Virus record (IMG/VR): IMGVR_UViG_3300035670_000143
Span: 1 to 64,000 of that record
Source: a virus
Reading direction: 5' to 3' (one strand)
Length of the DNA stretch: 64,000 nt
In this document: positions 1 through 64,000 of the stretch, piece after piece
Numbering within the stretch: position 1 is the stretch's first letter
Layout of the letters: each line of letters begins with the position of its first letter
The notes under the pieces: generated by a model
What the model saw: the letters and a program-made list of their open reading frames with translations, nothing else
What the model was told of the DNA's origin: nothing
Databases searched by the model: none
Position numbers and translations under genes: made by a program

Positions 1-2
1 AG

Positions 3-911
3 AATGGTGGTGGGGCAAATGTTTTCCTTAACTACTATGTTGGTGAAGGGGTGTGGGATATTGTTCCATCTTCTTGGTATACAAATGAACCTTTAATACC
101 ACCTACAACTACAACAACTGTCCCTGATACTACGACTACTACAAGCACCACTACTTCTACTACAACTACGACGACTTCTACTACAACCACGACTACAACG
201 ACAACAACTCAGCCTCCTCCCCCTCCACCACCCCCACCCCCAGCCCCAGAGGTGGTTTCTGCGCCAACCCCTGAACCGGATCCTGAACCCACTCCAGAGC
301 CTGAACCCACTCCAGAGCCTGAACCCGAACCCAGCCCTGAGCCAGAACCTACCCCCGAACCAGAACCTGAGCCAGTGCCAGAACCTGAGCCAGAACAGCC
401 CTCAGAGGCCCCTGAGGAGCCTTCTGAGCCTTCTATAGAAGAACCAGAGCCTTCCACGCCACCTGAGGAGTCTTCTGAGCCTGAGGAGCCTGTGGAGACA
501 CCAGAGGAAGAGCCGATTTCTGAGCCAGAACAGGAAGTTACTGCTGAGGAAATCGTAGCAGAAATTGAGAATATTGAAGTTAACAATTTAACAACTGAGC
601 AAATTAATAAAGTCTTTAGTGCTGAAGTTCTTGAGCAATTAACGAATGATCAGGTAGAAGAATTGATTTCGTCTATTGATGTTGAAGAACTGTCAGATGA
701 GCAGGCTGAGGCTTTAGCAGAACAACTCTCTGCTGCCCCAGAAAATGTTAAGAAAGAATTTGAGAGTCAAATAAATATATTTGGTGGTCAGTTTGATTCG
801 TATGTCGCAATCGGATCAAAGATCACAGTTGGAGAAAGAAGAGTCATTGTTGCTGTAGCGGCGGTCACCATGATTGCGCCAGCCCCAGTGATGGCTTCAA
901 GGAGAAAATAA
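3..911 (+). CDS. 5'-partial surface/secreted protein: probable end of a PA14-like domain, Thr-rich and Pro-Glu repeat stalk, acidic helical region, hydrophobic plus basic C-terminus
   Basis: Frame is open from base 3 ([26 protein letters not shown], like a PA14 C-terminus); poly-T, poly-P and (PE)n tracts; ends [24 protein letters not shown]. Confidence 0.7.
105..530 (+). repeat. Low-complexity coding repeats (ACN Thr codons, then CCN-GAR Pro-Glu units)
   Basis: Degenerate actacaac and cctgagccagaa units seen directly. Confidence 0.9.
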
Positions 912-1096
912 TGAAAAATTTAATTAAAAGATTTTTTAAAGAATCTTATGCATTGATATGGACAATTGCTGGAACCGCCTTGGTTCTTATAACAATGTCT
1001 GGAGAAGTTTTGAAATATGCTTTATGGATAAGTGGTATTGGTCTTGCTGCACATTTCATTGGACTTCTTTTTATAAAGGAGGATAGTGATGAATAA
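911..1096 (+). CDS. Small two-TM membrane protein
   Basis: 61 aa, two hydrophobic segments, TAATG coupling to the upstream gene. Confidence 0.75.
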   Translation: MKNLIKRFFKESYALIWTIAGTALVLITMSGEVLKYALWISGIGLAAHFIGLLFIKEDSDE

Positions 1097-2324
1097 AATA
1101 AAATATGCTTTGATAGCAGGTCTTCTGCTTCTCATTCCGGCATCTGTGTCTGCTGAGAATATTTCTGGAACAGATCTTGAATCAGGTGATTTTTCTGCTT
1201 GGAATATAGGTGCTCAAACCGGTTCTTTGTCATCTGTGATAACGGGCCAGGGAACTGGCGTTACGATTATTAATGGAGAAGTAACTTTTAATGCACCAGC
1301 CGGTAATGAAATTGGTGATGATAGTACAGACTACTATCAGCCGCCTACTTTACCTACTGTATGGAAATTTTCTCCATATGGTCAATACGCTGCTGCATTG
1401 CAACCAAAAAATCAATCAACTTTTGATCAAGCAATCTCTAATTTAGGCTTGTCTAGTGATGAAAATAATTCTTTAAAAACACTCATGGCATCACAGGCCG
1501 CCGCTAGTGGATGGGGTTCTGGAAGACCTGAAGATGCTGCTTGGATTACAAAAAATGTAACTCTTAGTGCTGGTGTTGTATATACAATGTCTTGGAATTA
1601 TATTGGAACTGATTATGTTCCTTTTAATGATGGTTCTATAACTTCGTTAACACCTGTTGATGCTTCTTCATCTGCAATAGTTACTGTAAATAATCAAGAA
1701 CAAAAATATGCTTTGCTTGGTTTTACCAACCCTGGTACTGGAGATTACTCGACTGGAACATATGGTTCGACCGGTTGGCAAATCTCTACTTATGAAGTTT
1801 CTGCTGATGGAGAATATCTTCTTGGTTTTGCTGTATTTAACTTAGACGATATGGCCTTATCTCCGGTCCTTTTAGTTGATAGTCAACCTGGCGGGACAAT
1901 GAAAAATGATGAACCATTTGGTGCTGTTGCTCCAAATAACCCTGATGCCCCGACTGTTCCTCCGACCACCGAGGCTCCCACTACAACCATAGAGGAGACA
2001 ACTACGCAGGCTCCTGTGACTGAACCTCCGGTTGAGGAAACGACTACTACGACAGAACCTCAGCAATCTTATACACCCCCCGTGTATATACCTGAGACTA
2101 CCTATGTGACTACTACAGTAGAAACAACTTCCACGACCTCAGCACCGAGTATTGACATGCCTGTTGAGACAACATTGCCAATAGAAGAAGAAGTTTTTGA
2201 ATTGCCCAAAACTGGATCTAGTTCTTTGAATGTATTTTTGCTTGGCATTTTATTTATCGCCATAGGCTTATTTATTCTATATGGCAGGGATACTGCTAAA
2301 GAAGATTTTAGGAGAAAGATATGA
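1089..2324 (+). CDS. Secreted LPxTG cell-wall-anchored protein (sortase substrate)
   Basis: N-terminal signal peptide (..PASVSA), beta-rich domain, T/E/P-rich linker, LPKTG at 2202-2216, then TM helix and basic tail (FRRKI). Confidence 0.8.
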   Translation: MNKIKYALIAGLLLLIPASVSAENISGTDLESGDFSAWNIGAQTGSLSSVITGQGTGVTIINGEVTFNAPAGNEIGDDSTDYYQPPTLPTVWKFSPYGQYAAALQPKNQSTFDQAISNLGLSSDENNSLKTLMASQAAASGWGSGRPEDAAWITKNVTLSAGVVYTMSWNYIGTDYVPFNDGSITSLTPVDASSSAIVTVNNQEQKYALLGFTNPGTGDYSTGTYGSTGWQISTYEVSADGEYLLGFAVFNLDDMALSPVLLVDSQPGGTMKNDEPFGAVAPNNPDAPTVPPTTEAPTTTIEETTTQAPVTEPPVEETTTTTEPQQSYTPPVYIPETTYVTTTVETTSTTSAPSIDMPVETTLPIEEEVFELPKTGSSSLNVFLLGILFIAIGLFILYGRDTAKEDFRRKI

Positions 2325-2566
2325 GTTTATTAATGTTTAAAAAGGTTTCAACAAGAGTTTTTGCCTATTTCGTTATGACCGCCCTTGGAATGATAGGCAC
2401 TGGAACAATAGTAGGTATCAACATGTGGCAGGCCGCTTTGATGGCCGGCATTGCTGGTGTCGCAAATGTTGTTGAAGGTTTGGCTAGAGCATATGTTGGG
2501 GATGGTGTTTTAACTGTTGAAGAAGTTGATGAAGTCTTTAACGCCGCCCCTGTTAAAAAGGACTAA
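2321..2566 (+). CDS. Holin-like membrane protein
   Basis: 81 aa, two TM segments, directly upstream of the endolysin. Confidence 0.6.
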   Translation: MSLLMFKKVSTRVFAYFVMTALGMIGTGTIVGINMWQAALMAGIAGVANVVEGLARAYVGDGVLTVEEVDEVFNAAPVKKD

Positions 2567-2623
2567 TCTTTACATAAAAGCCCAAAAAGCGTAAAATATA
2601 ATTATATAAAGGAGTTGATAATT

Positions 2624-3373
2624 ATGGGAAGATCTTATACTGGATGGGACGGCAATGCTTCAGGAAAGCGTGCTGGGATGGAGGAATTCATCCGTCAAAC
2701 TTCTGCTCATTTTGGGAACGGAGTTTGGAATAATGGTTCATGGGTTGTTCGAAACATGAACAACAAAAATGTTAAAGCCAGACCGTCAGTTCATGGGACT
2801 GGCCGGGCTGCTGATATGTCTTGGCGTAAGTCTGGTGCGAAAGGGTTTGGTGATTATAACACAGCTCTCAAAGTCGTTGACTTTTGGGTTGCTAACGCTG
2901 AACTTTTTATGATTGAAGAAATTCATGATTATTTCCCCGGCCCATTTGGTCGTGGTTGGCGTTGTGATCGTTCGTCATGGCGTGTATACGATAAGCCGAC
3001 AATCGGCTCAGCGCCTGGCGGGGACTGGTTTCATGTAGAAATTGCGCCGGCCTATGCGGATAACGCTGATTACTATGTTCAGGCTTTTGCTGCAGCCACT
3101 AAAGGTGCTCCTGCTCCTAAGATAACTCCTGCTCCTGCAACCAAGGGTCTAGACATGTCTCCTTCTGGTGGTATGGTTTTTGCTTACCCTGGTAAGCCAG
3201 TTATTAAGGGTTCCAAGGGTGATGCTGTTAAACTGGTTCAGGCTGTTATTGGTGCTAAGCCTGATGGTGATTTCGGATCAAAAACAGAACAAGCGGTCAT
3301 GGCCTGGCAGAAGGCTAATGGGTTGAAGCCTGATGGTGTTGTTGGACCCGTTACTTGGGACAAGATGTTCTGA
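2624..3373 (+). CDS. Endolysin: M15-type Zn peptidase plus C-terminal peptidoglycan-binding domain
   Basis: SVHGTGRAAD (SxHxxGxAxD) and WFHVE motifs; DGDFGSKT..AV..WQ..GL..DGVVGPVTW; SD AAGGAG. Confidence 0.85.
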   Translation: MGRSYTGWDGNASGKRAGMEEFIRQTSAHFGNGVWNNGSWVVRNMNNKNVKARPSVHGTGRAADMSWRKSGAKGFGDYNTALKVVDFWVANAELFMIEEIHDYFPGPFGRGWRCDRSSWRVYDKPTIGSAPGGDWFHVEIAPAYADNADYYVQAFAAATKGAPAPKITPAPATKGLDMSPSGGMVFAYPGKPVIKGSKGDAVKLVQAVIGAKPDGDFGSKTEQAVMAWQKANGLKPDGVVGPVTWDKMF

Positions 3374-3735
3374 TGGATAGATTCTTCTATCAAGCAGATG
3401 TCTTAAAAATTGTAGATGGCGATACTCTTGACCTTATGATTGATCTTGGATTCGATGTACATCATAAGGTCAGAGTTCGTTTATATGGCCTGAATACACC
3501 AGAATCTAGAACCTCTGACGAGGAAGAGAAAAAACGTGGATTGCAAGCCAAAGATTTTACTCTTAATTGGGTAAAAGAGTCAGAAACAATATTTATACAG
3601 ACAATCAAAGATAAGACTGAAAAGTACGGCAGAATTTTAGCAAAAATTTATTCTGATGACAAGATGCAAAAATGTCTTAATGATGATCTTATTTCTAGTG
3701 GTAATGCTGTTGAATATTTTGGTGGTAAAAGATAA
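3373..3735 (+). CDS. Thermonuclease (SNase-like) family nuclease
   Basis: KIVDGDT..RVRLYGLNTPE..EKYGRILA motifs. Confidence 0.85.
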   Translation: MDRFFYQADVLKIVDGDTLDLMIDLGFDVHHKVRVRLYGLNTPESRTSDEEEKKRGLQAKDFTLNWVKESETIFIQTIKDKTEKYGRILAKIYSDDKMQKCLNDDLISSGNAVEYFGGKR

Positions 3736-3775
3736 TTAGCCATTTATATGGTATATAATTAATGAAGAGGTTTAT

Positions 3776-3853
3776 ATGAGACATAAGCATTGTGACTGCG
3801 GCTGTGAATGTGAAGAGCATTGTGACTGCGGATGCGAAGAATGTGATTGCTAG
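3776..3853 (+). CDS. 25 aa Cys/His-rich metallothionein-like peptide MRHKHCDCGCECEEHCDCGCEECDC (not in the ORF track)
   Basis: TATAAT 3754-3759, SD GAGG 3767-3770, ATG 3776, TAG 3851-3853; 9 Cys, 3 His. Confidence 0.7.
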   Translation: MRHKHCDCGCECEEHCDCGCEECDC

Positions 3854-3861
3854 GAAACAAT

Positions 3862-4767
3862 ATGGACTCAGTAAAGATTAATAACAGCAAAACATTAACA
3901 CTAACACTCCCGTCGGATCCAGAGTCGAACGCCGTGCAGGTTGACCTTTATCATGAGTTTGGTGATACGGTATCTGCAAATACTTCTGCTACAAGAAGTA
4001 GTTCTGGTGTCTACACCGTTACATATGGTCAACAAAGTTCTGGTATCTATACTCTCAATTCTTCTGGCGTTCATAAGGCCGTGTTTAGTTATACTGTTTC
4101 AGGTACTGAATATACACAAAGTCAATATTTTAATGTGTACACTCCTTATACAACCGAAGCTCTTTTTGACGCAGAGTTTCCTGAGTTAGCAAATTCGCTA
4201 GTTACTAGTTTTGATACTTATGAGTCAAAAGCAAGAAATATTATTGATACATATTGTGGTCAAAGTTTTGGGTATTATGATGATAAATCAATTACAGTTG
4301 ATGGAAACAACCATAACATACTTCACTTACCAGTTCCAATAAGAACGCTTAGAAAGGTAACAGTTGATCCTGGTGAATCTACTGAAGAGGTTATTCACGA
4401 TTCATCCGACAGCACCCTTTTGAATATTGAAAAGGTTAGAAGTAATCTGTCGGACTCTACTTATTTTGTTCGCTTCAAGGCTGACTCTGAGCAGCCAACA
4501 AGAAAGTTTAAAGAGTATTCATCCTACAAAATAGAAGGTGACTTCGGCTGGCCCTATGTTCCAGATAATGTTGATCAAGCCTCAAGGCTACTGATCGCAG
4601 ATCTTGTAACAGATGACTCAGCCTATAGAAGGCATGGAATTTATAGTGTTGATATGGATATTATTAAATATCGCACAAAAGATTCATTCTACGAATCAAC
4701 GGGGAATATTGAAGTAGATACATTATTGATGGACTACACAATGTTTATTATGGATTATGTGGTGTGA
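3862..4767 (+). CDS. Head-to-tail adaptor/connector with N-terminal Ig-like extension
   Basis: ARNIIDTYCGQSF and FGWPYVPDNVDQASRLLI motifs; position before the tail genes. Confidence 0.7.
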   Translation: MDSVKINNSKTLTLTLPSDPESNAVQVDLYHEFGDTVSANTSATRSSSGVYTVTYGQQSSGIYTLNSSGVHKAVFSYTVSGTEYTQSQYFNVYTPYTTEALFDAEFPELANSLVTSFDTYESKARNIIDTYCGQSFGYYDDKSITVDGNNHNILHLPVPIRTLRKVTVDPGESTEEVIHDSSDSTLLNIEKVRSNLSDSTYFVRFKADSEQPTRKFKEYSSYKIEGDFGWPYVPDNVDQASRLLIADLVTDDSAYRRHGIYSVDMDIIKYRTKDSFYESTGNIEVDTLLMDYTMFIMDYVV

Positions 4768-5165
4768 TGGCAATAGACAGATCAACATATTTGAGATGGG
4801 TTCATACTGCTGATATATATACAAGAACTACTACTGAAAACGCAGCAGGCCAGTTGTCTGTTACCTTTACTTTTAGTCAAACTGTCCCCGCCTATTTACA
4901 GATTCCAACCACTCAGTCTACCGGTGGGTCAATACGTCTTAATCCATACCAGGAAAACATGCAAGTGTTTGAGATGTTTATCCCTGGCTCATTCCAGTCC
5001 TACATAAAATTTGATAATTTAGTAAAAGATATAAAAGATAGATACGGGAATGTCCTAGAAACTGGTCCGTTTCAAATAATCGCTGTTCATCCAAAATTTG
5101 GATGGGGTGGTAAGAAGCATCATGTTTCATGCGTACTCAAGAAGGAGATTGAGAAGCGTGCCTAA
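4767..5165 (+). CDS. Head-to-tail stopper/closure protein
   Basis: Size, synteny, HH motif near the C-terminus. Confidence 0.55.
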   Translation: MAIDRSTYLRWVHTADIYTRTTTENAAGQLSVTFTFSQTVPAYLQIPTTQSTGGSIRLNPYQENMQVFEMFIPGSFQSYIKFDNLVKDIKDRYGNVLETGPFQIIAVHPKFGWGGKKHHVSCVLKKEIEKRA

Positions 5166-5457
5166 GTTTTCAATCAATTCTAATCATAAAGAAGGTTTAG
5201 ATTGCTTGTCTTTTATTCCAATTGATATTATTTCTAAAATGGCTAAGTCTGCGGTCGAAGTTAAAGAAGCGATGGAAGAGTTTCTTGAGCAAGATCAATA
5301 TAGTGAAGTGAATTTATCTATTGACGCAGAAGGTAGTTTTGAAGTTACAGGTACTTCTTACTCTGTTAGAGATGAATTTGGTATCGGTCAACAAGCTAAT
5401 AATATTATAAATGATAATATTAATAATATTAAGCTGGGTGATAAGTATGGCAGTTAG
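5158..5457 (+). CDS. Hypothetical neck-region protein
   Basis: GTG start 8 nt after AAGGAG-containing region; synteny. Confidence 0.5.
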   Translation: MPKFSINSNHKEGLDCLSFIPIDIISKMAKSAVEVKEAMEEFLEQDQYSEVNLSIDAEGSFEVTGTSYSVRDEFGIGQQANNIINDNINNIKLGDKYGS

Positions 5458-5863
5458 CGTCTATGACATAAATACATATGTAAAGAATCATAGTAGTGTT
5501 TCTAACGTCGCTGGCAAAGTGATGAGCTTCTTTCCCATCGTTGCAACGGGTAGTCCAGAGCCTCCCTATGTTGTGTACTACTACAGGCCAGACATAAAGA
5601 ACGTGGAGGCATACTGGCAAAGATGCGACCTAGTGCGCTACTCAGTTTTTGATTCGGATATCGACAGGATGTATCAGATATCAGAAAAGATTATAGACCT
5701 TCTTGGCTCTGGCGATCAGATCGCCCAGCCAGGGGGTGTCGCTGGCAGTAATGTCAGAATACAGTCTTCGTATATGGTTAGTTCCAGCGAAGCCCCAGCG
5801 CTAGAAAAAGACGGCATATTTAGGATCAATTTGGACTTTAAAATAATGTCGGTTTCTAGATAG
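5447..5863 (+). CDS. Tail terminator-like protein
   Basis: PPYVVY motif, size, position before the major tail protein. Confidence 0.55.
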   Translation: MAVSVYDINTYVKNHSSVSNVAGKVMSFFPIVATGSPEPPYVVYYYRPDIKNVEAYWQRCDLVRYSVFDSDIDRMYQISEKIIDLLGSGDQIAQPGGVAGSNVRIQSSYMVSSSEAPALEKDGIFRINLDFKIMSVSR

Positions 5864-5883
5864 TTGTGGTAAAATTAAAAAAT

Positions 5884-6078
5884 ATGAAGTATAATAGTAT
5901 TACATACATTGGAAAGAATTCATCTTTTACTACCCGAATTGGTGGGAGGGTTTATGATTTCGAATGGCAAAAAGGTTTGGGAATAGGCAGACGAAAGGAT
6001 GAAATTCATCCTGACCATGCTAAAAAAATCGCCAAATGGCGTGATAAAAACGGAAAGAGGATGTTTATCCTCGAATAG
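5884..6078 (+). CDS. Small basic hypothetical protein, probably leaderless
   Basis: TGGTAAAAT 5867-5875 ends 8 nt before ATG 5884. Confidence 0.6.
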   Translation: MKYNSITYIGKNSSFTTRIGGRVYDFEWQKGLGIGRRKDEIHPDHAKKIAKWRDKNGKRMFILE

Positions 6079-6089
6079 GAGGAACTAAA

Positions 6090-6671
6090 ATGGCAGTTAA
6101 TGTTGCTAACATTGTGGTCGGTGAGGCTACTCTGAAGATTGGTGATTCCGCCAACGCTACAACTATTGCAGCAATGGATGCTTTCGATGATATCGGAGCT
6201 ACCCAGAACGGCGTGGAAATCACTTGGGAACCGGACATGGTGGACATTGAGATCGACCAGTACGGTGATGCTGCTAAGTTGATTCAGTCTAAGGTTAAGG
6301 TAATGGTCAAGACGACTCTTGCCGAGGCTACCCTCAACAACCTTGCTCTTGCTTGGAACTATGATTCTGTTGGGGCTACTACGACTGACATCTTGGCTAA
6401 CAACGATGGTGCAAACACTAAGACGTTCATGTTCGGTGGACAGAGCGTTTTCCCGTATGAGAAGGCTCTTGTTATTACTGGATCGGCTCCCGGTTCGGAT
6501 GCTTCAACCACCAAGACCCGTAAGTTCTACACGAAGCGAGCTGTTTCGATGGCTTCGACTGCTCTCACCATGAAGAGAGCAGAGGCTTCCGTGTTTGCTG
6601 TGGAATTCAGAATTCTCCCGAAGACTGAAGATACTGGTTACGAGTACGGTAAGATTGTCGATCAGACCTGA
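6090..6671 (+). CDS. Major tail tube protein
   Basis: Strong SD AGGAGG; DIGATQNGVEITWEP..IDQ..TTLAEATLNNL..YGKIVD pattern; synteny. Confidence 0.85.
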   Translation: MAVNVANIVVGEATLKIGDSANATTIAAMDAFDDIGATQNGVEITWEPDMVDIEIDQYGDAAKLIQSKVKVMVKTTLAEATLNNLALAWNYDSVGATTTDILANNDGANTKTFMFGGQSVFPYEKALVITGSAPGSDASTTKTRKFYTKRAVSMASTALTMKRAEASVFAVEFRILPKTEDTGYEYGKIVDQT

Positions 6672-6696
6672 TCTTAATACAATTTAATTAAAATGG

Positions 6697-6735
6697 AAAC
6701 CTCAGGTGTGATAAAATACACCTGAGGTTTTCTTT
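6697..6735 (+). terminator. 13 bp perfect hairpin plus U-tract after the tail tube gene; the loop carries an extended -10 box
   Basis: AAACCTCAGGTGT-gataaaat-ACACCTGAGGTTT-tcttt; TGTGATAAAAT 6707-6717. Confidence 0.8.
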
Positions 6736-7482
6736 ATGATTTTATTAATTGCTGGGCTTCCTGGCGCTGGTAAAACAGCACTAGCTGAACAACTTGTATA
6801 CAAGATAAACGCAACTCATTTGAATGGCGATGAGGTTAGAGCAGGTATCAACTCTGACCTTGGTTTCTCAGAGAAAGATAGAATTGAGCAAGCCCGTCGT
6901 ATGGGTGAAATGGCTCGTCTTTTGTCACGACAGGGGCATATTGTTGTGGTTGATTTTGTTTGTCCTACTAATAAAACTAGAGATGCCTTTGGAAAAACTG
7001 ATGCTTTTATCTGGGTTGATAGAATAAAACAATCAAGATATGAAGATACAAATCAAATGTGGGAAGACCCTATCGCTGATCTAGTAATCCCAGGCGGGCT
7101 AACTATTGATAACGAAGTTGATACTGTTATTTCACATTTTGGCCTCCACGACTGGTCTCAGCCAACAGCTCTTTTGCTGGGTAGATACCAGCCTTGGCAT
7201 GAAGGTCATGGCGCGCTCAGAGACTTTGCTCTACAAGATTCACCACAGGCTGTAATCGGTGTAAGAAGCACATATGGAACTTCTAATAAAGATCCTTTAA
7301 GATATGAAGAAGTAAAGTCATATATAAAAGAAAAAGTTAATAATCCATTCATAATAAAAATGCCTAATATTACTAGAATTGTATATGGGAGAGATGTCGG
7401 CTATTCTATTGAAAAAGCCAATCTTGGTGAAGAAATTGAATTAATATCTGCAACTCAGAAAAGAAAAGAATTGGGTATATAG
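6736..7482 (+). CDS. cysC: Adenylylsulfate-kinase-like P-loop kinase fused to an HxGH nucleotidyltransferase domain
   Basis: GLPGAGKT, LNGDEVR..DLGFSEKDR (CysC-like); C-terminal LGRYQPWHEGH..ISAT. Confidence 0.7.
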   Translation: MILLIAGLPGAGKTALAEQLVYKINATHLNGDEVRAGINSDLGFSEKDRIEQARRMGEMARLLSRQGHIVVVDFVCPTNKTRDAFGKTDAFIWVDRIKQSRYEDTNQMWEDPIADLVIPGGLTIDNEVDTVISHFGLHDWSQPTALLLGRYQPWHEGHGALRDFALQDSPQAVIGVRSTYGTSNKDPLRYEEVKSYIKEKVNNPFIIKMPNITRIVYGRDVGYSIEKANLGEEIELISATQKRKELGI

Positions 7483-7568
7483 ATTTTTTTACACATTTAT
7501 ATGATTGTGATACTATATTGTTAGGTCTTGTACCAAAGATCTTTAAATAATCAAAATATCGTTTACCT

Positions 7569-7619
7569 GAAAGACTCTCGGCTATTAGATGTGATATAAT
7601 CTTTAGCTGAGAGTCTTTC
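7569..7619 (+). promoter_or_regulatory. 16 bp inverted repeat (one G-U pair) enclosing extended -10 TGTGATATAAT
   Basis: GAAAGACTCTCGGCTA 7569-7584 / TAGCTGAGAGTCTTTC 7604-7619; box at 7590-7600. Confidence 0.7.
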
Positions 7620-7645
7620 TCTATTATCTAACCTAGGAGGATATT

Positions 7646-7948
7646 TTGACTAAGAATAAAGACCTTTTCGCTGGTACAGAGATTCTGTTCGCAGACGGAA
7701 AGACAAGAGTAATTAAGCCGCTGACTATTAGACAGTTAAGAAAGTTTATGAAGGCGGTTAAGGATTTGAACACTGAAGAGGGTATTTCGGATGAGGATAT
7801 CGATGTCATGATCGAAGCCGCTGCTATTGCTCTTGCAACTGTTGATCCCGAACTCGCTGAAGACCCCGATGCTCTTGAAGATATTTTAGATCTTCGTTCA
7901 TTCGGTGAACTGATGTCAGCAGCAATGGGTTCAGACCCTTCCTTGTAG
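7646..7948 (+). CDS. Tail assembly chaperone (gpG-like)
   Basis: SD AGGAGG plus TTG start; IKPLTIRQLRKF motif; between tail tube and tape measure. Confidence 0.8.
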   Translation: MTKNKDLFAGTEILFADGKTRVIKPLTIRQLRKFMKAVKDLNTEEGISDEDIDVMIEAAAIALATVDPELAEDPDALEDILDLRSFGELMSAAMGSDPSL

Positions 7949-8271
7949 ACGAGGAGGGGGTGGATGAGGGAACCCCTTGGGAAGATCTACCCCTCCTCAA
8001 ATACGAATCAGAAATTTTTGTAAAAACTGGTGCTTGGAATAGCATAGAACATTTAGAGTCATCTCTCATTCTAAATGAACTTTTTTTACTTTATAGAGCT
8101 TGCATGAATGAAACCAGTACGGCAATGAAGATTGCTGCGGCATCTCAGGGTGCAGAAGTAGACTTTGATGACGACTGGTACAATGAGGAAGTCAAGCAGA
8201 AAACTGCTGCGTCTGCCTTCGATATCAGTCAAATACCAATAGGTCTTGGATATCAAACAACTCCTAGTTAA
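7936..8271 (+). CDS. Second tail assembly chaperone ORF (gpT-like), probably reached by -1 frameshift
   Basis: The -1 frame is open across the end of the first ORF; candidate slip site C-CCT-TCC 7936-7942. Confidence 0.65.
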   Translation, partial: PFLVDEEGVDEGTPWEDLPLLKYESEIFVKTGAWNSIEHLESSLILNELFLLYRACMNETSTAMKIAAASQGAEVDFDDDWYNEEVKQKTAASAFDISQIPIGLGYQTTPS

Positions 8272-8318
8272 TATTGCTTTTATTCTGGGAATATGCAATA
8301 ATTGTATTGGTAAACGGT

Positions 8319-11300
8319 ATGGCTGAAGACATCGAATTTAAAGTTCGTGCAATACTTGAGGACGAACTATCAAACGCCCTGGCATCCATGTCCAGAAGGA
8401 CTCAGGATGCTTTTTCTACTATATCTAGGCAACTTCAGGTAACAACTGCTTCTACAAGAAATTTGAGGCAAGAAACAAAGCAGTTAAATGATGTCTTTTC
8501 AAAGACCTCATACAGCGGTCGAACTGTCGGCCAAAGTATGTCATACCTTACTAACAATATTTTTTCATTAAGAAAAAGTATTCAAGAAGCAAGATCTGCT
8601 TCTAAACTTCTTAATTCCTCTCTTGATGAAATTAAGAAAAGAAGATCAGCATTATTGTCTGTTCAAAAGATGGAACAGAAAGCTGGATCTGATGGGAATC
8701 AAGCAATTATTGCTTCTGCTAAAGCAAGTATTAAAGCCTTAAGGGATCAAGAGAGAGAGATTCGTAGAGTTAAAAATGCTTTTGATTCTATTAGTACGAA
8801 TGCATTTAGATTACAGCTATCTACTTTAAATAAAGATATTGGCTTGGTTGGCAAGTCAATGGTTGATTTTGGTAAAAATCTTAACTATGTTGGTAGAAAC
8901 CTAACATTTGCTTTAACATTGCCAATTCTGGGCTTTGTTCGTTACGGTATTGACAACTTAAGAAAACTTGATAAAGAAGTTGTTAGAACAAGAAAGATTA
9001 TAAATGATGCTTTTGCATCTGATGCTGAGTTAGATACTTTTATGAATCAGCTTAGTGATGAACTTGACAATCTCTCATATAAGGTGACTGATTCATATAC
9101 CGGTCTTGGTATCGCAAGAGAACTAGTTCAGGGGCTTGCAGCCGACTTCGCTCAGCTTGGCGTTCCAGCGGGGGAGATCTTTCCTCTTGTAAGATTAACT
9201 GCCGAACTAGAGAAGATTGGTGATGTTGATATAGGAGTTGCTAGGGAATTTATTCTTTCTCAATTCCAGCAGGCTGTTCGAATTCAAAATACTGCTGCAT
9301 CAGAAGCTGGTAAAATAATTGATACAGCAGAAACAGCTGAGCGAGCAGTCAATATGATTACTGGCTCCCTCTACCAGTTGAACTTGATTGAAAACAAAAC
9401 AGTGCTTTCTCTAAAGAGCATGGCTGATGCCTTCCCAGAAATGCAAGGTATTGCTACAACATTTGGATTAACAATTCTTGAGGCAGCATCGATGTTCGCA
9501 CCGATGGTCGCCGCTGGGTTCGAAGTTGGTGCGTCGGCTAACTCTATTAAGGTTTCTTTGCAGAGAATTGTTGCGCCTACAAAGCAAAACAAAGAAATCA
9601 TGGCAGAACTTGGCAGAGCACTTGGTAAAGATTTTCAGTTTGAGGCCGGCATTGGATTAGAAACGATCCAATATTTGGTTGATGGTTTTGATGCTTTGAA
9701 AGAAAGTTCTTATGGCACTCAGGGCGCTCTAGAATTCTTTGCTCGTTTGTTCGGAGTCCGTCAGGGGCCACGTATGGAACAGGCAATTAATCAGTTGTCT
9801 ATCTTTCAAAATCAATTGCGACAGGCTGGGAGTGATGTAAATAAAATTTTTGGTACTGTTGTAGGAAGTATTAATACAGAACTTGAAAAAATCGGTATAT
9901 CGGATAGATTCTCAGCAGATACGATACAGTCTTTAGGTGAAATTGCTAGATATAGTTCTGAAGCACAGATTGCGGGTAATGATGCTGTTGTTAAAGCAAT
10001 TACTGATGGTCAACTTAATGCTATTAAACAATTAGATGATCAGTATGAGAATTTTTATGGCTCAATTACAAACGAAGCTGGCAAGGTTCTCTTAGCCCAG
10101 GCGCTAGGACCGGAAGCGGCAAAAGACATTTATAAAAAAGAATTAGAGGCGGCTAATAATACTGTTGAAGCAAAACTTGGAAGATTGAGAGAAACTTTTA
10201 AGGCTCTATCTGCACAGGTAGTGCCAGTGTTTGTTGAAATGGCTGAAGCAATTACACCTCTTATTCAAAGATTTGTTCGTTGGTTTACCGGTTTAAGCGA
10301 TGGTGCTAAAAAATTATTTGGTATTGGTCTTGCTGCTCTAGCTCTTGCTGGTCCCTTAACAACGCTTAAGTCAATATTGGCTCAGATTGTTGGCGTTGTT
10401 CTTCAAATGACTTCAAAAATACTTCCTAAACTTTTTAAATTTCTTAAATTTCCTAAAGTAATTAGTGATGGCGCTGTTCAGGCTGCTGGTGGAATTGGCG
10501 AAATGACATCTCGAATGGGTCTTTTTGGTAAAACACTTGACGCTGTTGCTGGTAAGTTCCCAAAATTTGCAAATGCTTTGGATTATGCTTTTGGTGGTAT
10601 TGGTAGTTATAGACAGGATGTTATTCAGTTAGGTAATACAACTCTTGGAATGGGCAGGGGTAGATCTAACTTAGTAAGAATGCTTCTTGGTTCCGGTAAA
10701 TTAAGTACTGTTGCAAGAAGTGATTTGGATATTCTAGCAAATCAGATAGTTGATCAAACAACAGTTTCTGTTGGCAGACGTTCTCGCGTTAAGCAGGGTT
10801 CTGGCAATATACTTTCTTCACTTCTTGGGCTTAATAGAATAAGTGGTTGGTTTAAAAATCCTGTAAATGAAATTATTGATGGCTTGAATGGTGTCGCTAA
10901 AGCAGAGGATTACGTTTCTTCTTATATTCAGCAGGCTACTGCGTTTTTAGCAACTCAAGCTAAGACTGGTAACACTAAAGCTAGATCAATGCGTAATGTC
11001 AAGAATGCTGTTGATGGAGTTACTAAAGCAGAAAAAGAAGCAGGATATACAATTAAAAAGACTACGCAAGCGACCGCTGCTTCAACAATGCCTACTGTTA
11101 TATCTAAGCGTAGAACTGGTGACCGACCGGTTGGAACGGGTTATGGGTCTCTTGTCTCAGAAAAAGATGTAAGAGCGCAAAGATTAATACCACCGGTTAC
11201 CATTCCTGGTATCGCCAAGTTAAATCAAGAAATTGAAAAAGAATTGGAAAGGATTAAGGGTCTATCTAGAAAAGGCCCACGCTCTGTAACTGCTGGCTGG

Positions 11301-14300
11301 GAAAGACTGTTTGGTAAGGCTGGGAAACTCGGTGTCTCCCCTCAGGATGCAAGCACTGCTTTGCTTGGCTTTACTGATAGAGCAAATGCGCTAATTCAAA
11401 AACCTGGAAAGGCTGTTAGTGAGGCCGTATCAAAATCTGTCGAAACAACATTAGATAAATTAACAGGGATGATGCCTCTTACGTCAGAAGCGATACTCTC
11501 TTCTTTCTCTCAATATAATGACAGCATTACAAAGTCTGGCGGTAAAGTTAGTGATATTGTTAAGATCACCCAATCCAAGATTGCTCAAAAACTTGGCTCC
11601 GCTGGTCTCACGTTCCAGTCTGACACGTTAAAGGGAATTCTTGATGAGTTTTCAAAAGGTACAGTTTTAAATGTTGGTGGGGTCATAGACACACTTGAGG
11701 CTGGTGCTACCCCCACGAAGAAACAGTTCAAAGATTTGTTTAGGGGTTTTGGTCGTGGTACAAGTGCTAAATTGTTCCCATCAAATATTAAAGATGATAT
11801 TCAAGCAATGATTCTTGGTGATAAAGATATTATTAAAGCCATAAAAAGAGCTCCAGTGACTGCTGTTGATTACGCTGTTGAGGCAACTAAGGATTTATAT
11901 GATGATTTCGAAGAAGGCACAACAATGCAATTCTTGGATCGCGTTAAGAAGCTGGAAGAGGATGCATCAGATCCAAAGTCTCGTCGTCGTATCCGTGATT
12001 TAACTAAAGGCATTTTACAAAAAACAACAGGGCCGGCGTACTATAGCGATTATATACCTGAAAGAAAGAGAGCTCGTTTAGGGACTCTTCATTTGGAAGA
12101 AGCCTCTATAAAAGAAGCAGAATCTTTAAGAAGAAAAATTGCAGATCTTGAGGCAGCAAGAGCATCTGTGGAGAGAGCAGCAGAGCGTTCTGTTTCTGAA
12201 GCATTGAGTCAATCTTATACACCAAGAACAGTTGATGAATTTATTAATGATGCTAAAAGAGGAGTATTTGAACCTAGAGAGGGTATGAGCAAGGCTGAGG
12301 CTACAGCGGTTAAATCTGGATTTGGTGCTGGGTATCAGAGAAGACTGAAAAAGATAGATGAAGATATTTCTAAAGCAAGAGCAAGGCTCGGTCTTGTATC
12401 TAAACAAGCCCCAGGTTTTTATGCAAGAAATATGCCTTTACCAAAAACATTGGATGAACTTGAGGATATAGCATCTGGGATTGGGAGATTGGGCGATGCT
12501 CCTATTGTTGATGTTATTGGGGATAGAAGACCATCAGACTTTAGTTATGAGGCACTACAGTCGGTCAGGGGGGCGAGAATTGAAAGAGAAATGGGGATGC
12601 CTTTCAGACAAGTTGGGGAAGGCGGAATCATACGCTCAAGAGGTAGAAATGTAAGAGATCTTATCCTTCGCGGTAGGAAGAAGATGGCGGAGGAGGCAAG
12701 AAGAAAATTTGCTTTCATGAGCCGTAAGCAGTACCCAGGTCTTTGGGCTGCGGCTGACATGCTAAAGAAGAATACTGGGTTAATGTCAATGTTGCCTTTG
12801 GCTGCTCTTGGCCCTGCTCTGGCTGGTATGGCTGATGTTCCTGGTGGTTTGTTAGGAAAACTGTTTGGTGGTGGTGCTGCCGGTGCAGCAATGATGGCTG
12901 TTGGTGGTGGTATTGGTGGTGGTGGTCTTGAAGAAACTCTTCTTGATAAGTTACTAGCAAAAAGAGTTGGTGATCCTAAGAAGGCTAAGGATTTCAAAAA
13001 AGCTATTATTGCTAAATTAACTAGCCTTGGTGGTGAAGGCAAAAGCTATCTTGATATATTAACTCAACCTTTGAGTGCGCTTGGTGATCAGGTTGATGAT
13101 CTAGTTTCAGGTCTTCCTGATGTTGTTAGACCTAAGAAATCGGTCAGTAGAATTACTGATATTATTTCTAAAGGCCCAGAGGCAATTGCTAAAAATGTTA
13201 ATCATGTTGTTGATACAGCAGCTAGATCGCTTGATCAAATAATTGGTCCAGATGGTGACATTGCTAATGTCGGTTCAAATATTGATAATATGCTTAACAG
13301 AAGTATTTCTGTTTCGCAAAAAAGAAGTGCTGCTAATATCAAGGAAAGTGTTGATGAAGTTAAAAAATCCACTAAAGAGATTCGCCCTGAGCGATATTTG
13401 CAAAATATATCTGATTCAATAACTGATCCACTTGAAAAATTAAATGCTGCTAAAGATGAAGCCGTGAAGGATATTGTTAAGCAGGCTAGAACTCGCTCTA
13501 CAGAAAGAAAGCCGCGCATTGATGCTTTGAGAAGAATTGGTCAAGATCTTGGATTAAGTGACGAAGCAATTGATGGAGTGCTCAAGTCATTTAGTGATGA
13601 TATTGCTACAGTTAATAAGTCACTAGGCAGAACTCCTTCTGGTGCAAAAATACAGGGCGAGGGCAGAAAGAGCGTTCAGGCTGTAGAAGAGAAAGTAACC
13701 AAGACTCGTAAAAAGGCTAGTGAAACTGTCAAAACAGCCATTACTAAAGATATATGGGATGCGGCAGAAGAGGCAAAAGATGCTGCTATAGCAGCATCAA
13801 GAGTACCTGTTCCTTCAGCGGGTCAATTAATTTATGAAAGAGGAATGGCTCAGATTGAAGAGGCTAAGGCGAAAGCCAAGGCTGTTGTTGCTAAAGATAT
13901 TTGGGATGATGTTGCTGAGACTGCGGATGAGGCTGCTGCAGCAGTTGTTGTTGGAACACAAACAACTAGCACACCGACACCTCCACCTCCGACTCGTCAG
14001 ACCAGGCATGTAAAGAGAACCAGGCGCGTTGTTGGGGCTACGGTCGCTAAGGCGGGCTATGATTATGTTCAGATGATGCATGATGCTGCTATGGCTCATG
14101 CTCTTGCATCAATGGGTATGAGCATGGCTGGTGCTGGCGCAATTGCTGGCGCTGCTACTGGTGCTGCGCGAGGTCGTGTTGCTACTGCGATAGGTAGAGG
14201 TTTAACTACTCCGTTTACTAAACTTGGCAATAGTGTTTCTTATGCAACTATAGCATTTGGCAGGTTCTCTTCTGTGTTCCTTGGGTTCATCCCGATTTTT

Positions 14301-17300
14301 GGCAAGATGATTAGTCAAGGTCTTGTGCGTTCTGGTGTTGGTGCTTTAAATGCATCACGGGGTGTAAGCGGTGGGCTTAGGTCTCGTGTTGATGCTACAG
14401 AGTGGGGTAAAGTTGGCAAAACATTTGGTAAAATTGGTGCTGATTTTACTGGCATGCTTGTTGGTTTTGCAAGACTTCTCAACCCACTCGGTGTGATTGC
14501 TGGATTAGTTAAGTCTATAGTAACCGGTTTAAAAATTGCTCTAATGGCTTCTGGTATCGGAATTCTTATTGGATTATTAGTTGCAGCAGTTATAGCAGTT
14601 AAGTCATCGATTCAAAATTTTGAGCCTATTATTGCTAAACTAAAAGAAGCATGGGGTTACATTAAAGAAGCACTCCAGATAATTGCAAAGCCTTTGATGG
14701 ACATGATTCTTGCTTTCGCTGGCGCTTCCGCTTCTGCTAAGAATACTGGTGATTCATTGGAGGATTCAGCGAATTCCTCTAGGTCTGCATTTTCAGCAAT
14801 TGTTATCGGCATTAATTTTATTGCTAAGAAATTTAGGGAAAATGCAGATAAAATTGCAAAGTTTGTAAAGGAAAAAGTTGTTCCTGTTCTTGTATCTATT
14901 GTTAATACAGTTATTTCAATCGGTAAAGTAATCTACTTTGTGTTCACAGGTCAATTTGATAAGGCTGGCGATGCTGGTGCTGAGATGTTTATGCGTATTG
15001 GGCATGCTTTCTTAAGTCTTGTGAAGACTGTTGTTCCTATATTAAAGAGTTTACTACAAGCTGCAATTGTTGGATTTGGTAAACTAGCAGATTTCATATT
15101 TACTGCAATTACAAAAGCAATATCTGCAGCTCTTGAATGGGGTACATCTAAATTAGGTGGATGGATAGTAGGCGCTGGGAAGTGGATAGCCAATTCAATA
15201 TTCTTAACACCTGGTACATTTGATAATTCATTCTGGTCTTGGGGTGGAAGTCTTCTTGAAAAGGGTTGGGATGGTCTATGGGGTAAAGTATTTGGTGACG
15301 ACAAAGCAGAAAACGCTGGTCGTCAGGCGGGTCAAGATCTTGCAAATGGAATGTGGGAAGAGTATTATAATTCACGAATAGAAGCAGGTATGGCTGATGA
15401 ATTCACTAGTCGTCTTATGGATCAAGATGTTAATTTAGGAGACTGGCTTCTTGAGAAACTTGATTTTGATCAAGGATGGATTGAATCTATTGTCGGTGGT
15501 CTTCTTGATGGTGTTGATTGGCTAGCCAATGGTTTGATTGGTGCTATCGATAGCGCATTAGAAAGTATTGCTGAATCATTTAAAAAGAAGTTTGGTAGAG
15601 AAATTGATGTTCCTATTTCACTAACTCCAGATGGAGAAAAGAGTGAATTACAAAAAGAAATTGATGAACTTGTATCGGAGATTTCTGGTGCTCTTGAAGG
15701 AACTGGTGAGGAAATTGGTAACGCTGTCGGTGGTGCGGTCAAGGATGCGTTGAAAGATTTACAGCAGAGATTTGTCGATCTTGTTGTTGACTATCTTGGT
15801 GATAGAGTTTCTAAGTATAAGTCTCAACTTACTGAACTTCTTGAAGAACAAAAAGAGAAGCAGTTGCAGTATTTTGATGATCAACTTGCTGCATTAGATG
15901 CTCTTGAAAAGGCAGAAGAAGAATTAACAGAAACTAAAGATTATGAGACTGGTCGTCGTCGTATGATTGAGGATCGTGATCTCCAGAGAGCGAAGTATCA
16001 ACGTGAAAGAGCTCTTGCTATTTACGAGGGTCGTGTTGATGATGCTCGTACTCTTGATCTTGAAGAGGAAAAGAATACTAAGTCTTTTAGAGATGAACTT
16101 GATCAGTATGATGGTGATAGAGCTAAGCAACTTCAGAGCCGACAGAGAGAAACTGTAAAGCAGATTTTAGAACAGCAGAAGAAAGATGCTGAAAAGGCTT
16201 TCGATGAGATCATTAAGAATTACGAAAAGTTTGTTGAAGACATCGGTAAGTATGGCACATATAATCAAGAAGAACTCGCAAAGCAGTTTGAGGAAATAAG
16301 AGGAAAAGCAGCAGAGGCCACTGCTGCAATGCAGACATCGTTTAGAGAGTATTATCTTGAGATACCGAAGATTATTCAGCAGTATACTGATCCAACTGTC
16401 GGTTTCTTTTCTGAGCCTTTAGATAAATTAATTTCGATTGCTAAGACTAAGTTTGGTCTTGGTGCTGATTCCGGCGCTTCTGCTGATTCTATTCTTGGCA
16501 ATACTGCTGCTTTGATGCGTGAGATCGGCCAGACATTTATTGACATGGGGCCAACGGCGGGTCAGTCGTTTGAAACAGCATTCTCTGCTGTTATCGACAA
16601 TTACATCACACCTATTGTCGATAAGATGCAAGAAGCATTCTTTGGATTTGACATTGCAGCAATTTTCCAAGAAGCAATTGACAATGCCAACATGGTTCTG
16701 ATCAGGGAACAGCAGAAACTTATTGATGGCATGGGTTCTTTGGTTAAGGATATGATTAGTTTATTGGATCCTGCTATTGCTAAATGGTATGCGTTACAGG
16801 CTGCAATTGAGGCAGCAGCGGGTGCTGCTAAGTCTTCTGGTGGAAGCACTGGTGGCGGTGGGTTCGACCCAGGAGATGGCGCTCCTGTGGTTAATATATC
16901 ACAATCGATTACATCATTCTTTAATAAACTATTCCCAAGATCTGCTTTTGAATCTGGCAGTGAGGGTACAATAGCCAGAAATACAGTATTGACTAAACTT
17001 ATGTCAACACTGCCAGCGTTTATTAGTGATGTTAGCACTGGTAAATATACGATTAGTGCTTTATTGAATTATCTTGCTCCGAATACAGGGATAAATATGT
17101 ATTTAAGGAAGTTCTTGCAAGATTCTGGCTTCCTTAGTGCTGTTGGGGTGTCTAGATATTTTGGTGGTGTAATACCAAGCTTTGGTTATGGCGGTAAGAT
17201 GAAGAAGTATGGTCTCGGTGGATTCGCAGTCCCAGGTTTTGCTTCTACTGCTGTGCCGGCATTATTACATGGCGGTGAATATGTTGTAAATGCTAAGGCT

Positions 17301-17564
17301 GTTCAGGCAATAGGAATGTCTACACTACAGAATCTTAATAATATGAGGTTCACTTCACCAGGAAGAATGCAGTCTCCGCAAGTTACAACAATTAACGAAA
17401 CTAAGAATGTTAATATTTATGTTGATAACTTTATTGGTGAACAGCAGTGGTTTGAGTCGATGATGAAGGAGTACAATGTCAAAGTGGCTCCCAGGAATCA
17501 GAAGTCGGCTGGTCTTGAGGTGAGAACTGTGAGTTCTTACTCTGGTTTGAATAGGGGTCTGTGA
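8319..17564 (+). CDS. Tape measure protein (~3080 aa)
   Basis: Follows the chaperones; coiled-coil N-terminus, TMP core, hydrophobic/amphipathic repeats, C-terminal VPALLHGGEYVVNAKAV. Confidence 0.9.
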   Translation: MAEDIEFKVRAILEDELSNALASMSRRTQDAFSTISRQLQVTTASTRNLRQETKQLNDVFSKTSYSGRTVGQSMSYLTNNIFSLRKSIQEARSASKLLNSSLDEIKKRRSALLSVQKMEQKAGSDGNQAIIASAKASIKALRDQEREIRRVKNAFDSISTNAFRLQLSTLNKDIGLVGKSMVDFGKNLNYVGRNLTFALTLPILGFVRYGIDNLRKLDKEVVRTRKIINDAFASDAELDTFMNQLSDELDNLSYKVTDSYTGLGIARELVQGLAADFAQLGVPAGEIFPLVRLTAELEKIGDVDIGVAREFILSQFQQAVRIQNTAASEAGKIIDTAETAERAVNMITGSLYQLNLIENKTVLSLKSMADAFPEMQGIATTFGLTILEAASMFAPMVAAGFEVGASANSIKVSLQRIVAPTKQNKEIMAELGRALGKDFQFEAGIGLETIQYLVDGFDALKESSYGTQGALEFFARLFGVRQGPRMEQAINQLSIFQNQLRQAGSDVNKIFGTVVGSINTELEKIGISDRFSADTIQSLGEIARYSSEAQIAGNDAVVKAITDGQLNAIKQLDDQYENFYGSITNEAGKVLLAQALGPEAAKDIYKKELEAANNTVEAKLGRLRETFKALSAQVVPVFVEMAEAITPLIQRFVRWFTGLSDGAKKLFGIGLAALALAGPLTTLKSILAQIVGVVLQMTSKILPKLFKFLKFPKVISDGAVQAAGGIGEMTSRMGLFGKTLDAVAGKFPKFANALDYAFGGIGSYRQDVIQLGNTTLGMGRGRSNLVRMLLGSGKLSTVARSDLDILANQIVDQTTVSVGRRSRVKQGSGNILSSLLGLNRISGWFKNPVNEIIDGLNGVAKAEDYVSSYIQQATAFLATQAKTGNTKARSMRNVKNAVDGVTKAEKEAGYTIKKTTQATAASTMPTVISKRRTGDRPVGTGYGSLVSEKDVRAQRLIPPVTIPGIAKLNQEIEKELERIKGLSRKGPRSVTAGWERLFGKAGKLGVSPQDASTALLGFTDRANALIQKPGKAVSEAVSKSVETTLDKLTGMMPLTSEAILSSFSQYNDSITKSGGKVSDIVKITQSKIAQKLGSAGLTFQSDTLKGILDEFSKGTVLNVGGVIDTLEAGATPTKKQFKDLFRGFGRGTSAKLFPSNIKDDIQAMILGDKDIIKAIKRAPVTAVDYAVEATKDLYDDFEEGTTMQFLDRVKKLEEDASDPKSRRRIRDLTKGILQKTTGPAYYSDYIPERKRARLGTLHLEEASIKEAESLRRKIADLEAARASVERAAERSVSEALSQSYTPRTVDEFINDAKRGVFEPREGMSKAEATAVKSGFGAGYQRRLKKIDEDISKARARLGLVSKQAPGFYARNMPLPKTLDELEDIASGIGRLGDAPIVDVIGDRRPSDFSYEALQSVRGARIEREMGMPFRQVGEGGIIRSRGRNVRDLILRGRKKMAEEARRKFAFMSRKQYPGLWAAADMLKKNTGLMSMLPLAALGPALAGMADVPGGLLGKLFGGGAAGAAMMAVGGGIGGGGLEETLLDKLLAKRVGDPKKAKDFKKAIIAKLTSLGGEGKSYLDILTQPLSALGDQVDDLVSGLPDVVRPKKSVSRITDIISKGPEAIAKNVNHVVDTAARSLDQIIGPDGDIANVGSNIDNMLNRSISVSQKRSAANIKESVDEVKKSTKEIRPERYLQNISDSITDPLEKLNAAKDEAVKDIVKQARTRSTERKPRIDALRRIGQDLGLSDEAIDGVLKSFSDDIATVNKSLGRTPSGAKIQGEGRKSVQAVEEKVTKTRKKASETVKTAITKDIWDAAEEAKDAAIAASRVPVPSAGQLIYERGMAQIEEAKAKAKAVVAKDIWDDVAETADEAAAAVVVGTQTTSTPTPPPPTRQTRHVKRTRRVVGATVAKAGYDYVQMMHDAAMAHALASMGMSMAGAGAIAGAATGAARGRVATAIGRGLTTPFTKLGNSVSYATIAFGRFSSVFLGFIPIFGKMISQGLVRSGVGALNASRGVSGGLRSRVDATEWGKVGKTFGKIGADFTGMLVGFARLLNPLGVIAGLVKSIVTGLKIALMASGIGILIGLLVAAVIAVKSSIQNFEPIIAKLKEAWGYIKEALQIIAKPLMDMILAFAGASASAKNTGDSLEDSANSSRSAFSAIVIGINFIAKKFRENADKIAKFVKEKVVPVLVSIVNTVISIGKVIYFVFTGQFDKAGDAGAEMFMRIGHAFLSLVKTVVPILKSLLQAAIVGFGKLADFIFTAITKAISAALEWGTSKLGGWIVGAGKWIANSIFLTPGTFDNSFWSWGGSLLEKGWDGLWGKVFGDDKAENAGRQAGQDLANGMWEEYYNSRIEAGMADEFTSRLMDQDVNLGDWLLEKLDFDQGWIESIVGGLLDGVDWLANGLIGAIDSALESIAESFKKKFGREIDVPISLTPDGEKSELQKEIDELVSEISGALEGTGEEIGNAVGGAVKDALKDLQQRFVDLVVDYLGDRVSKYKSQLTELLEEQKEKQLQYFDDQLAALDALEKAEEELTETKDYETGRRRMIEDRDLQRAKYQRERALAIYEGRVDDARTLDLEEEKNTKSFRDELDQYDGDRAKQLQSRQRETVKQILEQQKKDAEKAFDEIIKNYEKFVEDIGKYGTYNQEELAKQFEEIRGKAAEATAAMQTSFREYYLEIPKIIQQYTDPTVGFFSEPLDKLISIAKTKFGLGADSGASADSILGNTAALMREIGQTFIDMGPTAGQSFETAFSAVIDNYITPIVDKMQEAFFGFDIAAIFQEAIDNANMVLIREQQKLIDGMGSLVKDMISLLDPAIAKWYALQAAIEAAAGAAKSSGGSTGGGGFDPGDGAPVVNISQSITSFFNKLFPRSAFESGSEGTIARNTVLTKLMSTLPAFISDVSTGKYTISALLNYLAPNTGINMYLRKFLQDSGFLSAVGVSRYFGGVIPSFGYGGKMKKYGLGGFAVPGFASTAVPALLHGGEYVVNAKAVQAIGMSTLQNLNNMRFTSPGRMQSPQVTTINETKNVNIYVDNFIGEQQWFESMMKEYNVKVAPRNQKSAGLEVRTVSSYSGLNRGL

Positions 17565-17959
17565 TGTCTATTATTTCTTTTTTTTCTCTTAATGGAACAG
17601 AGATAACTGAGCATAATAGAAAGTATGACTCAGGACAGTATCAGCAACTTTCTGATGTTGAGACCGCATCGGGCCGTCTAAAAAGATTTTATAAGAACAA
17701 TAAAAAGGTGATGAAGTTTCAGTTTTCATATTTGCCATCTTTGTCTAGCAAGACTGTGGACGGTCGTGCGGGGAGAGATTTTCTTCATAATTTGGCGCTC
17801 AACAATCCTAATGTAACAGTCCAATATCAGGATGAGCCGTCAGCTCCGGTTCGACAGATCCAGGGGTTTATTTCTAACTATAGCGAGTCAATTGTGAGAA
17901 GGGATCTCCAGACTCAATGTACTTATTATGATATTGATTTTGTAATAGAGGAAAGGTAA
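17564..17959 (+). CDS. Distal tail (Dit-like) minor tail protein
   Basis: Directly after the TMP; shares TEHNR..SYLP..TVD..GRD motifs with the C-terminus of 21385-23439. Confidence 0.6.
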   Translation: MSIISFFSLNGTEITEHNRKYDSGQYQQLSDVETASGRLKRFYKNNKKVMKFQFSYLPSLSSKTVDGRAGRDFLHNLALNNPNVTVQYQDEPSAPVRQIQGFISNYSESIVRRDLQTQCTYYDIDFVIEER

Positions 17960-18009
17960 GATGGGCGTTTTTATAGATAAATATGATATAATTTTCATAA
18001 GGAGTCATT

Positions 18010-18237
18010 ATGGCAATTAATTTTCCGGTGTCTTTAGATACCTTAACCAACCCGCTTGGTAGTGATTCGATGGTCGCTGTCCCTCACGCTGATCAGCATG
18101 CTGATGCTAATGATGCGATTGAGGCTTTGCAGGTAAAGGTTGGAATAGATGGCTCAGAAGATGTGAATTCTTTAGACTATAAAGTTCGTAATCTATCATC
18201 TGATGTTATTGCTTTAATCGTTGCTTTAGGAGGATAA
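18010..18237 (+). CDS. Small virion/tail-fibre-associated protein
   Basis: FPxSLD..NP..HA.QHA.ANDA.EALQ.KVG..SLDYKV, paralogous to the N-terminus of 19824. Confidence 0.6.
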   Translation: MAINFPVSLDTLTNPLGSDSMVAVPHADQHADANDAIEALQVKVGIDGSEDVNSLDYKVRNLSSDVIALIVALGG

Positions 18238-18238
18238 A

Positions 18239-18559
18239 ATGGCAAATACTTTTAAGGTTTATCGTGCTGCTCTTGGCGGATCGGCGGGTGTTGTTTATAC
18301 CACTCCGTCTGCTACTACTACTGTTGTTCTCATGATTCAAGCCGCCAATGTTGATAATACCGGAGTTGTGCCTGTAACTGCAACATGGAATGACGGAACT
18401 AACGATACACACTTAGTTAAGGGATTAGAAATTCCCAGCAAGGCTGCCGTGAATCTGATCTCAGGGAAACTTGTGCTTGAGGCAGGTGACACACTCAGTG
18501 CAAACAGTGACGCTACCAATAAAGTTGAAATTACTGTTTCACTATTGGAGATTAGTTAA
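18239..18559 (+). CDS. Virion structural protein (beta-sandwich)
   Basis: MANTFK..VYTTPSATT..KLVLEAGD..SLLEIS pattern typical of phage tail clusters; SD AGGAGG. Confidence 0.55.
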   Translation: MANTFKVYRAALGGSAGVVYTTPSATTTVVLMIQAANVDNTGVVPVTATWNDGTNDTHLVKGLEIPSKAAVNLISGKLVLEAGDTLSANSDATNKVEITVSLLEIS

Positions 18560-19230
18560 TGAGCGAGCCTTTTGTTGGTCCTATTCCAGTTGTATCTTCT
18601 AGTTCTGCTAGTGGAATATGGGGCGTGGGCGATGTCTATCAATATCGGTCAAAGGGTTCTTGGCCTCTTTATATATCTAACTCAGAAAGCAATCCAGCTA
18701 ATTCACCGACTGATCTAAAGGCCGCAGGACCGCCTCCTAATGGTTTTTATTGGTATCAAAGCGGATCTATGACTGCTGCAGTTAGTTTATATACAGATTT
18801 TGACCTAGTAGACAGCAAGGCATGGGTTCGTGTTTTTAGTTCTCCATATAATAGCACTGCGACAGTTAATGAAGTTGGCAAAAGCATACCTTGGAATGGT
18901 TTCCTCATACAGAGAAATGATGCTGGTTTACGTGGTTATACATATTTTGGTTCGAATCAGTTGTTTAATACAAGAAGTTCTACTGATACTTCGACAGGGG
19001 GTAATCGCAGCGGGATGCGTGTTTTTATAGGGGCTGCTGGCGGTCATGGAATTTATTCAACTGCACAAAATCCATGCAATTGGCCAGATGGCGTGAATGC
19101 AATAGGTGCTGGCTGGAATGGAAGCACTTGCGGAAGCTTCCCAGACGGTCTGCTCTGGGGAACGGGTCAAAGTGGTAACCCTGTATATTTAAATGCAAGT
19201 GGTACTTGGGAAACATGGATAACTTGGTAA
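18559..19230 (+). CDS. Tail-associated lectin/fibrinogen-C-like protein
   Basis: SGIWG N-terminus; NGFYWY..LYTDFD..WVRV pattern. Confidence 0.5.
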   Translation: MSEPFVGPIPVVSSSSASGIWGVGDVYQYRSKGSWPLYISNSESNPANSPTDLKAAGPPPNGFYWYQSGSMTAAVSLYTDFDLVDSKAWVRVFSSPYNSTATVNEVGKSIPWNGFLIQRNDAGLRGYTYFGSNQLFNTRSSTDTSTGGNRSGMRVFIGAAGGHGIYSTAQNPCNWPDGVNAIGAGWNGSTCGSFPDGLLWGTGQSGNPVYLNASGTWETWITW

Positions 19231-19397
19231 CCTCCATTCTAGGCAAAAATGTTTCGGATCTGGCTATGAAAAGATTTAATATTTGCCTTAAATGTCCATA
19301 TATATCTGAATATAGATGTTCATTCAAAAATTGTGGGTGCTTCGTGTCAGTTATTGTCCAAGATATCAATAAAAAATGCCCAGATGGTAATTGGTAA
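19206..19397 (+). CDS. Small Cys-rich protein (DUF6171-like)
   Basis: RFNICLKCP..C..CGCF..CPDGNW. Confidence 0.6.
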   Translation: MGNMDNLVTSILGKNVSDLAMKRFNICLKCPYISEYRCSFKNCGCFVSVIVQDINKKCPDGNW

Positions 19398-19446
19398 TTT
19401 TGATTTATACATTTTTTAATGGTATTATATGTATGTGAGGTAAGCA

Positions 19447-19815
19447 ATGTCAATTTCAAATTATGCTGAAAATAAAATTTTAGACCATCTAGCAGGTGTT
19501 ACGTCATGGACTATGCCTTCTGCTCTATATATCCAACTGCATACTGGTGATCCTGGTGAAAATGGCACTTCATCTGCTGCTGTAGAAAACAGTCGTAAAT
19601 CAGTGTCTTGGGGCAGTGCTTCGGGGGGAAGTATATCTGCTAGTGCTGCAATTTCTTGGGTTAATGTCGCTGCTGAGGAAACTTATACTCATTGGAGTAT
19701 TTGGGATGCCTCTACTAGTGGCAACTGTTTGTGGACTGGAGCTCTTTCTTCAAGTGCATCGATGTTGGTAGGTGAGTCTTTTCAAATAACCTCTCTGTCT
19801 TTAACGCTTGATTAG
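19447..19815 (+). CDS. Minor tail/virion protein
   Basis: MSISNYAENKILDHL..LHTGDPGE..THWSIWDA.T.GN pattern; SD GAGG. Confidence 0.65.
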   Translation: MSISNYAENKILDHLAGVTSWTMPSALYIQLHTGDPGENGTSSAAVENSRKSVSWGSASGGSISASAAISWVNVAAEETYTHWSIWDASTSGNCLWTGALSSSASMLVGESFQITSLSLTLD

Positions 19816-19823
19816 GAGGTTGC

Positions 19824-20480
19824 ATGACAACTTCGTTTCCTTCTTCGTTAGATTCTTTTAGCAATCCAACATCTATAGATAGTTTAAGCAATCCTTCACA
19901 TGCTGGACAGCACGCTAATGTTAATGATGCCGTAGAAGCTTTGCAGGCGAAAGTTGGTGTGGACAGCTCGGCTGTTGCGACTAGTCTTGACTATAAAGTT
20001 TCTCAACTTGAAACGAATAGTGTTACTTTATCTGGGTCTGCAACCTTAACAAATAAAACTTTATCTGCTCCTATTATCAATGACGCAGTTCTGAAAAGCA
20101 CAAAAGAGTCGTGGTCAATTTCAAATACAGCTATATCTGGTACTGTGAATTTGAATGTTCTTACATCTAGTGCCTGGATTTATACGAATGGGGCATCAAA
20201 CAATTGGACTTTAAATATAAGCGATGGAAACAATACGTTTGGTAATTCTCTATCTGTCGGTGACTCTATGACCGTAGTTCTTGCAGTTACTCTGGGCGGT
20301 GTTGGCTATTATTGTGATGAAGTTAGAATTGATGATCTTATAGTATATCCAGAATGGCAGGGGGATGTTACTCCATCTTCTGGTAATGCAAACTCAACTG
20401 ACGTTTATATATTCACTATTATTAAAACAAACTCTGCACCGTCATATACAATTCTTGCTTCGCAGACACAGTTTGCGTGA
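19824..20480 (+). CDS. Tail fibre-type protein
   Basis: TLTNKTL repeat; C-terminal WQG..PS.GNA..TDVY.FTIIKT domain. Confidence 0.6.
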   Translation: MTTSFPSSLDSFSNPTSIDSLSNPSHAGQHANVNDAVEALQAKVGVDSSAVATSLDYKVSQLETNSVTLSGSATLTNKTLSAPIINDAVLKSTKESWSISNTAISGTVNLNVLTSSAWIYTNGASNNWTLNISDGNNTFGNSLSVGDSMTVVLAVTLGGVGYYCDEVRIDDLIVYPEWQGDVTPSSGNANSTDVYIFTIIKTNSAPSYTILASQTQFA

Positions 20481-20489
20481 GGTTAATGT

Positions 20490-21329
20490 ATGCCATTAAT
20501 TACCACATTTGCATCTTCAAGCATTAGTGGATTAGGGTTCTCTGGCTCTAGGTCAGAAATCTTATTAATTGATTATTTCATTGTTGGTGGCGGTGGTGGT
20601 GGTCAAGGTGATCGTGGCGGTGGAGGCGGTGGAGGCTATACGACCTATGGAAGTGTTGTAGTTGAACCACTTGTCGATTACACAGTTGTTGTAGGTGCTG
20701 GAGGCGCTGGAGGCACTGGAGGTTTTAATATTTCCAATCCTGGCTCTAACGGTGGAACATCTCAGTTTTCTACTTTTACTTCGGCTGGTGGTGTTGGTGG
20801 TGGAAATGCCGGCGGCAAGTCTGGCGGCAATGGTGGATCTGGTGGTGGTTCTGGCAATGGTACGAATAGCGCACTGGATTTATCTGGTGGTTCTAATGGT
20901 GGCAATGGGTCTAATAGCGGTGGCACTGGCCAGGGGACAACAACGCAATCATTTGGCAATCCTCCGTTTATAAGAAATAATATTGTTTATTATGGTGCAG
21001 GTGGTGGTGGTGGTTCATATGACAGTTCTTCGATTATTACCGGTGGGGAAAGTTTTGGTGGTAATGGCGGTAGAAGATTGAATACATTAAACCCTACAAA
21101 TGGTGGACCTAACTCTGGTGGTGGAGGGGGCGGTGGAATGGAGCAGGGTAATGGCGCAAGTGGTGGATCGGGGACTGTTTGGCTTAGGCATCCGTCTGCG
21201 TATAATGGAGAATTTATTACCAGCCCAGGTTTAGTTTATAATACACAATTAACAGATGGTTATATTTATTACTTTTTTGAAGCAGGCTCTGGTACTGTAT
21301 CGTGGGCGCGCTCACTCAGCCTTTTCTGA
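20490..21329 (+). CDS. Glycine-rich virion/tail protein
   Basis: Extensive GGGG tracts, VVVGAGGAGG, GGSGTVWLR. Confidence 0.7.
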   Translation: MPLITTFASSSISGLGFSGSRSEILLIDYFIVGGGGGGQGDRGGGGGGGYTTYGSVVVEPLVDYTVVVGAGGAGGTGGFNISNPGSNGGTSQFSTFTSAGGVGGGNAGGKSGGNGGSGGGSGNGTNSALDLSGGSNGGNGSNSGGTGQGTTTQSFGNPPFIRNNIVYYGAGGGGGSYDSSSIITGGESFGGNGGRRLNTLNPTNGGPNSGGGGGGGMEQGNGASGGSGTVWLRHPSAYNGEFITSPGLVYNTQLTDGYIYYFFEAGSGTVSWARSLSLF

Positions 21330-21384
21330 TTAAGCGGGTTTTGCAGGAATTATTTAGAACACATTATAAGGTATAATAGTATGT

Positions 21385-23439
21385 ATGACTGCCAATTATA
21401 ATGAATCTCAGCAGTATAATAATGCTAATTATTCTTATAGTGGCACAGACCTAGTTTGGGATAATTCTTCCATATCATACGACAGCATCACGTTGTCTTA
21501 TGATGATTATCCATTAAGAACGGCTTCGGGATCGGCTGTTGGATCCTCAACTTCTTCTGGTGATAAGATCTACACCCAGAGAACAGCGACTTCTTCTGGG
21601 TCTGGATCTTCATCAAGCCAATTTGCTTATCTAAAAACCTCTAGCGTATCGGGTTCTGCTTCTGGCTCTGCTTCTTCAACCGAATCTGTGTTGATTCCAA
21701 GGGGAGCCACCGGTAGCGCTACAGGTGGTTCAAATACTGTTTATGATAAGACAAATCGACTTGAGAGGCAAGTTGTCGGTACGGGCAATGGTAGTCATGG
21801 AATTAATAGCAACAGCTTTGTTCCATCAGTGTTGCCTTGGAATGATTCATATTATTCGATAACATTTAATAGTAATGGATATAAGTTCTATGGTTTAGAT
21901 GTTGAGCCGAGCATTGCTGCAGCCGGTCTGTTTGTTGAGTCTAACCTTACTGTCTCCGCTTATGAGATTCAGTATGCTTCGGCATCCATTTCTTCAAACA
22001 CAGAAACATTTGTTTCTGCTATAGAGATACAGTATGCTCTGATCTCGGTCAGCGGCCTTTCTGTTTCTGTTGTTTTGGCTCTTGAAGAGCAACGAGCAAG
22101 AATTGCTATTGATATCGAATCTAATGCTGTAATTGACACGATGAAGGATGCTTATGCAAGAGCATCTCTTAGTGGTGATCTTACTGCTGTTTCTTCGCCA
22201 ATTGAAATCCAGTATGCAAGTTCTAGTGTTTCATTTGATGCTGAATGCACCCCAACTGCTATTGAGATTCTGTATGCGGATCCGGTGGACCAATCCATTG
22301 AATCTGAATTTACATCTAATGCAACAAGAGTACGGGTCGTTAGTTGTAGTTTGTCCATTGAAGCCAGCGTAAATGTTGGAGCGTATAAGTTTGCTAGGGC
22401 ATTGATTGATAACATAATTGACGCTCAGTTGACAGCGACTGCTTATAAGGAAACATGGATGACATCATCAATGAGTGCTGATGGTGATGTTACTCCGAGA
22501 GCGATTGAAATTCAGTATGCATACCCAGATCCTATGGTATCTGAACTTGATGCAACTATAAGAGCCATTGAAATTCTTTTGACCGGATCAGTTGTTTCAT
22601 TTGAGTCTGATGCAACAGTCACGGCATATGAAATTCAGCTTGGCAAAGCAGATCTTTCTATTGAAGGTTACACATTAACTGTAGCCCAGGAAATTCTCTA
22701 TCCAGAAATTGCTATTGATATAACTTCCGATGCTCAGGTCACGGCGTACAAGATTGCATACTCAGAGTGTAGTCTGTCAATTGAATCTGACATGTCCGTA
22801 ACAGCATATGAGATTCAGTATGCTCGTCAGGATATAAATGTTGAGTCTGAACTTGTTGCTGATGGTACAAAGATTGCTTATGCCGCCGCTGATCTTTCCG
22901 TTGAAGGATACACGGTAACTGTTGGTAAGGAAATACTGTTTGCCAGGATTTCTGTAGCATTTAGCACTAATGTCCTGTTCGTTACTCCTCTCAGGTTCAG
23001 CGATAATATTGTTGAAGATACACAGGTTATTAGGACACTCCTGTTGCTTGATGATAAACCGCTGACCGAGCACAATAGAACATTTGCTAGTTCAATAAAT
23101 CCTTCATTTATTGAGACAACTAACTGGAAAAATTCAAGAAACAGGTACTACAAGAAATCAAGCGGAAGAAAAACTTTTTCAATAACTTGGTCATATGTTC
23201 CAAACAATAGAGAGAATACAGTTGATTTAAAGTTTGGAAGGGATATGATTAATAGAATAGCAAACGATCCAGATATACATACATTGAGATACTTAAACAT
23301 CGACTCTGATGGGACGAATCCGTACTCAGAGGAGCAGTTGGATGTTGTTGTTAAGAGCTATTCAGAAAAATTAGTGAGAAGAGACATTGACAATGATGTA
23401 TACTTTTGGGACTGCGCTTTGGAGTTAGAGGAAGTATAA
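21385..23439 (+). CDS. Minor tail protein with ~19-20 aa tandem repeats and a Dit-like C-terminal domain
   Basis: Repeated A(Y/I)EIQYA units; C-terminus paralogous to 17564-17959. Confidence 0.7.
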   Translation: MTANYNESQQYNNANYSYSGTDLVWDNSSISYDSITLSYDDYPLRTASGSAVGSSTSSGDKIYTQRTATSSGSGSSSSQFAYLKTSSVSGSASGSASSTESVLIPRGATGSATGGSNTVYDKTNRLERQVVGTGNGSHGINSNSFVPSVLPWNDSYYSITFNSNGYKFYGLDVEPSIAAAGLFVESNLTVSAYEIQYASASISSNTETFVSAIEIQYALISVSGLSVSVVLALEEQRARIAIDIESNAVIDTMKDAYARASLSGDLTAVSSPIEIQYASSSVSFDAECTPTAIEILYADPVDQSIESEFTSNATRVRVVSCSLSIEASVNVGAYKFARALIDNIIDAQLTATAYKETWMTSSMSADGDVTPRAIEIQYAYPDPMVSELDATIRAIEILLTGSVVSFESDATVTAYEIQLGKADLSIEGYTLTVAQEILYPEIAIDITSDAQVTAYKIAYSECSLSIESDMSVTAYEIQYARQDINVESELVADGTKIAYAAADLSVEGYTVTVGKEILFARISVAFSTNVLFVTPLRFSDNIVEDTQVIRTLLLLDDKPLTEHNRTFASSINPSFIETTNWKNSRNRYYKKSSGRKTFSITWSYVPNNRENTVDLKFGRDMINRIANDPDIHTLRYLNIDSDGTNPYSEEQLDVVVKSYSEKLVRRDIDNDVYFWDCALELEEV

Positions 23440-23440
23440 A

Positions 23441-26400
23441 ATGATTAATGTTGATATATACAACAAGCAATTAAGTACTCAATTTAATTCTAAAATTGTA
23501 TCGTCTTCGCAAAGAATTAAACCAAAAGTTTTAATTGACTGGCTAGATACTAGACATTGTAGTAATTTATCTGTATCAACTAATGATGTATACTCTGAAA
23601 CTGGCGCTGGCACATTTGCTTATTATTTTGATCCAAAGCAAGCGTTTAATGGGTTTGAAAGACAGTCGTTTACGTGGGCTGTCTGTAACTCAAAAGATAT
23701 AAATGGTAAGACTATTACCGCTGATGGGACATGGCATGCTGTACCTAAAGATATTTCTGGTAACTATGAGTTTGGGTGGTGGTCATCTTATAAATCTAGC
23801 AATACTGCTCATGTTACATATGATGGATATGGGTTCACAACGAACCCCGTTATTACAGCCTCTTTTGACAATAGAAAATGCAACCTGATAAGAGTCTTTA
23901 CTTCAGAGTATTCTGGGCAAATAGATACATATAGAATAACAATTCGCAGTAATGACTCTGGTGTTCCTAATCCGCTTTTCTCAGAAGTGGTTAGAATATT
24001 AGATGGTAGATATTACTTCGATCACTTCCTCCCTGAATCAGTCGGTCATTCAACAATTTATCAAGTAGAGATTGAAATCTTAACTGTAAAAAACCCATCT
24101 GACCGAGCTAGGATTCAGGAGATAAACATTATCTATCAGGAGGATATGTCAGATTACGTTATTTCATATACCTCTGATAAAGCAAGAGATGTTCATGAAT
24201 CTAGCTTACCTATCGCTGGCTCTTCTTCGGGTACTGTCAAAATTGATTTTGATAATACAAATAAAGATTTTAATATTTTCGGAACATCTTCACAATTTGG
24301 TCAATACATGAAAAAAGATATCAAGATGCAAGTAACATCTGGATGGCAAATCTTTAAGCATGATGATGATGAGGTAGAGAAAATACTTCTACAAACAATT
24401 TCAAGTTCTGATTTATCAATGTCTATTAATAATACAGATGAACTTCCTGATGGCGGTGCTGGTAATTATTTTATCTTATGCATAGATCCAGATAAGTATA
24501 GTAAAGAGTATGTGCTGTGTTCAGCAAAATCCGGTACTTATGATATAACTATTGTTGAAAGAGGATATGCTAATACGATTGCAAGATCTCATCAAATCGG
24601 CTCCAAAGTAATATTTGAAACATTTGAGTACCCAGCTTACGCTGAGGTGTATGTTGATGAGTGGTCATCAAGCACAGATAGCATGTCTGTTAACGCAACT
24701 GCAACTGACTGGTCTAAATTTTTAAATGAAAAGATTATTACTGACGGGTTCTTTTTGGAAAAAGATACCGTGACATCAGCAGTGGAAAAGTTGTTGATGA
24801 CTTGTAATTTCCCTAAAAAGAAAATTCAAAGTTTAAATAGATTTGATGTAGATGCAAGAAATATGAAGGCTATTCTTCATTTTGATTTTAATGAGTCTGC
24901 CATAGATAGATCAGGTAATTCTATCTCTGTAGACAATGGATTGCGATCAAGATTCTTTGCGCTACCTTCGGGGTCTTACAACAAGGTAAAGGATATAACC
25001 GCCGATGCTTTGGACAGGAATCTAACACAATTAGAGAAGGCTCTAGGAGAGACTTCCTTCGTTTCTCCTAGTTATGTTGCTAATTCAAAAGATATCTCCA
25101 CTAATTCGCTGTGTCTGGAACTGGGGGCTTCTTCGGGCTTCTCGTTCACAGCAAATAACGGTGATAGCGTTTCTGAATACTTTAACTGTGTTTTTGATGG
25201 ATTCTATATTCCAACTGAGACTGGGGAGCAGTACATTGTTGTTGATATCGCCAATGGCGGGGTTAGAGTATATCTTGATGATAATTTAATTCTTAATGAG
25301 TGGAGACTACATCCGGTTTCTGCTGGTTCGTATTTTACTGTTGAGTCTGGTGCTCTTGATTTGACGGCAGGTAAGCCATACAAGATAAGAGTTGAGGCAT
25401 TTCATTATTCTGGTGACTTCGCTATCACGCTTAAATATGCAGTTGGGCTGTCACCCTCAGAAGATATAACTCCATCTATGACAAAAACTATTGCAGCCAT
25501 AGATTCAATTGGGTCTAGAAATGCTAGCTTTATTCCTGGTGACCCAGATAGAAATAAACAGTGTAACTACGGTTTATATCTTGGTGGAGGGAATATTGGC
25601 CTCACGGGTGGAATGGAGTCTTCTGAAGAGAATAGGGCTGTCCTGTTCGGCTCTAGTAAATATTTAAGATTGCCATATGACATATCATGGGACTTAACTA
25701 ATTCCTCTAGTGAAAATTATACAGGTGATTTTACAATAGAAATCTTAGTTAAGCCTACGGAAGCTTTTTCTAACAATGGTGAGTATCTAAGTACATGGGT
25801 AGATTCTGGTTCGTCGTCTGATGGTTTTGAATTTTATAGTAACGCATCATCTCATGGCTTTAAGATATTTACAACAGGCGGGTATCAGTCAGTATCATCC
25901 AATGTGGCTCTGTCTACGTCTGACTGGTCACATCTATGCGTTACGTATTCGTCAGGATCTTCTAGTCTTAAGTATTACGTTAATGGGGAAATAAGTAATA
26001 GTCTTGTATTGTCAAACTCTTTATCTTCCTGGTCTAATCTAGATCTGACTTTTGCCGGGAGAGGGGCATATTATGACGAGCTCTCTTTTTCAGAAGTCGC
26101 CCCATCAGATATTAGAGATATATATTTTGATGAATTTGTTCTGTACAATACAGAACTATCTAGTTCACATATTAAAAATAGATATACAGAAATTAATATG
26201 AAAGAGCTAACAATTTATCCATTTTTATATGGAAGCGAAAACTCTGTGCGCCAAATAATTGATGAGATATCTTTAGCAGATTTGGGTAGGTTCTATATCG
26301 ATGAATTAAATAATGCTAGATATGAACATTATTATAAGTTATTTGAAGAAACAATAGATCAGCATGCTAATGTTCAATCATCAATTAACGATGACAATTC

Positions 26401-27328
26401 AATCATTAGCGCTGATTACAATGTACAGTTGCAAGCAAATAAAGTAGTTGTAAAGATATCTGGCATTTCATCTAATCTAGTTGGTGTTCAACCTTTATGG
26501 CGTGCTCCTGACCCAACAACTCTTGCTGTTGTTAATTTAGATTCGTCACTTACTGCTGCAGATACTTCAATGTATGTATCGACAACGACAGATCCGCCTT
26601 TTTCTAAAGCTGGATATTTAGTTATTGATGATGAAATTATTAAATATAACGACACAACACCAAACTCTTTTTTAAACTTAGAAAGAGGATACTTTAATAC
26701 AAGTGCTACAACTCATACGGCAAATACAAAGGTGAGAGAAGTTAGATATTGGGATCTTAAATATGACAAAGCACCAGCCTTCCAAGTTAAGAATCCCTTT
26801 ATTACAGGGATACTATTTGAGTCACCAGACGAGATTCAATTAATAAGATTCATACCGTCTGCTTATGGTGCAGAATTGATTATAGCTGCTAGTGAGAATG
26901 TAGATAAAGGTGAATTTGTATTTGCGGAAGGAACAAATCCATTAACTGAAAAGGTTTCTTTTACATCTATAGCAGGCATCCCTGTTGTTGTTACAGAACA
27001 AAATAGCCAGATCAAAGAACAAGTAGCTGACTTAGAAGACAATATTAGATTATACGGTCTTAAAGAAGTTGTAATAGAAAATAGATTCATTACAGACTTT
27101 AATCACGGACAAAAAATAGCGGATTTTATAATTAGTAAAATGAGTGCTCCAGTTCCTATACTTAATATTACTACAATACCTACACCAAAAATTCAAGTTG
27201 GTGATAGAATTAGAATTACTGAACTTGATGCTTTTGATATAATTAATGGTGATTATTGGGTCATGAGTAAAAGTTATAGTTATAGCTCTAGTCCAACACA
27301 ATCAATGGTGCTTAGGAAGGTGGTGTAG
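23441..27328 (+). CDS. Large tail tip/hub protein with PA14-like and LamG/ConA-like domains
   Basis: FDGFYIP..G..GGVRVYLDD..DLTAGKPYKIRVE (PA14-like); DFTIEILVKP..WSHLCVTY..YVNG..FDEFVLYN (LamG-like); IQVGDRI end. Confidence 0.75.
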   Translation: MINVDIYNKQLSTQFNSKIVSSSQRIKPKVLIDWLDTRHCSNLSVSTNDVYSETGAGTFAYYFDPKQAFNGFERQSFTWAVCNSKDINGKTITADGTWHAVPKDISGNYEFGWWSSYKSSNTAHVTYDGYGFTTNPVITASFDNRKCNLIRVFTSEYSGQIDTYRITIRSNDSGVPNPLFSEVVRILDGRYYFDHFLPESVGHSTIYQVEIEILTVKNPSDRARIQEINIIYQEDMSDYVISYTSDKARDVHESSLPIAGSSSGTVKIDFDNTNKDFNIFGTSSQFGQYMKKDIKMQVTSGWQIFKHDDDEVEKILLQTISSSDLSMSINNTDELPDGGAGNYFILCIDPDKYSKEYVLCSAKSGTYDITIVERGYANTIARSHQIGSKVIFETFEYPAYAEVYVDEWSSSTDSMSVNATATDWSKFLNEKIITDGFFLEKDTVTSAVEKLLMTCNFPKKKIQSLNRFDVDARNMKAILHFDFNESAIDRSGNSISVDNGLRSRFFALPSGSYNKVKDITADALDRNLTQLEKALGETSFVSPSYVANSKDISTNSLCLELGASSGFSFTANNGDSVSEYFNCVFDGFYIPTETGEQYIVVDIANGGVRVYLDDNLILNEWRLHPVSAGSYFTVESGALDLTAGKPYKIRVEAFHYSGDFAITLKYAVGLSPSEDITPSMTKTIAAIDSIGSRNASFIPGDPDRNKQCNYGLYLGGGNIGLTGGMESSEENRAVLFGSSKYLRLPYDISWDLTNSSSENYTGDFTIEILVKPTEAFSNNGEYLSTWVDSGSSSDGFEFYSNASSHGFKIFTTGGYQSVSSNVALSTSDWSHLCVTYSSGSSSLKYYVNGEISNSLVLSNSLSSWSNLDLTFAGRGAYYDELSFSEVAPSDIRDIYFDEFVLYNTELSSSHIKNRYTEINMKELTIYPFLYGSENSVRQIIDEISLADLGRFYIDELNNARYEHYYKLFEETIDQHANVQSSINDDNSIISADYNVQLQANKVVVKISGISSNLVGVQPLWRAPDPTTLAVVNLDSSLTAADTSMYVSTTTDPPFSKAGYLVIDDEIIKYNDTTPNSFLNLERGYFNTSATTHTANTKVREVRYWDLKYDKAPAFQVKNPFITGILFESPDEIQLIRFIPSAYGAELIIAASENVDKGEFVFAEGTNPLTEKVSFTSIAGIPVVVTEQNSQIKEQVADLEDNIRLYGLKEVVIENRFITDFNHGQKIADFIISKMSAPVPILNITTIPTPKIQVGDRIRITELDAFDIINGDYWVMSKSYSYSSSPTQSMVLRKVV

Positions 27329-27330
27329 CA

Positions 27331-28467
27331 ATGAGGGCTAGATCTAGTGCAATATCTGAAAGTGGTGTTGTCTATTTTTCTGCTGGCGGCCATAGCCATG
27401 ATGGTGTCGGGTCATCTATCATAGATACAAGTAAATACTCTATTTTTGATTTTGGATTTGGGCTAGTCGGAACTAATAACGATAGAATTAATAAACAAAC
27501 TATTAATGAAACTGCATTTAAAAACTTTATTATTAAAACAATAAACGAATCAGTGTTAGAGCCGGCAGGGATCGTCCTTCAGGAAAACATAATTAATTCT
27601 AGGAATATTATTTCTGGTTCTATCACCGGTGTGGAAATTGCTGCTAATACAATTACTGGTAATAATATTGCCGCTGGAACAATTACGGCTGATCTAATTG
27701 ATGCTAATGCATTAATTGTTAGTTCTGTTCTACTTAATAATGGTGACTATTGGAATGATGATTTTGGATTTCAATTGGGTGGTGCTAATGGAATTATTTA
27801 TTCTGGAAATACTATAACAATTGGAACTAATGTAAATATTACTGCTGAACTTGCTGCCGACAGTATCACGGTTGGTGCTGGTGGTAATATCTTAGAGATT
27901 GATGATGATCTTCAATCTGGTACAAAAGCAGGTCTTGAGATCGGTGGTGGTGCTTATAATTACTGGTACACGGATGGAACATTCCGTGTTGGTGGAGCAT
28001 TCTCTTTCATGGAGTGGGACGGTACAACCTTTAGAATTAGAGGTGGATTTGACTCAGGTGGAGAAGATTCTATTGAATTAGAAGGTCTTGTTATTTCAAG
28101 TAGACCATTGGATGATCCTAGTTTTTTAACCTATGGCGCTGTTGTCTTAGCTCCCGCTGAGTATTCCAGTACTGGTGGTAATGATGCCATCAGATTTTAC
28201 TCTGGTAGTAGTAGCGAGAACTCTAATAATACAGCCTCTATTCGCGCTTTAGACGGTGGTGATCTTCGTATATCTGGGTCTGCCGCTTCACAGTCTATAT
28301 CGCTAAGTTCTGTTTCTAATGGTGTTTCGTTTGGCGGTCCAGCTTATGCGACATCTTACTCAAACACTTCTGTTAATGAAGGTGCATATTTTAGAAATAT
28401 ATCATATGGTAATGCGACGGTTAAAAATAATCTTGTACCTATTATTGGAGATATACATTTTAGTTGA
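27331..28467 (+). CDS. Tail protein with IAANTIT-type repeats
   Basis: GHSHDG motif; GSITGVEIAANTITGNNIAAGTITAD. Confidence 0.65.
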   Translation: MRARSSAISESGVVYFSAGGHSHDGVGSSIIDTSKYSIFDFGFGLVGTNNDRINKQTINETAFKNFIIKTINESVLEPAGIVLQENIINSRNIISGSITGVEIAANTITGNNIAAGTITADLIDANALIVSSVLLNNGDYWNDDFGFQLGGANGIIYSGNTITIGTNVNITAELAADSITVGAGGNILEIDDDLQSGTKAGLEIGGGAYNYWYTDGTFRVGGAFSFMEWDGTTFRIRGGFDSGGEDSIELEGLVISSRPLDDPSFLTYGAVVLAPAEYSSTGGNDAIRFYSGSSSENSNNTASIRALDGGDLRISGSAASQSISLSSVSNGVSFGGPAYATSYSNTSVNEGAYFRNISYGNATVKNNLVPIIGDIHFS

Positions 28468-28473
28468 GGCTTT

Positions 28474-30357
28474 ATGGGCATTGAAGTATATACAAACTCT
28501 GGATGGCAGAACTATTATGATCCTGAAATATACACCGCATCAGGATGGCAGGATATTTTATTTGGCGAGGTATACACAGGTACTGGCCCTAATAATGGTT
28601 GGGATTATTTTTATGTAAGAATTAATGTTGTTGATCCTGAAATAACAGAGGTTTCTAAAACTCAAACATCGATTACAGTAAATGTTAGTCATACCAACCC
28701 AGACTCTGACCTTGTTCGTGTTTATATATATCGTCTTGATGGTAATGGTAATCCTATTAATGGTCAGTACTTTCCAAGCCAGGCTGGTACAACTGGTACA
28801 ATTAATCAAAACTATACACAATCAAGTCTTCAGTTAGGTACTACTTATACATTCCGTGCTTATGCCGAATATTTAGATGCCAATGGTAATGTTATGATTA
28901 CTAGCGGTATTGACCAACTGTCTGTTACTACTGATGTCTATAATCTCTATACGCCAACAAATTTATCACTTGTTAAAGATGGGTATGATCTATCAGGTAG
29001 TGTGTATACAGGGAGATTGACTGCTACAGCAAGTTCTAATCCCCTGTATTCTCAGAATGGTAGCGTAGCATATATTAGGTTTGAGTTGACTGATGGATTT
29101 ACTACATATACATTAAATAGTTCTAATCTTTTTAATACCGATTCATTGCAATCAAAAAGTGTTACATTTACTGGTTTAAATTTAGGTACACAATGGATTT
29201 GTCGTGCTAGAACTATTTATACAACTATAGGTGAACAGAGTAGTTGGACTGGGTATTCTGCGCCAGCAACAACTGTTAACTGGACTAGAGTATACGTTCC
29301 ATCCCAGAATACGTATGCTCATATGCAGAATTCATCTTATTTTATATCTTTTGCATCATCTGGTACTAGTAATAAGTCAGGGAATCCAACATCCCAAGCA
29401 TCAGATGGTAATATATCAACACAATGGGTGTCTGACCCATACACAACTCAAACGACAACAACTCAGGAATCTAGGAATATATCAACAACATCATATGATG
29501 ATTTTCTTGGTATCATAACACATGATACTTCTGGTACTCATAATATAACAGCGGATGGTGTCTCTGGTACTACACAAGTAAACAGTCTTACTTTTGGACT
29601 AGCCGGTGCTGTCTTTACTGACGCATCATCTATTACATTTGAAGTTTCTGATGCCTATTCAATTATTCGTGGTAGTGGAACTATTAACGGTAGTGGTTTA
29701 GCAAATGTTGACGGCGTTCCTAGAACAATACTAACAGTTCAGCCAGTGACAAGTGGCGTGCGACAGGTTCGTTTTGCTAGGCCGTCAAATGTTGCTGAGG
29801 GTCTAAAAGCCGAACAGGGAACTCTTTTTATAGGAAGCCAAAGCACAGTGAATGGTAACTCAGTATCTAGTCTTGGTGGGTCAAGTACTGTATTTAGAGT
29901 TGATAGCAATACTTTTAATCGATTTGAAAGTAGTAATCCAGGTTCAATGCCGACAACTAGCACATCTGGCACAGTAACATACAATGTTCAAACTGAAACC
30001 CAAGTTCCCAAGGGAGCCGGGTCGGAAACTTTAACATTGTTTGCTGCGCCTGCTAACATGTCCTCTCCTAGAAGAGATGTGCAATTGGAGGCTGTAAGTT
30101 ATAGGCATGGCACATTAGGAAGTTCTAGTGCAAGCATAATAATAAATGGTAATAGTATAGGAAGTTATACTCCTAGTGCAAACTCTACATTTCTATCATC
30201 AACACCAGAATTGGCTCCCAATTATACATCTATTGGTGGGACAGGGGGGACAGGTTGGTATGTAACATGCACTGTCGCAAGAGCTTTAAGTGGTAGTTTG
30301 TATTATTCAACAACAAGCGAGGTACAATTGAGGTATAGTTATGAGGTATTACAATGA
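28474..30357 (+). CDS. Tail fibre/receptor-binding protein with Fn3-like domains
   Basis: LQLGTTYTFRAYA and FTGLNLGTQW.CRAR motifs; S/T-rich. Confidence 0.65.
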   Translation: MGIEVYTNSGWQNYYDPEIYTASGWQDILFGEVYTGTGPNNGWDYFYVRINVVDPEITEVSKTQTSITVNVSHTNPDSDLVRVYIYRLDGNGNPINGQYFPSQAGTTGTINQNYTQSSLQLGTTYTFRAYAEYLDANGNVMITSGIDQLSVTTDVYNLYTPTNLSLVKDGYDLSGSVYTGRLTATASSNPLYSQNGSVAYIRFELTDGFTTYTLNSSNLFNTDSLQSKSVTFTGLNLGTQWICRARTIYTTIGEQSSWTGYSAPATTVNWTRVYVPSQNTYAHMQNSSYFISFASSGTSNKSGNPTSQASDGNISTQWVSDPYTTQTTTTQESRNISTTSYDDFLGIITHDTSGTHNITADGVSGTTQVNSLTFGLAGAVFTDASSITFEVSDAYSIIRGSGTINGSGLANVDGVPRTILTVQPVTSGVRQVRFARPSNVAEGLKAEQGTLFIGSQSTVNGNSVSSLGGSSTVFRVDSNTFNRFESSNPGSMPTTSTSGTVTYNVQTETQVPKGAGSETLTLFAAPANMSSPRRDVQLEAVSYRHGTLGSSSASIIINGNSIGSYTPSANSTFLSSTPELAPNYTSIGGTGGTGWYVTCTVARALSGSLYYSTTSEVQLRYSYEVLQ

Positions 30358-31490
30358 ATAATTTTATTTTATTAAAAAGAAATTTAGATTTTGACTATAA
30401 TGATTATTTTCCCAACACAATTTTTGTATGCGATCTCCCTGGTGTTCTGTCTAATTTAACTCTATTGAAACCCAATGATGAATTTGATATTGAAGATATA
30501 TCTGATTTAGCAATTAATTTATTTGATGCAAAGATTGGTAATATTCTTCTTATGAAAGAATATATTGAAAATAATAGTAATTTAACTGTTGAGTACCCAT
30601 TAGATATTGACGTAGATGATATTGAAATATTTAGTGTTGTAATTCCTCCATTTGATGAACTAACCGGCCATGTAGATAAATACACTCAACCATATAATTC
30701 ATGGGTGTGGGATAAAGATGCTGGACATTGGAAACCACCAGTGCAAAAGCCAAATTTAGATCTTTCTATGAGGTTGAAATGGGATGAGTCATGGACTGAT
30801 TGGAAAGTTAGTTTTGGATCACAAAATATTGATCGTAAAAAAAGAGCCTTTCAACTATGGCTGTCTGCTGAAGCAGACGGATCAAGTATGTTTTTAAACG
30901 CTTGCTCAACAAGAGATTACATGATTAAACCATTTGAAAATATAACTCATGGGACTAGAGATATTGAAAACTTAATAAAAAAATATAATGATCTAGTAGC
31001 AGAAAATTCAGATTATGTGAGGCCGTATATGTCAATACGTAGTCATATAGTTGTTATAGATCTATCGCCAATTGCTATAATCACATATTCCGAATGCCAT
31101 GATGATGCAGTAGATATGTTTAATGAGTTGTATTCAATGCACCCTCAGTTTTTTGCTAGAACCTCGCAGGAACTATTCAGGCTTATTATTGAATGGGCAT
31201 ATTCTCATACACATCTTAATAATCAAGAACTGACAGCAGTTAGTTGTTTTAATATTTTAAAGGCAGTCCAGATGCCAAAAACAATTCGAGATGGGTTAAT
31301 TGCAATGCAACCGCAGCAAGTCGGAAAGTTTTTAGAGGGTTCTGATTTAGCCCTTGTTGAGGAAGATGAAGATCCTGAATCACCAGCCGGGTTTGATAGA
31401 TGGATCAATAAACTTTATCAGCATTACTGCCATCTCAAACCAGGTCAGGAAAGTCATATTGATATCCTGCCTGATAGTTATCCTATGTGA
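30354..31490 (+). CDS. Hypothetical protein with a tail-fibre-assembly-like motif
   Basis: QPYNSWVWD....WKPPV.KP..WDE...W. Confidence 0.5.
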   Translation: MNNFILLKRNLDFDYNDYFPNTIFVCDLPGVLSNLTLLKPNDEFDIEDISDLAINLFDAKIGNILLMKEYIENNSNLTVEYPLDIDVDDIEIFSVVIPPFDELTGHVDKYTQPYNSWVWDKDAGHWKPPVQKPNLDLSMRLKWDESWTDWKVSFGSQNIDRKKRAFQLWLSAEADGSSMFLNACSTRDYMIKPFENITHGTRDIENLIKKYNDLVAENSDYVRPYMSIRSHIVVIDLSPIAIITYSECHDDAVDMFNELYSMHPQFFARTSQELFRLIIEWAYSHTHLNNQELTAVSCFNILKAVQMPKTIRDGLIAMQPQQVGKFLEGSDLALVEEDEDPESPAGFDRWINKLYQHYCHLKPGQESHIDILPDSYPM

Positions 31491-31504
31491 TATAATATTA
31501 TCCT

Positions 31505-31678
31505 ATGGAAGAATTAGATATACAGTTATTAATATCATGTTACAACGATAAAATGGGTAAATTGATAAATGAACTCGTTGTCAAAGAAGCGGTTATTAAA
31601 CAACTTGAGAGAAAAGTACAAGCTCTCATGGCTGCAAGTAAGCCTCATAAATTAGCGGCTGAAGATTTAGAAGAATAA
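31505..31678 (+). CDS. 57 aa coiled-coil protein (not in the ORF track), probably leaderless
   Basis: MEELDIQLLISCYNDKMGKL..EDLEE*; TGTGATATAAT 31486-31496 upstream. Confidence 0.65.
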   Translation: MEELDIQLLISCYNDKMGKLINELVVKEAVIKQLERKVQALMAASKPHKLAAEDLEE

Positions 31679-31696
31679 TTGAGGTATAATAGTTAA

Positions 31697-32353
31697 ATGG
31701 CTTACGAAAACTATAGGTTTATTTCTTGGACTGACGGAACACCGATATCCAGTGACAGACTCTCACAGATGTCAACAAATATTGAGCAAGTCAAAGATGC
31801 AACAGATGATAGGCCGCAGGGTCTAATTCAAATTAATCAGACAACTTCTGATATCCCTAGTTCTGTCGGATATTCTGATTTTTCAGAGTATGAATTAATT
31901 GCTTTAAAATTTGATTCGCCCTCTGATAGGCGTGTGAGTATAGATGGTAATAGGTATTACAGAGTTAATCTCACATTTCCTGGTTTTGTTATTAAAGGTC
32001 GTGGTGCTGAGGATTCGACATTCTTGATTAAGATATATCAGGGGATCTTTGGGTCAGCTTCGACATTACTTCATACGTGGAAAATAACGCCGCACGTGTT
32101 CTCTTTCTATGATGTTAGTTCAGGAAGTGGAACAACTACTGTTAGTCCAAAGGCTAATGGTTATCCCACCATTATTGGAGCTGGTTCTTATTCAACTGTT
32201 TTGACAACCACATCATCTGGTCTTTCATCTGAGTCTTTCTATGTTTCTTTCAAGAGAGATCAAGGAGCCAGCACAGCAAATGCCCCAGCCTATTACATAC
32301 CAGGTAGTTACAGCACTATACAGTTATATATTGAAGATATTGGCGGTATTTAA
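31697..32353 (+). CDS. Virion/tail-associated protein
   Basis: WTDGTPISSDRLSQM N-terminus, IEDIG C-terminus. Confidence 0.5.
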   Translation: MAYENYRFISWTDGTPISSDRLSQMSTNIEQVKDATDDRPQGLIQINQTTSDIPSSVGYSDFSEYELIALKFDSPSDRRVSIDGNRYYRVNLTFPGFVIKGRGAEDSTFLIKIYQGIFGSASTLLHTWKITPHVFSFYDVSSGSGTTTVSPKANGYPTIIGAGSYSTVLTTTSSGLSSESFYVSFKRDQGASTANAPAYYIPGSYSTIQLYIEDIGGI

Positions 32354-32796
32354 TGTCTGATGGAGGTCTTGCCTCACAAAGAAAGGATGTTAAATGGGTT
32401 GAGTCATCAACAATGGGTGAACTTAATCCTAATTACTCAGGCGGTAAATATATAGACGATAAAGGATATGTTCGTGTCCTGGCTCCTGAGCATCCGTCTA
32501 GCATTAGAGGCTATATATATGAGCATAGGGCTGTCATGGAAGAATATGTTGGTCGTTTTTTAAAACCCTGGGAAAGCGTCCATCATATTAATGAAGTAAA
32601 ATGTGATAATAGAGTGGAAAATTTATTTTTGTGTACAGCGGGTGAGCATAGCGCTATTCATCGTGAAGGCAAAAAGCCTAGCGAAAGCCATAAAGAAAAA
32701 CTTCGCGCCAATATGAGACAGAGAAATAAATTAATGAAGAAGGATTTGCCCAGGTTACAGGGGCAAATTCAAAAAAAAGGTGCAAAAGACCCGTGA
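32353..32796 (+). CDS. HNH endonuclease
   Basis: YEHRAVME..VHHINEVKCDNRVENL..H...H. Confidence 0.85.
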   Translation: MSDGGLASQRKDVKWVESSTMGELNPNYSGGKYIDDKGYVRVLAPEHPSSIRGYIYEHRAVMEEYVGRFLKPWESVHHINEVKCDNRVENLFLCTAGEHSAIHREGKKPSESHKEKLRANMRQRNKLMKKDLPRLQGQIQKKGAKDP

Positions 32797-32826
32797 TCCT
32801 GAAAAAGGTCGGGTATAATAGACCTT

Positions 32827-34005
32827 ATGAATATTTGTGGAGCCGAAGGTTGCTCAGTTGAATTTGAACCTAATTCTTCAAATCAAAAGTACGCAGACCC
32901 TTCTTGTAGAAAAACACTAGACTCTTTAGGTCTGTGCAGATATAGAAAAGAAAATAACCTGGTAGATATGCCAGTCGATATAGAAACGGGTAAAAAAGTG
33001 GAATCCGATGCAGAATTAAGAGTTGCTTACTCTAAATTGCTTCAAGAATACGACAAGCTTAAAACTAAAAGCACTGATCTTTCGACAGCTGTATACCAGG
33101 CTGTCGTTGACACAGTAAAAACGCAAGAGCCAATTGCTTTGTCGCCAACATTTAATATTGTTAAATCAAAAAAAGATTCTAAGAATAAAGAGGTCGCTGT
33201 AGCAATTTTGGCAGATTGGCAGTTGGCAAAAGTAACACCAGATTATAACTCGTCAGTGTGTGAAAAAAGAATTGAAACTTTTGCAAACAAAGTCATTGAT
33301 TTAACGAATATTCAGCGTGCCGATCACCCTGTTGATGAAATAAGAATCTGGGCGTTAGGTGATATTGTTGAGGGGGAATTAATATTCCCAGGCCAGAGTT
33401 TCCTGGTTGATGGTGGTTTATATCGACAAGTAACTGTCGATGGTCCAAGAATCATGCGTAAATTTATTAACACAATGCTTGAAAACTTTAAAAAAGTTAC
33501 ATTTGTTGGTGTTATTGGAAATCATGGTGCTATTGGTGGTAGATCAAGAAGAGATCACGATCCAGAGACAAATGCTGATCGAATGCTTTATCGTATAGTT
33601 GAACTCATGTATGAAAAAGAGAAGAGAATTTCATTCAATATACCAGATGGTTATGGTGAAAGAAATTGGTATGCCATAGATAAGATCGGCAATTACAGTT
33701 CTTTACTACTTCATGGCGATCAGTTCAGCGGTCTTTCTACGATGTACTCGTTCCAGAAAAAAGTATATGGTTGGAAAGTTGGGGCTATAAAAGAACATTT
33801 TGATGATGTCTATTGTGGTCATTTCCACACGCCTACAAAGATGACATTCAATACGGTTCAGTTTAGAATCTCAGGTAGCCCAGAATCTACAAACACCTAT
33901 GCTATGGAGAGTTTGGCCGCTATTGGTCACCCTTCACAGGATTTGATGTTTGTTCACCCTGATAAGGGTATTGTCACAGCCGAATACACATGTTGGCTTG
34001 ACTAG
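32827..34005 (+). CDS. Calcineurin-like metallophosphoesterase with an N-terminal Cys motif
   Basis: ADWQ, LGDIVEG, GNHG, HGD, GHFH motifs. Confidence 0.85.
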   Translation: MNICGAEGCSVEFEPNSSNQKYADPSCRKTLDSLGLCRYRKENNLVDMPVDIETGKKVESDAELRVAYSKLLQEYDKLKTKSTDLSTAVYQAVVDTVKTQEPIALSPTFNIVKSKKDSKNKEVAVAILADWQLAKVTPDYNSSVCEKRIETFANKVIDLTNIQRADHPVDEIRIWALGDIVEGELIFPGQSFLVDGGLYRQVTVDGPRIMRKFINTMLENFKKVTFVGVIGNHGAIGGRSRRDHDPETNADRMLYRIVELMYEKEKRISFNIPDGYGERNWYAIDKIGNYSSLLLHGDQFSGLSTMYSFQKKVYGWKVGAIKEHFDDVYCGHFHTPTKMTFNTVQFRISGSPESTNTYAMESLAAIGHPSQDLMFVHPDKGIVTAEYTCWLD

Positions 34006-34013
34006 GAGGAAAT

Positions 34014-34211
34014 ATGAATAAGTTATATAAAGATATTTTAGAACGAGCAATTTGGACAGCAGCGCAAGCTTTTATTGCTGTTTATACCGTTGGTGGTATT
34101 GACGAATTAAAGTCTGCATTAACTGCAGCAGTTGCTGCTGGTATTAGCGTTGTTAAGGGATTTGCCGCTACCAAGATTGGCGACAAGGAAACTGCTGCTA
34201 CATTGAAATGA
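34014..34211 (+). CDS. Holin (r1t-like)
   Basis: DILERAIWTAAQAF..AAGISVVK. Confidence 0.7.
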   Translation: MNKLYKDILERAIWTAAQAFIAVYTVGGIDELKSALTAAVAAGISVVKGFAATKIGDKETAATLK

Positions 34212-34408
34212 AAGTTATATCTAGTCTCTCTTTTAAATGTTCTCATTGCAAAGGCTACAAATACATTGGTGATGAATATTACGCAATGTCAAAATGGCAC
34301 GTTGATTTAACGTGTATTAATTGTGGTCATTCAAAAGACATTGAGGTGATGGATCTGTATAAATTGTGTTTAAAACTTGGTGATCAAAGTGCAAGAATTA
34401 TTGAATAA
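34208..34408 (+). CDS. Zn-ribbon protein
   Basis: CSHC..CINCG. Confidence 0.65.
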   Translation: MKVISSLSFKCSHCKGYKYIGDEYYAMSKWHVDLTCINCGHSKDIEVMDLYKLCLKLGDQSARIIE

Positions 34409-34838
34409 TAAATTTATACCAAATAAATTATATAAATTTGGTAATAAAATTGTAAAACTTAAAAAAGTTCAAAAAACTAAAAAAATAATAATTGCATTTG
34501 ATGTTGAAACAAATGAAGAAATATCCTTTCATACAGATAATGCAGACCTGGTTCTTCATCGCCTTTATACAATTGGCGAAATATCGAAAATTGTAGAAAG
34601 AAGACCTGATACTATACGCAAGTACGAAAAACGAGGGCTTTTGCCGAAACCTGAATCCTTCGAGGGGTCGGGATCGTATAAAAACTGGAGGCTATATAGC
34701 GCTTCCAACGTCTACGAGATGGTAGAATTCTTCAGCAATAGAACTTCCGGCAGACCAGCGCAGACCAGCAATGGTCTGCCGGATAGAATAAAAACCCTTA
34801 ATCAAAAAGTAAAATTAATCAACAAGAACCTCAAGTAA
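34377..34838 (+). CDS. MerR-like HTH DNA-binding protein
   Basis: YTIGEISKIVERRPDTIRKYEKRGLLP..WRLY; exact start uncertain. Confidence 0.8.
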   Translation: MVIKVQELLNNKFIPNKLYKFGNKIVKLKKVQKTKKIIIAFDVETNEEISFHTDNADLVLHRLYTIGEISKIVERRPDTIRKYEKRGLLPKPESFEGSGSYKNWRLYSASNVYEMVEFFSNRTSGRPAQTSNGLPDRIKTLNQKVKLINKNLK

Positions 34839-34847
34839 GGAGTTATT

Positions 34848-35039
34848 ATGTTAAATGACAAGGCAGAAATCTGGGCTTCAATCGGTATCACCAAAAACCT
34901 TGGCAACTATGAATCACTTAGGCTAGATGCTGGTGGAAAGATTCTTGCTGATGATCTTAATGATCCCGATGCCTGGCAGAAACTTTGGAATTCTTTGGAC
35001 GAACAGATTGAGTCCAAACTTAGAGAACTAGACAAGTGA
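34848..35039 (+). CDS. Conserved phage hypothetical protein
   Basis: GITKNLGNYESLRLD motif; SD AAGGAG. Confidence 0.7.
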   Translation: MLNDKAEIWASIGITKNLGNYESLRLDAGGKILADDLNDPDAWQKLWNSLDEQIESKLRELDK

Positions 35040-35287
35040 GTGATTGGCTTAAGAAAGCAGTTTGTAAAAACGACAAACACCCTGAATACTGGGTATCATA
35101 TAATTTGGAAAAAATTGACTATGCAAAAAATGGGTGCGATAAATGCACAGTTCATATTGAATGCTTTACAAACAGTATTTCTATTGACGATGAACCTGTT
35201 GGTGTTATTGCAGGGTTATCAGAGTTTGAGCGCTTACTTGCTCGCTGGGGGGAGGTGACTGATATAAATGGCTCTAATTGGGAATGA
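35036..35287 (+). CDS. whiB: WhiB-family transcription factor (divergent)
   Basis: W...AVC..C.KC.V..EC..GVIAGLS..ER. Confidence 0.7.
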   Translation: MSDWLKKAVCKNDKHPEYWVSYNLEKIDYAKNGCDKCTVHIECFTNSISIDDEPVGVIAGLSEFERLLARWGEVTDINGSNWE

Positions 35288-35579
35288 TGTTATAGAAGTC
35301 TTTAAGATTTATTGTAAAGAATATAGCAAGTTATTTATACCTGACTCTCCCCGTCAGGATGAAGTTGCAAATAGTCTTGCTCAACACTATGATAGCGACA
35401 CACTACTTGATGCTATCAAGTGGTATATTGAAAAAGAAGATGGCCCTATTCTCATTTTTGACTTTGCTCTGAAATCCAGGGATTATGTTGAAAAGGTTAA
35501 AAAAGAAAAGGCATCAGTGGATAGATTTAAACAGACCGTTGCGGAGACTAGAAAGCTTATAGAAAATAATGAATTATGA
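35268..35579 (+). CDS. Hypothetical protein upstream of the helicase
   Basis: ORF overlapping both neighbours. Confidence 0.6.
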   Translation: MALIGNDVIEVFKIYCKEYSKLFIPDSPRQDEVANSLAQHYDSDTLLDAIKWYIEKEDGPILIFDFALKSRDYVEKVKKEKASVDRFKQTVAETRKLIENNEL

Positions 35580-36789
35580 AATGCGCTTAATTAATTCGAT
35601 TGTTGAAACCGGTGATATGGTGACAGCAGTCAATCAAGGCGTTGATGGTGTATTCTCTGAATATAGAGATATTTGGAACTTTGTTCTTAGTCATTATGAT
35701 AAGCATAATAAAGCACCATCAAAAGATACCATCAAGTCACATTTTTCTGATTTTGAATTTATTAATGCAACTGAGCCTATTGAATATTATATAGATCAAG
35801 CAAAAAAGGAATCGTTATCAATACAGACTCGTCGTATTGTTGCTCAGGCGCATTCTTTACTTGGTGAAATGGGACCAAAAGAGGCACTATCTTTTTTGAT
35901 GGAAAATACGTCAAAGCTCTATAAATATTCTAGCAATCTTAAAGATACAGATCTTGTCAGTGAATGGCGTGATCGCTTCGAAGATTTGAAAGAAAGAGCT
36001 AGTAATCCAGATAAAAATACTCTAGGTATTCCTAGCGGTGTGTCTGTAATTGATAAGGTATTTGGTGGTTGGCAGCCGGGTGATTTTATTGTCTTATTAG
36101 GTTGGACCGGTGTTGGCAAATCGTTTATTGCTAGACTATTCGCTGTAAATGCCTGGCGTGCTGGATATCGCCCAATGATTATCTCATTAGAGATGAATAA
36201 ACAGCAAGAGGGGCAGAGACTTGATACCTTACTAAACAATGGTGAGGGTAACTTTACTAACACAGATTTAGTAAAAGCAAATCCAGGCATTGTTGATCGA
36301 TATGGTCAATGGGCGGAAGTTACGTTTGAAGGTAAACAACCTATTTATTTGATTACATCTGAAGGTCTTGAAACAGCCGACCAGAATATGGTTCAGGCAA
36401 AAATTGATCAGTATCAACCAGATATGGTTATTCTTGATTATCATGGGCTGTTTGATGACTCAACTGGTGCTAAGAACGAAACAGAAAAAGCTAAGAATTT
36501 GTCTAAAGCTTTTAAAAGAATAGCAGTTAAAAACAATGTGCCAATTATTGACGTTGCTGCTGTAACTATGTCTGATGGTCATAGTGAAAGACCACCTGAA
36601 CTTGAAGAAGTTGCTTGGTCAAAGCAGTTGGCTTATGATGCTGATCTTGTTCTTGCTATTCATAGAGAATATAACTCTGATGTTTTTCAAGTTGTGTCTA
36701 GAAAAGTAAGAAGAGCTACGCATTTTGGTTTTTATTTGAAATGGAACCTTGAAACAGGTAAATGGAATGAGGAATGGGATCTTACATGA
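35569..36789 (+). CDS. dnaB: Replicative DNA helicase
   Basis: GWTGVGKS Walker A, SLEM, ILDY, DADLVL. Confidence 0.9.
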   Translation: MNYEMRLINSIVETGDMVTAVNQGVDGVFSEYRDIWNFVLSHYDKHNKAPSKDTIKSHFSDFEFINATEPIEYYIDQAKKESLSIQTRRIVAQAHSLLGEMGPKEALSFLMENTSKLYKYSSNLKDTDLVSEWRDRFEDLKERASNPDKNTLGIPSGVSVIDKVFGGWQPGDFIVLLGWTGVGKSFIARLFAVNAWRAGYRPMIISLEMNKQQEGQRLDTLLNNGEGNFTNTDLVKANPGIVDRYGQWAEVTFEGKQPIYLITSEGLETADQNMVQAKIDQYQPDMVILDYHGLFDDSTGAKNETEKAKNLSKAFKRIAVKNNVPIIDVAAVTMSDGHSERPPELEEVAWSKQLAYDADLVLAIHREYNSDVFQVVSRKVRRATHFGFYLKWNLETGKWNEEWDLT

Positions 36790-36983
36790 AAGTCAAATTA
36801 GATGAAAATGTTATCTATGTTCTAAATGGTATTAGTCGTGATGTAGAAACTATTGCACGGCTAAGACCCTGGATTGAAGATGAAATAAGAAATACATTTG
36901 GTGATTTTTCTTTTACAAAATTATATACTGATTATAAACCAAATAATGAAACATTCGAATACAAAATTGTCTTCTACAAGTAG
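36786..36983 (+). CDS. Hypothetical protein
   Basis: ATGA coupling to the helicase stop. Confidence 0.55.
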   Translation: MKVKLDENVIYVLNGISRDVETIARLRPWIEDEIRNTFGDFSFTKLYTDYKPNNETFEYKIVFYK

Positions 36984-37881
36984 TCTCGAATCGGAAATAA
37001 AAAAACTCTTCTCTGAATATAATGTTATTATACAAACAGAGAGTGGTAAAGAGGCAACTATATACTGCCCTTTTCACAAGAACACGCATAGCCCTGCTTT
37101 CTATATAAATTTAAAAACAGGTTTATGGCAGTGCTTTAATCCATCTTGTGATAAAAGAGGTAACTTTAGACAACTGTATAAACATTTTACAGGTAGATCT
37201 TTTGGTTATCAAAAAGCTCTAGACCCAGTAAATCTTCAACGTGAATTAGAATTAGGTCTTTCTAAAAAAGTTGAAGATAATTTAGACATTGACTCTATTG
37301 AGATTGATTATCATAGCGATGATATTAAAATGCTGGAGTCATTAATTGAAAGAGGGTTCTCCACAGAGACTCTTCAATATCTTGATATAGGTTTTTCCAA
37401 GGTAAAAGATAGAGTCGTCATACCAGTTAGAGATGTCAATTTTAAAGTTGTAGGTCTAATTGGTAGAGCTATACATGATTGGCAAGATCCTAGATACTTG
37501 TATAACAAAGGTTTTAAACGAGCCGATGTTTTGTTCAATATACAGAATGCAAAAAAGTATGATGAGTGTATAGTTGTAGAAGGCAGTCTAGACTGCGCCA
37601 AGGTAGTGCAGTCTGGGTTTAAAAATTGTGTAGCAACTCTTGGAGCTAAAATATCAGAAAATCAATCATCGATGCTCAGAAAATGGTTTGATAGAATAAT
37701 CATATTTTCTGACAATGATGAGGCTGGTCTCGCCATGAGGGATGCTATAATAAAGTCTTGCGAGGGCAAAGACATATACATTATGTCAATACCTGACGGT
37801 CTTAAAGACCCAGGCGAAATGTCTGAGCAGGAAATACAACAATCATATAATAAAAAAATTTCCATTATTGGAGGAAGGTAG
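36946..37881 (+). CDS. dnaG: DNA primase
   Basis: CPFH..CF..C Zn finger; VEGSLD, DNDEAG, KDPG Toprim motifs. Confidence 0.9.
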   Translation: MKHSNTKLSSTSSLESEIKKLFSEYNVIIQTESGKEATIYCPFHKNTHSPAFYINLKTGLWQCFNPSCDKRGNFRQLYKHFTGRSFGYQKALDPVNLQRELELGLSKKVEDNLDIDSIEIDYHSDDIKMLESLIERGFSTETLQYLDIGFSKVKDRVVIPVRDVNFKVVGLIGRAIHDWQDPRYLYNKGFKRADVLFNIQNAKKYDECIVVEGSLDCAKVVQSGFKNCVATLGAKISENQSSMLRKWFDRIIIFSDNDEAGLAMRDAIIKSCEGKDIYIMSIPDGLKDPGEMSEQEIQQSYNKKISIIGGR

Positions 37882-37886
37882 GATAC

Positions 37887-38528
37887 ATGTTTGATTCATT
37901 AAAAACACTAAAAGATTTGGAAAAGAATATTCCAACAAAGGCCGGGGGGGCAGGAGTTAAGAAGTTCTTCTCCATATCTTCCGGTGAAACATTTAAAATT
38001 AGATTCCGTCAGGAATTAACTGAGGATTCTAAGAATTTTGACGAAGATATGGGTACAGCAATTACTGTTCCTGTTGTTACTTCGCCTATCAATTGGAAGT
38101 GGCGTGCTGCTTCTACTGCGGGGCTTGAGAAGTTCAATTATCGTTGTTGGGCAAGTGAGCAGATTTCCAAGGATACTCGTTGGAAGCCGAAGCCTCATTT
38201 GTTGATTAATGTTGCTGTTGAAACTGAGCCTGGTACTTGGGAGCCTCGTATCATTGATACTACGTTTAATCAGCGGCATATTGGTTTAACACTCATTGAA
38301 TATGCTAAGGAGTTTGGAACGATTACTGATCGTTATTACAAGTACAGCCGTACTGGTTCTGGCGCTCAGGATACTAACTACACGCTTATTCCTCTGGACC
38401 AATCACCAATGCCAGACAATATTAGATCATTGCCTACGCATGATCTTAATACTGTTTACATGACGCTTCCTTATGCGAAGCAAGAATCTTTCTTTACCAC
38501 TGGCGAGTTGTCGAAAGACGAGTGGTGA
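37887..38528 (+). CDS. Single-stranded DNA-binding protein (gp32-like)
   Basis: Position after primase; KIRFRQE..YSRTGSG..TNYTLIP; acidic/aromatic C-terminus. Confidence 0.65.
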   Translation: MFDSLKTLKDLEKNIPTKAGGAGVKKFFSISSGETFKIRFRQELTEDSKNFDEDMGTAITVPVVTSPINWKWRAASTAGLEKFNYRCWASEQISKDTRWKPKPHLLINVAVETEPGTWEPRIIDTTFNQRHIGLTLIEYAKEFGTITDRYYKYSRTGSGAQDTNYTLIPLDQSPMPDNIRSLPTHDLNTVYMTLPYAKQESFFTTGELSKDEW

Positions 38529-38538
38529 GAAACTGCGT

Positions 38539-38566
38539 TGCCGGCAGGGAGAGATCCCTGCCGGCA
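38539..38566 (+). terminator. 12 bp perfect GC-rich hairpin with GAGA tetraloop and no U-tract
   Basis: TGCCGGCAGGGA-gaga-TCCCTGCCGGCA. Confidence 0.65.
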
Positions 38567-38577
38567 GGGGCATTACC

Positions 38578-39117
38578 ATGAATAAAAATATATGTCTTGA
38601 TCTTGATGGTGTTATTACTGACATTGGTGCAAGTTTAAAATCTTGTGCTGAAAAAGATCTTATTGACTTTGATGCCTCACATATAGGTGAAGCTTTGCTA
38701 ACACCAGATGGTGTTGATTATCTTGAGTTTATATTTGAAGATCCTCTTTTTTGGAGGAATCTTAAGCCAATTCAAAGTTCATGGCATGCAATCAATGATT
38801 GGTTCATGTCAGGCTATGACATCATATTTGTAACAGCCAGACGTTCCGAAGCATCTATTGGAGAAATAACTCCTTGGCTAGATGGTTGGCGTGTCATGTA
38901 TTCTGATATTATTGTGTGCGATATGGGATATAAGTACGAGCATTTAGTTAAATTAAATCCTATTTTTTACATAGATGACAACCCTTCTGAAATTAAAACC
39001 ATAAACAAAAAGACTAGTATCAATTCATTTGTTATTAAACATTGGTATAATGAACATTTACTTGATAAGTCTACTAACTGGATTAACGACATTTCTCACA
39101 TACAGGTTCAAAAATAG
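38578..39117 (+). CDS. HAD-family 5'(3')-deoxyribonucleotidase-like protein
   Basis: LDLDGV, VTAR, IDDNP, WYN motifs. Confidence 0.8.
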   Translation: MNKNICLDLDGVITDIGASLKSCAEKDLIDFDASHIGEALLTPDGVDYLEFIFEDPLFWRNLKPIQSSWHAINDWFMSGYDIIFVTARRSEASIGEITPWLDGWRVMYSDIIVCDMGYKYEHLVKLNPIFYIDDNPSEIKTINKKTSINSFVIKHWYNEHLLDKSTNWINDISHIQVQK

Positions 39118-42100
39118 TGACTGATTTTGTTCACCTACACTGCCATTCTGAGTATTCACTTTTGGATGGTATGTCTACTCCACTTGATATAGCAACTATT
39201 GCATCTACTAATGGTCAATATGCTGCTTCTATCACAGATCACGGTACAATGGGGGGTGTATTAAAGTTTCAAAATGCCTGTAAAAATACGGGTGTAAAGC
39301 CAATATTTGGTATTGAAGCATACTTTGTTGACTCTGTTGATAGAGATGGTGATGGTCGCCATGAGCGTTTTCATTTAATTTTGCTTGCTAAAAACAATGA
39401 GGGGCTACAAAAGTTATTCAAAGCAAGCCAGGTCGGTTGGACAAATAATTTTTATTATAAGCCTCGCATGGATTTTAATCTACTAGAAGATCTAGTAGAC
39501 AATGATATTGTTGCACTATCTGGTTGTCTTGGTGGTGCTATTTGTAAGGCAATTGAGGCCGGTAATACGGCGAGGGCAGAACAATTGTCTGAGCGTTTCA
39601 TCAAGATTTTCGGTGATGATTTTTATTATGAAGTCCAAGCCTGGAATCCTGCTCATATAAACAAAGGTTTATTTGATTTAGCAGCTTCGTTTGGTAAGAA
39701 ACCGGTCGCTACTGCTGATTGTCACTTCCCAACTTATGAAGATCATGGCCATGAAGAAGTTCTACTAATGATCTCTCAGTATCCTTCTCTTAATGCTGGT
39801 GATCTTCGTAAGGCTAGGGAGAATATTCGTCATGATGGTAGCATCATCGACAAAATGAATTCTATGTACCCTGATCGCTTTCTGCGATTTGATGAGATTA
39901 ATCCTTATATTGCTTCTGCTTCTGAGATTCAGTCTTGGTTTCAGGAGGTTGGGGTTGATAGGATTGACATCCTCGAAAATACTATGGAAGTGGCTGAGAA
40001 GTGTAGTGCGGAGATTCCGACTAAGCAGAGGCTTCTTCCTAAGTTTATGAAGTCGCTTGATTCGGATGAGTATTTGAGGGAGGTTGCTACTTTTGAGTTG
40101 AAACAGCGTGGCCTCGGTCAAGACTATGCAGATCGTTTGGATGAGGAGTTGGGGATTATTTCTCGTCTTGGTTTTAGTGACTATTTTTTGATGGTGTGGG
40201 ATTTGGTGAAGTGGGCTGACAATAATCATGTTGGTCGTGGGCCTGGTCGTGGTTCTGTTGGTGGTAGTTTGTTGGCGTTTTTGTTGGATATTTCTAAGGT
40301 TGATCCGATCAAGTATGGTTTGTTGTTTTCTCGGTTTTTGAATCCTGAGAGAAATGACTATCCTGATATTGATTTGGATTTTGAAGATAAGCAACGTGAT
40401 CGTGTTAAAGAGTATTTAAAGGAGAGGTGGGGTAGTGACAATGTTGCGGCGATTTCGATTTATGGTACGTTTAAGGCCAAGAGTGTGGTCAAGGACATAT
40501 CCCGTGTATATCAAGTACCGTTCGAGGAAATCAATAATATTACGCCGTTTTTTGAAACGCTAGATGAACTTGAGCAGTCGCCTAAGGGTAAGGTTTTTAA
40601 TTCTAAGTATCCTGATGTTTTGCCGATTGCTCGTAAGTTGGAGAATCGTATTCGTACTGCTGGTATTCATGCTGCTGGTATGGTTGTTTCTTCTGTGCCT
40701 TTGAGTGATGTTTGTCCGGTGGAGAGTCGTAAGAATTCTGGTGGTGATGCTAGGGCGCTTGTTACGGCTTTTGATATGGAGGACGCTGAGGCTGTTGGGT
40801 TGATTAAGGTTGATGTTCTTGGTCTTCGTATGGTTTCTGTGGTTAAGGATTGTTTGCAAAAGATTCGTGAGCGCCACGGTGTTGATGTAACGGATTTGTC
40901 TCTTCAACTTGATGATGAGGTTGTGTTCAAGAACTTTAATGACGGTAATACGGTCGGTATTTTTCAGGTTGATGCTGCTGCTTATCGTAATTTGATTGAG
41001 CGTATGGGTATTTCTGATTTTAATGATCTTGCTGTGAGTAATGCTCTTGTTCGTCCGGGTGCTTTGCTTTCTCAGGGTCAGCGTTATATTGATTGTAAGA
41101 AGGGTGTGGAGAAGCCTAAGTATCCTCATCCGTCTGTTGAGGGTATTTTAAAGGAAACTTATGGCACGGTGATCTTTCAGGAGCAGTTGATGCAAATGGC
41201 TGTGAGTATTTCTGGTTTCTCTTGGGCTGATGCTGACAAGCTTCGTAAGATTATTGGTAAGAAGCGTGATGCTGCTGAGTTTGAGCAGTTCAAGGATAAG
41301 TTTATTAATAATGCTATTATTGATAAGTCTGCTGCTAAGAAGATGTGGGCTGAGTTTGAGTTAGCGGCTTTGTATATGTTTAATAAGTCGCATGCTGTCG
41401 CTTATTCTATGTTGTCTTATCAGACAATGTGGTTGAAGGTTCATTATCCGATGGAGTTCATATGGTCGTTATTGTATAACGAAGAAGCTCAGGATCGTAT
41501 TACTGCTTATCTTATGGAAGCGAATAGACTTGGAATTGTAGTTAATCCGCCAGATGTTAATTTGTCTGATGAGTCTTTTTCTATTGATGACGATGGTATT
41601 CGTTTTGGTCTGAGGAATGTTGCTAATTGTGGTACGAGTGCCATCACTGAGATTATGGCGAAGCGTCCTTTTAGTTCCTTTGAAGAGTTTTCTGCTAAAT
41701 GTAGTAAAAGAGCTATCAACTCTAAGTTGAGGGATAACCTTGATAAGGTTGGTGCTTATAGTAGTATGAATTATGTTTCTTCTTATGATCATGAGAAGTA
41801 TTATCTTCCTGTTCTTGGTTTTGCTATTAATCTTAATCAAGAGGAGAATGAGATTGATAAGTATGTTCAGCCTTTAGCCGGTTTCCACGAGATCAATTCT
41901 CCTTTGACGTTTGTGAAGGCCGTGGTGCGTTCTACGAAGAAAACACCACAATATCTCCGTGTGGAAATAGAAGACCAATCTGGATCTACCACGATCTTTT
42001 GTGATCGCAATGCTGAAATTGCTAACCGTGATCTCATTTATGCTCTGATTGGAGACAGAACATTACATATGTTCTGTAATGCATATGAATATGCTTCGTC

Positions 42101-42488
42101 TGAGATCATTGATTTGATTGACTTGATGGATAAAGGCAGGGACCATGACTATTCATGGTTGTATGAAGAAGAACTTGGTACGTCTGAGTCAGACAAGAGC
42201 CTTGTCTACATTTTCAGTATTAGATCATTTGTTACATCTAAAGGCAAGAATATGTCTAATATTTATGCTTGGGATGGTGAAAAGATTATTAAGATCGTTG
42301 TCTTCCCAGCAGTTCACAGTAAAGTAAAGCCAATTATTAAAGAAAATCAGTGGTTTGCTGTTAAGATGTCAAAAATCATTGAAAAAGAGTCGCTTACACG
42401 GCTTGATTCATATAAACTTGCTAGTGACACCTCAATTATATCTATTGAGAATTACATTGAAAGAAAGGGTTTGACGGTCCCAGCGTAA
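39117..42488 (+). CDS. dnaE: DNA polymerase III alpha subunit
   Basis: HLHCHSEYSLLDG (PHP), GRGSVGGS, PDIDLD, FNKSH. Confidence 0.95.
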   Translation: MTDFVHLHCHSEYSLLDGMSTPLDIATIASTNGQYAASITDHGTMGGVLKFQNACKNTGVKPIFGIEAYFVDSVDRDGDGRHERFHLILLAKNNEGLQKLFKASQVGWTNNFYYKPRMDFNLLEDLVDNDIVALSGCLGGAICKAIEAGNTARAEQLSERFIKIFGDDFYYEVQAWNPAHINKGLFDLAASFGKKPVATADCHFPTYEDHGHEEVLLMISQYPSLNAGDLRKARENIRHDGSIIDKMNSMYPDRFLRFDEINPYIASASEIQSWFQEVGVDRIDILENTMEVAEKCSAEIPTKQRLLPKFMKSLDSDEYLREVATFELKQRGLGQDYADRLDEELGIISRLGFSDYFLMVWDLVKWADNNHVGRGPGRGSVGGSLLAFLLDISKVDPIKYGLLFSRFLNPERNDYPDIDLDFEDKQRDRVKEYLKERWGSDNVAAISIYGTFKAKSVVKDISRVYQVPFEEINNITPFFETLDELEQSPKGKVFNSKYPDVLPIARKLENRIRTAGIHAAGMVVSSVPLSDVCPVESRKNSGGDARALVTAFDMEDAEAVGLIKVDVLGLRMVSVVKDCLQKIRERHGVDVTDLSLQLDDEVVFKNFNDGNTVGIFQVDAAAYRNLIERMGISDFNDLAVSNALVRPGALLSQGQRYIDCKKGVEKPKYPHPSVEGILKETYGTVIFQEQLMQMAVSISGFSWADADKLRKIIGKKRDAAEFEQFKDKFINNAIIDKSAAKKMWAEFELAALYMFNKSHAVAYSMLSYQTMWLKVHYPMEFIWSLLYNEEAQDRITAYLMEANRLGIVVNPPDVNLSDESFSIDDDGIRFGLRNVANCGTSAITEIMAKRPFSSFEEFSAKCSKRAINSKLRDNLDKVGAYSSMNYVSSYDHEKYYLPVLGFAINLNQEENEIDKYVQPLAGFHEINSPLTFVKAVVRSTKKTPQYLRVEIEDQSGSTTIFCDRNAEIANRDLIYALIGDRTLHMFCNAYEYASSEIIDLIDLMDKGRDHDYSWLYEEELGTSESDKSLVYIFSIRSFVTSKGKNMSNIYAWDGEKIIKIVVFPAVHSKVKPIIKENQWFAVKMSKIIEKESLTRLDSYKLASDTSIISIENYIERKGLTVPA

Positions 42489-43186
42489 TGTATATAGATG
42501 CTTATAGTGAGTACGGTGTAGTAAGATACTATAATAATGATGAGCATATGATTGAACAGGCGTTCAATCAAAAAATATTCGAAGAAGAATATATTATTGA
42601 TCACCTAACTCAGTATGTAGTTAAATCTAAATTTATACTTGATATTGGCGCTCATGTTGGTTCACACTCTGTTATATATAAAAATCTAAATCCAGATGCT
42701 ATCGTTTTTTCGTTTGAACCACAAAAGCATCTATATAAACTATTAACATATAATATTTCTACTAATAATCTTGATAGAATATATTCTTATAACTGTGCTA
42801 TAAGTAACTATGTAGGAAGATCAAATATGATGCCTTATGCATCTGACGGTAGAAATGCTGGGAAGCCAGTTCAGTATGGTGGAGACCATGTATTTAACTT
42901 GGCCGGCCTGTCTTTAGGCGAAGGAGGAGAGTCTGTTCAAGTTGTTTCTGTTGACTCTCTAAAATTTTCAGGGTGTGATTTTATTAAGATAGATGTTGAG
43001 GGATATGAGCCTCATGTTCTTGTCGGTGCTCTTTCAACAATCTCGTCGTTCAGACCCGTTATTAGTTTTGAATTCAATGAAAAAATGAATTATGATCTTG
43101 GAATGTCTTCGTTTGATGTCTTAGATAAGTTAGGATATACATACTATAACGCATGGCAAGATAACTGGATAGCTTACAAAAGATAG
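42488..43186 (+). CDS. FkbM-family methyltransferase
   Basis: LDIGAHVG, FEP, IKIDVEGYE. Confidence 0.85.
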   Translation: MYIDAYSEYGVVRYYNNDEHMIEQAFNQKIFEEEYIIDHLTQYVVKSKFILDIGAHVGSHSVIYKNLNPDAIVFSFEPQKHLYKLLTYNISTNNLDRIYSYNCAISNYVGRSNMMPYASDGRNAGKPVQYGGDHVFNLAGLSLGEGGESVQVVSVDSLKFSGCDFIKIDVEGYEPHVLVGALSTISSFRPVISFEFNEKMNYDLGMSSFDVLDKLGYTYYNAWQDNWIAYKR

Positions 43187-43194
43187 GAGATTAA

Positions 43195-44112
43195 ATGCTA
43201 TTTGTAGATAAAAGAAAGGGAGATAGGATGCCTACGCATCAGATTATCCCGACACCAAGTTTGGGTTTGAATAAAGCTCTTGGTGGTGGTTTGAATACTG
43301 GGGCAACACACTTATTCTGGGGTACACCATCTGTTGGTAAAACAACGATGTGCTTCAGAATTCTTGCTGAAGCCCAAAAGATGGGATTCAGGCCCATCAT
43401 TATTGATTCAGAATATTCATATTCTGATGAGTATGCCAGGAAGTGTGGTATTGATACTGACGACATTGTTGTTGTACAATCAACAATTGTTGAGGATATT
43501 TTAAAGCATCTTATTGGATATCTGAATCATCCTGATGAGAAGCACATCTTCTTGTTTGATAGTTTATCAAATATTATCAAGGAAGAGTTTTATGATAAAC
43601 CTGATGGTGGTAAGGCAATGGGGCTTCAAGCAAGGTCGCAAGGGTATTTTCTTCAGAAATTAGTTAACCACCTTCATAAGGAAAAGAATATCATGCTCTT
43701 TATTGCTCATCAGACTATTGACTTAAGCGGCATGTACGCTGTTACTAAGGCTAAAATGGGTAATACAGTGCATCACAATATGCATAATATTGTAAAATTA
43801 TTTTTATCTATGTCACAAAAAGAAATGGAGAGAGATGAGAGTAGTAGGATTACTAGTCAGAGAGCGACATGGACAATCGAAAAGACCAAACAACTCCCGA
43901 CAATTGGAACAACAGGATATTACTATGTCCTGCCAGAAGTTGGATCGATTGATCAGAGTAGAGAACTCATTGACATGGCTATTGAAAGTAGCATTATTGA
44001 GCGTCGTGGTGCTTGGTATAATTACGGTGATAGTAAGTGGAATGGGCTGAGCGCCATCGATCTGACAGAAGATCAGCAAGAAGAAATTTATAAACTAATC
44101 ATGGAAAAATAA
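43195..44112 (+). CDS. recA: RecA/UvsX-like recombinase
   Basis: LNKALGGG, GTPSVGKTT, IDSE, FDSL, GAWY. Confidence 0.85.
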   Translation: MLFVDKRKGDRMPTHQIIPTPSLGLNKALGGGLNTGATHLFWGTPSVGKTTMCFRILAEAQKMGFRPIIIDSEYSYSDEYARKCGIDTDDIVVVQSTIVEDILKHLIGYLNHPDEKHIFLFDSLSNIIKEEFYDKPDGGKAMGLQARSQGYFLQKLVNHLHKEKNIMLFIAHQTIDLSGMYAVTKAKMGNTVHHNMHNIVKLFLSMSQKEMERDESSRITSQRATWTIEKTKQLPTIGTTGYYYVLPEVGSIDQSRELIDMAIESSIIERRGAWYNYGDSKWNGLSAIDLTEDQQEEIYKLIMEK

Positions 44113-44139
44113 CTTCTTTTCACCCAATCTTTACGAGAT

Positions 44140-44174
44140 CTCATGCTATGCTCAGATCAATTCAAGCATAGGAG
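44140..44174 (+). promoter_or_regulatory. Extended -10-like TGCTATGCT forming the left arm of a hairpin that reaches the SD of the next gene
   Basis: CTATGCT 44146-44152 / AGCATAG 44165-44171; GGAGG 44171-44175. Confidence 0.45.
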
Positions 44175-44179
44175 GGTTC

Positions 44180-44584
44180 ATGCAAACATTTTTACCGCTA
44201 CCTGATTTCAAGCAATCTATTGAAGTTCTGGATTATCGCAGGCTAGGCAAGCAGCGTGTTGAGACTTACCAGGTTCTCAATATTCTCCTTGGTCGCACAG
44301 ATACTAAAGGCTGGGTTAATCATCCTGTCACTAGGATGTGGAGAGGTTTTGAAGAGGCGTTAAAGATCTATCAGAATTTCACCATTGGTGAGTGGGTTCG
44401 TCGTGGTTACAATAATAATATGGCTTTTGAAGATGTAGATGAGTCTAATATTGTCATGCCGTTCTGGTTCGGTGATGATAGAATACATAGATCACACAGA
44501 TCTAATCTGCTTCGCAAAGATTTCGGTTACTATTCACAGTACTTCGATGAGCCAACAGATTTAGAATATTATTGGGCGGTTTAA
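44180..44584 (+). CDS. Pyrimidine-dimer DNA glycosylase/EndoV-like protein (MSMEG_6728 family)
   Basis: MQTFLP..LD.RRLGKQRVE..HP...MW.G..SHRSNLLRK. Confidence 0.8.
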   Translation: MQTFLPLPDFKQSIEVLDYRRLGKQRVETYQVLNILLGRTDTKGWVNHPVTRMWRGFEEALKIYQNFTIGEWVRRGYNNNMAFEDVDESNIVMPFWFGDDRIHRSHRSNLLRKDFGYYSQYFDEPTDLEYYWAV

Positions 44585-44883
44585 TGAAAAGAGATGAAAA
44601 ACAAGAAGCAAAACGTGATGGGGCTAAGACAGTTAAAAACTCTGGTCGTGGTCTTAAGAAGGGTGATGCAACTTTGAATAAGTTTTTGCTTGATTATAAA
44701 CATAATGCATCAACATTTACTTTATCTAATGATGCTTGGGTTAAGATGAGAAAGGACGCATGGCGATCCAATTACAGGTATCCATGTATATCTGTTGTTC
44801 TAGGTGAGAACTCAGAAAACAAAGTAGCCATTATTGACTGGGATGTTTTCAAGGATCTCATCGAAGGTTCAGATTATGAGTAA
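44584..44883 (+). CDS. Holliday-junction-resolvase-like PD-(D/E)xK protein
   Basis: NSGRG..KGDA....LDYK motif. Confidence 0.6.
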   Translation: MKRDEKQEAKRDGAKTVKNSGRGLKKGDATLNKFLLDYKHNASTFTLSNDAWVKMRKDAWRSNYRYPCISVVLGENSENKVAIIDWDVFKDLIEGSDYE

Positions 44884-44992
44884 TTTTATTATTATTGTAG
44901 CAACATTCTATGTTGTATTTATTGTTGCATCTAGAATGATACTGAAATCAATTAAAGAAATAGACGAAAAGGATCCTTTTGATGAAACCTAG
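44876..44992 (+). CDS. 38 aa single-TM protein (not in the ORF track)
   Basis: MSNFIIIVATFYVVFIVASRMILKSIKEIDEKDPFDET; overlaps both neighbours. Confidence 0.55.
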   Translation: MSNFIIIVATFYVVFIVASRMILKSIKEIDEKDPFDET

Positions 44993-46070
44993 TTTTGGTT
45001 CTTTATTTGCTGGTGCTGGTGGTTTTGACATTGGTTTTGAGCAAGCCGGATGGGAGTGCTCATGGCAGGTTGAATGGGATAAAAATTGTCAAAAAGTTTT
45101 ATCTCATAAATGGCCGGATGTCCCGAAATATCTTGATGTTCAGACGGTTAGTGGATATCAGTTGACACCAGTAGACACGATCATATTTGGTTCACCATGC
45201 CAAGATCTATCAGTAGCAGGTCGCCGTGCTGGTCTAATTGGTGAGAAATCATCAATGTTTTTTGAAGCAACAAGAATTATCAAGGAGATGAGAAATGCAA
45301 CAGGAAATCAATACCCAAGAGTCGCTGTTTGGGAAAACGTCCCAGGCTCCCTCACAAGTAATAAAGGAGCAGACTTTGCAGCAGTCCTTGACGAAATGGC
45401 CAACATCGGGGCATTGGCAATCGAATGGCATGTGCTGGACGCACAATGGTTCGGAGTCCCCCAGCGTAGAAGAAGAGTCTTCCTCATCGCTTCTTTCGAT
45501 CCTGCAATCGTCAGAAGAAGTGGACAACAAATACTTCCTATCGCAGAAAACAGCGCAGGGGATATTAAGAAGATCAGGGCGAAAAGAGGGGTTGATTCCA
45601 CCTCTTTTGAAGAAGGCTCTCGTGATAGCCTCAGAGAGTTAGATGTTTTTGTAAAAGCAAGAAGAGCTCAAAGTTCAGAGGATTATGAAACATGGGAATC
45701 TGGGAGGCCATCGCCTACATTGAATGCTTTTGATAATGCTAGTGAATCAAGGGCTACTGTTTTAATCGTTGACGGAACCAGAACTAACGATTTTCGAGTG
45801 TATGATGATGGTACGGTTCCAACATTAAAGGCTAGAATGGGTACTGGGGGAGGACAAGTTCCACTGGTCTCACGGTCAGATCAGGGCTACCGACTCAGGA
45901 GGTTAACGCCCTTGGAGTGTGAAAGACTTATGGGTTTCCCTGATGACCATACAAAATATGGCAATGATGGTAAGGTTATATCTGACACTAATAGATATAA
46001 AATGATAGGAAATGCTGTTGCTGTGCCTGTTTCTAAATGGGTAGCAAATAATCTAAAACAATTAATCTAA
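44982..46070 (+). CDS. dcm: C5 cytosine DNA methyltransferase
   Basis: Motifs I FAGAGG, IV GSPCQD, VI ENV, VIII PQRRRR, IX RRLTPLECERLMGFP, X GNAV. Confidence 0.92.
   Translation: MKPSFGSLFAGAGGFDIGFEQAGWECSWQVEWDKNCQKVLSHKWPDVPKYLDVQTVSGYQLTPVDTIIFGSPCQDLSVAGRRAGLIGEKSSMFFEATRIIKEMRNATGNQYPRVAVWENVPGSLTSNKGADFAAVLDEMANIGALAIEWHVLDAQWFGVPQRRRRVFLIASFDPAIVRRSGQQILPIAENSAGDIKKIRAKRGVDSTSFEEGSRDSLRELDVFVKARRAQSSEDYETWESGRPSPTLNAFDNASESRATVLIVDGTRTNDFRVYDDGTVPTLKARMGTGGGQVPLVSRSDQGYRLRRLTPLECERLMGFPDDHTKYGNDGKVISDTNRYKMIGNAVAVPVSKWVANNLKQLI
45295..45642 (+). CDS. Nested +1-frame ORF inside dcm, beta-subunit-like
   Basis: SD AAGGAG 45282-45287, 7 nt before the ATG; WPTSG..W..SESPSVEEE..LSIL..KYFLS..GILRR..P.LLKKAL. 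Confidence 0.65.
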   Translation: MQQEINTQESLFGKTSQAPSQVIKEQTLQQSLTKWPTSGHWQSNGMCWTHNGSESPSVEEESSSSLLSILQSSEEVDNKYFLSQKTAQGILRRSGRKEGLIPPLLKKALVIASES

Positions 46071-46096
46071 TATGATATTATATACAAGGCGGTTTT

Positions 46097-46414
46097 ATGG
46101 CTGATATTATTGTTGACCCAGACTGGCTGGCTGAGCAGATGGGTGATAAGGCAACAGAATTTCTTGAATGCATGAGAATTGTTCAAGATATTATTGAGAA
46201 CCCTGACTCTTATGTTGGTATTCAGGCATTAAAATATGCCAATGTTTTGGCTGCATATAGAACTCAAATGATCATTAAATCACAAGCATATAAAAGAAGA
46301 TCGCAGATCATGTCAGAAAATGATAAACTTACAAACGATATTTGGAAAACAATGTATGAATCGTTAGTAGAGAATATCAATGTTCTTAAGTTAATAGGAA
46401 GAGGTGTTCATTGA
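46097..46414 (+). CDS. Hypothetical helical protein
   Basis: ORF with upstream TGATATTAT and SD-like AGGCGG. Confidence 0.65.
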   Translation: MADIIVDPDWLAEQMGDKATEFLECMRIVQDIIENPDSYVGIQALKYANVLAAYRTQMIIKSQAYKRRSQIMSENDKLTNDIWKTMYESLVENINVLKLIGRGVH

Positions 46415-47157
46415 TGAAAGCGCTAAACTACCTAAAAAAGGGTCCAGACATAAAGCAGGCTGTTGTTGAAGATGAGATGACGAATGCTGATATTGAGAAT
46501 GAACTTATTGAAAAAATAGATAAGTCTTTCGTAGTGAGAAATGACAAGCAGTTTAAAAAAGTAGGGGGCTTTCATCCTAGTTATACAAACCAATGCTCCA
46601 GATTTTGGTTTTATCTATTTGAAGGAGTAGAAATGGAAACAAGTTTCTCCCCTCAAACATATAGGATTTTTGACAACGGTCATGCTGTGCATGAAAGAAT
46701 TTACGGGTACTTCCGTGACATGGGTATCCTCGTAGCAGAAGAAATACCTGTGACTTATTCCGACCCCCCGATTGAGGGTACTGCCGACGGTATCATTGAT
46801 TTTCATGGCAATAAACTTATTGAACTAAAATCAATATCCAATGAAGGCTTTGAGTACAGAAGAATATATAAGAAGCCGAAAGACGATCACTTTAGACAGG
46901 CTCAAATATATATGAGATGCCTTGATCTTGATCAAGCATTTGTTATTTATGAAAATAAAAATAATCAACAAATACTTCCTCTGTTGATCGACAGAGATGA
47001 TGCATTTATTGACAAGTTGTTTGTTAAATATCGTAAGTTTTATAAAAACTTTACCGACAATACTATCCCAGCTCGTCCATATAAAATGACATCTAAAAAT
47101 TGTAGCAATTGTGATCTTGCTTCAATGTGTTGGAACGATGAAAGAAGTGGTGAATAA
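46414..47157 (+). CDS. Cas4-like PD-(D/E)xK exonuclease
   Basis: QCSR, GHAVH, GTADG..ELKS, QAQIYM, C..C.....C. Confidence 0.85.
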   Translation: MKALNYLKKGPDIKQAVVEDEMTNADIENELIEKIDKSFVVRNDKQFKKVGGFHPSYTNQCSRFWFYLFEGVEMETSFSPQTYRIFDNGHAVHERIYGYFRDMGILVAEEIPVTYSDPPIEGTADGIIDFHGNKLIELKSISNEGFEYRRIYKKPKDDHFRQAQIYMRCLDLDQAFVIYENKNNQQILPLLIDRDDAFIDKLFVKYRKFYKNFTDNTIPARPYKMTSKNCSNCDLASMCWNDERSGE

Positions 47158-47461
47158 TTTTGAAAAGATTATATGCAAAAATGAAGAGTGTAATCGCCTC
47201 TTTGAACCAAAGACTTATAACTCTATATATTGCAGCGCAGAATGTAGAAAAAAAGTAACCAATAAAAGATTACTTGATAAATATCATTCTAACAAAATAA
47301 ACTCTAAATTAAAAAGAGTATGCAAAACTAAGAGTTGCGACACCATTCTATCTAGATATAATAAAGAAAATATTTGTGAAAAGTGTAAAGAAGAAAGGTT
47401 GGTGAAAAGACTACTCCAGTGGGGTTGGAGTGAGGAGAGAGCCAGAGGCAGTGAGTATTAA
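47138..47461 (+). CDS. Cys-rich Zn-finger protein
   Basis: CKNEEC..YCSAEC..CKTKSC..CEKC. Confidence 0.7.
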   Translation: MKEVVNNFEKIICKNEECNRLFEPKTYNSIYCSAECRKKVTNKRLLDKYHSNKINSKLKRVCKTKSCDTILSRYNKENICEKCKEERLVKRLLQWGWSEERARGSEY

Positions 47462-48023
47462 AAAACTTGTAGGTTATAAAAACTGTATATCAATTGACCC
47501 TTCATCAAATTCTTTGGCCTGGGCAGTCATAAATTATGACAATAAACTTATCGGGACAGGAAAAATATCTCTTGGTAAAGGGTCTTCAATGTCAGCAAAG
47601 TTACAGTCTATAAATGATCAACTACCTGAAATATTAAGCAAATATAAAGTTGATAGAGCTGTTATTGAGCAGTCAGTTTATATTCAAAACTTTCAATCAA
47701 GTAGGATATTATCTTATATAATTGGCCATACTTTTGGTGAGATAATAAGATGTAACATTCAATGTGAAGATGTTTCTCCTTTATCTTGGAAGCCTGGCAT
47801 TGGATATAAAAATCTTTCAAAAAGAGAAGTTGAAGAACTAAAAAAACAAGGAATTGATTTAAGCAATCAAGCTAAACTTAAGACCGAAAGAAAAGATCGT
47901 GTTAGAAGAATTATTATGATGGCTTATGGGAAAGATATAGAAAATATTGAAGATGATGATATTGTAGACGCAATTGGTATTGGTTTATGGTATCATCTAA
48001 AGTATGCCGCTAGAGCCATATAA
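47451..48023 (+). CDS. ruvC: RuvC-like resolvase
   Basis: SIDPS..LAWA, VIEQ, DDIVDAIGIG. Confidence 0.75.
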   Translation: MSIKKLVGYKNCISIDPSSNSLAWAVINYDNKLIGTGKISLGKGSSMSAKLQSINDQLPEILSKYKVDRAVIEQSVYIQNFQSSRILSYIIGHTFGEIIRCNIQCEDVSPLSWKPGIGYKNLSKREVEELKKQGIDLSNQAKLKTERKDRVRRIIMMAYGKDIENIEDDDIVDAIGIGLWYHLKYAARAI

Positions 48024-48300
48024 AGATAAGTCCTGGCTGTATGAACACTATGTCAAAAAGAGAATGAATCTTACTGACATATGTAAATTACTAAAGCAGA
48101 GTTATAACATTACTGTTACACCTCAGGCAGTCTATAACTGGGCTAAGAAGTTTGATTTGCTAAAGTATCGTGGTAAGGGTCGCAATCTCTCTAGTACCGC
48201 CATGCGCAGACCAAAATCGCCAATGCAGGAGCGTGTTGAAAAACAAAGAAGAGAGATGCAAAAAAGGAACAAAATGAGAAGAAAGAAGATGGGACGATGA
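48004..48300 (+). CDS. Basic HTH-type DNA-binding protein
   Basis: YKDKSWLYEHY..TDIC..VTPQAVYNW. Confidence 0.65.
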   Translation: MPLEPYKDKSWLYEHYVKKRMNLTDICKLLKQSYNITVTPQAVYNWAKKFDLLKYRGKGRNLSSTAMRRPKSPMQERVEKQRREMQKRNKMRRKKMGR

Positions 48301-49079
48301 GAAGAAGTGTGACAAAAAAAGATATATCAACATTTGCTCATCTTGATATGATATATAATCATATTAGAGTGTTAGAAGCTCAGCAAAATACTACTAAGTT
48401 TAAATGTCTTGGGTCTGGCGAGTGTTGCAAAATAGGTTTGGTTATACCAATGGCTGAATGTGCTCATATTGCATTCAGATTAAACAAAGAGTATTATCTT
48501 AAACTTGAAGATCTTGGGGAGAATGCTGCAAATGAATGGCTGAACTCTGTAATCCAGTCTCTGAAAGAGGCGATGTTTGATGAAGACTGGCAGGAGGGCG
48601 GGGAAACAACTCGCCATTGCGCCTTCTACAAGGGTGGATGTACTATCTATGGATTTAGGCCGATGGTGTGTCGTACATTTGGAACTATTACGAATGTAGA
48701 TAACTACTGCCCTAGAATTCGTAATGCTGAGAATGGCATTGATTTTTACGGTGGTGAGCCAGTCCAGGCAATCATTAAAGAATATCAGAGTCTTCTAAAA
48801 GAATATGCTTCTGACAAAGACCATAACTATGACATGACAGTGTATATGGCAACTGGTGTTTTAAGCTTCATGCTTCCTATTGAAGAATTGCAGGAACTCC
48901 ACGAAAAGACCCCCGAAAAATTCTGGAAGGGGGTCAAGGGGTGGTACAATTACCGTGTGGAATTTACCAGACTTCACGGCTATGATTACAATCATTTGCT
49001 TGCTTGCTCCGAAGAGGACGGCATCCCGTTGGTCTTTCCAGATTCTGCACCACTATCTTTTAATGAAAGCGAGGGTTAA
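48297..49079 (+). CDS. YkgJ/CxxCxxCC-family Cys-cluster (Fe-S or Zn) protein
   Basis: CLGSGECC..CAFY..GCTIYGFRPMVCRTF..CP. Confidence 0.75.
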   Translation: MRRSVTKKDISTFAHLDMIYNHIRVLEAQQNTTKFKCLGSGECCKIGLVIPMAECAHIAFRLNKEYYLKLEDLGENAANEWLNSVIQSLKEAMFDEDWQEGGETTRHCAFYKGGCTIYGFRPMVCRTFGTITNVDNYCPRIRNAENGIDFYGGEPVQAIIKEYQSLLKEYASDKDHNYDMTVYMATGVLSFMLPIEELQELHEKTPEKFWKGVKGWYNYRVEFTRLHGYDYNHLLACSEEDGIPLVFPDSAPLSFNESEG

Positions 49080-49174
49080 TGGTAATTAAAGAAGTTCGAG
49101 AAGTTAGAAATAAGATTTTTGACAATGGGAAGATCAGAATCTTTGAAATAACTTCTGAAAAGTTAGCAAAGTAG
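49079..49174 (+). CDS. 31 aa hypothetical protein
   Basis: TAATG coupling, SD GAGG; MVIKEVREVRNKIFDNGKIRIFEITSEKLAK. Confidence 0.45.
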   Translation: MVIKEVREVRNKIFDNGKIRIFEITSEKLAK

Positions 49175-49213
49175 TCAAACAGGGAGGGATTTTCCCTCCC
49201 TGTTTGATATAAT
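49175..49213 (+). terminator. 15 bp hairpin whose 3' arm runs into extended -10 TGATATAAT
   Basis: TCAAACAGGGAGGGA-ttt-TCCCTCCCTGTTTGA-tataat. Confidence 0.75.
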
Positions 49214-49219
49214 TTGTAT

Positions 49220-50260
49220 GTGAAAAAACTGGTGTGGTTGACCCACTCTCATTTAAAATTGGGTGATGGCTATGGATACGCTGCCGATAACATACTTAGT
49301 AGGCTAAAAAAAACATTCACGTTTGCGTACCCACCTAGCTCCCCATCTGACTTAGAATTACCTCCTGGCGTTGGCTATTCTGTTGAGTGTAAATGCCCAG
49401 AAAGCATAACATTTCAGAATGGTCTGCCCCCATATTTTAATAATCATGGTAAATATAATGTAGGTTTTTGTTATTGGGAAACAGATAAAGTGCCAGATGG
49501 ATGGATTCCTCATATGCAAAGAATGGACGAAATTTGGACTACATCTGATTTTGTATATAACGTATTCAAATCTTGCAATGTAAATGAAAATATTTATAAA
49601 TTCAATCTCGGATTTGATAATAATGTTTTTACAAAAACAGAGTCTACTCCCAATGGCCCGTTTACGTTCTTGTCTATCGGATCCCCCTCAACCAGGAAGA
49701 ATAGTCAGATTGCTGTTGATGCTTTTGTAAAAGTCAAAAGCAAGTACAAAGATATTAGATTAATATATAAGTCCAGTGGCCCCCCTGACGCTCGTTTATA
49801 TCATGGCAATATGAGGCAAGCTTTGTATAACGTGCCATATATAAATGTTATTGACACAATTCTTTCTGAGCAAGAATATGCTGATATGTATAGAAAGGCT
49901 CATTGTCTTATATATCCAACAAGTGGTGAAGGCTGGGGTATGATACCATTTCAAGCTATTGCTATGGGTATTCCTACAATATGTACAAATGCTACTTCAT
50001 GCACTGAGTATTCTGATTTGTCTATTCCTTTAAATTTTGAATGGTCACCTGTGCAAATGGGTGGTGTGTATAGTAATACAGGGAATTGGGCTATGCCGAG
50101 CTTAGATGACTTATGTGATAAAATGATATATGCAATTGAAAATTATGAATATGAAAAAGATAGAGCTTTGTCTGCCGCAGATTTTCTACATGAAAATTAC
50201 ACTTGGGACATAGTTTCAAAGGACTATAAAGATAGAATATGGGAAATATTGAAAAAGTAG
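49220..50260 (+). CDS. GT-B glycosyltransferase (family 4-like)
   Basis: YWET, DEIWTTS, RKN, PTSGEGWGMIPFQAIAMGIPTI. Confidence 0.85.
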   Translation: MKKLVWLTHSHLKLGDGYGYAADNILSRLKKTFTFAYPPSSPSDLELPPGVGYSVECKCPESITFQNGLPPYFNNHGKYNVGFCYWETDKVPDGWIPHMQRMDEIWTTSDFVYNVFKSCNVNENIYKFNLGFDNNVFTKTESTPNGPFTFLSIGSPSTRKNSQIAVDAFVKVKSKYKDIRLIYKSSGPPDARLYHGNMRQALYNVPYINVIDTILSEQEYADMYRKAHCLIYPTSGEGWGMIPFQAIAMGIPTICTNATSCTEYSDLSIPLNFEWSPVQMGGVYSNTGNWAMPSLDDLCDKMIYAIENYEYEKDRALSAADFLHENYTWDIVSKDYKDRIWEILKK

Positions 50261-50793
50261 AAGAAAAAAGCATTTTTGATAAATTAAAAGATATTGAAAA
50301 TGTCGGTTTGCTACATGTAAAAGGCTACTCCAATTCGGAAATTGGATCTTTGATGGCTCTTAAACCTGCTGATGTAAAAGATTATATCGCTGAGTACAAG
50401 AAGATACTGCAACAGCAAGTTGATTCTGATCCGTACTTCTTGGAGAGAGTCCAGTTCAATACTGTTAAGTCACTTCAGGAGTTTGATGAATTATCAAAGG
50501 AAGCATGGGAAACTATATCCATTGCTACCGAGCACGGCATGGTTGCTGCAAGGATCCAGGCTATTAAGTTAGCCGGCGAGATTGCTTCTAAAAAGGCTCA
50601 ACTTCATAAACTACTAGGTGCTTCCACCACCGACACAGAATTTGTTGCTCGAATGCAAAAGGCAGAAAGCGTGAACCAGATTCTGTCAAGAGTCCTCAGA
50701 GATGTAATTGGCCGCTACCCAGAAATCGCTGATGAGGTAAGAAAAGAACTTGAAATAGCATTTGAAATAATGAGTTCTTCAAATGCCTCATAA
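50239..50793 (+). CDS. Probable terminase small subunit
   Basis: HTH-like KGYSNSEIGSLM, helical, directly upstream of terL. Confidence 0.55.
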   Translation: MGNIEKVEEKSIFDKLKDIENVGLLHVKGYSNSEIGSLMALKPADVKDYIAEYKKILQQQVDSDPYFLERVQFNTVKSLQEFDELSKEAWETISIATEHGMVAARIQAIKLAGEIASKKAQLHKLLGASTTDTEFVARMQKAESVNQILSRVLRDVIGRYPEIADEVRKELEIAFEIMSSSNAS

Positions 50794-50900
50794 CAAGGAA
50801 CGGAAAAAAATCGCATTATATATGAAAAAATCATTATACCAAGTAAGTACAAGGAGGCCCATTTACATGTATGTTTTTGGTGACACAAAGGTAATTACCC

Positions 50901-52637
50901 ATGTCTGACTATCTCGGCCTAAATCTAGAATACAAAGATTTTGATCGTCTTCTTCGTCAAGAAGAACTTGTCGAAGAACCGGTGTCTATTCAAACCTTTG
51001 TTCAGGACAAGAAGTACTTGGGGCTTCCACCATTATCCCCTATCCAGCTCGAAATTGTACGTCATTCTACACAAATCTTTAAAAAACATACGTTAATTAA
51101 GTTAATGGGTGAACAAGAAGGTGAGGAGTGGTATAACAAGTATACAGATAATGAAGTTATTTGCATGTTAGGAAAAGGTAGTGGTAAAGACCATTGTGCA
51201 AGAATATCCGTAGCTTATACAGCGTATCTTCTTCACTGCTTAAGAGATCCGTTAAATTACTATGGCAAAGCTACTGGTGTTTATGTTGATCTTCTTAACC
51301 TAGCCGTCAACGCTCAGCAAGCTCAAAGAGTGTTCTTTGAGCCTTTAAAAAACTTGCTTCTTTCTTCTCCATATTTTAATGAAGTAGGTTTTGAGCCGAG
51401 AGTGTCTGAAATCTTTTTCTTTTCTAGACCAGTTAGATGTTTCTCTGGTCACTCTGAGAGTGAAGGATGGGAAGGTTATGAAGTGCTTACTATCATTCTT
51501 GACGAGATCTCTGCTTTTAAAACCGACGCTGAACTTCGTGGTGAAACAAGAGCCAAAGGTTCAGCTTCTGCAATTTATAACATGAGTAAGTTATCTGTTA
51601 TGTCTCGTTTCCCTGAGGTTGGCAAAGTCATCCTTCTATCATTCCCTAGATATAAGGGCGACTTTATTCAGCAAAGATATTTCTCTGCTAATGATAAGAT
51701 GGAACCAAAAACCTGGACGGTTAAAGCGGCAACATGGGAAGTTAATCCAACAATTAAAAGAGAAGATCTTGAGTCAGAGTTTATTAGAAATCCTATTGAA
51801 GCAAGAGCTCGTTTTGAATGTGAGCCTCCCAACATGGAAGATGCTTTCTTTAGAGATCCAGATCTTGTAAGAGCAGCATTTTCTTATGCTGATGATCCTC
51901 TTAATGAGGATGGCACTTACAAAAAATGGTTCAATAATCAGGACAACCATGTTCGTTTTATTCATGTCGATCTTGGTTTGAAGAGGGACCGCGCTGCTTT
52001 AGCCATGTCTCACTGCTCTGGATTTACAGAAGTTAAGACGGGGATTGGTGTTGAAACATTGCCAATTATTAATGTTGATTTTGTAACGTCATGGGAAGCA
52101 GCTCACGGTCAAGAAATTAACTTTGCTTCAATTAGAAGTATGATCGTAGAACTGTGTAGAAAATTTGATGTTGGACTAGTAACTTTTGACAGGTGGCAGT
52201 CTGTAGAAATGATACAGTCGCTTAGATCTCAAAATATTAATGCAGACTTTAGATCTGTTAAGAAGTCAGACTACGACAGCTTAATGACTGCTATTTACGA
52301 TAGACGATTGAGAGGTTATTGGAATGAGTTACTTGTTGAAGAGGAACTGTTAAAGCTCAGGCTTTTTGCTAATAATAAGATTGATCACCCGGCTGAGGGT
52401 TCAAAGGATCTTGCTGACGCTGTTGCTGGATCTGTTGCTTGTTGTATCGATAACATCGCTATCGAATCGGAAATGGATATTGAAATCTTGCGTCCTGGTA
52501 TTGATTGGGAGAATGACGAAGAAGAACTCGGCTACGGCACGGTTAGAATTTATGATGGTAATGTCAATGAGTTTATCCCTGGTTACAGCAAATCCTCTCC
52601 GCAAGGCTTGGAAGACTTGTGGTTGGAAAACTTATAG
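50901..52637 (+). CDS. terL: Terminase large subunit
   Basis: GKGSGKD Walker A, IILDE Walker B, HVDLG and KDLADA nuclease motifs. Confidence 0.9.
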   Translation: MSDYLGLNLEYKDFDRLLRQEELVEEPVSIQTFVQDKKYLGLPPLSPIQLEIVRHSTQIFKKHTLIKLMGEQEGEEWYNKYTDNEVICMLGKGSGKDHCARISVAYTAYLLHCLRDPLNYYGKATGVYVDLLNLAVNAQQAQRVFFEPLKNLLLSSPYFNEVGFEPRVSEIFFFSRPVRCFSGHSESEGWEGYEVLTIILDEISAFKTDAELRGETRAKGSASAIYNMSKLSVMSRFPEVGKVILLSFPRYKGDFIQQRYFSANDKMEPKTWTVKAATWEVNPTIKREDLESEFIRNPIEARARFECEPPNMEDAFFRDPDLVRAAFSYADDPLNEDGTYKKWFNNQDNHVRFIHVDLGLKRDRAALAMSHCSGFTEVKTGIGVETLPIINVDFVTSWEAAHGQEINFASIRSMIVELCRKFDVGLVTFDRWQSVEMIQSLRSQNINADFRSVKKSDYDSLMTAIYDRRLRGYWNELLVEEELLKLRLFANNKIDHPAEGSKDLADAVAGSVACCIDNIAIESEMDIEILRPGIDWENDEEELGYGTVRIYDGNVNEFIPGYSKSSPQGLEDLWLENL

Positions 52638-52683
52638 GCTTTTCCGCTACAACAAATTTTTTTTTAAAAAAGTCGTTTTTCTG

Positions 52684-52730
52684 TAGCAAGGCCCCGTTGG
52701 GCGAGATACTATGTCTTTCGACAACGGGGC
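52684..52730 (+). promoter_or_regulatory. Candidate promoter TAGCAA-N17-TACTAT bracketed by inverted repeat GCCCCGTTG/CAACGGGGC
   Basis: Arms 52691-52699 and 52722-52730; -10 at 52707-52712; A/T tract upstream. Confidence 0.55.
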
Positions 52731-52762
52731 GACCGACCCCACCACACAGATAGGAAATACAA

Positions 52763-53080
52763 ATGCTTTCAATCAAGGAAACAGAAAACTTTCCGGCAAT
52801 CACTCGCAGTGGCCGTGTCTCGGCTGAATTGCAAATGATTATCGACTGCCTTATTGAGTCATCGAATACCGACAAGTCCTATGTTATCGAAGGAGTTGAT
52901 CATGGTAATTCGTATAACTCAATGCAGCAGAGAATCCGCACTCAGGCTAAGAAGTTAGGCTTGACTGTTAAGATCTCTCATGATCGTAACAATAGCGAGC
53001 TTTATTTCAAGGCTTCTCGTCCGGTTGATTCTGTTGTTAGCACAAAGAGCAAGTCGAAGAAGTCTTCGGACACAATCTAA
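52763..53080 (+). CDS. Small basic hypothetical protein, possibly DNA-binding
   Basis: SD AGGA; Lys/Ser-rich tail; own promoter and terminator candidates. Confidence 0.7.
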   Translation: MLSIKETENFPAITRSGRVSAELQMIIDCLIESSNTDKSYVIEGVDHGNSYNSMQQRIRTQAKKLGLTVKISHDRNNSELYFKASRPVDSVVSTKSKSKKSSDTI

Positions 53081-53094
53081 TTTTAAACAATTAC

Positions 53095-53143
53095 AAAAAA
53101 GCGCCGGCTCGCAATGAGCCGGCGCTTTTTTTTTTGCTATAAT
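53095..53143 (+). terminator. Intrinsic terminator whose T-tract runs into extended -10 TGCTATAAT
   Basis: AAAAAAGCGCCGGCTC-gcaat-GAGCCGGCGC-T10-GCTATAAT. Confidence 0.85.
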
Positions 53144-53149
53144 GCTTGT

Positions 53150-53986
53150 ATGCTTTCTACTGAAGAAATTAAAATTGAAATTGATAAAGATCAAATTAAC
53201 ACATGGTATCCGATGTTTGCTTTGCCATGTTATGACCGTCAAATTACTGAGCCGTTCTTTATGTCTATGATGAGAACTGCTATGAGATTTAGAGAACTTG
53301 GCTTGAGATTTGCTGTTAGTACAATCAGTGATTCTCTAATAAATAGAGGTAGAAATCAACTTGTTGCTAAATTTATGGCTAATCCTGATTTCACACACCT
53401 AATGTTTATTGATGTTGATCTTGGATTTGATGCTGATGATATCCTAAAGCTCCTTTGGCATGATAAGGATATTATGACTGGTGCTTATCCGATTAAAGAA
53501 ATTAATTGGGAAAAAGTCAAAGAGAAGGCTGCATACTTAGAGCCGGATCAATTGATGGAAACATCTCTTAGATACGTGGTTAATCCTGCTTATCACGGTG
53601 AGAATCGTGTAAAGGTTAATAATGGTGCTCTCTCTATTTATGATGCTGGCACTGGCTTTATGTTGATTAAAAGGTCTGTATTTGAAAAAATGTTTGAGCA
53701 TTATCCTGAACTGAAGTACCGTGATGATACGGGTTCTTTGAAGGGTGAAGAACTGAATAACTCATATGCTCTGTTTAATAGTTATGTCGATGAAACTGGC
53801 CGCTTCCTGTCAGAAGATTATGGCTTTGGCCGCTACTGGCAAAAAATAGGTGGTGAGGTATGGGTGGATCCATCTATTAAACTAACTCATCTCGGCAGAA
53901 TGGAATACACAGGAACTCTTGTTAACTGGCTGGTTGAAAATGCTAGAGCTAATCCTGTTAAGTCCTCAGACCCAGAGACAGAGTAG
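53150..53986 (+). CDS. GT-A-fold glycosyltransferase-like protein
   Basis: SLINRGRN, HLMFIDVD (DxD), AGTGFMLIKR, LSEDY, LTHLG. Confidence 0.75.
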   Translation: MLSTEEIKIEIDKDQINTWYPMFALPCYDRQITEPFFMSMMRTAMRFRELGLRFAVSTISDSLINRGRNQLVAKFMANPDFTHLMFIDVDLGFDADDILKLLWHDKDIMTGAYPIKEINWEKVKEKAAYLEPDQLMETSLRYVVNPAYHGENRVKVNNGALSIYDAGTGFMLIKRSVFEKMFEHYPELKYRDDTGSLKGEELNNSYALFNSYVDETGRFLSEDYGFGRYWQKIGGEVWVDPSIKLTHLGRMEYTGTLVNWLVENARANPVKSSDPETE

Positions 53987-54450
53987 CCCCTATTACATAT
54001 AGCATTACTGGTCTCCTAAAAATTTGAAAATGATCTGGGAACCGACTCGTCCTGTATTTCGTCGTATGCGCCAAAAATTTGTACTAAAATTTGCAAAAAA
54101 CATTTACAAACACAGCCCCGTTCGCAAAGTCTTTTGTTTTGAGTTTGCCAATGTGTTTCGTGCTTAGCTTTGTGCTAAATCTCGAGCTTGATTGTAAAAC
54201 CATTGCGGCCTGACATTTACAAACTGCGGCGAAGCTCTGGCGTGTGAGATGATCTAACTCTTTCGCAAACTCTTAACGATTCATTGCGGAATTAAATTTT
54301 TCTAGACTTTGTTGAGTTACGACTTGACAGCGGAATTTCCATGACCTAAACTTGCGGTATGTTATCAGATTTCTCTCAAAGACCAGCGGAAATCTTATGC
54401 TTATTTCTTTGCCCAAACTTTATCCAAATACAAAGCGAAAGGTAATGGTA
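53987..54450. other. Non-coding module boundary with short repeats; candidate genome terminus, pac site or origin
   Basis: ACATTTACAAAC x2, TTCGCAAA x2, AAAATTTG x3, CATTGCGG x2. Confidence 0.5.
54324..54352 (+). promoter_or_regulatory. Sigma70-type early promoter TTGACA-N17-TAAACT
   Basis: -35 at 54324-54329, -10 at 54347-54352, heading the small-gene region. Confidence 0.8.
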
Positions 54451-54741
54451 ATGTCAAATCCCGATGTTATTCGTCTATCTTCTGTGGACTCTCAGCGCAG
54501 ATCAAATCGTAAGCGCAAGCCAAAGTATTCCACTAAGCCCTGGGAATACAAAGACGAAGAGGGTCGTATTGCTTATGTCTCAGCCCTTGTTCGTTCAAAC
54601 ATTCGTCGTCAAGAAAGGCTAAACGGGGCTTACAACCCAGACAAAGATCCTTTCCTTCCTTTGCTCAATACTGACGACATTTACAAACTTCAACTCAATG
54701 CCATTCTTCCTCTCAACTATCAAGGAGATACCAATGTCTGA
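54451..54741 (+). CDS. Basic hypothetical protein (first early gene)
   Basis: SD GAAAGG 8 nt before ATG 54451. Confidence 0.65.
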   Translation: MSNPDVIRLSSVDSQRRSNRKRKPKYSTKPWEYKDEEGRIAYVSALVRSNIRRQERLNGAYNPDKDPFLPLLNTDDIYKLQLNAILPLNYQGDTNV

Positions 54742-55111
54742 TCATCTGCCGCAGAAAATACAAAACCTTATCGGTGTCGAAGTGTGTGACGGTGACAAAG
54801 ATTATGGCACTGTTGTTGATGCTGTTGCTGTTGTTAGTGGTGGTAATACGAGCTGGGAAGTTGTAACTAATCGTGGTTACAGTATTTCAGCAAATCAGTT
54901 GCTCAATCTTCTTGCTCAGATCAACTATCTCGAAAAGTTAGAGCAAGTCGATGAGTATGCTCAACATCAAGTTCTGCCCCCTGTTCTTCCTTATTCGCAA
55001 GACAAAAAGTTTAGCTGGGGTGGTGCTAAGCCTTATAGCAATGGTGGTATTAGTAATGTTGCCATTGTGAATGGTGAGCGTATCAACATTTCAAATCGTT
55101 TCGAAAAATAA
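54734..55111 (+). CDS. Hypothetical protein
   Basis: SD AAGGAG. Confidence 0.7.
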   Translation: MSDHLPQKIQNLIGVEVCDGDKDYGTVVDAVAVVSGGNTSWEVVTNRGYSISANQLLNLLAQINYLEKLEQVDEYAQHQVLPPVLPYSQDKKFSWGGAKPYSNGGISNVAIVNGERINISNRFEK

Positions 55112-55130
55112 CAACTGAAAGGATAAGTCA

Positions 55131-55526
55131 ATGAATGAGTCTCAACTTGAAAAAGTAAGGCATGAGCTTTACGAACTCAAAATGTGTCACATGAAATTAC
55201 AAAATGCCATCCTTCATGCTCATAGAAATATTGAAGCTGTTGGTAGTATCTTGAAAAACTGTGGTATTGATGAAAAAGTAATTCAAGATATGAGTAGCAT
55301 TTTGTCTAATGAATGCGAAGTAATTGAAATGGAACTTGGTGAAATGGGAATTCGTAGATTTGGTGTTTATGGAAACATCATGACTGACGCACCTGGTTGG
55401 TTTCAAACTAATGCTCCATTTATGGTTCTTGAACCTGCTTGGGTTTATGATAAGAATGGTGAATGTGAGTTACTCATGTTTGGTGTTGGTATACATGCCA
55501 ATAGTCAGAAAGGTGTTAATCTGTAA
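55131..55526 (+). CDS. Hypothetical protein
   Basis: SD GAAAGG. Confidence 0.7.
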   Translation: MNESQLEKVRHELYELKMCHMKLQNAILHAHRNIEAVGSILKNCGIDEKVIQDMSSILSNECEVIEMELGEMGIRRFGVYGNIMTDAPGWFQTNAPFMVLEPAWVYDKNGECELLMFGVGIHANSQKGVNL

Positions 55527-55738
55527 TGATTAGCGAACTTCATTTTTATACAGATGGCAGTTTCTTTGCCAAAGATATAAGCGGTTCAAAGACTGCTATT
55601 CAAGTTCTTCATTGTGGTTGTGAGATAAATACTCATCAACCAATGAGGTTATTCAGAGTAGAGAAAGGCTCTACGACTCCATGCCCAAATGGTCATGGTA
55701 ATCAAAAGACAAAGCAAGTTATGTCGAAAGGTTTCTAG
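55526..55738 (+). CDS. Small Cys/His hypothetical protein
   Basis: TAATG coupling; HCGC..CPNGH. Confidence 0.6.
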   Translation: MISELHFYTDGSFFAKDISGSKTAIQVLHCGCEINTHQPMRLFRVEKGSTTPCPNGHGNQKTKQVMSKGF

Positions 55739-55741
55739 TCT

Positions 55742-55930
55742 ATGAGAAAAAAAAGAAAGTGCTCAGATAAATCTCAATGGTCAGATGATTTCTTCTCTGC
55801 TTTTGTGAATGAGTCTTTTTCTATCGGTACTGGTAATAACTGGCAAGCATTTGAAAATGCAAAAAGAAAAGTTGGTGACAACTTGTCACCAGAATCAAAT
55901 CCGTATGATCAATGGTGGAAAGGAAAGTAA
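55742..55930 (+). CDS. Hypothetical protein
   Basis: ORF in a tightly packed run. Confidence 0.55.
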   Translation: MRKKRKCSDKSQWSDDFFSAFVNESFSIGTGNNWQAFENAKRKVGDNLSPESNPYDQWWKGK

Positions 55931-56157
55931 TGAAAGATTTCGATTGTTTCTTCATTGAAACTCTGAGTGAATACATCTCAGAAAAGCCAGCAAATACTCC
56001 ATTTGGAAAGTTCTTGTTTGTTCAAATCAATCAGAATAATCCAGATTGTGCTGCTGACATTATTGCTACTGAAAACGATCCGTATTATTGTGCTGGTTCG
56101 ATTTCACAAGAATTGTACGATGGTATGAAGAAAGCGTGGGTTGCTAATGCATCGTGA
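55930..56157 (+). CDS. Hypothetical protein
   Basis: TAATG coupling; DPYY motif. Confidence 0.6.
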   Translation: MKDFDCFFIETLSEYISEKPANTPFGKFLFVQINQNNPDCAADIIATENDPYYCAGSISQELYDGMKKAWVANAS

Positions 56158-56317
56158 ACTTCTTATTCTTAGAGCTATGAATCAGTTTGGCTGGACAAAG
56201 CCATTTGCTACAGAATATATCATGGAAAGAACATACAATGGTCTTTCTCATGCCTCAGCTTACTCTGCTGCAATGAATTCAACTTACGTTTCTCAAAAAG
56301 ATAAGCCGAGGGGGTGA
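56147..56317 (+). CDS. 56 aa hypothetical protein (not in the ORF track)
   Basis: MHRELLILRAMNQFGWTK..; fills the gap. Confidence 0.5.
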   Translation: MHRELLILRAMNQFGWTKPFATEYIMERTYNGLSHASAYSAAMNSTYVSQKDKPRG

Positions 56318-56320
56318 GTT

Positions 56321-56491
56321 ATGTTTGATGATGAATTTGTTCATGATTACATGGAAAGACTTAAAGAAGCAATGAATGATATTAAAAGCATCTCTGAGAT
56401 TCAGTTTTGTCAATCCATCATGAAATCAGATGATGGGTGGTTTATCTATGTATTAGATGAAAATGGAGAGGCTAACTGGGAAGGATTCTAG
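56321..56491 (+). CDS. 56 aa acidic hypothetical protein (not in the ORF track)
   Basis: MFDDEFVHDYMERLKE..; G-rich SD-like sequence upstream. Confidence 0.55.
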   Translation: MFDDEFVHDYMERLKEAMNDIKSISEIQFCQSIMKSDDGWFIYVLDENGEANWEGF

Positions 56492-56494
56492 ATT

Positions 56495-56725
56495 ATGGCA
56501 ACTTGTGTCTATTGCCTGTCAGATTATTCTGATGAGCGATCAGAACTTGGTTATGACTATTGTTTAGAAAAAGAATGTCAACATAAAGGATTAGGAAAGA
56601 GCAGGAGTGAGTTCTTAGATGAATACACCCCTGCTCTTTTGCATAAGTGCAACTATTTCTGGGTCAAGAAATCTGAGCTCAAGCAAGTTAATACAAGATC
56701 AGATCTTGACTCATTCGAATACTAG
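56495..56725 (+). CDS. Zn-finger hypothetical protein
   Basis: CVYC..ER.ELGYDYCL..C..LHK. Confidence 0.65.
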   Translation: MATCVYCLSDYSDERSELGYDYCLEKECQHKGLGKSRSEFLDEYTPALLHKCNYFWVKKSELKQVNTRSDLDSFEY

Positions 56726-56736
56726 AAAGATTGATT

Positions 56737-56910
56737 ATGAATTACACTAATATTAAAAAGGGGGCTATTGTAAGAAACTTATCTTCACCTGAGCAGATCC
56801 TTCTTGTTTTACAGGAAGCAGATGAGTTTGGTAATTTCAAAGCCCTTATTGTTGGAACAGATACTGTTATTGAAGAAAGTATTGAACAAAAAGAACTCGT
56901 TCTTGTTTGA
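56737..56910 (+). CDS. 57 aa hypothetical protein (not in the ORF track)
   Basis: MNYTNIKKGAIVRNL..; fills the gap. Confidence 0.5.
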   Translation: MNYTNIKKGAIVRNLSSPEQILLVLQEADEFGNFKALIVGTDTVIEESIEQKELVLV

Positions 56911-56922
56911 TGAAAGGATTGT

Positions 56923-57198
56923 ATGCCTAATAAATTTAAACCTGGCGACTATGTAAAGTCGAAGCGTTTTAGTGGTATTGCTATGTATATTTATCGCAAT
57001 ACAACTATTCATCGTGATCTTGATGATGACGGATTTCTTGAAGAAATTGTTGCTGATGACTGTTACGATTGTGTAATGGTTGGTGATGACATGATTCATA
57101 AGATTGATGAAGAAGATTTGGAGTTGCTTCCCATAAGTGACTTCTGTTATGAGTGTGGTCAAATTGGTTGTAAACACAGTGTTATGGAGGAAGAATGA
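56923..57198 (+). CDS. Hypothetical protein with C-terminal CxxC
   Basis: VMVGDD..FCYECGQIGC; SD GAAAGG. Confidence 0.7.
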   Translation: MPNKFKPGDYVKSKRFSGIAMYIYRNTTIHRDLDDDGFLEEIVADDCYDCVMVGDDMIHKIDEEDLELLPISDFCYECGQIGCKHSVMEEE

Positions 57199-57704
57199 AT
57201 AAGCAAAAGATGCTGGAATTGGCTGACTTTATTGAAAATCTTGACCGTTGGAGATTCAATATTGGATTCTGGGCCTCAGACTTTAGTAAAGGATATTACA
57301 CCCCAACATCTAATCTTGACGTTAACATTTGCAATACAGCAGGATGTATTGCTGGCTGGGCTATGGCGATGGAGAATGGTGGGGAAGTAACTATGCCTAC
57401 TATTATTAGTCCAGAAATGGCTAACTACAACGTCTTTAGTGGGGCAAGGATTCTTGGTCTAACATTTGCTCAGGCTTCTCGTTTGTTTTATGTTGATCCT
57501 GATTCTATTTGGGTTCAATATTGGGAGATGTATAAGCATCTGATTGATGTTGAAGATATTGAAGAAATTGAAGCATTCTCTGACTACCACGGCAGTATTG
57601 ATTCAGAGAAGCTTGGTGAAAAAATTACAAATAGTGTAGCAGCTTTTATGCTGCGTCAGATTGCTAATGGTGAGTTTGATCTTTCTAATGAATGGAGGCC
57701 GTGA
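57195..57704 (+). CDS. Hypothetical protein, CxTAGCIAGW family (paralog 1)
   Basis: ICNTAGCIAGWA..LGL...QA..LFY. Confidence 0.75.
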   Translation: MNKQKMLELADFIENLDRWRFNIGFWASDFSKGYYTPTSNLDVNICNTAGCIAGWAMAMENGGEVTMPTIISPEMANYNVFSGARILGLTFAQASRLFYVDPDSIWVQYWEMYKHLIDVEDIEEIEAFSDYHGSIDSEKLGEKITNSVAAFMLRQIANGEFDLSNEWRP

Positions 57705-57705
57705 A

Positions 57706-58224
57706 ATGATTAATCGTGAAAATATGATGAAGCTTGCTCTTCATCTTGAAGATATTGATAAGAGTCGTTTTAATATGAACTATTGGGTTAGCTCATATCA
57801 AGATGAGTATCAAGAACACATGGAGGGTGAGCGTTTAGATATTAATGATTGTGGTACTGCTGGTTGTATTGCTGGTTGGGCTGTTGCTTTGGCAAATAAT
57901 GGAAAATTCAATGCCATTGATGCTGATGAATATGAAGGATTAGAATTAGACGACGAAGAACTTCTTCTGGGTGATGTTAGGCATTATGCCGCTGAATGGC
58001 TTGGCCTTTCTATGAGTCAAGCAGATCAGTTGTTTTATTTCGGTGAAGATTCTGTTTGGAATCGGTATATCAATGACTACGGTTTTGATAGCCATAAAAC
58101 TCTTGGTAATCCGAATAAAAAGAAAATTGATGCCGATAGTATTCACCCTAAGCATGCTGCTGACATGCTTTATCGTATTCTTAGCGGTGAAGATGTGTTT
58201 GTACAATATGGGAAGTTCTTGTGA
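57706..58224 (+). CDS. Hypothetical protein, CxTAGCIAGW family (paralog 2)
   Basis: DCGTAGCIAGWA..LGL...QA..LFY. Confidence 0.75.
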   Translation: MINRENMMKLALHLEDIDKSRFNMNYWVSSYQDEYQEHMEGERLDINDCGTAGCIAGWAVALANNGKFNAIDADEYEGLELDDEELLLGDVRHYAAEWLGLSMSQADQLFYFGEDSVWNRYINDYGFDSHKTLGNPNKKKIDADSIHPKHAADMLYRILSGEDVFVQYGKFL

Positions 58225-58352
58225 CTTCTTATATTTGTAGAAGTTGCGGTTCTGAATATCCTGAGCAACCTGAAGATAATTTTTGTAGAGTTTGCCATGA
58301 GAATGAGGTATTTCCCTCAGATGAATATTCCTATTACGATTGGGAGGATTAA
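58221..58352 (+). CDS. 43 aa rubredoxin/Zn-ribbon-like peptide (not in the ORF track)
   Basis: GTGA coupling; CRSCG..CRVC. Confidence 0.55.
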   Translation: MTSYICRSCGSEYPEQPEDNFCRVCHENEVFPSDEYSYYDWED

Positions 58353-58354
58353 AT

Positions 58355-58756
58355 ATGAATCACATAATTAAAATGAATCCAAAAGTTAAAGCCATGTGGA
58401 TTGAAGCTCTTCTTTCTGGTGATTACCAGCAGGGTCAACATTATCTTTGTCAAGATAATAATGATGGCTCTAAGTCATGGTGTTGTCTAGGTGTTCTTAC
58501 AGATCTTGCCATGAAAAATGGTGTCGATATTGATATGGAAAGATCCCTGTCTGAATCTAATGTATACGCCTTTGATAATGAATCAGAAACAGTTCCTGCT
58601 ACTGTAAAAAGTTGGGCTGGTTTGGAAACGGCTTCTGGTGGATACTCTTGTCCTAATATTGATGACGGAGATGAGTTGACTTGTTCACTTGCTGAAGATA
58701 ATGATAATGGTCTCACGTTTGAAGAACTTGTAGACATAATTAGAGAGTATTTCTGA
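58355..58756 (+). CDS. Conserved phage hypothetical protein
   Basis: WIEALLSG.Y.QG..CCLGVL..ND.G.TF. Confidence 0.75.
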   Translation: MNHIIKMNPKVKAMWIEALLSGDYQQGQHYLCQDNNDGSKSWCCLGVLTDLAMKNGVDIDMERSLSESNVYAFDNESETVPATVKSWAGLETASGGYSCPNIDDGDELTCSLAEDNDNGLTFEELVDIIREYF

Positions 58757-58771
58757 AAATAAGGAGGAATC

Positions 58772-59107
58772 ATGTTTGACGATTATCTAAATATTGGGCC
58801 TACTCCGCCTGAGGAAGATTGTGTTCAGGTTGGTAGCGAGGATTACCTTAGGAAAACAAAGATCGAAGTCAATGCTTTTATCAATCAGCTTGAGCGTGAG
58901 TTTTCTCTTTGGGTGGAAAATGATTGGGTTCTTTTTGATAAGAAGTGGTTCAATCATGATTTTGGTCGATACTGTGAAGTAGTTGTGTATTACAAAACTG
59001 ATGATGAAACATCTAGGGGTTGTGCTCTTTCTGTTGAGCGTTCTCATTATCATTATTGGGATGAAGAAGCCAGAAAGGAACTAAAGGAGGCTGGGTATTG
59101 GGTATGA
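58772..59107 (+). CDS. Conserved phage hypothetical protein
   Basis: IGPTP..EDC.QVG..HDFG.Y.EV; SD AAGGAGG. Confidence 0.75.
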   Translation: MFDDYLNIGPTPPEEDCVQVGSEDYLRKTKIEVNAFINQLEREFSLWVENDWVLFDKKWFNHDFGRYCEVVVYYKTDDETSRGCALSVERSHYHYWDEEARKELKEAGYWV

Positions 59108-59856
59108 GTGATGTTTTGTATAAAGGCTTAACTCTTGTTGAACTTGCTCAGCAAGCTTTACAAAAGCCTGAAGATTTCGGCTGGTGGGGTAGTGATGAAA
59201 TGTTTGATACTTGGGGTTGGTCAGGTATTGATGTTCACAATGCTTCTGATTCTGTTCAGATCGTCAATTTCGATCTGATTAAAAAAGATTTGATGGAGAA
59301 GTTTCCTGACGATTTTGAAGTTGTTGGTTTGAGGCATTGGGCTGTAGGTCATGTTGATAGATTGACTTGCCGTATTCTCAAAGATAGTATCAGTCATGAT
59401 AGTATCACTGATGATAGTATTACTGATGCTTTTAAAGCTGCTATGGATTGGCTTGTTCAATTGGATGACTATCCTATTGTTGATGATGATGCTCTTTATG
59501 AGTATTGTTATAATCAGGAATTGGAGTGGATTACTCAAGAGTTGCCGGCTGAAATTTATGTTGCTAATTCGAAAGAAGAAACGGCAGCCTTAATTCTTGA
59601 AGAACTTAGTCAACTTGATGATTATGATGTTGTTGGTTACAACCTTGACGGTGCTTCTGTTACTGAACATCTTATGCGTTATGCTGCTTATGATCTAAGT
59701 TTGTGCGATGCCAGATATCGTGAGTTTTGGGATGAGTGGGTAGAAGAAGAAGGTTTGCCCATTATCTTCTGGGGTGACAACTTTGGTGCGCCGGCAAATG
59801 TTGTGCATAAGTTAGATGGTCAATTGAATCTTTTTGATGAGGAGAATGATGCCTGA
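59104..59856 (+). CDS. Acidic hypothetical protein
   Basis: HWAVGHVD..LDDYPI motifs; SD AAGGAGG. Confidence 0.75.
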   Translation: MSDVLYKGLTLVELAQQALQKPEDFGWWGSDEMFDTWGWSGIDVHNASDSVQIVNFDLIKKDLMEKFPDDFEVVGLRHWAVGHVDRLTCRILKDSISHDSITDDSITDAFKAAMDWLVQLDDYPIVDDDALYEYCYNQELEWITQELPAEIYVANSKEETAALILEELSQLDDYDVVGYNLDGASVTEHLMRYAAYDLSLCDARYREFWDEWVEEEGLPIIFWGDNFGAPANVVHKLDGQLNLFDEENDA

Positions 59857-60061
59857 AGTTAATGAGTTTAAGATTACAAATCCGAGAGCACCTTTCTTTA
59901 TTCTTCAGGAACTTCTTGAGCATACAGATGTTCCTATCAATAAGCGTGGTGATTTGAAATGGATTAAGGACAATCTTGATTCCGTTTCTGTTCCAGAAGA
60001 TGTCATTATTGAACTGACTAATGTTGTTAATGATCTTTGTTTTGTAAAGGATGGTGAGTAA
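59849..60061 (+). CDS. Hypothetical protein
   Basis: SD GAGGAG. Confidence 0.6.
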   Translation: MPEVNEFKITNPRAPFFILQELLEHTDVPINKRGDLKWIKDNLDSVSVPEDVIIELTNVVNDLCFVKDGE

Positions 60062-60387
60062 TGAGTTTTGATAAAGAAGCTCTTGATCGTTGGCTTACGG
60101 AAGAACCTGATTGGAGAAGCGGTCCAATTTTTCATTCGTATGAATTAATTAAAGAAGCTGTAAGTTATGCTACATACGATGAACCGTATCCGCCTTATGA
60201 TCTGGCTTTTAATAATTTTGATGAACTGAGATGCCGTGATTGTAAAAAGCCTGTCGGATTTCTTTTACATGATGATCACATTCCTGCTACGGATTCAATT
60301 ACCGAATTTTGGCAAATTGATGAAGATGGTGAAGAACTTCTTTGTGAAGGTTGTTACGAAAAAATCATTGAAGAGATTGGAGAATGA
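60061..60387 (+). CDS. Acidic Zn-binding hypothetical protein
   Basis: CRDC..CEGC. Confidence 0.65.
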   Translation: MSFDKEALDRWLTEEPDWRSGPIFHSYELIKEAVSYATYDEPYPPYDLAFNNFDELRCRDCKKPVGFLLHDDHIPATDSITEFWQIDEDGEELLCEGCYEKIIEEIGE

Positions 60388-60752
60388 TGGCTGATTATTG
60401 GATGAAATTGATTGGACATGTAGCAGTTGATAGTGGTCAGCTTATGCTTTGTGATCCCTGCTACATTAAGTCTAAGGATTGGGAAGATGGTCCATTTGAA
60501 AGAGCAAAACCTGATAACTCTGGTTATTATCCGTTTAATTATAACGGTGTCTGTGGTGCTACTCTTTCTAATTCGCAAGCTGGAAGCATGGCTTTTGAAT
60601 CTGGATTTGAAGGTGTAGCGGTTGCTTTTAGTTCTGGATTCGGTGATGGTTTCTATCCCGTTTATGCTACTTATGTAGATGATCCAGACTTTGGTACGAG
60701 GATTGCCAAAGTTGAAGTTGTAATGATTGATATTGACGAGGAGGAAGAATAA
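60384..60752 (+). CDS. DUF4241-like protein
   Basis: IG.VAVDSGQ..CDPCY..SGFGDG.YPV. Confidence 0.65.
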   Translation: MMADYWMKLIGHVAVDSGQLMLCDPCYIKSKDWEDGPFERAKPDNSGYYPFNYNGVCGATLSNSQAGSMAFESGFEGVAVAFSSGFGDGFYPVYATYVDDPDFGTRIAKVEVVMIDIDEEEE

Positions 60753-60753
60753 A

Positions 60754-61308
60754 ATGCCTAATTGGTGTGAAAATGAGTTTGCTATTGCGGCAAAGAAAGA
60801 TAATACTAATATTGATACCCTGTCTCAGTATCTTGATGCTGATGATGGTTTCTTTGAGAAGTTAATTCCAACTCCGAAAGAACTTTTGGATCTTGGTTCT
60901 CCTAATCTTAATGAAGCACAAAAACTTGAGATGATGTCTAAGTATGGGTCTGCTGATTGGTACTGGTGGAGAGTGAATAACTGGGGTACTAAGTGGGATC
61001 TTCATGATATTAATAATCTTCAAATAACGATTGAGGGTGAGTATAAGATTATTACTTTCACTTGTGATACTGCTTGGTCGCCTCCTGAAGAAGGTTTCCA
61101 AAGAATCTCTGCTATGCCTGAGTTTAGGAATGTTTATTTCTATGCGCAGTACCATGAGCCTGGTATGGGGTTTGAAGGTTTCTTTTCATTTGTGAATGGT
61201 GAAAGCCGTGGTGCTGAATGTGTTCAATCTTATGTCAAGCTCGATGACATTCTTGCTGATGTTGAGTTTTATCTTGGAGAAATTGAGCAATTAGATGACA
61301 GTATCTAA
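60754..61308 (+). CDS. DUF1281/YubB ferredoxin-like-fold protein
   Basis: MPNWCEN..WY.WR..NWGTKWD..TAWSPP..Y.EPG. Confidence 0.8.
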   Translation: MPNWCENEFAIAAKKDNTNIDTLSQYLDADDGFFEKLIPTPKELLDLGSPNLNEAQKLEMMSKYGSADWYWWRVNNWGTKWDLHDINNLQITIEGEYKIITFTCDTAWSPPEEGFQRISAMPEFRNVYFYAQYHEPGMGFEGFFSFVNGESRGAECVQSYVKLDDILADVEFYLGEIEQLDDSI

Positions 61309-61570
61309 CAATGAAACCCCCTGGTATGAACGAGGTGCGTGTAAAGATAAAAGTGAATACTTTTTTACTGAGCATCTTCCTCTTCGTGAATCAAGAAAAC
61401 TTGACACGATAGCAAAGTCAATATGCGCTTCTTGCTCTGTCTCTGGTGAGTGTTTACAGTATGCCATTGATAACAATGAAGAGTATGGAATTTGGGGTGG
61501 TATTAAAGCAAAAGATTTGAAGAAGATGTCGATCAGCATTAAGAGAATGGATGAAAATGTCAAGCACTGA
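61295..61570 (+). CDS. whiB: WhiB-family transcription factor
   Basis: W...GAC..FF..AKSICASCSV..ECLQYA..E.YGIWGG. Confidence 0.88.
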   Translation: MTVSNNETPWYERGACKDKSEYFFTEHLPLRESRKLDTIAKSICASCSVSGECLQYAIDNNEEYGIWGGIKAKDLKKMSISIKRMDENVKH

Positions 61571-61901
61571 AGATATTGAACAACTAATTAAGACTGAGAT
61601 GATTGCATCATATATTGACAAATATTATGAATATGCTGATCAAGAGGATTTTAGCAAACAGTTTATAGATAACTTTTTTTATATTCTTCACGAAATGCTA
61701 GGTGATGTTGACTCATTGGATTTTGAAGGTCTTTTGACTAAGACAGTCGATATTACAGTCAGCATGATGTTTAATCTAGCCGTGATGATTAAGACAATTA
61801 ATAAATTTAATCACGATGTTCTTAACGAATCTATGGAATTTATTAGAGACAATGTTATTGAGAGTATACGGGAATCGATCAAACGAGGTGCAGATGAGTA
61901 A
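61551..61901 (+). CDS. Hypothetical protein
   Basis: ORF between two WhiB genes. Confidence 0.6.
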   Translation: MKMSSTEDIEQLIKTEMIASYIDKYYEYADQEDFSKQFIDNFFYILHEMLGDVDSLDFEGLLTKTVDITVSMMFNLAVMIKTINKFNHDVLNESMEFIRDNVIESIRESIKRGADE

Positions 61902-62226
61902 TGAATTTCTGACGATTTTTTCTAAACCAGAGTGGCAGTCTTCTGCCAACTGTAAAGGTCAGACAGAAATTTTGTATGCTATTCATACACCCTCTGCTCG
62001 CAGAGGCAAAAGAAAGATTTTGATTAAGATTGCCAACATGTGTGAGAAATGCCCTGTATCAACAGAGTGTTTACTTTACGCCTGTGAGACAAATCAAGAG
62101 TTTGGTGTGTGGGCTTCCTTTACACCAGATCAAATCAAAAAACTTTCTTCAACCCTTATTGATGTTTCCAAAGTGGAGGCATTAATTGTTCACAATATTC
62201 AACAACTCAAGGAGGTTGTTTCATGA
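61894..62226 (+). CDS. whiB: WhiB-family transcription factor (divergent)
   Basis: WQSSANC..CEKCPV..ECLLYA..FGVWA. Confidence 0.75.
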   Translation: MSNEFLTIFSKPEWQSSANCKGQTEILYAIHTPSARRGKRKILIKIANMCEKCPVSTECLLYACETNQEFGVWASFTPDQIKKLSSTLIDVSKVEALIVHNIQQLKEVVS

Positions 62227-63167
62227 GCAAGGAAACCGGGAAATTAGATCTTGGTTTTGACGAAGTTACTTCTCTTAGAGAACTTCGTAATAGAGGTATT
62301 GGCGTACCAATGGTCACAGCAAGCTTTTCTCCTGATATTGTCAAGATTGCTAGTCCTTCTAAGCATGCTCTTACTTCAGTTGTAAAAGTTAGTGATCTTT
62401 TAATAGACTACTCTTACCAGAGACAGCAGAGTAAGGCAAAAGTCGCAAAAATTGCGAGAAATTTCAACTATGATGCTCTTGGAGTTATCATTGTTTCTAT
62501 TCGTGAGTCTGGTGATATGTTCATTCTTGACGGTGGACATAGAGTTGCTGCAATGAATCTTCTTGGCAAGGGTGATGAAAATATCAATGCTCTTGTCTAT
62601 TTTGATTTGACACTGAAGCAAGAAGCATCTTTGTTCATTTCATTGAATGAAGAAAGAACAAAGCCGAAGCGTTTCGACATTCATACAGCATCTTCTTCCG
62701 CTGGAGAGACAACTGCTGTTGAGATGGATTTACTTCTTGAGAATAACAACCTTAGATTCTCTGATGTGAATGGATATGGTTGTGTTCGTGCGGTAGGAAC
62801 TGTGCGAAAGATGATTGAGAAGATTGGATCAAACAAACTTGATCGTGTTATTAAGGTTCTTATCCTTGCTAACGGTAATCATTCAAAGTTTTTGTGTAGT
62901 GAATACATCATTGCTTGCTCTGCGATCATCTGTCAGTACCCAAACATCAAAGATGACAGGCTTGCAAAAGCATTCAATTCGCTAGGTGAACCTTCAATTG
63001 CTGTGATGAAGTCAAACGCTATGTCTTCTGGTAAGTCAGCCTTCTCAAAGGTTCAGTCTCTTTGTTCTGTTATCGTTGATAATTACAACTACAAGATGAC
63101 AAAGAACCGTCTTGATAAGAACATCATTCTTTTGAGTGATGCAAGAACTTGCTTTTACAAGGGGTGA
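62223..63167 (+). CDS. ParB/Srx-like N-terminal domain protein (DUF6551-like)
   Basis: IDYSYQR..LGVIIVS.R..ILDGGHRV..EA.LF..LN. Confidence 0.75.
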   Translation: MSKETGKLDLGFDEVTSLRELRNRGIGVPMVTASFSPDIVKIASPSKHALTSVVKVSDLLIDYSYQRQQSKAKVAKIARNFNYDALGVIIVSIRESGDMFILDGGHRVAAMNLLGKGDENINALVYFDLTLKQEASLFISLNEERTKPKRFDIHTASSSAGETTAVEMDLLLENNNLRFSDVNGYGCVRAVGTVRKMIEKIGSNKLDRVIKVLILANGNHSKFLCSEYIIACSAIICQYPNIKDDRLAKAFNSLGEPSIAVMKSNAMSSGKSAFSKVQSLCSVIVDNYNYKMTKNRLDKNIILLSDARTCFYKG

Positions 63168-63381
63168 TTTGAAGTTGGGTAAAAAGAAAGCAAGATCTTC
63201 TGAAAAGTACTGGTTTGCCACCGGATACTATTGCGGAATGACTGATAACTATGATCCACCTAGTAGACAACTACATGATATTGCAATGGAAAGCATTGGA
63301 TTGGATATCACTAAAGAGTGGGAAGATGGTTGGGAAACCGGAGTTCATGATAGAGAAATAGGAGGTTATAGTGACAACTGA
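63136..63381 (+). CDS. Hypothetical protein (start uncertain)
   Basis: ORF in a packed run. Confidence 0.5.
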   Translation: MMQELAFTRGDLKLGKKKARSSEKYWFATGYYCGMTDNYDPPSRQLHDIAMESIGLDITKEWEDGWETGVHDREIGGYSDN

Positions 63382-63733
63382 AGAAAAGAAGACATGCGAA
63401 CAAAGAATTTATGATCATCTTAGAAGTCGTGAAGCAAGTATTGCGGAAATTTTTGAGGCTTGTGATACAGATTCGCCTGTTGATGGTTATCATGATCCTT
63501 ATGAAGCTCTGAATAACTTTGCGCTCGGCTATACAGAATGGAAGACTGCTAAGATTGATCTTTCATGGGGTGGTCCTGCTGATTACCTTACAGCTCTTAT
63601 TGACCATGAGAATGGCAATAAGATTGTCAGACTTGACTATCACTTTGCTGATTGGTTTGATCATGCTCAAAAGCCAGTTGATAGAGATACACCTTTGTTT
63701 CGTTATGCTGAATACGTTATTGGTACATACTAA
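63371..63733 (+). CDS. Conserved phage hypothetical protein
   Basis: LSWGGPAD..YHFADWFD; SD AGGAGG. Confidence 0.7.
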   Translation: MTTEEKKTCEQRIYDHLRSREASIAEIFEACDTDSPVDGYHDPYEALNNFALGYTEWKTAKIDLSWGGPADYLTALIDHENGNKIVRLDYHFADWFDHAQKPVDRDTPLFRYAEYVIGTY

Positions 63734-63747
63734 AAGGGAGAATAATA

Positions 63748-64000
63748 ATGCAGGAATACATTACACTACGTTTGCCAACTGACCAGTTGGATGAAATGAT
63801 TGATGAACTTAAGGCTAATCTTTCTGATGAAGTATCTGAGAACATCAAGAATGACATTATTGAAGAAATTCAGAAGGATATCGAAAAAAATATTGATGAT
63901 TATATCGACTTAGACGATATCGCTGATACTCTTCATAGAGACTACCTTGATTATGATCAAATCGCTAGTGAGATTGAAAATCGTAATGAATCCTTTTCTA
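63748..64000 (+). CDS. 3'-partial, very acidic protein
   Basis: SD GGGAG; MQEYITLRLPTDQLDEMIDEL..IDDYIDLDDIAD; open to the window end. Confidence 0.65.
   Translation, partial: MQEYITLRLPTDQLDEMIDELKANLSDEVSENIKNDIIEEIQKDIEKNIDDYIDLDDIADTLHRDYLDYDQIASEIENRNESFS

What the first reader, a model, noticed from the sequence alone, without database searches (positions are those of the whole stretch)
45282..45642. Overprinted gene inside the C5 methyltransferase resembling a beta subunit, although the main frame is complete
Seen: a 115 aa +1-frame ORF overlapping motifs VI-VIII, with a well-spaced SD (AAGGAG, 7 nt). Established: M.EcoHK31I needs a beta polypeptide encoded in an alternative frame within alpha, and beta supplies motif IX. 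From memory, the W..SG...W....E.PSVEEE..LS..L segment resembles that beta chain, and KYFLS..GILRR..P..L..AL resembles sequence found in-frame in other Dcm variable regions. Here motifs IX and X stay in the main frame. Inference: a two-chain methylase whose nested chain supplies part of the target-recognition region or regulates activity, possibly an evolutionary intermediate of split MTases.
Basis: partly seen in the sequence, partly recalled or inferred. Interest (0 to 1): 0.75.

Follow-up and report, generated by a model that had tools for sequence, protein, structure and literature searches.

The report
Hidden gene inside phage cytosine methyltransferase
A second, 115-residue protein is encoded one base out of step inside this virus's DNA cytosine methyltransferase gene; selection keeps it in dozens of distant relatives (including phage P1 dmt), and it probably supplies a piece of the enzyme that the main chain lacks.

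Summary
ORF 45295-45642 (+1 frame, ATG, AAGGAG 7 nt upstream) lies inside the C5-methyltransferase gene 44982-46070.

It is more than chance or local GC.
- In about 50 non-identical viral homologues (40-80% identity), +1-frame stops in this region number 40 against 166 expected. The flanks give 374 against 377 and 669 against 678.
- The Shine-Dalgarno box and the ATG co-vary.
- The wobble position switches from the main frame to the +1 frame over main codons 169-216 and then switches back.

Only the last ~50 residues (SLL.IL...KYFLS..GILRR...LP..L..AL) are selected as protein and fold confidently, as helices. The first ~60 residues are a disordered shadow of motifs VI-VIII.

- Relatives exist in which this ORF runs on in frame into motifs IX-X (L085/L086).
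- The module aligns weakly with the in-frame segment after motif VIII of E. coli Dcm.

Best reading: a small second chain of the enzyme. No expression or binding data exist.

It has no motif IX, so it is not EcoHK31I-beta-like in content. Direct comparison with beta was not possible.

The same nested gene is in P1 dmt and is annotated only in phage MM1. This scan had already noted it in many other genomes.

The parts
44982..46070 (+). Main-frame C5 cytosine DNA methyltransferase (362 aa from ATG 44982; TTG 44979 is an alternative start). It carries motifs I, IV, VI, VIII, IX and X.
   Evidence: PF00145 at E 1.6e-59 over residues 6-360. hhalign to E. coli Dcm residues 88-284 at probability 99.5. 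In the AF2 model, residues 1-190 and 303-362 are confident and 193-302 have pLDDT below 50.
45282..45287 (+). Shine-Dalgarno box AAGGAG of the nested gene, written in the K-E codons of the main-frame IKEMR.
   Evidence: AAGGAG plus 7 nt plus ATG occurs in 34 homologues. It is absent in all 18 whose ATG lies 9 nt further on; those carry AGGGAG or AGAGAAG in front of the displaced ATG instead.
45295..45642 (+). Nested +1-frame gene, 115 aa plus stop.
   Evidence: The frame is open in all of about 50 non-identical homologues. It has 760 relatives at E<=1e-3 among 1.84 billion representatives.
45295..45486 (+). Leader of the nested protein (aa 1-64), which is the +1 reading of motifs VI-VIII. It is kept open but not selected as a protein sequence.
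   Evidence: Wobble follows the main frame. pLDDT is below 50. Main-frame third-position entropy is 0.8-1.1 here against 1.4-1.6 elsewhere.
45487..45621 (+). Selected module of the nested protein (aa 65-109: SLLSIL..V..KYFLSQKTAQGILRR....IPPLLKKAL), predicted as three helices.
   Evidence: Wobble follows the +1 frame. Pairwise identity is 0.68 in +1 against 0.42 in frame 0. pLDDT is 80-92, with helices at 66-69, 84-96 and 103-114. hhalign aligns it to Dcm 309-338.
45483..45626 (+). Main-frame codons 169-216: kept open, but most variable at codon position 1. This stretch reads as a linker dictated by the nested frame.
   Evidence: the position of highest entropy switches. (0 frame-0 stops against 43.5 expected, with an ascertainment caveat).
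45333..45341 (+). Motif VI (ENV), main frame.
45462..45476 (+). Motif VIII (QRRRR), main frame.

Best explanation
The methyltransferase gene codes in two frames.

What the two frames make:
- Ribosomes that start at ATG 44982 make the 362-residue enzyme with all ten motifs. Its stretch after motif VIII (codons 169-216) is only a linker.
- Ribosomes that start at the internal AAGGAG-ATG (45295) read the +1 frame. They make a 115-residue protein with a disordered leader (the out-of-frame reading of motifs VI-VIII) and a ~45-residue helical module.
- That module corresponds to the segment that follows motif VIII in frame in one-chain enzymes such as E. coli Dcm, at the entry to the small (target-recognition) domain.

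Proposed role: the small protein binds the main chain and completes or tunes that domain, so the active enzyme has two chains made from one stretch of DNA.

Shown: the nested frame is conserved, has its own conserved start signals, and is under protein-level selection in its C-terminal module.

Inferred: separate translation, binding to the enzyme, and need for activity.
For: 1. Open frame. In the region aligned to codons 106-221 of about 57 non-identical IMG/VR homologues, +1 stops number 40 against 166 expected from segment-only synonymous shuffles (ratio 0.24). The N-terminal flank gives 374 against 377 and the C-terminal flank 669 against 678 (ratio 0.99 each). In every homologue of ordinary GC content the open frame begins 1-7 codons before the position of the ATG.

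2. Start signals co-vary with the position of the ATG.

3. Selection switches frame. Main-frame position 3 is the most variable everywhere except codons 169-216, where position 1 (the +1 wobble) is (the same is seen from the +1 alignment). Amino-acid identity in the module is 0.68 in +1 against 0.42 in frame 0, and the reverse holds over motifs VI-VIII.

4. Synonymous variation of the main frame is reduced over the overlap.

5. Natural fusions. In L085 and L086 (77 and 64 kb contigs) the main frame stops after motif VIII, and the nested ORF runs on from its own ATG through the recognition region and motifs IX-X. P0013, P0015, P0022 and P0052 have the same build.

6. Co-linearity with Dcm. The main-frame profile aligns to Dcm 88-284. 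The nested module aligns to Dcm 309-338, scoring 19.9 against a mean of 11.7 and a maximum of 19.7 in 200 shuffles.

7. AF2 gives a disordered leader and a confident helical module.

8. In 81 of 86 non-redundant viral C5-MTase genes fetched, the K-Y-x-L-S motif lies in the +1 frame after motif VIII. It is never in frame 0. P1 dmt, phage MM1 and phiCD119 carry it too.
Against: - There is no direct evidence of translation.
- The main frame is complete and stays open, so the enzyme might work alone.
- The Dcm match is weak (hhalign probability 2-3%, E about 0.02) and is a single pairwise comparison.
- Pfam PF00145 does not match the module.
- Most fused forms are singletons in the protein collection and could be decaying genes, although L085/L086 and the P0039 cluster (13 members) are not.
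- Homologues fall into a few clades, so the counts are not independent events.
- The test that frame 0 stays open across the module has an ascertainment bias.
Confidence: 0.6

Rival explanations
1. The nested gene is real, but its product works on its own, for example as a small DNA-binding regulator of the methylase or of a partner nuclease, or as an anti-defence factor. On this reading the methyltransferase gene merely hosts it.
For: The main frame holds all ten motifs. The module is a short basic helical unit with no match to PF00145 or to any solved structure. Overprinted viral genes often encode accessory functions (general knowledge; PMC8227390).
Against: The nested gene is found only inside C5-MTase genes, always at the same place after motif VIII. 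It is fused in frame to motifs IX-X in some relatives. It is co-linear with an in-frame Dcm segment.
Confidence: 0.2
2. The module is not made as a separate protein. Ribosomes translating the main frame shift +1 after motif VIII and shift back later, so the module is inserted into a single chain.
For: The order motif VIII, module, recognition region, IX-X at the DNA level is that of a one-chain enzyme. In L085/L086 a single +1 shift would give a complete enzyme.
Against: The window type would need two shifts. The main frame has no stop or pause site there and stays open. The +1 frame is kept open for 64 codons upstream of the module, with no stop in any homologue of ordinary GC content, and it has a co-varying SD and ATG. 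Frameshifting would need none of this. The junction (nested aa 67-78) is variable in both frames, with no conserved slippery site.
Confidence: 0.07
3. The ORF is a by-product of locally GC-rich, conserved sequence and is not translated.
For: GC is 0.50 here against about 0.35 around it, and two antisense frames are also open across the same stretch. The leader is the shadow of conserved motifs.
Against: Shuffles that keep the protein and the local codon usage still predict stops, while the flanks match expectation exactly. The wobble pattern switches to the +1 frame over the module. The start signals co-vary.
Confidence: 0.03

Closest known systems
M.EcoHK31I (E. coli HK31, YGGCCR): alpha and beta chains, with beta encoded entirely in another frame inside the alpha gene (Lee, Kam and Shaw 1995, as described in PMC2836561 and PMC3404938).
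   Same: A C5-MTase gene with a second polypeptide encoded in an alternative frame inside it. In beta, progressive N-terminal deletions weaken binding to alpha only gradually (PMC2836561).
   Different: Beta carries motif IX and alpha lacks it. Here motif IX is in the main frame, and the nested chain carries the segment that follows motif VIII instead. Sequence likeness to beta could not be tested. EcoHK31I is described as a single case, whereas this nested gene runs through a large clade.
M.AquI (CYCGRG): alpha holds motifs I-VIII plus part of the variable region, and beta holds the rest plus IX-X (PMC3404938).
   Same: The enzyme is divided within the variable region after motif VIII. The relatives L085/L086 and phiCD119 ORF60/61 have this division.
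   Different: In the window the main frame is continuous through IX-X. The second chain starts 64 codons inside the first, in another frame.
E. coli Dcm (one chain), segment 309-338 after motif VIII.
   Same: The pattern L..lL....V..KY.L(S/T)P lies at the same place relative to motif VIII.
   Different: It is in frame in Dcm. The likeness is weak (23% identity over 30 columns).
Streptococcus phage MM1 ORF14 (MM1p15), annotated inside ORF13 (MM1p14) in NC_003050.2.
   Same: The same kind of nested +1 ORF, ending in CSLSDILE...RYFLS, and annotated as a CDS with product 'DNA methyltransferase' and note 'DNA methylation'.
   Different: It starts further upstream, before motif IV. It lacks the GILRR...LP..L..AL helices. 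No functional study was found in the library.

Membership tests
C5 cytosine DNA methyltransferase (PF00145), main frame | Motifs I (F.G.GG), IV (PCQ), VI (ENV), VIII (Q.R.R), IX (RRLTP.E) and X (GN) in one frame. | tested here: met
   hhalign to Dcm at probability 99.5.
EcoHK31I-type two-chain C5-MTase | The second chain is encoded in an alternative frame inside the gene of the large chain. | tested here: met
EcoHK31I-type two-chain C5-MTase | The small chain carries motif IX and the large chain lacks it. | tested here: not met
   The nested ORF has no PF00145 match and no motif IX pattern. Motif IX is in the main frame.
EcoHK31I-type two-chain C5-MTase | Sequence similarity of the small chain to EcoHK31I beta. 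| not testable with these tools
   The paper with the sequence is not held and the later paper has no supplement held. tblastn of plasmids found only a Deinococcus dcm.
EcoHK31I-type two-chain C5-MTase | Both chains are needed for methylation. | not testable with these tools
   This needs an experiment.
AquI-type split C5-MTase | Motifs I-VIII and motifs IX-X lie on separate polypeptides. | tested here: not met
   The window's main frame is continuous. The feature is met in relatives L085/L086, L053-L057 and phiCD119.
Functional overlapping (dual-coding) gene | The alternative frame is kept open beyond expectation in diverged relatives. | tested here: met
Functional overlapping (dual-coding) gene | Purifying selection on the alternative-frame protein. 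| tested here: met
   for the C-terminal module only.
Functional overlapping (dual-coding) gene | Evidence of translation. | not testable with these tools
   No RNA or ribosome data. Conserved, co-varying start signals are indirect support only.

The most novel reading that the evidence does not exclude
A whole clade of phage and mobile-element C5 cytosine methyltransferases, including P1 dmt, are obligate two-chain enzymes. The first element of the recognition domain has moved into the +1 frame. It is made as a separate small protein by internal initiation 64 codons upstream, across motifs VI-VIII. The catalytic core is therefore dual-coding, and routine annotation misses a subunit in these genes.
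Probability: 0.5. Interest if true: 0.85.

Novelty: new variant of a known kind. Interest (0 to 1): 0.77.

Why it matters
- If the small chain is part of the enzyme, many phage and mobile-element cytosine methyltransferases are annotated, cloned and assayed without a subunit. That would affect predictions of specificity, heterologous expression and methylome interpretation.
- It would be one of the most widespread and oldest same-strand overlapping genes known in phages, laid over the most conserved motifs of an enzyme. That makes it a useful case for how dual coding arises and constrains evolution.
- It can be tested directly in a model system (P1 dmt in E. coli) with silent mutations.

Tried and rejected
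- The look-up of encoding contigs. Contigs for P0015 and P0052 could not be fetched; related loci were used instead.
- Complex prediction. No test of binding was made.

Searches that gave nothing useful:
- Pfam found nothing for the nested ORF or for its relatives in MM1, P1 and L132. The phiCD119 ORF gave only two weak hits below the curated cut-offs (MCM_WH_arc, Cas_Cas02710), which I take as chance.
- PHROGs gave only phrog_16143, 'DNA methyltransferase', at E 3e-10.
- The PDB profile search gave only chance hits. Foldseek on the nested model gave nothing.
- The word-index protein search found one near hit and no longer ones. This is weak evidence, because the exhaustive search found 760.

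EcoHK31I beta: PMC306636 is not held and no supplement is held, so no direct comparison was made.

Literature: searches for the motif, for overlapping genes in cytosine methyltransferases and for MM1 orf14 found no description of this nested gene. The one paper containing 'GILRR' was unrelated.

Other items:
- No RNA holder was listed among sequencing runs.
- Alignment A3 (fused forms plus fragments) was misaligned and was not folded.
- My part-A count of '0 against 51' is partly true by construction. The unbiased support is.
- The first block-identity script mishandled gaps and was redone.

Full report
**What is there.** The window is part of a 74,949-base IMG/VR virus record. It carries a C5 cytosine methyltransferase gene from TTG 44979 or ATG 44982 to 46070 (PF00145, E 1.6e-59). 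The gene sits in a DNA-metabolism block with RecA, a pyrimidine-dimer glycosylase and RuvC. Inside it, in the +1 frame, an ORF runs from ATG 45295 to TAG 45642 (115 aa). AAGGAG lies at 45282-45287, 7 nt before the ATG, and a TGA lies one codon upstream. The ORF overlaps motif VI (ENV, 45333-45341), motif VIII (QRRRR, 45462-45476) and the start of the variable region.

**Is it chance?** Local GC is 0.50 against about 0.35 around it, and two antisense frames are also open here. Composition therefore contributes. Shuffling synonymous codons while keeping the protein gives 5.0 expected +1 stops in the region (P of none 2e-4). Shuffling within the region only gives 2.4 (P 0.013).

The decisive control is comparative. 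I fetched 80 viral loci that encode relatives and mapped the region by the main-frame alignment. In about 57 non-identical homologues (40-80% identity in the region):
- the +1 frame has 40 stops against 166 expected from segment-only shuffles;
- the N-terminal flank of the same genes has 374 against 377;
- the C-terminal flank has 669 against 678.

The few stops lie at the far end, where some homologues carry insertions. In every homologue of ordinary GC content the open frame begins 1-7 codons before the position of the ATG.

**Start signals.** The SD is written in the K-E codons of the conserved main-frame IKEMR.
- In 34 homologues the arrangement is AAGGAG, 7 nt, ATG.
- In 18 others the main-frame residues do not allow that ATG. 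The ATG then lies 9 nt further on, the K-E codons are not AAGGAG, and a new purine box (AGGGAG or AGAGAAG) stands before the displaced ATG.
- Gene-wide, these genes prefer AAA and GAA.

The homologues fall into a few clades, so these are not 52 independent events. The co-variation is nonetheless what a translation start predicts.

**Which frame is selected where.** Main-frame codon position 3 is the most variable position along the whole gene except in codons 169-216. There position 1 is the most variable, and position 1 is the wobble position of the +1 frame. The pattern returns to position 3 after the nested stop. The alignment built on the +1 protein shows the same switch at nested residues 60-70. 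Mean pairwise amino-acid identity:

| Stretch | Frame 0 | +1 frame |
|---|---|---|
| Over motifs VI-VIII | 0.70-0.78 | 0.56-0.60 |
| Over KYFLS...AL | 0.42 | 0.68 |

. Main-frame third-position entropy drops to 0.8-1.1 across the overlap, against 1.4-1.6 elsewhere.

The nested protein therefore has two parts.
- Residues 1-64 are the out-of-frame reading of motifs VI-VIII. For example, FGKTS is the +1 reading of WENV, and ESPSVEEE is the +1 reading of GVPQRRRR. This part is kept open but is not selected as a sequence.
- Residues 65-109 are selected as protein.

AlphaFold2 agrees. Residues 1-60 have pLDDT below 50. Helices at 66-69, 84-96 and 103-114 have pLDDT 80-92.

In turn, main-frame codons 169-216 are dictated by the nested frame. 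They stay open in all homologues (0 stops against 43.5 expected), although that test is biased by how the homologues were chosen.

**How widespread.** An exhaustive HMMER search of 1.84 billion representative proteins found 760 relatives at E<=1e-3. None of the best 150 has motifs I, IV, VI and VIII in frame with the module. Apparent stand-alone forms such as P0038 are longer +1 readings that start before motif IV (read by eye). Among the C5-MTase genes in all fetched viral loci, 81 of 86 non-redundant genes have K-Y-x-L-S after motif VIII in the +1 frame, none in frame 0 or +2, and 5 have none.

Cultured phages carry it too.
- A related module query found 177 phage records.
- Phage MM1 annotates the nested ORF as ORF14 inside ORF13.
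- phiCD119 has the enzyme in two annotated pieces, plus the nested ORF.
- P1 dmt holds a 163-codon +1 open frame ending in RYFLSSKACAGILRRGEKRRKSLPPLLQMAL. This was a lead from earlier notes of this scan, and I checked it here.

**What it does.** Two lines tie the product to the enzyme.

First, natural fusions. In L085 and L086, from two different metagenomes, the main frame ends soon after motif VIII. The nested ORF runs from its own ATG through the module, the recognition region and motifs IX-X. In those genes IX-X can be expressed only from the nested frame. P0013, P0015, P0022 and P0052 have the same build, though most are singletons. L053-L057 and L061 have three pieces.

Second, co-linearity with a one-chain enzyme. 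The main-frame profile aligns to E. coli Dcm 88-284, ending at motif VIII. The only alignment of the nested profile to Dcm is module residues 65-96 with Dcm 309-338, just downstream. It scores 19.9 against a mean of 11.7 and a maximum of 19.7 for 200 shuffled Dcm sequences. The match is weak (23% identity, probability 2-3%), but it falls at the predicted place. The window's own main frame shows no such match.

The most economical reading is that the segment which opens the small domain in one-chain enzymes is made here as a separate small protein that joins the main chain. Binding, and need for activity, are inferred and not shown.

**Rivals.**
- An independent function for a real nested gene remains possible (0.2).
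- Ribosomal frameshifting is unlikely (0.07). It would need two shifts, there is no pause or slippery site, and it explains neither the 64 open codons upstream nor the start signals.
- A compositional artefact is contradicted by the flank controls and the wobble switch (0.03).

**Compared with what is known.** M.EcoHK31I is the precedent for a chain encoded in another frame inside a C5-MTase gene. Its beta chain carries motif IX (PMC2836561, PMC3404938), and the nested ORF here does not. The beta sequence could not be obtained. M.AquI is the precedent for a split after motif VIII. The window is not split, but its relatives are. I found no paper that describes this conserved nested gene. The MM1 record annotates one copy. 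I class it as a new variant of a known kind.

This scan has noted the same feature on many other genomes, and follow-up reports reached similar conclusions. My scores rest on the tests made here.

Noticed in passing
window 44984-45941: In the source subsurface metagenome (4 runs of one study), a minor variant at about 5% of depth differs from the window at 36 of 284 bases (44984-45267) and at 31 of 313 bases (45629-45941). It shares an identical 421-base unitig (45238-45658) that covers the whole nested ORF, and it shares the sequence outside the gene. This could be allele mosaicism of the methyltransferase by recombination, or extreme constraint on the dual-coding part. The data are contigs only.
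   Followed up: partly
window 45252-45530 (-) and 45308-45601 (-): Two antisense ORFs of 92 and 97 aa are open across the same GC-rich stretch. Neither has a family match. They are probably by-products of the doubly constrained sequence.
   Followed up: partly
window 44876-44992 (+): A 38-codon ORF with a hydrophobic N-terminal half lies between the upstream gene and the methyltransferase. Its ATG overlaps the upstream gene's last codons (its stop TAA is at 44881-44883), and its stop overlaps the methyltransferase start. It may encode a small membrane protein.
   Followed up: no
L169:21711-22199 (phage P1, NC_005856.1 66710-67198): The dmt gene of model phage P1 holds an unannotated 163-codon +1 open frame ending in the same GILRR module. 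This gives a handy system for experiments.
   Followed up: yes
L168:1033-1458 (phage MM1, NC_003050.2): The nested ORF is annotated here (MM1p15/ORF14, product 'DNA methyltransferase', note 'DNA methylation') inside MM1p14/ORF13. This is the only annotated copy I met.
   Followed up: partly
L085:2146-3178 and L086:2146-3178: A two-chain form. Alpha (motifs I-VIII) stops at 2823. Beta runs from the nested ATG at 2501 through the module and motifs IX-X, giving an overlap of about 107 codons.
   Followed up: yes
L083:1158-2508 (Curvibacter phage PCA1): The annotated 'DNA methyltransferase' CDS starts in the +1 shadow and joins motif VIII in frame, while motifs I-VI lie in another frame upstream. 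This is either a frameshift between motifs VI and VIII or a sequencing error. The module ORF is in a third frame.
   Followed up: partly
window 46411-47157 (+): A 248-aa ORF with a C-terminal cysteine cluster (C..C.....C) and no Pfam match. From memory it looks like a Cas4/RecB-type nuclease.
   Followed up: no
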